Origin: Octopus vulgaris
Taxonomy: Eukaryota
Assembly: GCA_951406725.2 (NCBI GenBank)
Contig: OX597836.1
Span: 10,416,001-10,480,000, forward strand
DNA length: 64,000 nucleotides
Direction of reading: 5' to 3'
Below are positions 1 to 64,000 of this stretch, piece by piece; the first letter of the stretch is position 1, and every line of letters starts with the position of its first letter. Under the pieces are notes generated by a model. It ran no database searches. It had not been told where the DNA came from and was given only the letters and a program-made list of their open reading frames with translations. A program made the translations under genes and the position numbers.

Positions 1-69
<69 letters not shown>

Positions 70-756
70 AAAACACACATATACACACACACGCACATAT
101 ATAGTTGTCCAGCTTTTACTGAATCAGAATAATGCGGACATTCATATATTAAGTTATAATATTGTATTATTTATTTAATATTACAGTCTTATGACAGCCA
201 CTTTACATTGTTATCAAATGGTTTCATGCCGGTTATGGAACGGCAAATTTAGCAATCATCGGACACTTTCTCATTTAATCCCGCCCGAGGACCGATTGCA
301 GAATTCGCTTCTCCATTTATAGTATTATCCGCCCAGAAAAAAGGTAACGAGAGCTGCCTTTCCACAGTTGACAAATCTCACCCACATCTTAAAAGAAGAC
401 AAAATCAAAAACCAAAGTCAATAAAACAAAGCCTAGGGGCATAACAGCAGCGTTTGCTATTTGAAACAACAAACACCTTGATTGGTATAGCGCATGAAGC
501 ACTGAAAACATTCGTCTTGATGTAATGCGTCAAGTCAGTTTAAAGGTGGTCCGTGTTGTTGAAATATATTTATAAAGAACGGAGAATGGAAGGCTTTGAC
601 GTTCGTGCGTTAGCCGTAAGATTGATGATGTAGACAAGAGGCAAGGCACTCCCCTTCCCCTTCCCTTTTTTTTACATCGTTCTCTACACAGAACATGAAT
701 TCTAGATTAATTCTCCAGAAATATTTCTGAGAAAAGTAAATACAATAATAATAGTG

Positions 757-806
<50 letters not shown>

Positions 807-809
807 GAA

Positions 810-874
<65 letters not shown>

Positions 875-922
875 CATTATTACTATTATTGTTGTTGTTG
901 TTTTTATTATTATTATTATTAT

Positions 923-981
<59 letters not shown>

Positions 982-1000
982 ATAGTAGTAGTAGTAGTAG

Positions 1001-1050
<50 letters not shown>

Positions 1051-1065
1051 TTGCTGCTGCTGCTG

Positions 1066-1111
<46 letters not shown>

Positions 1112-1327
1112 AACAACAACAAACACTACTATAAAAATAATGATGATGATGTTGTTCTTGATGATGATGATGATGATGACGATGATGGTTGTGGTGGTGG
1201 TAATGTTGATGATTTTTTATTTGCCACGACGGTTGGAAGGTGTGTGTGTGTGTGAGGGGGGACTTCGAATCAAAGACAGACATAAAGTGTGGGGATTTAC
1301 ATGGAATGAAATGATTTAAAAAGCATA

Positions 1328-1388
<61 letters not shown>

Positions 1389-1526
1389 GTAACAATAATC
1401 TGCTGAATAATAAACTTTTTGATGAGAAAACCAGTTTGAGAAGCCGGTTGAACGTTAAGATATGAATTGCGTAATACTGGAGAGAAATTAGCAAATTATC
1501 GTCTCATATACGATCGCTGCTTGCAC

Positions 1527-1597
<71 letters not shown>

Positions 1598-1832
1598 TTC
1601 TACTATAGGCCTGAAATTTGCGGGTGGGGGAGGAGACTAGTCGATTACATGGACCTCAGTGTTTTACTGGTACTTAATTTAACGGCCCCCGAAAGGATGA
1701 AAGGTAAAGTCAACCTCGGCGGGATTTGAACTCAGAGCGTAGCGACGAACGAAATACCACTAAGCATTTCGTTCAGCGGGCAAACGATTCCGCCAGCTCG
1801 CCGCCGCCATAATAATAATAATAATAATAATA

Positions 1833-1913
<81 letters not shown>

Positions 1914-1920
1914 TTAATAA

Positions 1921-2386
1921 TTCTGATCTTAACTAATTTGAAGTGTTATCACGTACATTGTTTTGTCTTGGTATAAAAGATGGGCTACAGCAAATATACT
2001 GCTCAATAGCACAGATTTGCTTGTCAGTTGTTTGACCTTAACCAGTTGAGCATGTCCCTAAGTGGCTGACGATATGTGCATCTCTGATCACGAGCAGAAG
2101 TAGTGGGGGAGCATCATAGCCATGTGTTGAGAGGGATTCTTTGGGGTTTGGATAATTCATCTTTGGAAACATGGGTGGTTCGTTCAACATCCTTAAACAA
2201 ACCTTATTCAGGGACCTTTTGAACGAGATGGACTACTTGACCTGAAGAAAATTCTACCTGTGCCCCATCCCCTAACGGTCATGCGCTGGTGTACCCTTAT
2301 CAGACGGGTAGTCATGATAGGTATACTGGACTTCGTATATTTGTACCCCCAGTGTCACTTTGATGGCATGCACTGCTCTCTTACTC
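1921..2386 (+). mobile_element. (TAA)n-embedded interspersed repeat, copy 1
   Basis: Homologous to 24699-25229 with an internal deletion. (AAT)n flanks both sides. Confidence 0.8.
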
Positions 2387-2438
<52 letters not shown>

Positions 2439-2474
2439 GTGATGATGATGAACATGATGATGATGATGATGATG

Positions 2475-2544
<70 letters not shown>

Positions 2545-3110
2545 TAATAATAATGGCTTTCCATGTCGCTAAACGAGAACTCGTTTCTTATGTCACTGTA
2601 AACACAGGTTTTGTTATGCAACGGAATCCTAGCGAACAGGTGTTCTGACTTAAGTTGGTTGCGTGGGAGATTAGCAGCAAAAAATGTCTTTCATTTCTTA
2701 CAATTGGTAGAAGAGCTTCCTTAAGTTTGTAGAAGGAGGTGGTGCATTGTACAGGCAATTGAATCAACATGAAATTTTATGTTCCTGGTTTTGTTCTGGT
2801 AGCAAGCGCATAGTTTTCCACCCGTTTGTGAAGTATCTTTTGAGAGAGAATCGTTGTGATTTTTTTCAACGTGGGAAAAAGAATTCATTTGACAAAAGTT
2901 ATGGCCATTTTTATATTCCTTAATCTTTCTGCCGTCTCATCTGTTACTGACGCTGTTCTTCAACGAACCTGGCAATGAAGAGAAGTAAAGTTCATATGTC
3001 TTAATATAAATTTGTGTACAGTTCTATTTATAAGAGATGTGGAATTTACATTATTTACATTCGACGGAAAAGTGAGAGAGAGGCGGGATAGAAAATGAAA
3101 GAGAGATACG

Positions 3111-3151
<41 letters not shown>

Positions 3152-3350
3152 AAAATAAGAGATGAAGGATGAGTACACATAGTAGACTTGGTGGCAGGCA
3201 ATGAGTAGAACTCTACACAGAAAGAAAAAGAATCATAGACAAAGAAGCAGACGAGAGATTGGCGGAGTTCAAATTTTGCAGAAAAAGGTTTTATCATTGG
3301 AAAAGGACTGCAATTATATTAATAAAATTTAGAAAAATGCTAAAAACATA

Positions 3351-3744
3351 TACTCTTTTACTTGTTTCAGTCATTTGACTGCGGCCATGCTGGAGCACCG
3401 CCTTTAGTCGAGCAAATCGACCCCGGGACTTATTCTTTGTAAGCCCAGTACTTATCCTATCGGTCTCTTTTGCCGAACCGCTAAGTGACGGGGACGTAAA
3501 CACACCAGCATCGGTTGTCGAGCAATGCTAGGGGGACAAACACAGACACACAAACATACACACACATACATATATATACATATATACGACAGGCTTCTTT
3601 CAGTTTCCGTCTACCAAATCCACTCACAAGGCATTGGTCGGCCCGAGGCTATAGCAGAAGACACTTGCCCAAGATGCCACGCAGTGGGACTGAACCCGGA
3701 ACCATGTGGTTGGTAAACAAGCTACTTACCACACAGCCACTCCT
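3351..3744 (-). mobile_element. SINE family A (tRNA head, CORE-like body, internal microsatellite)
   Basis: A-box TGGCTGTGTGG, B-box GGTTCAGTCCC, CTTGGGCAAGTGTCTTC body and CCAGCATGGCCGCAG tail. Confidence 0.9.
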
Positions 3745-4226
3745 AAAATTTTTTTAAATACTAAAAACATATATTTATTGTAAATATGCAAATGAGAGAA
3801 TTGTCTTATCTAATTTAATTAAAAATTAGTCTTCATTTCCTCGTTTTGTATACGTAGCAAGAAATTCAATAAAAATCAAATGTAATTAAGTTTGCTTTCC
3901 AACCTCATGGTTCCGGGTTCGGTCCCACTGCGCATGTATGTCGGGTGACATAAAATTTACTCATATTTATTTCACAGTTTTAATTTGTCTGTCTACTGAG
4001 ATCAATTGTTATCCACTTAAAGTGCTCCACCACTTCTCGGCAACAACACCGCACAAACAATGTCCGCGCAAAAGTAATCTCGAAACTCACCCGAGAATTA
4101 TTACTTGGAAGATGGCAGGAACGGGAACAATGTCTTTTAGAAGATGCTGAGTCTCATATTCTGACGAGACGGTTCTCCAAAGAACTCGGGTATATACATA
4201 CATACATACATACATACATACATACA

Positions 4227-4262
<36 letters not shown>

Positions 4263-4327
4263 TATACTCAGTCTTTATATTCTGTAAATTCTGTATGTAT
4301 ACATAACATATATATATATGTATATGT

Positions 4328-4397
<70 letters not shown>

Positions 4398-4523
4398 CAC
4401 ATACATACGTATATATATATATATACATATATACATATACATATACATATATATACACACATACATATATATATATACATATACATATACACATACATAT
4501 ATATATATATACATATACATATA

Positions 4524-4578
<55 letters not shown>

Positions 4579-4865
4579 ACACACGCATATACATACGTGC
4601 TGGGAAAGAAAGAAAGAGTGAGAGGGGAGAGGGAGGGAGATAGAAAAGTTGAAAGGATGTTCTTTTTGAAGTTGATTGAAATTCCACCATCTTGTTCCAA
4701 CCACAATCAGTGTGAAACCTTAAAATCTCATCAAGATGGCAGACAGACATCGCCACAAATACACAAGATCACCGCCTACATACGCATACATACATACATA
4801 TATATATACATACGTACGTACATACATACATACATACAAACATACATACATACATACATAGATAC

Positions 4866-4918
<53 letters not shown>

Positions 4919-5113
4919 TATATATATATGCATGTGTGTACAAACATGTATGTATATATATATATATATGTATAAATGTATGCATATATGTATGTGTTTA
5001 TATGTGTATAAAATGTGTATGTATGTGTGTATGGGAGTGTCCATAGATTAATGGATGGATGTGTATGTGTGTGGTTGTACATATGTATGTTCGCCTGTTG
5101 TTTTATATGTGTT

Positions 5114-5155
<42 letters not shown>

Positions 5156-5202
5156 TACACGCATACCTCTATAGTCACACACAACCAAATAGACATAAAG
5201 AT

Positions 5203-5233
<31 letters not shown>

Positions 5234-5547
5234 AAGACATACATATACACATAGACATATACGCATGCGCCTACAAAAGCACACAACACATGAACATACT
5301 CTCTATCTTTAGTCTTTTAGTTGTTCCAGCCATTAGAGTGTGGCCATGCTGGGGCACCATTTTGAATTTCTTAATTGAATGAATCGACACCATTACCTAT
5401 TTATAAAGCCTGGTTCTTATTCTATCGGGTTTTTTTTACCGAACCGCTATGTTACAGGAACGCAAACACACCAACATCGGTTGTCAAGCGATGGTGGGGT
5501 AACAAACACAGACACACAAATATATACATATATACATACATACATAT

Positions 5548-5615
<68 letters not shown>

Positions 5616-5845
5616 TGTTGCTACACATCGCTGGTCACAATGCGCTTCCCATTGTTTTAGCCTTCAAATGGCCAACAGAAGAAAGAGTGAGAGAAAGTTG
5701 TGGCGAAAGAGTACAGCAGGGATTGCCCCCCCCCCTGGTGGAGCCTCGTGGAGCTTTTTTAGGTGTTTTCGCTCAATAAACACTCACAACGCCTGGTCTG
5801 GGAATCGAAACCGCGATCCTACGACCACTGGGCCATTGCGCCTCC

Positions 5846-5919
<74 letters not shown>

Positions 5920-6316
5920 CATATATATATATACATACATATAGATAGATGTATAGATAGATAAATAAGCCGACAGATACATAGAAATGATGTACACACA
6001 CATGGACGTGGTTGTTTATGTCTATATATACTTGTCTTATAGAAACGTGTGTGTGTGTGTTTACAGTCGCACACACACAAACAAAACAACCCTGGGTGTA
6101 TTTTGCTTTTGATGTGTTATAAATAGAAAAAGTGAATCCACCCCGGCCTCATCTCTATGGAGCATTACATTCGCCCCAGAATATTGTTTCCAGTTCTCCA
6201 CTTCAGTTAATACTCATCTGCGCCTGCGCATAACAGGCTTAGAAGGGCACCCCTCACGGCTCTATGCTGTGTATACTTTCAACGTGCCACCATTCAAGAC
6301 TTCATTTTGTTGTTGC

Positions 6317-6356
<40 letters not shown>

Positions 6357-6671
6357 CTTCTTCTTCTTCTTCTTCTTCTTCTTCTTCTTCTTCTTCTTCT
6401 TCTTCTTCTTCTTCTTCTTCTTCTTCTTCTTCTTCCTGCTTCGTCGTCGTCGTCATCATCATCATCATCATCAACAGCAGCAGCACCATAGTTGTCATCA
6501 TCGTGCCTTGTTCCTCCTCCTCCTCCTCCTCCTCCGCCTCCTCCTCCTGTTGTTGTTGCTGTTCTTCTTCTTCTTCTTCTTCTTCTTCTTCTTCTTCTTC
6601 TTCTTCTTCTTCTTCTTCTTCTTCTTCTTCTTCTTCTTCTTCTTCTTCTTCTTCTTCTTCTTCTTCTTCAT

Positions 6672-6712
<41 letters not shown>

Positions 6713-6854
6713 GCAGCAATAGTAGCAGCATTACCACCATAGTTGTCATTATCGTGCCTGGTTCCTCCTCATCCTTCTCCTCCCCTCCTCCTCTTTTTGT
6801 TATTGTTGTCGTTATTGCTGTTGTTGTTGTTGTTGTTGTTTGGGTGTGCAATAT

Positions 6855-7180
6855 GTTCTTTCTGCCAGATTGCATCTTTGTCCAAACTCAGAAACCCGGA
6901 ACTAGTTTGTACAACTCCATCGGTTGGAATACCTCCTCAGGATTACGTTCTTCTGTAGGCCACACACGCACTAGTTGTGTTCCCAATCTCGGGGTTTGTA
7001 TTTATGTTCATCTGTGCAAATCAGAATGCAGAAATCAATAGATAATAAAATCAATAGCCATCGACTTCCATACTACGAAACATGCTATCATGTCTCTCTT
7101 TCATCTTGTGGTGTCTATCGCAGCTAGATTCACCTCCGCCGCTCTCGGATCTGGAAGATTCGTATCACATCCATTTAAAT
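6855..7180 (+). mobile_element. Possible decayed APE endonuclease fragment of a LINE
   Basis: PDCIFVQT, GVCIYVH and GVYRS occur in the expected order across frames. Confidence 0.3.
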
Positions 7181-7195
7181 CCGCTTGAATTACTC

Positions 7196-7418
<223 letters not shown>

Positions 7419-8165
7419 CTTTCTCGCTAGTTATGCTCTCACCATCCATTCTCTCTATCTAGATATCCATCCGTCTATCCACCTATTCATCTACCTGTCT
7501 CTCAGATCGTTTCTCTCTGTCTCTCTCTCTCTCTATATATATATATATAGAGAGAGAGGGGGGGGGGGGGCAAACAAGGACAGACAAACGGATTAAGACG
7601 ATTACATCGACCCCAGTGCGATGTACTTAATTTATCTTAACTGGTATTTAATTTATCGACCCCGAAAGGATGAAAGGCAAAGTCGACATCGGCGGAATTT
7701 GAACTCAGAACGTAACGGCGGACGAAATACCACAAAGCATTTCGCCCAGCGGGCTAGCGATTCTTATTTCTTATTGCTCACAAGGGGCTAAACATAGAGG
7801 GGATAAACGTATTAAGTCGATTACATCGACTCCAGTGCGTAACTGGTACTTATTTAATCGACCCCGAAAGGATGAAAGGCAAAGTCGATCTCAGCGGAAT
7901 TTGAACTCAGAACGCAGCGGCAGACGAAATACCGCAAAGCATTTCGCCCGGCGTGCTAATGTTTCTGCCATCTCCCCGCCTTAGGAATTCCACTCATAAT
8001 AAACAACTGCATACCTGCTTGTGCCCAACCCTGTACATGTGTACATGTATATTTTCTTCGTCTTTGCTTTTGCAGTAAATTGCTCGCTATTGCATTAGCA
8101 GCGATCATAGAAGTAATTAAAGTTTTAAATTCCATTGTTGTGTTATGATTATGGTTTCGTAGGAG

Positions 8166-8219
<54 letters not shown>

Positions 8220-8846
8220 GGGGGGAGAGATGGACATTGGTTAGAGTTTCTTGAGAACTATTAAGCTTTTGTTTCTTTGATTGATTTCACACGCCATTCT
8301 CACAAACCGAACATGAGCATGTATTTATAAAACAACAGATGGTTTTACTATATATATATATATTACTGTAGGAGTTGAGGGAAAAGGAGAAGAGGAAAGA
8401 GAGAGGGAGGAAGGGAGGAAATGCGTGGTGTGGAATGGAGGAGGAATTTAGCGATATACAATCAACAACAGCAACAGCAACAACAACTAAATAAAAAAGG
8501 AGTGAAGGATAATCGGTTTCGTAGCTAGACCTGTTAGAAATAGCAAGCAAATTTCCTTTGAAAATCATACTCTCTTAATTAGAGAAAGAGAGTAAGGATA
8601 AGAAAGAGGAAGAGAGTAAGGATAAGAAAGAAGGAGATGAATGGATGGTGCGGAGTAGAGGAGGCATTTAACACTGTATGAATAACAAAAACAATGAAGT
8701 ATAAAGGGCTGAGAGATCCTGGACTTGGCAGCTCAACCTGCTAGAAATAGCAAGGAAATTTTCCTAACCAGTCATAGCTTGACTTTCTTAGTTAAAGAAC
8801 GATAATACTGGATTATATACTATAATGGTTGCTTAAAAGTGAAATA

Positions 8847-9011
8847 GGCGCAGGAGTGGCTGTGTGGTAAGTAGCTTGCTTACCAACCACTTGGTTCCGG
8901 GTTCAGTCCCACTGCGTGACACCTTGGGTAAGTGCCTTCTACTATAGCCTCGGGCCGACCAAAGCCTTGCCAGTGGATTTGGTAGACGGAAACTGAAAGA
9001 ATCCCGTCGTA

Positions 9012-9060
<49 letters not shown>

Positions 9061-9294
9061 TTGTGTGTGCGTGTATGTTTGTGTGTCTGTGTTTGTCCCC
9101 CCCCCCCCAACAACTGGTGCTGGTGTGTTTACGTCTCCGTAACTTAGCGGTTCGGCAAAAGAGACCGATAGAATAAGTACTAGGGTTACAAAAAATAAGT
9201 CGTGGGGTCGATTTGCTCGACTAACGGTGGTGCTCCAGCATGACCGCAGTCAAATGACTGAAACAAGTAAGAGAGTAAAAGAGAGTAAAAGAGT
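8847..9294 (+). mobile_element. SINE family A, full length
   Basis: Same head, body and tail, ending in (GTAAAAGA)n. Confidence 0.9.
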
Positions 9295-9662
9295 AGCATT
9301 AGATATGATACGTAGTTGACTGTCTTAATTAAATATGATTCGAAGATGGCTGTTCTAATTAAATACTGCCTCGATTGCGTATACCGGATTTTTATTCAAC
9401 CGGGCGGTTGTTCGCAACATCAGTGAATGCTTTATTCATTGTTTCCTATAACGGAGACGATGGATTTTCGCCCGAGCGTGTTGCTGTCTGGGAGTACACG
9501 TCACTGAAAAAGCCTAAAACGGGCCAAAGGCATCTGGTGTTTTTGCTGACCGCTGCTGGGACAATTTTTCATCCCCCTTCAATATTTACGGTGCTTTTAA
9601 CACCGCAGTAATTGGCCTATCACACATTGTATATATAATAATAATTAATAGTTAATAACATA

Positions 9663-10063
9663 GACGCAGGAGTGGCTGTGTGGTAAGTAGCTTGCTAATC
9701 AACCACATGGTTCCGGGTTCAGTCCCACTGCGCGGCATCTTGGGCAAGTGTCTTCTGCTATAGCCCCGGGCCGACCAATGCCTTGTGAGTGGATTTGGTA
9801 AACGGAAACTGAAAGAAGCCTGTCGTATATATGTATATATATATGTGTGTGTGTTTGTGTGTCTGTGATTGTCCCCCTAGCATTGCTTGACAACCGATGC
9901 TGGTGTGTTTATGTCCCTGTCACTTAGCGGTTCGGCAAAAGAGACCGATAGAATAAGTACTGGGCTTACAAAGAATAAGTACCGGGGTCGATTTGCTCGA
10001 CTAAAGGCGGTGCTCCAGCATGGCCGCAGTCAAAATGACTGAAACAAGTAAAAGAGTAAAAGA
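9663..10063 (+). mobile_element. SINE family A, full length
   Basis: Same head, body and tail as the other family A copies. Confidence 0.9.
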
Positions 10064-11029
10064 ATAACATTGTGTAACACGATTTTTGTCCCTGGGTAGC
10101 AACTGTTGTTCCCTATTTGCTGACCCCTAGAAAGTATGAAAAATGGCTGATATTTCCTTTACTTTTGTTACATTTATTCAAAACCCAAAGAATTCCTGGT
10201 CATGATGCTCCTCCTCTACTCCTGCTCATCATCAGAAATTCACATACTGTCAGCCACTAAGGCACATGCTCGAAGTGGTTAAGGTCAAATAACTGACCAG
10301 CGAATCTGTGGTATGGAGCAGAGTATTTGCTATAACGATATTTCTGCTTCAGCAACTCAGAGCTGAATCTGTCTGAAATGGAATGGAAAATAGGTCAGTT
10401 TCAAGACATTGATGTCCAGGTGACAAAAGCAAAGTGTGAAGGGAATAGCAGTCATTTACTTTGATTTCTATAGAAAAATAGTAAAAAGCAGTTACTGACC
10501 AAAACAATAAATAAATGAATAAATAAAATTAAAATGGATGAGAACGAAAGAAGGGCATTGAAGGGAGCAAGATCCTTTCAATGGTTGTGGAGATGAGGTT
10601 TTCTTTGAGAATATGAAATGAAAGTGAAGTGAAGAAGATAATAAGGAGATCAACCTCAGTATTTGACTGGTGCAAAATGTTATCGACCCTGTTTGGGTAA
10701 AGGGCAAAGTAAACCTTGGAGGATTTTGAACTCAGATCGCCAAACGCCGAGACAAATTCCGCAAGGCCTGCTTCTGTTCCGCCCCCCCCCCCCCCCCACT
10801 CCCCGCCGCCGTCCCCCGATGTTCTAACCATTCCACCCGTTCATTGACATCTGATTAGTAGTAAAAACACAAACAAAACAATAGGCAACTGGTTTCAATA
10901 TTCTCTGTGGACGGATGGAGTTATTTTCTTTGAGAGAATCTGAGAAAGATTTTCCGTTTCATTCGAAGTGAGTTGAGGTTGGGTGGTGGTGGTGGTGGGG
11001 GATGAAACTAACTGATTGTTGTCGTAGTC

Positions 11030-11642
11030 GTTGTTGTTGTTCTTCTTTTTCCTCCTCCTCCTCCTCCTCCTCATCATCATCATTCTCATCCTCCTTCTCT
11101 GCCTCCTCCTCCTCCTCCCCCTCATCATCATCATCATCATACTCTTCTTCTTCTTCTTCTTCTTCTATTTCTCCCCCTCCTCCTCCTCTATCTTGCTTCT
11201 TCTTCTTCTTCTTCTTCTTCTTCTTCTTCTTCTTCTTCGTCTTCTTCTCCTCTTCCTCCCCTTCTTCTTCTTCTTCTTCTTCTATTTCTCCTCCTCCTCC
11301 TCTCCCTCCTCTATCTTGCTTCTTCTTCTTCTCCTCTTCCTCCCCTTCTTCTTCTTCTTCTTCTTCTTCTTCTTCTTCTCTTCTTCTTCTTCTTCTTCTT
11401 CTTCTTCTATTTCTCCTCCTCCTCCTCTCCCTCCTCTATCTTGCTTCTTCTTCTTCTCCTCTTCCTCCCCTTCTTCTTCTTCTTCTTCTTCTTCTTTTTC
11501 TTCTTCTTCTTCTTCTTCTTCTTCTTCTATTTCTCCTCCTCCTCCTCTCCCTCCTCTATCTTGCTTCTTCTTCTTCTTCTTCTTCTTCTTCTTCTTCTTC
11601 TTCTTCTTCTTCTTCTTCTTCTCCTCCTCCTCCTCTTCCTCC
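11030..11642. repeat. Polypyrimidine (TCT/CCT)n tract with a ~120-bp higher-order repeat
   Basis: TCTATTTCTCC...CCTCTATCTTGC recurs near 11164, 11281, 11406 and 11526. Confidence 0.9.
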
Positions 11643-12275
11643 ATCTTATCGGGACCGACTAAATGAAAATTCGTGGGTGGGGATGGAGGTGGCGGTGGAG
11701 GCAACGGGGTTAATTATTAAATCATTAATCGGGGTGATCTATCCACTACCATACAACTAACCCAAACGCCTTAAACAAACCCCAATCTCTCTCGAAGCTA
11801 ATCGCTTACAACCGTAAACAAAACAAAATTAAAACAAAACAAAACCAAAGAAAAACAAAAAAATAAGCGAAAAATAAAATAACCCCAAAACCGAAAGTTC
11901 TGATGTTGTGGTGAAGGTGACCTGCGTCGGGTGACCTTTACGCAGAATCCCACAACTACCCAAAATATGATGAAGAAACAAAATAAAAAAATAAATAAAA
12001 TAAAATAAAAAAAGTAAAATAAAATAAATAAAATAAAATAAAATAAAATAAAATAGAAAATAAAATAAATTAGAATAATAACGCCCAACGTGTCCCCCCC
12101 ACCACCACCACCACCTCGAAGCACCTGCCCACCTGCCCACCCGTCCACCAATCCACCCGGAGAACATTTGTTAACATTTTGGAAGAAAGAAATTCGACCC
12201 ATGTCATAATTGCTCCCAAGTAATACTGATCGGTGTCTTACCAACGAACGTTTGCTGTCGAGGCTATTGTTGTTG

Positions 12276-12307
<32 letters not shown>

Positions 12308-12550
12308 GGTGATGGTATTTTTGTTGTTGTTGTTGTTGGTGATGGTACTGACGGGGATGTTTTTGTTGTTATTGTTGTTGTTGTTGGTGGTGATGCTATT
12401 TTTGTTGTTGTTGTTGTTGGTGGTAGTGGTGGTGGCGATTTGTTGTTGTTGGTGGTTGTTGTTGTTGTTGTTGGTATTAAATGACGGTGGTGGTGGTGGT
12501 GTTGTTGGTGGTGATTGTGTTGGCGGTCTACTGCTACTGTAACTACTGTA

Positions 12551-12594
<44 letters not shown>

Positions 12595-12739
12595 CACCAC
12601 CACCACCACCACTACTACTACTGCTGCTGCTGCTGCTACTACTACTACTACTACTACAATCACGGCCACTAAGACCACCACAACTACTACTACTATTACT
12701 ACTATTGCCACCAACATTACTACCGCCACTACCACCACC

Positions 12740-12789
<50 letters not shown>

Positions 12790-13574
12790 CACCACTACCG
12801 CCACTACCACCACACCACCACCACCACTACTACTACTACTACTACCACCACCACCACCACCACCACCACCGCCGCCGCCGCCGCCGCCACCTCCGGGTGT
12901 GAGAATTGAATAGCGTCGACGACTGAGACACGATTCGAGACATGTAAACATGCACGGGTCCTATTGACAGAAAGGGTGTGTCGTTCCTTAAGAAGAATAA
13001 CAAGAACTTGGGTGCAGGGGTGAGGTGGTGGTGGTGGGGAAAGGCTCTTTGTGATTAGGTAACAACAACAACAACAACAACAACTAAGAAACAAAACACA
13101 CACACAAAAATACGAAAAATAAATATATGAAAAAGAAAGTTATTTGCCGGGTTTTACAATGTGTAAGGAAATGGATATTGGTTAAAAAAAGAAGCAAAGA
13201 AAAAATAGGATTAAAAAAAAAATTAAAGGTGCCAAAAAATGAAAATAGAAATAAAATAAAAAGGTTTTTGTAAAATAGAAAATAAAAATAAAAGTAAAAT
13301 TTTTTTTTAAAATTCTGCTTATTCACAAATGAAGGTAGCTTTGTTTTATTTTTTTGTTTTATTTTATTATTTTGGTCACGACAGACTTGATTCTAACTTT
13401 GAAGATTGATAAAATAAAACACACAAACACAAATACACACACACGCACAACAACAATAACAACAAGCTTATCTGTTATTTATGTAAAGTCGGGTGGTGTA
13501 AGAATGTGACGAGCGTTGTTGATAGGAAATCTGAGAAGTTTAAAGATCAAAGTGAGAGAGAGAGAGAGACAGAT

Positions 13575-13717
<143 letters not shown>

Positions 13718-14117
13718 GGATATATAGAGATAGAGCTATGGGAACGATAATATTTAACAATAAAAAAGAAACAGAAAGTGTTGTCTTAAAGTCACAGTGG
13801 ATGGAGACAGTAAAACCGGTCACGTACAATGGTTTCTGCGCCTGTTCAAACATCTCGGATTCACAGAGGTGAGTTGTGAGTATACAGTTACAGCTATTAT
13901 TATGAAAGATAAGGCGGCGATCTGGCTAGATTGTTATCAAGACGGGCGAAGTGCTTAAGGCGGCGAGCTGGCAGTAACGTTAGCACGCCGGGCGAAATGC
14001 GTAGCCGTATTTCGTCTGTCGTTACGTTCTGAGTTCAAATTCCGCCGAGGTCGACTTTGCCTTTCATCCTTTCGGGCCAGTTTTAAAACCCCCGTCCCAT
14101 AGAAGTGAACAACTGAA

Positions 14118-14658
14118 GGCGTAGGAGTGGCTGTGTGGTAAGTAGCTTGCTTACCAACCACATGGTTCCGGGTTCAGTCCCACTGCGTGGCACCTTGGGC
14201 ATAGTGTCTTCTACTATAGCCTCTGGCCGACCAAAGCCTTGTGAGTGGATTTGGTAGACGGAAACTCAAAGAAGCCCGTCGTATATATGTATATATATAC
14301 ATGTGTCTGTGTATATGTTTGTGTGTCTGTGTTTGTCCCCCCCCCCCCAACATCGCTTGACAACCGATGCTGGTGTGTTTACGTCCCCGCAACTTAGCGG
14401 TTCGGCGAAAGTCACCGATAGAATAAGTACAAGGCATACAAAGAATAAGTCCCTGGGGTCGATAGAAGTGAACAACTGAAGGCGTAGGAGTGGCTGTGTG
14501 GTAAGTAGCTTGCTTACCAACCACATGGTTCTGGGTTCAGTCCTACTGCGTGGCACCTTGGGCATAGTGTCTTCTACTATAGCCTCGGGCCGATCAAAGC
14601 CTTTTGAGTGGATTTGGTAGACGGAAACTCAAAGAAGCACGTCGTATATATGTATATA

Positions 14659-14698
<40 letters not shown>

Positions 14699-14945
14699 CA
14701 CATCTATGTGTGTGTATATATTTGTGTGTATGTGTTTGTCCCCCCACCCACAACTTCGCTTGACAACCGATGCTGGTGTGTTGACGTCCCCGTAACTTAG
14801 CGGTTCGGCGAAAGACACCGATAGAATAAGTACTCGGCTTACAAAGAATAAGTCCCTGGGGATCGATTTGCTCAACTAAAGGCGGTGCTCCAGCATGCCG
14901 CAGTCAAATGCCTGAAACAAGTAAAGGAGTAAAAGAGTAAAAGAG
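14118..14945 (+). mobile_element. Two tandem SINE family A copies
   Basis: Heads at 14118 and 14481 are both preceded by ATAGAAGTGAACAACTGAA. Confidence 0.88.
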
Positions 14946-15432
14946 TGACTGTAGCCTCCCACCACCCCTTTTCGTTTTATGATTTATTTAATTTTTTGTT
15001 TTTTTTTTAGTTAGTGATACCGTTGTTCCTTTCGCGAGTCGGTATGAAAGTAATTAACAGGTTTGAACGGGGAGCATTGTTAGTATTTCATTGTTGAGGC
15101 TGTATGGAAGCGATTACATAAAACCTGCTCGGAGCAGCTAACGGCTTGTTGTGTTATGACAGATTTGACAAGACAATAAAATACTTCAAAGCAATCTCCT
15201 TGTTATGTGGCAGTTGAACAAATAAAACATCAGGCGATAATGAACCTATGTGAGGGCCACTACGTACGCATTCAATCTTCCAGAAATAGCAGCTAATTTT
15301 TTTCCCCAAAGGTACACTCTGTTGTTTTTTCTTGTTTTAAAAAGAATTCCTTAAATCCGTTTTGATAATGTAATAGGCGCAGGCATAACTGTGTGGTTAA
15401 GAAATTCGCTTTGCGGCCAGATGGTTCGGGTA

Positions 15433-15484
<52 letters not shown>

Positions 15485-15585
15485 TATGTGTGTGTATATG
15501 TATATGTATATGTGTATATATATATATGTGATTTGTCATATATATACACCGATATATATATAGTATATAGCTTGACATATACCGA

Positions 15586-15622
<37 letters not shown>

Positions 15623-16280
15623 GTATATGGTGTGTTGAACGTCCCCGTAACTTAGCGGTTCGGCGAAAGACACCGATAGAATAAGTACTCGGCTTACAAA
15701 GAATAAGTCCCTGGGGATCGATTTGCTCGACTATAAAGGCGGTGCTCCAGCATGGCCGCAGTCAAATGCCTGAAACAAGTAAAAGAGTAAAAGAGTAAAA
15801 GAGTGACTGTAGCCTCCCACCACCCCTTTTGTTTTTTGTTTTATTTAATTTTTTCTTTTTGTTTTTGTTTTTAGTTACTGATACCGTTGTTCCCTTCGCG
15901 AGTCGGTATGAAAGTAATTAACAGGTTTAAGCGGAGAGCATTGTTAGTATTTCATTGTTGAGGCTGCATGGAAGCGATTACATAAAACCCTGCTCGGAGC
16001 AGCTAACGGCTTGTTATGTTATGACAGATTTGACAAGAAATAAAATACTTCGCAATCTCCTTGTTATGTGGCAGTTGAACAAATAAAACATCAGGCGATA
16101 ATGAACCTATGTGAGGGCCACTACGTACGCATTCAATCTTCCAGAAATAGCAGCTAATTTTTTTTCCCCCCAAGGTACACTCTGTTGTTTTTTCTTTGTT
16201 TTAAAAAAAGAATTCCTTAAATCCGTTTTGATAATGTAATGGGCGCAGGCATAACTGTGTGGTTAAGAAATTCGCTTTGC
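14775..16280. repeat. Tandem segmental duplication, ~650-bp shared block
   Basis: 14775-15430 matches 15628-16278, including non-repetitive sequence. Confidence 0.9.
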
Positions 16281-16306
16281 GGCCAGATGGTTCGGGTTCA
16301 GTTCTG

Positions 16307-16405
<99 letters not shown>

Positions 16406-16414
16406 TATACATAC

Positions 16415-16496
<82 letters not shown>

Positions 16497-16660
16497 GTAT
16501 ATATATAGTTAATCCAAACAAGAAAGCACAAAAAAAACACAACAACGCGAGGACGTGGAACAAATAATATAGTATTATTGGACGCTCAGGAAAGAAGGAA
16601 AGAAGGAGGGTTTAACGTTTCGACCGGAGCTCTTCGTCGGAAACATAGGAGATGTATATA

Positions 16661-16744
<84 letters not shown>

Positions 16745-17257
16745 GTAATTGTATTTTTATTTTGTATTTTATTTTGTATTTTATTTTGTAATTTTATTTG
16801 TATCGTTTTTACGTCCTGTTTGTGTCACATTTTGTTCTTTCCTTGTTTTTACCCCTCTGCGAAGTAATTTCCTTTAATTTCTTCGCAGGAAGGGCTAGTT
16901 CGACGAGTCGTGTTCTGTCCTCACCTTCGAAACACGCTGGAGTTGAACTAGGGACAGCTGATGAAGGGGATTTTTCCTTGTGTAGTTAGTCTAGTACTCT
17001 GTTTTTTCTTTGTAAAAAAAAAGGTTCGTTCCATGCTTGTTTTTACGTTTTCGTTCTCGTTGAGTTCTGCGTCTATTTGTGGTGTCCTGTACTCACGTAT
17101 ATATATTTATATATGCATGTATATATACATGTAGATGTAGGTACGTACATATATGTATGTATGCATATATTTTATTTATTACACTATTGTATGACTGAGC
17201 GCCTTCGCGTCGATTCGATTCGATTCATTCCGTTTCGTTTCGTTTCTTCTCCCAGTA

Positions 17258-17305
<48 letters not shown>

Positions 17306-17314
17306 GCATACATA

Positions 17315-17800
17315 CAAGGTGTTTGCAAATCCAGTATCCGAGATACACTTTCAGTTTCATACCTATTATCACTGGAGCAACAGGATACACACCGAGCAAA
17401 GTATGGCTGAATTTTGGCATCTTGGGGAGAGAATGCAAATCCTTAATTCATACACTACAAATGACCACGATATCTGGGAGTATTAAAACCAGCACAACCT
17501 TCATGAGATTTAAAGATTGATGGTTAAAACAAGATGCTTTTCTTCATAATCTTGCCACCAAGAAGATAACAGGTCAATAGTTACTCTAAATTAAAAAGAG
17601 AAAGAAAACATACGTATATACAGTCGTTATTTTAACGAGATACATTCTGTAATCATCTGAAGAGACACATCTACACCGTCAGATACTCTTAAACAAGTTG
17701 TTAAGTATCCCACCCATGGGGGATCGATGCTAGATGTGTCGAAACAATTGTAGTGATTAATAAACATTCTCGTATCTTCCATCTTCCGTCTCTCTCTCAT
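17315..17800 (+). mobile_element. 5'-truncated R4/Dong-like non-LTR retrotransposon (end of RLE domain plus 3' region), followed by (CATA)n
   Basis: The translation LQIQYPRYTFSFIPIITGATGY...LIHTLQMTTISGSIKTSTTFMRFKD* resembles the C-terminus of restriction-like endonuclease ORFs (PIIxGAxG, SGxxKxxxTF). Microsatellites flank both ends. Confidence 0.6.
17650..17759 (+). ncRNA. Type I hammerhead ribozyme with a large branched loop on stem II
   Basis: Reads TAATCAT-CTGAAGA-GACACATCTA...TAGATGTGTC-GAAAC-AATT-GTA-GTGATTA. Stem I is 7 bp (one G-U), stem II is a perfect 10 bp, stem III is the palindrome ACAATTGT, and the cleavage triplet is GUA. Confidence 0.85.
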
Positions 17801-18494
17801 TATGCAAATACATACGCACATACATACATACACACACACATACATACATACATACATATATACATACATGCATGCATGCATGCATGCATGCATACATACA
17901 TACACACGTACATACATACATACATACATACATACACACATGCATGCATACATACATACATGCATGCATACATACATACATACATACATACATACATACA
18001 TACATACATACACACACACATACACACACACATACATACATACATACATACATACATACATACATACATACATACATACATACATACATACATACATACA
18101 TACATAGACATTTCAAGTTTTGCTTAGAAGCAATGCGCATTACCAGAATTTTCGACTCTAGCCAAATGCAATAAACAACTTCAAATCCTTGTTAGAGTCT
18201 CCGTGTGAATGGAGTCGGACCAGGCTAATATATATATATATTTCGAAACACGCATTGAGTCGAAGCAGGGGCAGCTGAAGAAGGGGAATATTCCTTGTAT
18301 TGCTTGTCTTCTACTCTGTTTTTTCGTTGTTAAATTTTATGTTTCCTTGTTTGATTTTATGTTTTCGTTTCTCGTTGTGTTCTACGTTTATTTGTGGTGT
18401 CCTGTACTCATATATGCATATATATATACATATAGATGTAGGTATGTACATATATGTATGTATGTATGCATATGTTTTATTTATTAAATTGTTA

Positions 18495-18537
<43 letters not shown>

Positions 18538-19053
18538 CATCAAGTCGAAGGTATTACGTAAAAGATGTATTTCCTCTTATATATATATCACGTAATGATC
18601 TGAAACGGTCATATTAAATACTTTCAAAATATCATTATTTAGCTTAACTTCATTATCATAATTGATATATACAGTATATATATATATACATATATATATA
18701 TATAAAATATATATATATATACATACATAAATATATGCATGCTCAAATAGAGGCATGTAGACAACACACACACACAGCCAAAGGTTCACTCAAGACTATC
18801 CCGCTATTCACACGCTTCTCATATTTGAGTGTGTGTGTTTGAGTATGTGTGTGCCTTCGTACGTGTGCGTGTGTGTTTGAGTGAGTGTGTGTGTGCATCT
18901 ATATCTATGTCTATATCTATCTATCAATCTCTCTACTTGTATACACACACACACATAAATATATGTCTAAGTGTGTGGCTTGTCTATGTGTTTGAGCATG
19001 CTTATGTATGTGTGTGTGTGTGTCTATGTGTGTGTGCATGACTATTGGTTTGA

Positions 19054-19116
<63 letters not shown>

Positions 19117-19195
19117 TATAATATTTATATAAAATACATACATATATATATGTGTATGTATATTTATATATACATGCATATTATATATATGTATG

Positions 19196-19292
<97 letters not shown>

Positions 19293-20023
19293 TGTATGTA
19301 TGTATGTATGTATGTATGTATGTATGTATGTATGTACACTCATACACCTATGTATACGAGGAAGTAAAACAAAATGTATTTAACTGTCAAACAGCGTCAT
19401 CTGTTGACAGAGCCGCGGGAAATTTATCTGAAATCTCTACGAAAAACAAACAAAACAAAAGCAAAAAATGAACAAAAACTACACTACAACACACACACAC
19501 ACACAGAGAGTGTATACATATACACCCATATATCGACTGCCAGGCTTGAGAGATAGTTATTCTAGTTCTAATATGAATATAAATATATTTTTGCAAATGG
19601 CGGCGGGAAGATAAACATGTTTTAGATTATTGATGTGAGAGACTGCATCAACTGTCACGTGCTAATGTGACCTTTGTTTTGAAATTTAGCAGAACACGGA
19701 ACAGAGTCTTCGATGCAACAAATAAAAATAAATAAATAAAATCAAATCAAATCAAAATAGATAAATAAATATTTAATGTATAAATAAATAAATAAATAAA
19801 ACAATTTTAAAACGAAAATAAACGATAATAAAATTACGTGACTTGCAGCCCCGTAACCAATGTATGTATGTATATATATACACACACATATGTGTGTGTA
19901 TGTGTGCGAGTTTTTGTGCATAAATATATATATGCATGTACACTTCAGTATTTGTGCGTGTGTGTATATATATATAAACATATATATATATAATATATAT
20001 ATACATATATACACATATATATA

Positions 20024-20093
<70 letters not shown>

Positions 20094-20243
20094 GTACATA
20101 CATACATGCATACATATATATATATAGGTATGTACGTATGTATGTATATATATATGTGTGTGTGTGTATATATGCATGTACACATATGTATTTAAGTATG
20201 TATGTATATGTATATATATATTTATATATACATACATACATAC

Positions 20244-20295
<52 letters not shown>

Positions 20296-20302
20296 GTATA
20301 TA

Positions 20303-20345
<43 letters not shown>

Positions 20346-20742
20346 GTATATATCTAAATACATATATTTATATTTATTTACATATATATATATAAGCATG
20401 TATAAATATATATTTACAAACATATGTGTCAGTGTATTTGTATATGTTTGTTTGTTTGTATGTGTGTGTGTGTGAGAGAGAGAGAGTGTATGTATGTGTG
20501 TGTGTGTGTGTGTGTGTGTCTGTGTGTGTGTGTGCGTATGTAAGGATCAAGCGTCGGATGAAAGATTGCACTTGAAAGATACTGGCTGACATTTTAACAT
20601 CATTAATAATTTAGTTGGAGTTAATATTAACAGCATCAACTAAATATGGCTTCGTGTGATAGAGTACAAACGAGATGTAGACAGGCAGAGACAGGCAGAC
20701 GGAGAATTAGAGAGGCAGAGAGACAGGCAGGCAGATAGATAG

Positions 20743-20821
<79 letters not shown>

Positions 20822-20900
20822 TGAGAGATAGATTGAGAGATAGACAGATAGATAGACAGATAGATAGAGATAGATAGATAGATAGACAGACAGATAGATT

Positions 20901-20962
<62 letters not shown>

Positions 20963-21914
20963 TATAGATAGATAGATAGATAGATAGATTGATTGAGAGA
21001 TAGAGAGACAGATAGATAGATAGATAGATTTATATATATAGATAGATAGATAGAGCGAGTGAGTAAATTCGTATCTGCTTTTAATTGTGTGAGTATACAT
21101 GCTTATGTGTGTGTGAGTGTGTGTGTTTGTGTGTGTGTGTGTGTGTATTTCGAATGAGTGCTTTCTGTTATTAATTATCGTTTAAATATTTCTCGTTTAA
21201 ACAGACTCCATAAAAAAGCAATAAAATACCGCTACGACGACGACGACGGCCGCGGTGACATCATCATCATCATCATCATGAACAAGAACAAAAACAACAG
21301 CAGCAGCAACTGCAACAACAACAACAACAACAACGATATCGTCTTTTGATGAAGTTTAATGGCCAAATTCGGTTGCTGGAACTGCGCACTCAAAAACATC
21401 GCCTTCATGCTCTTTATCGAGCATAAGTAATGATTAAAGGCGTTCTAGCCGTGGCCATCTATCCCGTGTTTCAATATATCAAGGCCCCAGGGAGTACAGC
21501 CTCAAGTGTATCTTTATTTAAGACCGTAAAATTGTGATTTGAGAGAGATTTAGCTGCTACTTCCAGCAGATCGAGCAATCCCGTAAAGTTTATTTCATCA
21601 ACTTTGTTTAACACCAGACTGAGCAGAACTATGATCAAAGACGTTCCAATTATGAACATCACTGCTCTCTCTGTGAAAGAGATTTGACTGTTATTTCCAG
21701 CAGATCAGGTGACCCAGTTGAGGTTTCTTTGATCACCTTCATGTTTGCTTAGCTCCAGTTGAATCCTGATTTACGAGGACGTAAACGCACCAACACCGGT
21801 TCTCTAGCTGTGGTGGGTGGACAAACACGGGCACAAAGACACACACACACATACTCATACACACACACACAGAAATATATATATACACACACACATATAT
21901 ATATATTAGTCGCA

Positions 21915-21964
<50 letters not shown>

Positions 21965-21965
<1 letters not shown>

Positions 21966-22172
21966 TTAATCCAAACAAGAAAACAAAAAGACAACAACGC
22001 AAGGATGTGGAACAAATAAAGTATTATTGGACGCTCAGGAAAGAAGGGAAGAAGGAGGGTTTGACGTTTCGAGCGGAGCTCTTCGTCGGAAACATAGGAG
22101 AAGGAAAGATCCAGAGAAGGGAAGACAGAGGGAAAAAATCTCCGGTGGTATTCACGAGGTCACATACTAAAA
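21965..22172 (-). mobile_element. Short (TA)n-embedded repeat with a minimal hammerhead-like motif (Penelope pLTR-like)
   Basis: The minus strand of 22059-22093 reads GTTT-CCGACGAA-GAGC-TCC-GCTC-GAAAC-GTC-AAAC. Copies lie at 16507-16652 and 57630-57798. Confidence 0.7.
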
Positions 22173-23429
22173 TATATATATATATATATATATGTTTATA
22201 TATTAATAACGGGCTTCTTTCAGTTTCCGTCTACCACATGCACTCACAAGGCTTGGGTCGGCCTGAGGCTGTAGTAGAAGACACTTGCCCAAGGTACCAT
22301 GCAGTGGGACTGAACCCGGAACCATTGGCTGAGAAGCAAGCTTCTTACCACATAGCAACGCTTATTATTATTATTATTATTATTAATTTTATTTTTAGAA
22401 AATGGTATTTAAGGAACATTTCATTCTGTCAGGTGAGTTAAACCGTTTCTTTGACTCTACGGCTGGGATTCTACGTAAGATTTTTGTGTTTTGTTTTTGC
22501 CTATGTTTTGGTTTCTTCCGTAAAAAAAAAACAGAAACCAACGAAACAAAACATGGCAAAAAAGAAACAAAAAAACACAACAGGAAGTAAAAACAAACAA
22601 CAAATAAAAAGTATTCTACGAACATTTTGGGAACAGCTGCTAAAATAAGTTGGATAACCTGCTCAACATGTAACACAAACTGATAGATATTTTTTTTCTT
22701 GGGTCATTTAGGGGCCAGGGGCCCCTCACAAACTACAAAATCTTCTGGCTAATAAAGAGAGACATCAACCATATGCCAAACAGTCCTGCCGTATAATCCC
22801 CGTAGCAGAATCTAATCTATTTATCTCTGGCACCTCCAGATGAGAGGTCGACTATAAGTTACAGAAGCTTACGTAGATTTAGAGGAGGGAATTATTGTTG
22901 CTATTTAGCCTAAGATCAGCCCGGATAGAATTCATCTTGAAGAAAAGGCATTGGCGGAACTATTATGTTTCGTCTTAAAACAACGTGTGATTTCCTTTTT
23001 AAGACAGGAAGACGGAAATTAAATGAGTTGAGAAAAGATTTGCCAGATTAAGCTGCTATTTTTAGCGGGCTAAGTGACCACTTAAAGGCTTGCCGCTAGT
23101 TTTCGTGTGAGTCTGTGTGTATGTGTGTGGTGTATATATGTGAGTCTGTGTATGTTTGTATGTGTGTGGTGTGTGTTTTGAACTATATCAGAAAATTGTC
23201 TCCAGCTATGACATAAAGGACTGTGTGGCAAGACACTTGTTTCCCAACCACAGGAGAAAAAGTTGTGGCGAAAGGGTACGGCAGGGATCGCCACCATCCC
23301 CTGCTGGAGCCTCGTGGAGCTTTTAGGTGTTTTCGCTCAATAAACACTCACAACGCCCGGTCTGGAAATCGAAACCGCGATCCTACGAGCGCTGGACCGC
23401 TGCCCTAACCAATGGACCATTGCACCCCC

Positions 23430-23588
<159 letters not shown>

Positions 23589-23603
23589 TACATATATATA
23601 TAT

Positions 23604-24022
<419 letters not shown>

Positions 24023-24027
24023 TGATC

Positions 24028-24063
<36 letters not shown>

Positions 24064-24339
24064 TGTGTGTGTTTGTGTGTGAAGGCGCATGGCTCAGTGG
24101 TTAGAGCGTCGATACAACAATTTTCAACAATAAAATATTATTCTTTACCCATCCTTCACATGCCAAAAGGATGATCACTCAATGTTCCAAAGAGTAATAA
24201 TAATAATAATAATAAAAAAAAACACCCACAAAAACGAAACGAAGGATTCATTTATTTTTCGTTAAATAAACATGGTAAGAAACGAATTCTTTAAGAACTC
24301 CCGTTTTTTTTTGTTTTTGACAGCTGCTCTTAGGAAACA

Positions 24340-24407
<68 letters not shown>

Positions 24408-24508
24408 CACCACCACCACCACTACTACTACTACTATTGCTGTAGCAGCTGCTGCTGCTGCTGCTGCTACTACTACTACTACTACTACTGCTTCTGCTGC
24501 TGCTGCTG

Positions 24509-24560
<52 letters not shown>

Positions 24561-24621
24561 CGCGACGACGACGACGACGACCACCACCACCACCAACACT
24601 ACCACAATAATAATTAATAAC

Positions 24622-24680
<59 letters not shown>

Positions 24681-24698
24681 GGAGAAGAAGAAGAAGAA

Positions 24699-25229
24699 TA
24701 CTAGGCAGTGGCTCTCACGGCTTCTGATCTTGGAAGTGTTATGTATATTGTTTTGTCTTGGTATAAAAGATGGGCTGCAGCAAATATTCTGCTCAATACC
24801 ACAGATTTGCTTGTCAGTTGCTTGACCTTAACCAGTTGAGCATGTCCCTTAGTGGCTGACGATATGTGCATCTCTGACTATGAGCAGAAGTAGTGGGGGA
24901 GCATCTTAGCTAGGTGTTGAGAGGAACTCTTTAAAGTTTGAATAATTTACCTCCGGAAACTTGGGTGTTTCGTTCAACATTCTTAAACAACCCTTATTCA
25001 GGGACCTTTTGAACAGGATGGACTACTCAACCTGAAGAAAATTCTGACTGGGCCCCACCTGCAAGGTCATGCACTGTTTATCTTGATATGAGATCACCAT
25101 ATCACGCACATATGGTTGTGATGCATGTGTCTGGTGTACCCTTATCAGACGAGTAGTTATGATGGGTATACTGGGCTTCGTATATTTTACCCCAGTGTCA
25201 CTTTGATGGCATGCACTGCTCTCTCACTC
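24699..25229 (+). mobile_element. (TAA)n-embedded interspersed repeat, copy 2
   Basis: Homologous to 1921-2386 and ends at the same point, CTCTC(T/A)CTC|AATAA. A diverged partial inverted copy lies at about 10170-10335. Confidence 0.8.
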
Positions 25230-26731
25230 AATAACAACAACAACAACAACAACAGCAGTTTCAAATTCTGCCACAAGGGCAGCAATTTTGAGAGAAGAGA
25301 CTGGTCGATTTCATCGACCCCAGTTTGCAACTGGTATTTAATTTATCGACCCCACCTCCAAAAGGATGAAAGGCAAAGTCGACCTCGGCGGAATTTGAAC
25401 TCAGAATAACGTGAAGACGGACGAAATGTCGCTGAGCATTTTGCCCGGCGTGCTAACGATTCAGCCAGCTCGTAACAACAACATGATCATCATCAACAAC
25501 AACAACAACAACAACAACAACAAACAGGAACAACAGCAGCAGCAATAATAATAATACCACCACCACCACCAACAACAACAAGGATTTCTTTTAGTTTTAA
25601 TAATAATAGCAACCACATCAACAACAACAATAATAATACCACCACCACCATCACCACCACCGCCACCACCACCACCAACAACAACACCAACAACAATGGT
25701 GTCTCTATTAACCAGACTGGACTGTCCCATTGTACAAACATGCTATATTAAAACCGGTTGCATCATATGGCGGAATGTACGCGTTCAATTAAGTGGGGGA
25801 GGGCAACGATCTTGATATTATATGAAAAACATGTTTAATAGTCGCAGACGATATAAAAACACGGAAACAAAGGCATCTTCCACAACGGGATGGAGAGCTA
25901 CATCTTGGGAGGAACAGGGCACTGAACAACTCTAACCGACTTCCGTCTCGGCCGCTCCTTATCCGCTTTCGACTGCGACCTACAAAGAGAAAATAATAAA
26001 AAAATTGGGGTCCGCTCACGTTGCGCCTGGCAGAATCGTTAGCACGCCGGGCGAAATGCGTGGCCGTATTTCGTCTGCCGTTACGTTCTGAGTTCAAATT
26101 CCGCCGAGGTCGACTTTGCCTTTCATCCTTTCGGGGTCGATAAATAAAGTACCGGTTACGCACTGAGGTCGATGTAATCGACTTAATCCGTTTGTCTGTC
26201 CTTGTTTGTCTCCTCTATGTTTAGCTCCTTGTGGGCAACAAAGAAATATATTTTTCATTTAACTTGCTCGAGACAGCGTTTCTTTCTTGAAGAAGAAGTT
26301 GGTGAGGATTTGGTAGGAAAAATAGAGTAATCTTCACAAACCTTTCAAATGTGTCCCAAACACACAATCTGCGTTCATAGCCACAAGACTTACGACCCAT
26401 CCTGCTTTGGAAAGGTTCGATCTTTAAGTGGAAATGAGTCGATAGCAAGATAAGTCCTATACGCAATCACAGCCGTCGACACAATAATAGGAGAACATTG
26501 ACCAATTCCTTAAGGATCGACTTAGTCGCTGTCTGCGCATCTCGGCTAGGGTCGGTTGACTGCAGTTTCGTATCTGCGAAGCATATTCTGTACTTCTGGA
26601 AGTTATCATTAGGTCCTGGATTGAAACTCCTTCGGAACTAATAATAATGATTATTATTATTCAACTAATTTTCATCGATACCCGACATCTCCAATACATC
26701 ATCTCTCATTTCCTCCCCTTACTTTCTTCAG

Positions 26732-27265
26732 AATGCTTGCGTGGAACGTTACATCCCTGACTGGTTGAAGATTGTAAGTGTCGAACAAGATTTCGAATGC
26801 CTGGCACTGAATCTTGATCTACGTTTGACCCAGGACTGCAATTCCATCACAAAGACGAGCTGTGTGGAAAGATATACTTGACAAAAGATGACCACATCTG
26901 CTCACCGTCTGGGAATCCCTGCAGATACTGTTGATACAGCAAAGCTCATACATGCGTGTAGTCAACCACGGCACACTGAGGACGTTTTGAAGCGAGTGCC
27001 CAAATGCTTGGCACTCAATCTTGATCTCCACTTGGCCGAAGACTGCAGTTCCGTTACAGAGACGTGCTGTGGAAAGATATGTTTGACAAAAGACGACTAC
27101 ATCTGCTCACCGTCTAAGAATCTCTGCAGGTACTAAAGACATAGCTCAGATCATACCTACGTGTCTTCAACCACGGCAAACTGAGGACCTCTTGCAGAGA
27201 GTGCCGACAGCGGATCGACCTTTTGTGCAGTGGGACGTATCCACTCTACAAGAGAAGAAAGTTCA
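26732..27265 (+). mobile_element. Decayed RTE-like LINE C-terminal fragment with a ~207-bp tandem duplication
   Basis: Two diverged units start at about 26798 and 27005. One frame reads LGRRLQFRYRDVLWKDM...TVWESL...RSY...NHG, similar to RTE ORF ends, with several stops. Confidence 0.45.
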
Positions 27266-27318
27266 ATAATAATAATAATAATATAGATATAGATATAAAT
27301 AAAAAGGCAGACAGATAA

Positions 27319-27386
<68 letters not shown>

Positions 27387-27570
27387 ACAGACAGGTAGAC
27401 AGGGAGAGAGAATGGCAGATAGACAGAGAGACAGAGAGAGACAGAGAGACAGATAGACAGACAGACAGATAGATAGCTAGATAGCTAGATAGAGAGGGAG
27501 AGAGAGAGAGAAAGAGAGAGCGACACACATACACAAACAGATAGATAGATAAATAGATAAATAGATAAAT

Positions 27571-27601
<31 letters not shown>

Positions 27602-28574
27602 CACACACACACAAATAGATAGATAGATAGATAACAATAATAGCAGTGACATTGATAATAATAATATTTTCTTATAAAGCAATGTTTTCGAGTAATTAGT
27701 CGTTCGTTAATACATAATCTTAAAAAAATAGCGCATGGCATGGAAGCGAGTTAACTAGGTACAAAAGGGGTGTGGTGATAGGGTTACGTGGCGCTGCAAC
27801 CAGGGACTGGGGACCGGGTAGGAGCGATGCTGTCTCTGTGTAATTGACAAGTGTTTTGTTAGCTTGCAGTTCCGGGGCTAAAGTCATCGTATTTTGCGGG
27901 TATTTTACAGGGGAAAAGTCATCTTATAATACAGTAGCATCCTTTAAGAAAACCAATGGAGGAGTTCCCAGAGTGCATTCGAAGAATTCTGACCGAAATA
28001 CGGCGGTGTAACCAGTATAATAGCTTCAAAAATGCGAAACACGCATGGAAGATCTGTTTTGCCGAGCGAGGGTTTATCAGTGCAATGTTGTGAGAGTCGG
28101 TTGTGGAGTATATAAGGACGTAGTCATTCAGTGGTTGTCTGCCCTTATCTTTGAACTTTGTTGTGAAAATAAATACGAGCTCTCTCGGCAATCGTCTTGT
28201 CGGATTAAAGATTGTTGTTATTCTGTTGGGAGACTATTTTGAAAGAATATAAGGGAGAGGTTCCTGTCTCTAGTTCATTCATGTATTTACTTACTCCTTT
28301 GCAATGTACGTATGTACATGTGTATGTATGTATGTATGTATGTATGTATGTATGTATGTATGTATGTATGTATGTATGTATGTATGTATGTGTGTGTGTA
28401 TGTATCTATGTATGTATGTATGTATGTATGTGTGTATGTATGTACGTATGTATGTATGTATGTATGTATGCATGTGTGTATGTATGTATGTATGTATGTA
28501 TATATGTATGTATGAATGTATGTATTGACGTATGGACGTATGTTTGTCTGTGGGTACATATGTTTTTATATAAG

Positions 28575-28606
<32 letters not shown>

Positions 28607-28882
28607 TGTATGTATGTATGTATGTATGTATGTATGGATGGATGTATGTGTATATATTTGTGTGTCTGTGTTTGTCCTTCCTAACATCGCTTGACAACTG
28701 ATGCTGATATGCTTACGTCCCCGTAACATAGCGGTTCGGCAAAAAGAAACCTGTAGAAATAAGTGCTAGACTTACAAACAACAAGAGCTGGAGGTCGATT
28801 TGCTCGACTAAATTCGTTGCCCCAGCATGGCCACAGTCAAATGACTGAAACAAATGACAGAGTAAAACTCTCTGTGTGTGTG

Positions 28883-28996
<114 letters not shown>

Positions 28997-29143
28997 GATA
29001 TGTGTAAAGACTCCTGCATACATGCATACAGCCGTACACATCTGTATGGTTCTTACATTCATTATATGTTCACAGATGTCTGGATATGCATTCCACAGAT
29101 TCTATGCCGATATACATCTTTATATATCTATGTACACACACAC

Positions 29144-29180
<37 letters not shown>

Positions 29181-29185
29181 TATAA

Positions 29186-29222
<37 letters not shown>

Positions 29223-29255
29223 GACATATATATATATATATACAATGTATAAATC

Positions 29256-29286
<31 letters not shown>

Positions 29287-29599
29287 GTATGTATGTATAT
29301 ATATTTGTATGTATGTATATATATATAAATATATGCACGCCCTCATAGTTGTATACACCATACAAGTGCTTGTTGCAGATGTAAATTATGGCTTCAACCT
29401 TCCATGATTAAAATATATGCATGACTATACATTCCTTATATGATATATATATATATATAGATGCGTGTGTATGTATATACGCATAAACATGTGTATACGA
29501 AAATATTTTTAGATACTTACAAGTATAAAGACTTGCGTACATACACTCATCTACACTTACATGCGTATAAATACACACGCATCCATTTTTACTTATACA

Positions 29600-29668
<69 letters not shown>

Positions 29669-29817
29669 ATATTATATAATATATATATATATATAAAATA
29701 ACATATGTATATATGATATATATATATATATGTATATATATGTGTGTGTGTTTGTGTGTATGTGTATATATATATATATATATATACATATATATACATA
29801 TATATACATATATATAC

Positions 29818-29912
<95 letters not shown>

Positions 29913-30004
29913 TGAAATTGATAGCCATGTGGTGAGTGGAGATGATTTATTCCCGTCTAAATCGTTGTTGTTAAAACGTTTTCTACACCATATATAACAA
30001 TGAC

Positions 30005-30051
<47 letters not shown>

Positions 30052-31900
30052 ATATATATACATACATGGATGAAAAATAAAAATAATACAACACTCACAC
30101 ATATATGCACACACGTGTGTGTGTGTGAGTCTGTGCGTCTGATAATTTTTGTGTACAGTCTATAGTGACGTAGCAATACCGACAAAATTTGCTTTAAACC
30201 AAGAAATATTTCAACACTTGAAAATTAAAAAAACAGGTTTTATCAAATAGAAGTAAAATAGTATATAAATCGTTGACAAATAGAATAAAGACTGGTATTT
30301 GCTTATTAAATATTTAATTAAATAGAATTGTAGAGTGGACAAATGGAATGGAATTTGGTATTTACTAAATTAAATATTTAATTTCATAAAACAGATGAGT
30401 TGACAGAATTAGTTAAAACATTGCCATGGTGGAGAGTGAAAAATTTATACAGTATTTGATTTTACGGCTCTATTTTGTTGGTTCATATTTCACTGAGAAG
30501 GACTTTTTATGTCGTTCCACCGGGGTCGATAAAAGAAGCACTAGTAAATATATTAGAAAGGTATTTCGATGTGCTCGCTGGCATACAAAATTGTCCTTTT
30601 ATAAAAAATAAAAAATAATTTATTTAGAAGTCCATATAAAATTCATATTATATTAGGACTCTGATAAACCTACCTGATAGATACATTGATCGAACTATAT
30701 TCAAACCAATCGATTAATCAGTTAGTTAAATTTTAACGAATCTACTACTACTACTACTACTACTAATAATAATAATAATAATAATAATCCTTTCTTCCGT
30801 AGGTACAAGTCTCGAAATATAGGGGGAAGGGGCTAGTCGATGTAATCGACTGGTACTTAACTTATCGACTCCGAAAGGATGTAAGTTAAAGTCGACCCTG
30901 GCGGCATTTGAACTCAGAACGTTAAAACAGACGAAAAACCGCTAAGCATAATAATAAATGTGAAACAGGAACAGTGCGGTTGTTTACTATTAGCATAATG
31001 ACCCTCCCAAGTAACAACAACATTTTTTTTTAACACACGAGTTGACATCAAGAGTCTCGTAAAGCAAATATAAAACGAATATATCATATTATGTTACATT
31101 ATATTATATTAACTACATCATATCAAAGGGATTGTTAAAATCCCATATAGTAACATGTGAGCATGCGCAATAACAGCGCGTCGCTGTATCCACCATTTGC
31201 TGGTGATTCCCTACACCTTTGCACAACACAGGCTACAACCCTCCAAACTATGGGTCGGTTTAGGTAGTTGTTGCTGATGAGGGTTTAGCGAGGTCGGAGT
31301 GCAAATCCTGCCTCAAATTCTTCTAGTTGCCTTTAATAACACGCAGAAGAAACATTGAGTCTTTCCTCTGACATGCCAGACCCCACACGGAACGCCATAC
31401 GTAATAAGATAAAATAAAATAGCTTTACGCATTGTTTCCTCGCCATGATTACAAACAGATATTATCTTCGTCTAGACACAGCGTTACAGAACGGTTAAGA
31501 GGTTTGCTTCGCTATCATGCGGTTCCAGGTTCGATTTCACTCTGTGGTTACTTGGGCAAGTGTATTTTACTAATGTTTTGGGTTGACCCAAACCTCATCA
31601 GTGTAAATGGGTGGAGGAAAACTGTACTGAAGCTCTTCGTGTGCGTTTGCATCTGTGATTCAAAGGTACAGCCTTGTCACGCTATCTGAGATCTACGTTA
31701 ATGGTACACGTGTTTACGGAATACTCGGTCACGTGCGCGTTAATTCAATGAGAAGAAAATTTTGTTAATCGAAGAATAAACGAATTCGTATCTGTGGAAA
31801 CCGACGGAGATCCATCCATCCCTTGATAACATGCGCCCATACACACACACACACCCACACCCACACATAGATAGAAAGATAGATAGATAGAAAGATAGAG

Positions 31901-31951
<51 letters not shown>

Positions 31952-31984
31952 GAGCGTTGTATATGCATGGATATTATATATAAG

Positions 31985-32016
<32 letters not shown>

Positions 32017-32101
32017 TGTATGTATGTAGATAGATAAAGAGAGAGAGAGAGAGAGGCGTTATATAGGCAAGAATATTAAATACAAGTATATGTATGTATG
32101 G

Positions 32102-32213
<112 letters not shown>

Positions 32214-32729
32214 CAGACAGATAGATAGATAGATAGACAGACAGATAGATAAACAGATAGACAGACATACAATCAGACCGACAGATAGATAGATAAGTGT
32301 GTGTGTGTGTATGTCTGTGTGCGTGCGTGTGTGTATGTGTGTGTGTGAGTTTGCAAGCATTCAAATGTTTTTCGAGAGGATATTTTGAACAAATTGTAAT
32401 ATACACACAGGCGTAAAGCAATGTAGATGACGTCCATTAATCTCGTCAGTTAGAGAGTATACGACTTAATCATAAACAAATGTAGGTAAATTATTCACAG
32501 TAAATGGATAGGCCCTGCTTTCTTCCACCCCCACCCCTCGGTCCCTTATTTTATAGTCTCTGTTTTGGGAGTTATTACGCTGAGATCCTAGCATTCCTGA
32601 CCGTGTAATTATTATAAACGGCAAAGATCTGATTTCCATAATTGAGGTTGACGTTGAGATTGTTTGATGTGTGTGCGTGCATGTGTGCGTGCGTATGTGT
32701 GTGTGTGTGCGTACGTATGTGTGTATATA

Positions 32730-32871
<142 letters not shown>

Positions 32872-32878
32872 TACACAT

Positions 32879-32953
<75 letters not shown>

Positions 32954-32996
32954 CATATATACATATATATATATGTACATACACACACACACACAC

Positions 32997-33050
<54 letters not shown>

Positions 33051-33414
33051 CACATACTCATATATGCGGTGTGTGCGCGCGTGGATATGCGTACTTGCAT
33101 GTACGTCTGTGTGTACCTGCGTGTGTGCGTGTGTGTGTGTGCGTGCGTGCGTGCGTGTGTATGTGCGTTTATACAAATATATACATATATATATACATTC
33201 ACATGCACACACACACACACATATATACACATACATATATATATACACATTCACATGCACACACACGCATATATACATATACGTATAAATTTAATATTTA
33301 TTTTATCTAATTTATTACATAATGTATATATATCATACAATATATATGACTATACATATAAATATTTGTATGTATGCGTGTATAAGTATGTACATGTGTA
33401 TAACTATCTATCTT

Positions 33415-33503
<89 letters not shown>

Positions 33504-33609
33504 ACATATATACATATATATATATATGTTTATATATATAATGTATACTATGTATGTACACACACACACACACACACACACATATGAGTGTATATGTATG
33601 TTTTATATA

Positions 33610-34045
33610 TATTGGGTTATCCTCTAAATTATGCGGGTTTTTCAACACCATGAACTGAAGGTCGATAGGGGACGGAATAAACTACCTGCATCAACTTGCT
33701 ATAAAAGCAGGTAGTAATTTTACCTTGTCCTTATTCTTAGTGTAAGTTTTGAGGTGTGCAGTTCCATTTTAACAGTTATGTTTTCAAAGCTATAATGGAA
33801 GTGACAAAGGAGCATGCATACTCGGCATATTTTGCTTTATGGGTTCAATAAAGGCAACAACGCAACGGAAAGTGCAAGGAATATCAAAAAATCAATATAT
33901 GGGGATCGGACAATAAGCGTAAGCCAGTGTCAACGGTGGGTCTTGGAAATTCCGAGCCGGAAGAACTTTAGAGCTCGACGACAATGTTCTGGTGGAACAA
34001 AATTCTATCGTAGCTGTTGAGGAACTAGCAGAGAAGCTTCGATCT
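33610..34045 (+). mobile_element. Degenerate mariner transposon, 5' half (left TIR plus HTH)
   Basis: Begins TATTGGGTT. From the ATG at 33795 it reads MEVTKEH..RHILLYGFNKGNNATESARNI..IYGDRTISVSQCQRW..VEELAEKL, a Mos1-like HTH with frameshifts. Confidence 0.82.
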
Positions 34046-34602
34046 TCCCATTTTCTAGTAAGGCCTCTTTGTTGTTACTTGGGAGGGTCATTATGCTAAT
34101 ACTAAACACACGCACTCTTCCTGTTTCACTTTTATTATTATGCTTAGCGGTATTTCGTCTGTTTTCATGTTCTGAGTTCAAATGACGCCAGGGTCGACTT
34201 TGACTTACATCCTTTCGGAGTCGATAAGTTAAGTACCAGTCGATTACATCGACTAAGACCCACCCCCCGCCACACCTCTGATTCAAGGAAGATAATCCGT
34301 CTTCATTAATGTTTTTTTGCTTAGACTTATTCCTCGAGTTCTCAGCGTTTCCTCAAGTCTGCGGCGTAGATATTTTAAATTTTGTATTTATATAGAGTTT
34401 GATGAGCTGTCCCCAAGGCTTTGCCTTGTGGATGCGCAACCTTGGGTCACTCTATGTCCAAGATGTGGTAAGGAACTTGCTTCCCAACCACACGGTTCCG
34501 GGTTCAGTCCCACTGCGCGGCACCTCGGGCGAACCTTGGGTCGACCAAAGTCTTGTGTGTGGATTTGGTAGAGCGGAAACTGAAAGACTGTTGTCGTGTG
34601 TT

Positions 34603-34699
<97 letters not shown>

Positions 34700-35374
34700 T
34701 GATAGATAGATAGATAAATATATATGTGTGTATGTGTGTGTGTCTGTGTGTCTGTGTTTGTCCTGCACCATCGCTTGGCAACCGATGTTGGTGTGTTTAC
34801 GTCCGTGAAACCTTGCAGCTCCGCAATAAAGACTGATAGAATAAGTACTAGACTTACAAAAGAATAAGTCCTAGGGTCGATTTCTTCGACTAAAACCTTT
34901 CAACGCGGTGTTCCAGCATGGCCGTATTCAAATGATTGAAACAAGTAAGAGAATAAAAGAATATATATTATATACGACAGAAACAGACAGACAGTCCGGC
35001 AGGGTAGGCATATATAGGCATATAAACATTATAATATGTGGTATGACGTCTTGTAAACCAGTGACAGACTGAAGCTGAATTCCCACGATTAACCAACCAC
35101 ATACATCATACATGTAAACAGTTCAGACGTCAACAGGTAGGCGCATGACGTAATGAATTTCATTCAATGCGCTTTCTCTTAATTCTTAGTGTGCGTGTAT
35201 GCACACACACACGTTACCGTACACACATAAGTATTCACACACATACACATATTGTGGTTGGGAGTGAATGTGTGTGTATGAGTGTGTTTGTGTGTGTGTT
35301 TCTGTCACATTCTGTACTCTTTATTTCTCTTTTCGAATAAAATGTTTATGATTTGTGTGTGCTCGGAACAGACG

Positions 35375-35545
35375 TTAATTTAAAGAGATACCTCTTGTCA
35401 CCCGAGGAGACACATCTACACCGACGAATACTCCTAAAACAGTTGTTAAGTATCCCACCCCATGAGGGATCGCTGCTTGATGAGTCGAAACAAATGTAGG
35501 GATCAACAAATATCTCGTATCTTCCATTTCTCGTCTCTTTCATTA

Positions 35546-35550
<5 letters not shown>
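35375..35550 (+). mobile_element. Degenerate second copy of the hammerhead-bearing 3' end at 17630-17795
   Basis: Shares GAGACACATCTACACCG...GTTGTTAAGTATCCCACCC...GTCGAAACAA...TCTCGTATCTTCCAT with the first copy. The core is mutated to CCGAGGA, and the copy ends in (TA)n. Confidence 0.75.
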
Positions 35551-35626
<76 letters not shown>

Positions 35627-35864
35627 TCATATACATAGGTAGATAACAAGGTGGGAAAAATAGTATTCGAATACCAAAGATTAATAAAGATACTATTTTA
35701 TCAAAGTCCACTCAAAACTCCATAGACTGTTTTGTGTGAAACTCATAGACTGCGATGTTATTTTTGGCTTTAATAACATACGGCAGACACACACACACAC
35801 ACACACACATACACATAGGGTCTACACGCACACACATACACATATATATAGGGTATACACCAGA

Positions 35865-36414
35865 TATAGGGTATATCATCATCTGGAAAAGATTTTCTAA
35901 CTAGAAAGTGTATGGCCTGGTCAGCCTGTAATGACATGCATAATATCTGGTCATCAAATCTAAGTAGAGATTTCAAATTTGAAATCTTCAAAGCCACAGT
36001 CGAACGAATTCTACTATATGGCTCAGAAACCTGGACGTTATCAAAGAAGCTTGAGAGGCGGTTGGATGGAACCTACACTCGCCTCCTTATGAGAGCTCAA
36101 GATCTCTCGTGGAAGCGTCATCCAACCAAAATGCAAATATATGGGAAACTACCACCTGTGTCATCTCTTGTGAAGGGTAGGAGAGTCCAGTTTGCTGGAC
36201 ATTGTTGTAGAGCTGAAAACGAGGTAATTTCTACTCTTCTCCTCTGGAAGCCATCTACTCACAATACCAGAGGACACACACTCTCCTACCCTGATGTAAT
36301 CTCCAGGGATACAGGCATCCAGCAACAGGGCCTCCGTAATGCTATGATGGACCGTGAAGTCTGGCGTAGCATGGTAAATTCCATTGTCTCGACCACGGTC
36401 GAACAATGATGATG
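35865..36414 (+). mobile_element. 5'-truncated RTE-X/RTE LINE (RT thumb and C-terminus) with (TGA)n tail and target-site duplication
   Basis: ORF 35912-36409 contains ILLYGSETWTL, LDGTYTRLL, FAGHCCR and AMMDREVWR. The tail is TGATGATGA, and ATACACCAGA is repeated at 35855-35864 and 36415-36424. Confidence 0.9.
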
Positions 36415-36815
36415 ATACACCAGAGAGACCTTTCTAGATACCCTTAAAGCCAAGAAGTTTTCAGCACCCGAACGTATGCATATGTGTGTATGTTCGCGCG
36501 TGTGTGTACGCATGTGAGAAATTATAGTGTTAATCCAATGAAGGTCCCCCCCCACAAAAAAAATGTTCCAAGTTGGCAGTTCAACTTCGAGATCTCGAAT
36601 CGAATTGAAAATATGTCAGCATATGGTTTGTTTATACGATGGAATGTCAAAATATAGTCTAAAACAGCAGAGATAGAACTCTTTGATAATAAAGTGTTTG
36701 TTAAATACTTAGAATAAACATAGAAAAACTGTCTTTCTTTTCGGTCTACAAAGCGCCAGAATTGTTTTGGTCTACATTCAGCCTTTTCTAAGTTTAATGT
36801 ATCTATAACTAAATT

Positions 36816-36847
<32 letters not shown>

Positions 36848-37765
36848 TTTATTTATATATATATAAAATACAAAATGGGACAAGAACGCAAAACATCCAA
36901 ACAGACGATACAAAAACTACGAATGGGTCATTCGAAGCCTTTAATCTTCAGTCAAGAACCGGATCATCCTTGCAATTTCGGCTGATTAATCTCGAGATTG
37001 CTCCAATCTGGCCAGCCACAAGGAAAAATTAAGCTAAGAGCATTAGATTCCTTGGAAAAAGGATCGAATGTATATATATATATGTATAGATAGACAGATA
37101 TATGTATATAGACAGAGACATGTGTGCGTGCGTGTATATATTTATATACGCACATATGGACATATGTATATAAATACATACATGCATGCACACACATACA
37201 CAAGTCTGTGTGTGGCTTTGTATGTATGCGTGTGTGCGTGTGTGTGTCATTGCGCCGTATCTGTCCTTATTTTTCGTACCAGTCTCAAATCTGGGTTCTG
37301 CTTTGCTTTCAGTTTTAAAACATGTCTTTCTTTTATATTTTATTTCCAGACGAACGATACCAATGTTTCCCAAGTGTCGAAATCGTAACAACTCTTGATG
37401 AAAATTTTTAAAAAATTGGCTGCCGAAATGGATTTATCCATACCTGTGTATTTTTGTCCGCTCCGTTAATTGTACACCTTGACCATTATTTTGATTTTCA
37501 ATTTCAAGCATGCGCAGTGAAATTTTCCCACGTAGTTGATATTTTCTCTCGATGTGACTCACACTATTTTTCTCACGAACTATTTTGTCCCTCACCCCCA
37601 CTCTTTCTCTCTCACAAATCCCTCTGTTGCTCTATTTTGCTTGTTCCTCTCTCTCTCTCTCAGCTTTTTCTCGATCTATCTTCCCCACTCCCTTTCTTTC
37701 ACTATCTTTCTCTTTCTCTGGCTTGTCCTTTCCCCTCTTTTCTTGCTCACGCCCAATCTTGCCCA

Positions 37766-37797
<32 letters not shown>

Positions 37798-38384
37798 ACT
37801 ATCCTTCTCTTATTCTATTTTGCCTATTCTTCCCCCCTCTCTTTTTCTTTCCATCTTACCTTTTTTCTCTCTCACTATCTTTCTTCTGTTGCTCTATTTT
37901 TCTATCTCTTACCGCACCTCCTTTTCACGCCACTCACGCCACCCGGTCCTGCTAATCTCCACCACTCCCATCTTGTCGTCATTTTGTCTGGCGAGCGACG
38001 CAATGACCACACGTGGCAAAATTTCTTTGTTCAGGCTCTCGTTCTTTACCTGTATTTTCCCTGTTTATTTCTGTCTTCAGTCAAAACAAAGCCAACCTTT
38101 TTTTGTTTACAATCTGCAACTGTTATTCTTGTTCTTCGCACCAGTTTCACGTCTCCGACCTTTTTGTTTTCACTCACACGACTTGGTTTTAATTTCAACG
38201 CCCTTCTCAAGCGCCGAAATCGTGCTGGTTATTCTACTTTTAATGTGTATGTACGCACATTTGTATGTTCTTACGTTATGTTCATGACGTAAATACATAG
38301 AAATAGGAGTACATACATACATATGTATGCATGTACGTACACCTTTCGACGTGGTGGTCTCCCGATATACAGTATACATAAATA

Positions 38385-38419
<35 letters not shown>

Positions 38420-38665
38420 TCATACACACACACATACACATTCATACACACAAACACACACACACACACACATACACACACACATACATATTCATACACA
38501 CAAACACACACACACACACACATACACACACACATACACATTCATACACACAAACACACACACACACACACATACACACACACACACACACACATTCATA
38601 CACACACACATTCATACACACAAACACACACACACACACTTCCATCAACACATATACAGACATGC

Positions 38666-38696
<31 letters not shown>

Positions 38697-38943
38697 CATA
38701 CATACATACATACATACATACATACATACATACATACAATTTATCTTTTATTTCTTTCGGCCATTAGACTACGGCCATGCTAGAGCACCGCATCGAAGAA
38801 ATTCAATCGAACCCCCAAAACCTTTTTTTTTGTAAAGCCTGTTATTTATTCTGTCGATCTCTTATGCCGAACTTCTAAGTTACACACCAACGTGGTTGTC
38901 AAGCGGAGGTAGTGGACAAACACAGAAAGGCACACACACTCAC

Positions 38944-39011
<68 letters not shown>

Positions 39012-39014
39012 TTA

Positions 39015-39049
<35 letters not shown>

Positions 39050-39054
39050 ATTTA

Positions 39055-39183
<129 letters not shown>

Positions 39184-39315
39184 TTATCTGTCTGTCTGTC
39201 TGTCTGTCTGACTGTCTGTGTGTTTATGCAAACATACACACGCACGCACACATATATACAGATATATAAACATGTATGTATGTTTAAGTGTGTGTGTGTA
39301 TATGTGTTGATGGAA

Positions 39316-39346
<31 letters not shown>

Positions 39347-39694
39347 TAAGCATCAATTATTGTTATATACCCTATATAATAGTTGGGCCAACACAACATT
39401 TCCAATTATAGTATAATAATTTCCGATCCGCGAAGAAGAATTCAATTTTTGACCTTTCACCTTTGCTTCCGTGACCTTTATCGTTGCTAAACATAGTGAT
39501 TCGGAGTCCTAACTGTATTTAACCTATATCCACTTACACAACCATCTGTTTGACAAAATACAACCATTATTGCCATCTTGGGGTGAAATGTTTTGGCAAC
39601 GCCAATGCTTTGTGCTTCGCTTTATCTTGTCACGTAATTGATGTTTCATAAACAATTTCATAAACTCACGCAAATACATAGATCTAGATTCGTA

Positions 39695-39736
<42 letters not shown>

Positions 39737-40039
39737 TATATATATATATATTGTGGAGGCGCAATGGCCCAGTGGCAGCAGACTTGCGGTCGTAGGACAG
39801 CGGTTTCGATTCCCAGACCGGACGTTGTGAGTGTTTATTGAGCGAAAACACCTGAAGTTCCACGAGGCTCCGGCAGGGGGTAGTGGCGATCCTTGCTGTA
39901 CTCATAATACTCTTAGCTTAATTTTTCTTTGGGGCTGGCCAGATTGGAGCAATCTCGAGTATAACCAGTCAAAATTGCAAAGATAATCTGGAACTCGACT
40001 GAGGAAAGAAAACTCCGAGTGACCCGTCGTATATGTATG

Positions 40040-40123
<84 letters not shown>

Positions 40124-40284
40124 TGTGTCTGTGTTTGTCAACCGATGCTGGTGTGTTTACGTTCCCGTAACTTAGCGGTTCGGCAAAAGTGACCGATAGA
40201 ATAAGTCCTGGGGTCGATTTCCTCGACTAAAGGTGCTCCAGCATGGCCACAGCCAAATGACTGAAACAAGTAAAAGAGTAAAGA

Positions 40285-40347
<63 letters not shown>

Positions 40348-40361
40348 CATACATACATATG

Positions 40362-40452
<91 letters not shown>

Positions 40453-40955
40453 TCCCAATACTATTGGCGCCTAGACCTGTATGTTTTTTCATTAAATTTC
40501 AAACAAAGACCCATTTAAATAATAATTATGGTTTCAACAGTGGAATAATTTATTTAGCCTCAAGCTTAAGAAGGAAATTAACATTCCCCCCCCACCCTAC
40601 TTAGGTCCCTGAAATGTTGCTTTATGGTCCCTCTTCTTGCCCCTTTGCTCCTTCATTTCGTTTAATTTTCACTTCTCCTTTTGTTATAACTGACTCTTCT
40701 ATCATTTTATATATGCATATAGATACGTACGTATATACACACACACACAATACATGTTGTGTATAGCCTATAGAAAGTGATATAGTTACATCGGTAACTG
40801 AGAAAAATGCGCCATGCTTTTGCAGATGCCGTTTGTCTTAAACAGAAGTAAATCAAAAGATTGTTTAATGCATTCTAATGAAAGCTGTTTTGGTCATGTC
40901 TGTCAAATTAAGTTTTCTTACTGCTCGTCTTATTATTGCATTGTACAGTTTCGTA

Positions 40956-41003
<48 letters not shown>

Positions 41004-41008
41004 CAGCA

Positions 41009-41055
<47 letters not shown>

Positions 41056-41181
41056 GCGAAGATGATCCGGTTCTTGACTGAAGATTGAAGGCTTCGAATG
41101 TCCCGTCCGTGTTTTTTGTATCGTCTTCTAAATGTTTCACGTTCTTGTCCCAGTTTGTATTTTTTTACATCTACACACACA

Positions 41182-41234
<53 letters not shown>

Positions 41235-41375
41235 GTTTTCAGTGCTAATGGGGTTTTTTGATACGGCGCCGAGTTTACAAACCTGTAAATAATAATAATG
41301 GTATTTTTATATAATCTTAAAGCTTATGGTAATTGCCATGCAATGACTATAAAAATGCCATTATTATTATTTACA

Positions 41376-41421
<46 letters not shown>

Positions 41422-41429
41422 TTTTTGTC

Positions 41430-41842
41430 TTTTACTCTTTTACTTGTTTCAGTTATTTGACTGCGGCCATGCTGGAGCGCACCGCCCTTAGTCGAGCAAA
41501 TCGACCCCAGGACTTATTCTTTGTAAGTGTAGTACTTATTCTATCGGTCTCTTTTTGCCGAACCGCTAAGTTGCGGGGACGTAAGCACACCAGCATCGGT
41601 TGTCAAGCGATGTTGGGAGGACAAATACAGACACTCAAACATATATACGCACACACATACATATATATATATACATATATACGACGGGCTTCTTTCAGTT
41701 TCCGTCAACAAATCCACTCACAAGGCTTTGGTCGGCCCGAGACTATAGTAGAAGACACTTACCCGAGGTGCCATGCAGTGGGACTGAACCCGGAACCATG
41801 TGGTTCGTAAGCAAGATACTTACCACACAGCCACTCCTACGC
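41430..41842 (-). mobile_element. SINE family A, full length
   Basis: Same family. Further or partial copies lie at about 5300-5520, 28655-28865, 34462-34960, 38745-38935, 40120-40285 and 44685-44860. Confidence 0.88.
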
Positions 41843-42785
41843 ATAAGTTTCTGTAGCAATCTTGCCCAATTTAACACAAAACTTTATTGCATGGCAAACT
41901 TCCAGCTTGTCTTCACGTCACGACTGTGGAGGCACATGACCTAGTGGTTAGAGCAGCGGACTCGAGGTCAAGGGATCGCGGGTTCGAATCTCAGACCGGG
42001 TGATGTGTGTGTTTAAGAGCGAAACACCTAAGCTCCACGCGGCTCCGGCAGAATGTAATGGCGAACTTCTGTTGACTCTTTCACCACAACTTTCTCTCAC
42101 TCTTTCCTCCTGCATCTTGCAGCTAACCTGCGACGGACCGGCGATCTGTACAGGTGGGGAATCTATACGCCAAGGAAACCGGGAAACCGGCCCTTATGAG
42201 CCAGGCATAGATCGAGAAGGAACAAACTACACGACACGACTGCATTCTGCAAACGAGTCAGCAGTGACAAACAGCATTTACTAGGATCTGTCCAAAGGGT
42301 TGTTACAGCCGTCTCCCTCAATCTGGAATGACAAAAGTCGGCATGTCAGCTTATTAGATATATAGAACTGATAAACTAAAATTCCGATAATCTAGGACAG
42401 TCATAACTGCCCTTCCTTAAAAAGGCCTCAAGACTTTTGGAATACCCCGAGTAGCTTTATTAAGCATTCCGTCTTCTTACTTCCGCTACGTACATTACAT
42501 TATGATAAAATTACGGCGAGATATACTTTTAATTACTGTAATATAAAATTATATATCTTTGTATCTTTATGTATGTTTGACAATGAAAGGAAATGTAAAT
42601 ATTTTATTGGAGATTGTATTTAAAGCAGAGATTAAGGAGGGATTAGAGCGACAGACAATAAAAGAATTAAGGTGACATAACATAAATGTTTTAAGAGATA
42701 AAGGCTGCCATTTAGCAAATCGTAGGTTATGAACATAACATACGTATATGTGTGTGTGCATGTATATATGCGTGGGTTTACAAAG

Positions 42786-42871
<86 letters not shown>

Positions 42872-43189
42872 TATATATATATATATATATATATATTCAT
42901 GTATATATATATGTATATATATATATATATGTATATAATATTATTAGAGACAAAACCACTATTTTGCAAAACAAACATATGTATATATATATATATATAT
43001 ATACTAAGCAATAAAGGGTTTGGCAACGAATTGCCTTACCACATACCGAATTTAGAAATAGCAGTCAAAGAGTTATAGCTATTTCTTCTACTAAAAAGGG
43101 AGATCTCAGTAAAAACAGCAATTGTAAGGCAGACACAAACAGGTAAGAGAGAATGAATTGACGGCAATCTATCATACAATTTTAAGTTA

Positions 43190-43289
43190 TCTACGGACGT
43201 ACGTTTCGAAATCAAGTTTTTAGGAAAGCATAAGAATTAAATATTAAATAATTCTATCTTACCAAGAACTCTTTTCTCTTCAGCGTAGA
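43190..43289 (-). ncRNA. Type I hammerhead ribozyme, copy 1
   Basis: The minus strand reads TCTACG-CTGAAGA-GAAAAGAGTT...AACTTGATTTC-GAAAC-GTAC-GTC-CGTAGA. Stem I is TCTACG/CGTAGA, the core is CUGAAGA/GAAA, stem III is the palindrome ACGTACGT, and the cleavage triplet is GUC. Confidence 0.88.
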
Positions 43290-43782
43290 ATACTATAATC
43301 ATAAATGATTATATATTGAATTTTGAGATACTAGAAGGCATCATCTCAACTCAGTATCAGAGCGAGCTAGAATCCGCAACTAGTATCACCAAATTCAATG
43401 TGTGAATGAAAAGATTGTGTCACCAGCCCCTTCCCACCCGCGTGTAGCCAAAACAAGATGCTGTGGTCATCTACTGAGATAAAATATGGTTATCCGTAAT
43501 AATGAAGGGTGAAATTAATTAATTTGGAATAATTATCAATTACACCAAGTAGTCTTCGGCATGTAAAAGCCTCATTCGAGGAAAATTTAAGTAATACTAA
43601 GCAATAAAGGGTTTGGCAACGAATTGCCTTACCACATACCGAATTTAGAAATAGCAGTCAAAGAGTTATAGCTATTTCTTCTACTAAAGAGGGAGATCTC
43701 AGTAAAAACAGCAATTGTAAGGCAGACACAAACAGGTAAGAGAGAATGAATTGACGGCAATCTATCATACAATTTTAAGTTA

Positions 43783-43883
43783 TCTACGGACGTACGTTTC
43801 GAAATCAAGTTTTTAGGAAAGCATAAGAATTAAATATTAAATAATTCTATCTTACCAAGAACTTCTTTTCTCTTCAGCGTAGA
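43783..43883 (-). ncRNA. Type I hammerhead ribozyme, copy 2
   Basis: Same motif as 43190-43289 with one extra nucleotide in stem II. Confidence 0.88.
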
Positions 43884-43884
43884 A

Positions 43885-43955
<71 letters not shown>

Positions 43956-45234
43956 AATATATATAAATATATATATGTACATTTATATACATACATACAT
44001 ATGTATATATACGTGTGCACAGGTATTTAGCTATCTATCTATCTTTCTACATACGTACATATATACATACACACCGCACGCACGTACGCACGTACGCACG
44101 CACACACGCACACACACAATCATAAGATCCAAGGGTCTAAGTGTAGGAAGTCTGTAAGCTTCGAGCAGTCCATGGCAGGTATAAAAAAAAAAAACAACGT
44201 CCAAGAGCAATAACAATGATTCAGAGAACATCTGAAACGGATCGCGGTTTCAAATGTTGGCAGAAGCCAATGTAACCAGCCTAACACAATAACCCTGTCG
44301 ACGAAGATTTGATAAAAAAATAAATACGTAAATAAATAATATAAATGAATAAATAAATAAATAAATGTAAGAATGTATACCTACCAATAATGTATGTCCC
44401 CTCTCCTTTCCTCCTACCCTACCCACCCCGTATACCTCGTAAAAATGAGGAAATTAATAGTTAAAAGTATTTAAATTGCTTTGATATGAAAATGCTTATA
44501 AGTGTTTCACAATGCAAACATTGAGAAGGAAGACAAATATTTGACTCAGACGCGAACAATGCGTTGCATACAAAGACATGGGGATTATTTGGGGATTAAA
44601 GTAACAGATTATAAAAGAATTAAGATGGCGTAACGTACACACACACACGAACAGAGATATGTGTGTTTGCGAATATTTTTTCCAGGCGCAGGCGTGGCCA
44701 TGTGGTAAGAAGTTAGCTTCTCAACCGCACTATTCCAAGTTCAGTCCCACTGCGTGGTACCTTGGGCAAATGTTTTTAACTATTGCCTTGTGCCGCCCAA
44801 AGCTTTGTGACCTTGTGAGTCGATTTGGTAGACGGAAACTGAAAGAAACCCGTCGTGTGTGTGTATATTTATATATAAAAGTAGATAAATGGTACAAGGC
44901 ACCGATATTTACTGGAAAATATGTATATACTAGCATTATGACCCGTCGTTGCCGGGTCATAGTGCTAGTGCATGTATATATGTGTATATATATGTGTACA
45001 TATTACATGTACATCTATATATATATATACATCTACACATAAAATACAAAATACAAAGTTATATCTTGATATCGCTAGTGATAACAATACTCAAAATATA
45101 TAACAGACTGGAATTGTAAGCCCGTCTCTTGCAATTTCGATCAATTGGATCTTGTCCTCCCTCTTGTATAGAAGTGTGGCTTTCTCAAAATAACTTGTCC
45201 GACTGTCCCATAGGCCGAAAAAAATTAAAGCAAA

Positions 45235-58436: not shown

Positions 58437-59100
58437 ATGCGGCGAACTGGCAGAAACGTTAGTACGCCGGGCGAAATGCTTAGCAGTATTTCGTCTGCTG
58501 TTACGTTCTGAGTTCAAATTCCGCTGAGGTCGACTTTGCCTTTCATCCTTTCGGGGTCGATAAATTAATTACCAGTTACGCACTGAGGTCAATATAATCG
58601 ACTTAATCCGTTTGTCTGTCCTTGTTTGTTCTCTCTGTGTTTAGCCCCTTGTGGGTAATAAAGAAATAGATATTTCATCTGTCTTTACATTCTGAGTTCA
58701 AAATCCGCCGAGGTCGACTTTGCCTTTCATCCTTTCAGGGTCGATTAAATAGGTACCAGTTAAGCACTGAGGTCGATATAATCGGCTTAATCCGTTTGTC
58801 TGTCCTTGTTTGTTCTCTCTGTGTTTAGCCCCTTGTGGGTAGTAAAGAAATAGGTATTTCATCTGTCTTTACATTCTGAGTTCAAAATCCGCCGAGGTCG
58901 ACTTCGGCTTTCATCCTTTTGGGGTCAATAAATTAAGCACCAGATGCGTACTGAGGTCGATCTAATCGACTTTCCTCATCCCCCCAAATTTCGGGCCTTG
59001 TGCCCAGAGAAGAAAAGAAAATAAGTACGAGTTAATCACTGGGGTCAGCTTAACCTCATCCCCGATCTTGCTGGCTTTGTGCCAAAATTTGAAACCAATA
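58437..59100 (+). mobile_element. SINE family B array (one head plus three body units)
   Basis: Body units restart at (G)TATTTC..CTG near 58487, 58670 and 58853. Confidence 0.88.
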
Positions 59101-59679
59101 TTCTGTCACTCGTGGAACTTTTTGTTCCACGGGTGACGTCCTTAAGCTTCTTACCACACAACCGGACCAACTTATATATATAAAAAAAAAGAAGAAAAAA
59201 TCACAAAAAAAGGGGGAAAAAAAGAACACAGCGTCCTTGACTTTCGGAAACATTGTTTTTTTTTCACACCCCTCAGGATCACTGAACCATAGAAAATAAT
59301 ACCCACGCCCATTATTAGCCCTCAGAATACTGGAGCCTTCTAAAGTTCCTTCCTACCCAGAATTCACCCAACTCAACTCCCGACGTACTAATGAACCCTT
59401 ATTCTTTACAATGCTTCTAAATGTTTACATTTCCCTATTTTTTTTGTGTGTTTCATTCTGTCTGCCATGTATGTACTTCTAGATATCATGCTTATCTTTC
59501 TTCTTTACGTGCCTTTCTACGTCTGCACTCTTTTAACCTTTCTATGTCTGTCTCGTTTAACCTTTCTCGACGTGTCTTAGTGCACCTGAGCACTACACAC
59601 AATAACATCATTATTATTCGCCACGCTTTATATGTTTATGCATTGTCCTCACTCCATCCGTCACTGGTGACAAATAAAG

Positions 59680-59719
<40 letters not shown>

Positions 59720-60908
59720 ACATCATCATCACCATTATTATTATTATTATTATTATATTATATTATTATTATTATTATTATTATTATTGTGGAAGCACAT
59801 GGCCTAGTGGTTAGAGCAGCAGACTCGCGGTCGAGGGATCGCGGGTTTGAAACACCTAAGCTCATCGCGGCTCCGGCAGAATGTAATGGCGAACTTCTGC
59901 TGACTCTTTCGCCACAACTTTCTCTCACTCTTTCCTCCTCCTGCATCTTGCAGCTCACCTGTGATGGACCAGAGCTCCGCGGCCCGACCGCGCACGCACC
60001 GGCGAATAGGGCCGGGAGTGCGAACGGACGATCGAAGCGTCATATCAACAAGCTCATCAATTGTTCAGTGACGGTTTCCTACCTGTATAAGTCCACCGCA
60101 GAGTTACTTACTTTCGCCAACTGAGTGGACTGGAGCAGCGCGAAACGAAGTGTTTTGCTCACACCACTCGGTCCAGGAATCGAAACCATAACCTTGTAAT
60201 CGTGAGTGCAAAACCCTAACCACTAGGCCTTCATTTAATTTAAAACTGCGTTTTAAATTTTCCAAGAATGAAAGAATAAAAATTAGAACCAGTGTTAGAA
60301 TATGCTACAAAGTGTAAGAATCTTTTGGACCAATTTCAAAAAAAGTTCTGAGATTTACAAAATGATGGACTCGAATTACGAATATTCAAAACTCCTTTTG
60401 AAGTAATGCCAAATGAAGTTCTGATATCTTGGAACGCAAGTCAATTCTTTTACAATCGGATTAGACTCTGATATCCAAATTTAGTCGATTATCAATTTTG
60501 GAATTTTATAAATCCTATGTAGATATCAAAAGACATGTATTTTTGGCGATAAAGTCTTTGAACTATCTGCGACGTCATATTGGTAAATGATTCTTAATAA
60601 TGTGAAAAGTGTTTCTAAAAGTTAAACTTATTCTAGAACTACTTGGTACCAGACTTACAGATCATTACTCTGCTAACCAGGTAAGAAGAATTGCCGTATC
60701 GGCAACCCCTTCGCTAGCATTTCTGAGCTTTCCAAGCCGAAACGGAATCAACTTTCTTATTGCAAGGTAAGAGGCTTCCTTATATTTTTAGCATTGTGCT
60801 CTGCGTCGTCTTTTGGTCTTTACGTTCTCATGTCATTACAGCTCTCTGATTAATTGGTAGGTTATTACGTTTTAATTAATGTAGCTCAGTGTGGTTTCAT
60901 GCATATCC

Positions 60909-61308
60909 TATTTCTTTACTGCCCACAAGGACAATCAATGACAGATAAACGGATTAAGTCGATTACATCGACCCCAGTGAGTAACTGGTACTTATTTAAT
61001 CGACCCCGAAAAGATGAAAGGCAAAGTCGACCTCGGCGGAATTTGAACTCAGAACATAGCGACAGACGAAATACCTATTTCTTTATTACCCACAAGGGGC
61101 TAAACACAGAGGGGACAAACAAGGACAGGCATAGGTATTAAGTCGATTACATCGACCCCAGTGCGTAACTGTACTTAATTTATCGACCCCGAAAGGATGA
61201 AAGGCAAAGTAGACCTCGGCGGAATTTGATCTCAGAACATAGCGGCAGACGAAATACCGCTAAGCATTTCGCCCGGCGTGCTAACGTTTCTGCCAGCTCG
61301 CCGCCTTC
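60909..61308 (-). mobile_element. SINE family B (GGCGGCGAGCTGGCAG head, Meta/MESC-like domain), internally duplicated, 11-bp TSD
   Basis: B-box GAGTTCAAATTCC and domain GCCTTTCATCCTTTCGGGGTCGATAAA. CATGCATATCC is repeated at 60898-60908 and 61309-61319. Confidence 0.9.
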
Positions 61309-61319
61309 CATGCATATCC

Positions 61320-61900
61320 ATAGACTTGTAGCTCCATGATGCATCTCGTGGAAGCTCTGCGATGCATCATCAGTAATTTTTTGTGGGTTTCAGGGGCTGT
61401 CGGGTCTTTGTGTATCAGACCCTTTCATCCAGCTGACCCAACCGGAGGTTGATCAAATCTTAGCTTACTCGCCAGTAGCAACAAACGACCTATCTGTCCT
61501 CTTTATCCAAAACCCCTAGTGACCATATCTGTAGCTTCTGATGGAATTTATGGCGTTCCTATTTGCTGCACCAGTAATTCCGTGCCAAGTCAGAAATTTG
61601 CAGAGTAAAGACTTCCACAAAACCTTAGCAATCAACTTCAATATCTCGTCAGGTACCTGCTAGGTCTGGTTTCTGCGATGCTCTACCATTTCTTGATATC
61701 TTGCAAGCTTCCTCCTTCGCCACACAGATGTTGCGCAAGAGAAAGGCCACGCTCTGCATAAAGGCCAGTACAATTTGACACTTGCGTATAATAAGCGTTT
61801 CCGACAGAATGTAAAGTGCTAAATGTTGTCTTCTTGTTTCGCTTGTAAACAACGCCTCTTCAGAGCCATCCCTTATTTCCAACGGCCCATCGACGAACAA
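61320..61900 (-). mobile_element. Degenerate HERO/NeSL-like RLE retrotransposon 3' end
   Basis: Across frameshifts it reads IEVDC.GF, SLLCKFLTWHGITGAANRNAI and FWIKR, followed by a 3' UTR with GATCAACCTCCGGTTGGGTCAGCTGG...AGACCCGA, as recalled from HERO elements. Confidence 0.6.
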
Positions 61901-62840
61901 GACTGAAAAAAAAAAACAATGTATTTACTAGCATAAAAGATGCATGGGCATTATTAGATGCACCCCTTCAGTAGACGGCTGCGAGCTGGCAGAAACGTTA
62001 GCACACCGGGCGAAATGCGTAGCCGTATTTCGTCTGCCGTTACGTTCTGAGTTCAAATTCCGCCGAGGTCAACTTTGCCTTTCATCCTTTCTGGGTCGAT
62101 TAAATAAGAACCAGTTACGCACTGGGGTCGATAAAATCGACTTAATCCGTTTGTCTGTCCTTGTTCGTCCCCTCTATGTTTAGCCCCTTGTGGGTAGTAA
62201 AGAAATAGGTATTTCATCTGCCGCTACGTTCTGAGTTCAAATTCCGCCGAGGTCGACTTTGCCTTTCATCCTTTCGGGGTCGATAAATTAAGTATCAGTT
62301 GCGTACTAGGGTCGATCTAATCGACTTTCCTCCTCCCCAAATATTTTGGACCTTGTGCCTATAGTAGAAAAGAATATCTGTGTGGTGAGGGGAGAAGAAA
62401 TCCGATATGCTTAGAAATAACAGCCAAATCAACCTTCAGTCACACTCTATACCATTTTAAATATACGCAGAATGGAGTATTGGACAACATTGTGACGTAC
62501 ACGCGCGCACAAACACACACGTACGTCAAACACACACACACACACACATACGTGTGTTTGTGTGTGTTTGTGTGTGTGTGTGTGTGTACGTGTACATGAA
62601 TAATTGGATGGTAACTGCTGGAAGGTGGGAATACCTTTTGCCCATAATTCTACTCGATTACGGTTGACCTGGGGTTAAACACCATCATCATCATCACCAC
62701 CACCACCACCACCACCACCACCACCACCGCTTCCACCACCGTCAGCACCGCCATCATGTCCACCGCCGCTGCCACCATTACCACCGGCAATAACAGCAAG
62801 ACAAGTAAATATTGTTAGCTTTTCTTTGAAACTACTACTG

Positions 62841-62874
<34 letters not shown>

Positions 62875-62958
62875 AAATACTATTACTACTACTACTACTA
62901 CTACCACCACCACCACCACCACCACCACTACCACTACTATTGCTGCTGTTGCTTCTAT

Positions 62959-63049
<91 letters not shown>

Positions 63050-63052
63050 GCT

Positions 63053-63115
<63 letters not shown>

Positions 63116-63404
63116 CTAGTAGTAGTAGTAGTAGTAGTAGTCGTCGTCGTCATCGTCGTAGTAGTAGTAGTGCCCGTCATGATGGCAACAAGTTCATTAA
63201 GAGTGAGGGTGGGAGTGTTACGCGGGGGTCTGGAGGTGGCATGGGATGTGGGGTGAGGAAGAGAAGGACCGTAGAGAATCAGAGGGAGGATGGAGGGGAT
63301 GGATTGTGTGTATGTGTGCGTGTGTATGTGAGTGTGTGCGTGTATGTGTGTGGTGCATGTACTTTTGTGTGTAAAGATACTGGAAGAAGGCGAGACAAAA
63401 GAGA

Positions 63405-63472
<68 letters not shown>

Positions 63473-64000
63473 GACAGAGACAGGTAACTAGCTAAATAAA
63501 TATATATAGAGAGAGAGGGGGAAGAGAGAGTGAGAGTGACAGAGACAGACTTATTTCTTTATTGCCCACAAGGAGCTAAACATAAAGGGTACAATTAAGG
63601 ACAGACAAACGGATTAATTCGATTATATCGAACCCAGTGCGTAACTGGTCCTTAATTTATCGACCCCGAAAGGATGAAAGTCAAAGTCGACCTCGGCGGA
63701 ATTTGAACTCAGAACGTAGTGGCAGACGAATACCTATTTCTTTACTACCCACAAGGGGCTAAACACAGAGAGGACAAACAAGGACAGACAAAGGGATTAA
63801 GTCAATTACATCGACCCTAGTACGTAACTGGTACTTAATTTATCGACCCCGAAAGGATGAAAGGCAAAGTCGACCTCGGCGGAATTTGAACTCACAACGT
63901 AGCGGCAGACGAAATACCGCTAAGCATTTCGACCGGCAGTGGAGGCGTGTGGCTTAGTGGTTAGGGTGTCATCATCATGATCGTAAGATTGTGGTTTCGA

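Follow-up and report, generated by a model that had tools for sequence, protein, structure and literature searches.

A hammerhead-bearing insertion in a (TA)n tract

The window, a stretch of 64,000 nucleotides of the Octopus vulgaris genome, contains an 890-bp insertion that reads on the minus strand. Its parts are listed below, with monomer positions numbered in RNA sense, position 1 being the base that follows the predicted cut.

43001..43890, minus strand: whole insertion, ~103 nt + one 593-nt monomer + 195 nt, a single arm inside a (TA)n tract
43594..43890, minus strand: first (5') repeat copy, 297 bp; TATA microhomology joins its 5' end to (TA)n
43001..43296, minus strand: second (3') repeat copy, 296 bp
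43783..43883, minus strand: type I hammerhead 1, with stem I 43883-43878 / 43788-43783, CUGAAGA 43877-43871, stem II domain 43870-43801, GAAA and palindromic stem III; predicted cut 43789/43788
43190..43289, minus strand: type I hammerhead 2; cut predicted at 43196/43195; 21.1 bits with Rfam RF00163, short of the gathering score
43196..43788, minus strand: 593-nt monomer bounded by the two predicted cuts; folding z-score -5.9
43001..43009, minus strand: 3' end of the insertion, at start zone 1 (monomer position 195, the commonest end in the family), with TA microhomology to the target
43484..43499, minus strand: start zone 2 (monomer 290-305), where the family's 3' ends fall second most often; zone 1 lies ~100 nt away
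43622..43685, minus strand: stretch best conserved among the sister families (monomer ~104-167)
42981..43003, no strand: (TA)n target tract at the 3' end of the insertion
43888..44011, no strand: (TA)n target tract at the 5' end of the insertion

The two direct repeats lie 593 bp apart, as an initial annotation had described; they differ by one substitution and one single-base indel and have a private variant in common. That annotation was also borne out in that (TA)n tracts flank the insertion on both sides and that no open reading frame is present, the longest stop-free frame of the insertion being 66 codons. Each repeat bears the reported minus-strand type I hammerhead, composed of stem I (UCUACG/CGUAGA), the core CUGAAGA, a stem II domain of 69-70 nt closed by GAAA/UUUC, GAAA, the palindromic stem III ACGUACGU and GUC. 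The two predicted cuts would thus delimit a monomer of 593 nt (34.6% G+C). Rfam Hammerhead_1 (RF00163) matched the minus strand of 43190-43289 over the whole model with 21.1 bits (gathering score 34; E 0.0054 in a 171-base search) and a 65-nt local insertion in loop II; in a wider 7-kb search at E<=1, the window hammerhead was absent from the results. A window-wide repeat search was dominated by microsatellites, and a two-copy tandem repeat (205 bp, 80% alike) was observed at 26796-27205.

Thermodynamic modelling suggested a highly structured RNA. The monomer was predicted to fold at -160 kcal/mol (z -5.94), with 0/100 shuffled sequences equally stable, and in the modelled circle the pairing probability was 0.86-0.96 for stem I and 0.6-0.7 for stem II. 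The predicted lowest-energy fold of the 890-nt RNA pairs both palindromes and sets the core of copy 2 against the cut site of copy 1. The palindrome duplex was computed at -9.8 kcal/mol compared with +1.7 for the monomer hairpin, which is the expectation for a dimer-dependent hammerhead (PMC4209133).

A young family with diverged sisters

A 24-mer of the element (hereafter family A) gave 1,020 matches in the genome (2.8 Gb, 227 contigs) and a control gave 0. The initial annotation had called for a genome-wide search for tandem or permuted copies; the 40 scored of 2,004 candidates were all 96-100% identical, many of them in tandem or inverted arrays. Identity was 97-100% between copies on many contigs, and loci differed by 1.3%, in keeping with the annotated youth of the element. 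We mapped 88 loci, comprising 58 unbiased for length (from the first 100 of the 24-mer matches, on contigs C1-C3 only) and 30 picked from long genome-search matches. Arms measured from <100 bp to 3,510 bp, and 10 of the 58 unbiased loci had tandem hammerheads, two or more per arm. The 1.5-mer form noted initially is not a trait of the family, which ranges from <100 bp to ~6 units; 1.5 units is the length of the window copy only.

Three sister families were recognized: A' (mostly 85-94% alike, unit 583-591, 512 matches), B (~75% alike, unit 591-595, 1,799 candidates) and C (~65-70% alike, 78 matches to one 30-mer). At least 20 run entries from 7 studies and three organism labels contain the stretch; in contigs of putative RNA origin from four runs of two labels, one variant dominated. 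This variant, once considered as the mark of one expressed master locus, was rejected as such, since it marks the sister subfamily A' with its 512 matches. One family B locus (L086, 1291-1889) consists of three tandem ~197-bp copies of the start-zone region only, without a hammerhead.

The same hammerhead motif recurs in ~1,000 units. Stem I reads UCUACG/CGUAGA in family A, CCUACG/CGUAGG in A', CCAUG/CAUGG in B and ACUACA/UGUAGU in C, while the core is constant as CUGAnGA/GAAA and stem III is palindromic or nearly so; one alignment behind this comparison was judged by eye and contained one wrong-strand row. This recurrence, together with the compensatory changes in three diverged sister families, shows that the motif is more than a chance occurrence, and it suggests a ribozyme that may be under selection within a non-coding element. 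At monomer position 589, 18 of the 144 family A junctions have ACGUGCGU in place of ACGUACGU; this word self-pairs with two G-U pairs (-8.8 vs -9.8 kcal/mol for ACGUACGU).

Insertion ends carry the signature of Penelope-like elements

The 3' ends of arms were strongly concentrated. Among 135 arms, 77 ended at monomer 187-204 (zone 1) and 49 at 290-305 (zone 2), together 126/135, and outer 3' ends abutted (TA)n in 128 of 130 cases, while 5' ends were scattered. Head-to-head insertions had one end per zone in 40 of 44 cases, and the other four had one end outside both zones; single-arm insertions ended in zone 1 (33), in zone 2 (8) or elsewhere (1). Judged by eye, A' shows a matching end pattern. 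Family A thus displays hallmarks of Penelope-like elements (PLEs): two internal start sites, a tail on one end, an inverted 5' copy and a microsatellite target. In PLEs the tail is the stretch between two internal reverse transcriptase (RT) start sites downstream of the hammerhead cut (Frangieh et al., PMC11167929), and inverted PLE insertions carry it on one end (Craig et al., 10.1101/2021.04.23.441226; Arkhipova et al., PMC3846280). The interval of ~100 nt between start zones 1 and 2 is the equivalent of this tail. A stem-loop sits just upstream of start zone 1 within the conserved stretch 43622..43685 on the minus strand (monomer ~104-167), which is a candidate RT-binding element. An ACCCU-like word precedes each start zone; the word is very short.

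The insertion shapes indicate that copying was likely performed by Penelope-type transposon enzymes, and we are highly confident that family A is a non-autonomous hammerhead repeat mobilized by PLEs.

Circular or linear template

Because both start zones lie downstream of the cut, a cut linear monomer would limit arms to ~305 bp, yet arms reach 3,510 bp; anything longer than ~305 bp needs a template that is continuous across the cut. The cut-site junctions in the genome were mostly exact: 138 of 144 matched one of two family words, 4 differed by one substitution and 2 by an indel. A ligated circle would be predicted to have the same junction as genomic tandem copies. Small deletions or replacements straddling or abutting the predicted cut were seen four times (L286, L268, L269 and G000:C13:3106260) and possibly reflect imprecise ligation or template jumps.

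Sequence divergence, counted with 28 indel-prone columns masked, was 166/50,339 pairs (0.33%) for units within an arm, 184/42,018 (0.44%) for arms of one locus and 14,784/1,103,904 (1.34%) between loci. Comparison of units within loci at polymorphic sites gave 110 discordant pairs out of 4,943, compared with 822 expected from random units, and 33 loci resolved into 20 haplotypes. Of the locus-private variants, 14 were present in all units, 87 in one unit and 3 in some; private variants were fixed over 3 to 5 units at L141, L156 and L205. For a new variant to fill 3 to 5 units, a single unit must have been copied again and again, and we thus infer that monomer bottlenecks are frequent. With some reserve, we favour a circle as the usual template.

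The main competitor keeps the element and the PLE machinery and assumes a linear template, either uncut multimeric read-through RNA or 1.x-mers extended by homology-guided strand transfer between overlapping repeats, with the hammerhead serving only to trim the RNA slowly from host transcripts. This is the published in vitro model for an anole PLE (PMC11167929), and strand transfer on single-source RNA likewise predicts seamless junctions and one haplotype per array. Three arrays were mixed: at L203 haplotypes differ between arms, at L206 291G is found in the same unit of both arms and is absent from the next unit, and L008 has one 174T unit; the first two resemble copies of heterogeneous multimers. 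Against plain multimer copying stand the new variants that fill 3 to 5 units. Variants common to several loci also speak against it, 115 cases being uniform across the units of a locus and 17 non-uniform, as does the finding that no two loci had a non-uniform variant in the same register (of the four that recur, two are at CG sites). Strand transfer, for its part, has no need of a ribozyme, yet the hammerhead is kept across families that are 65-90% alike. We consider a linear template as the rule unlikely, though a serious contender.

The 5' ends at the predicted cut bear on both templates. Among the 135 arms of the locus sample, 10 have their 5' end within monomer 586-15, a region crossed by 145 passes; the excess is about twofold (p 0.04 for all loci and 0.12 for the 58 unbiased ones). 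Genome-wide probes for A and A' gave 5 ends exactly at position 1 vs 13 over the 12 upstream positions (p 0.0099) and 15 ends at positions 2-5 vs 9 at 8-14 (p 0.0082), a modest, hand-classified peak for which the bins were picked after seeing the data. The downstream probe, which has one discriminating position only, yielded 45 hand-sorted matches: the 15 and 9 ends above, 7 at positions 6-7 (6 = TA microhomology; excluded from the test) and 14 that were dropped (8 SNP or indel, 3 internal deletions, 1 chance match, 2 duplicates). The other probe yielded 28 matches, 10 of which were dropped (9 internal indels, 1 ambiguous). Matches were verified in their own loci for 30/45 and 25/28, the remainder being judged from the matched letters. 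We read the peak as a few per cent of templates having their 5' end at the predicted cut, the alternative being RT stalling at stem I. If some 5' ends halt at the cut, cut linear RNA is sometimes used, which speaks for the linear route.

A further explanation places the origin of the arrays at the DNA level, after insertion, by unequal crossover, slippage or gene conversion, or regards the window duplication as an assembly artefact. Local duplication would also yield one haplotype per array, the window repeats do have a private variant in common, and local amplification of PLE termini has been proposed by Li et al. (bioRxiv 10.64898/2026.07.22.740005). However, arrays end at the same two start zones as short copies and have non-integer unit numbers, and inverted arms carry private variants in common yet obey the rule of one zone each, all of which links the length of an array to its insertion. 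Moreover, the two window repeats are not identical. An assembly artefact is ruled out by tandem and inverted arrays on many contigs, and we regard this explanation as a whole as very improbable.

Autonomous PLEs and the search for a donor

The Octopus vulgaris genome contains two young intact PLEs with RT-GIY-YIG frames of 781 and 775 codons and many near-identical copies. In PLE 1, with a unit of 4,787 bp, the 781-codon frame contains a CxxxxCxxC linker and is accompanied by an upstream ORF. PLE 1 also has a minimal hammerhead of the U3-A8 kind and two ends spaced by ~44 nt; 8 copies are 96.6-99.5% identical at the DNA level. PLE 2 has a unit of 4,271 bp with a 775-codon frame and start sites 143 and 189 nt after its own hammerhead, and in its inverted insertions the start sites were mixed in 15 of 18 cases, the behaviour seen in family A, and the same in 3. 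The two PLEs would be of the Neptune/Nematis type, a label given by the linker motif according to Craig et al. and not by a tree, and are candidates for the enzyme donor. Individual copies were also noted. PLE 1 at L061 (930-6172) has two ORFs and short internal repeats in its 3' untranslated part. PLE 2, at L323 (G000:C1:27840300-27850200) and in further matches, is very young, with two ORFs, copies 99.5-100% identical and arrays of both tandem and inverted type; in the copy inspected, CCGAAGA forms the core of its hammerhead.

A PLE partner sharing the repeat, as the initial annotation had proposed to search for, was not found: the family profile had no match in the two PLE units, and in 51 PLE loci it matched only fragments in flanking TA tracts. 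Profile and BLAST searches for sequence common to families A, A', B, C and both autonomous PLEs returned AT-rich noise only. A diverged fragment beside a PLE in L038/L081 was considered as a common pLTR and rejected, being a separate insertion in TA. The search for more distant PLE proteins yielded unnamed relatives of the same type only and no donor.

The unit could nevertheless be the pseudo-LTR of an unsampled autonomous PLE, with the copies as its truncated 3' ends. Every structural hallmark of family A is that of PLE ends, and the sampling covered 150 scored GIY-YIG candidates of 6,136 and <1/5 of the family A units. Yet long copies circle the 593-nt unit up to ~6 times rather than entering an ORF, 122 PLE proteins had no match in the element, and three PLE proteins matched only 1 of 259 family loci (overlapping loci included), as a separate neighbouring insertion. 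The 4,787-bp and 4,271-bp PLE units have no homology to the element, and the possibility that it is only the pLTR of a known autonomous PLE, named in the initial annotation as grounds for refutation, found no support. We give the pseudo-LTR explanation very little credence. As no PLE ORF adjoins family loci beyond the one separate neighbour, the element is non-autonomous as far as sampled.

Proposed mechanism

The circular template is part of the explanation that we prefer: a young non-coding 593-nt hammerhead family that is a non-LTR retrozyme, likely mobilized in trans by a Penelope-like RT-endonuclease and probably from a predicted circular monomer RNA, an explanation to which we assign a probability of roughly 0.6. 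The initial annotation had called the element a candidate retrozyme, and this reading agrees with a non-coding tandem unit, a conserved type I hammerhead, no adjoining PLE ORF, PLE-type insertion anatomy and mostly exact junctions across the cut. Its description as replicating stood in the sense of retrotransposition in trans; for RNA-to-RNA replication nothing was found.

In the proposed sequence of events, a minus-strand transcript over two units would fold into a dimeric hammerhead and be cut after GUC. Ligation would then close the monomer into a circle, by analogy with the retrozymes of coral, mussel and axolotl; in the circle, a single palindromic stem III would be too weak for renewed cutting. 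As the genomic pattern shows, insertion into (TA)n starts at an internal site ~195 or ~298 nt downstream of the cut; where both target strands are extended, each arm takes a different site, giving a head-to-head insertion with a tail on one end. RT would round the template up to ~6 turns and so generate single-haplotype arrays; in a few per cent of cases it would meet a cut 5' end and halt.

A stronger version, which we hold tentatively and at slightly less than even odds, is that the family is a genomic record of rolling-circle reverse transcription. One PLE complex would prime both strands of a cut (TA)n target on a single circular ribozyme RNA, using two fixed sites, and take several turns on each. 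The result would be head-to-head arrays of a single haplotype, in which an occasional stop at the self-cleavage site would betray germ-line ribozyme activity. If this is true, PLE hammerheads gain a function, the making of circles, that the only in vitro system has missed, and the cis-signal would be structural, since there is no sequence in common with the autonomous elements.

Both the template, circle (PMC4209133, PMC7229834) or uncut multimeric RNA (PMC11167929), and the job of the hammerhead are debated. The circle route has been proposed for PLEs and animal retrozymes (PMC4209133, PMC7229834), whereas in the in vitro work of Frangieh et al. (PMC11167929) insertion did not require hammerhead cleavage, and these authors favoured multi-copy unprocessed RNA. 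Li et al. (bioRxiv 10.64898/2026.07.22.740005) observed cleavage in only 1 of 9 Xenopus dimers. Family A makes the question testable through population-level read-outs: arrays of a single haplotype, junctions that are exact, a slight excess of stops at the cut and a rule of one site per strand. The same genome offers two intact candidate enzymes, and the 593-nt substrate is small enough for in vitro work.

Relation to known elements

The element has the testable defining features of metazoan non-LTR retrozymes (PMC7229834; bioRxiv 10.64898/2026.07.22.740005; PMC7761336). The class is already known. Shared with this class are non-coding tandem units with a type I hammerhead each and a weak palindromic stem III (PMC7229834; bioRxiv 10.64898/2026.07.22.740005), a G+C content <45%, a highly self-paired monomer, dispersed monomers to multimers, and PLEs alongside. 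The 593-nt unit is larger than the ~170-400 nt of studied invertebrate retrozymes and is covered by the vertebrate range of 51-972 bp; the 65-nt loop II is atypical and, like the Rfam score below threshold and the lack of sequence in common with either autonomous PLE, counts against the preferred explanation. Homology to a pLTR, not found for family A, has been reported for 21 of 57 Xenopus retrozyme families and is hence not obligatory. PLE-type start sites, tail and head-to-head structure are documented for family A and were not met in the sections of the metazoan retrozyme papers considered here; the family ties a retrozyme to PLE machinery through insertion anatomy and not through co-occurrence or pLTR similarity. 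Expression and circles are known for metazoan retrozymes from other animals and would be predictions for family A. No cephalopod retrozyme was found in the literature searched, with Repbase/Dfam and some supplements outside the search, and the family may already be catalogued; the main text of a recent octopus repeat annotation (PMC13282606), in the part considered, has no occurrence of "hammerhead" or "retrozyme".

Like EN+ PLEs (Poseidon PAc, PMC11167929; Neptune/Nematis and Naiad, 10.1101/2021.04.23.441226; rotifer Penelope, PMC3846280), family A shows two internal start sites for RT that lie downstream of the hammerhead cut, carries its tail on one end, forms partial tandems and a 5' inverted copy, and has an AT-rich or (TA)n target. 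Unlike them, it is without an RT and GIY-YIG ORF, its tail measures ~100 nt vs 30-46 nt, and its hammerhead has the canonical C3-G8 and a 6-bp stem I where EN+ PLEs have minimal variants. Plant LTR retrozymes resemble it in being non-autonomous, in having two hammerheads that flank a monomer of similar size and in the circular intermediate proposed for them (bioRxiv 10.64898/2026.07.22.740005). Their hammerheads, however, are of type III, their LTRs are true ones that include PBS/PPT, their target duplications span 4 bp and their partners are Gypsy elements (bioRxiv 10.64898/2026.07.22.740005), where family A has type I hammerheads, permuted tandem units and PLE-type ends at two start zones.

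Other hammerhead-like repeats

A third type I hammerhead-like motif was observed in the window at 17652-17757 on the plus strand, with CUGAAGA, a 77-nt stem II domain, the palindromic ACAAUUGU and a GUA site. It is unrelated in sequence to the 593-nt unit and probably represents another hammerhead repeat family. Elsewhere in the genome, hammerhead repeats with different stems were seen at L109 (752-1474, period 482), L062, L236, L246, L247 and L081 (~3415-3500), with stem III of the ACAUGUGU and ACACGUGU types in those other than L109, indicating that the genome contains several more hammerhead families.
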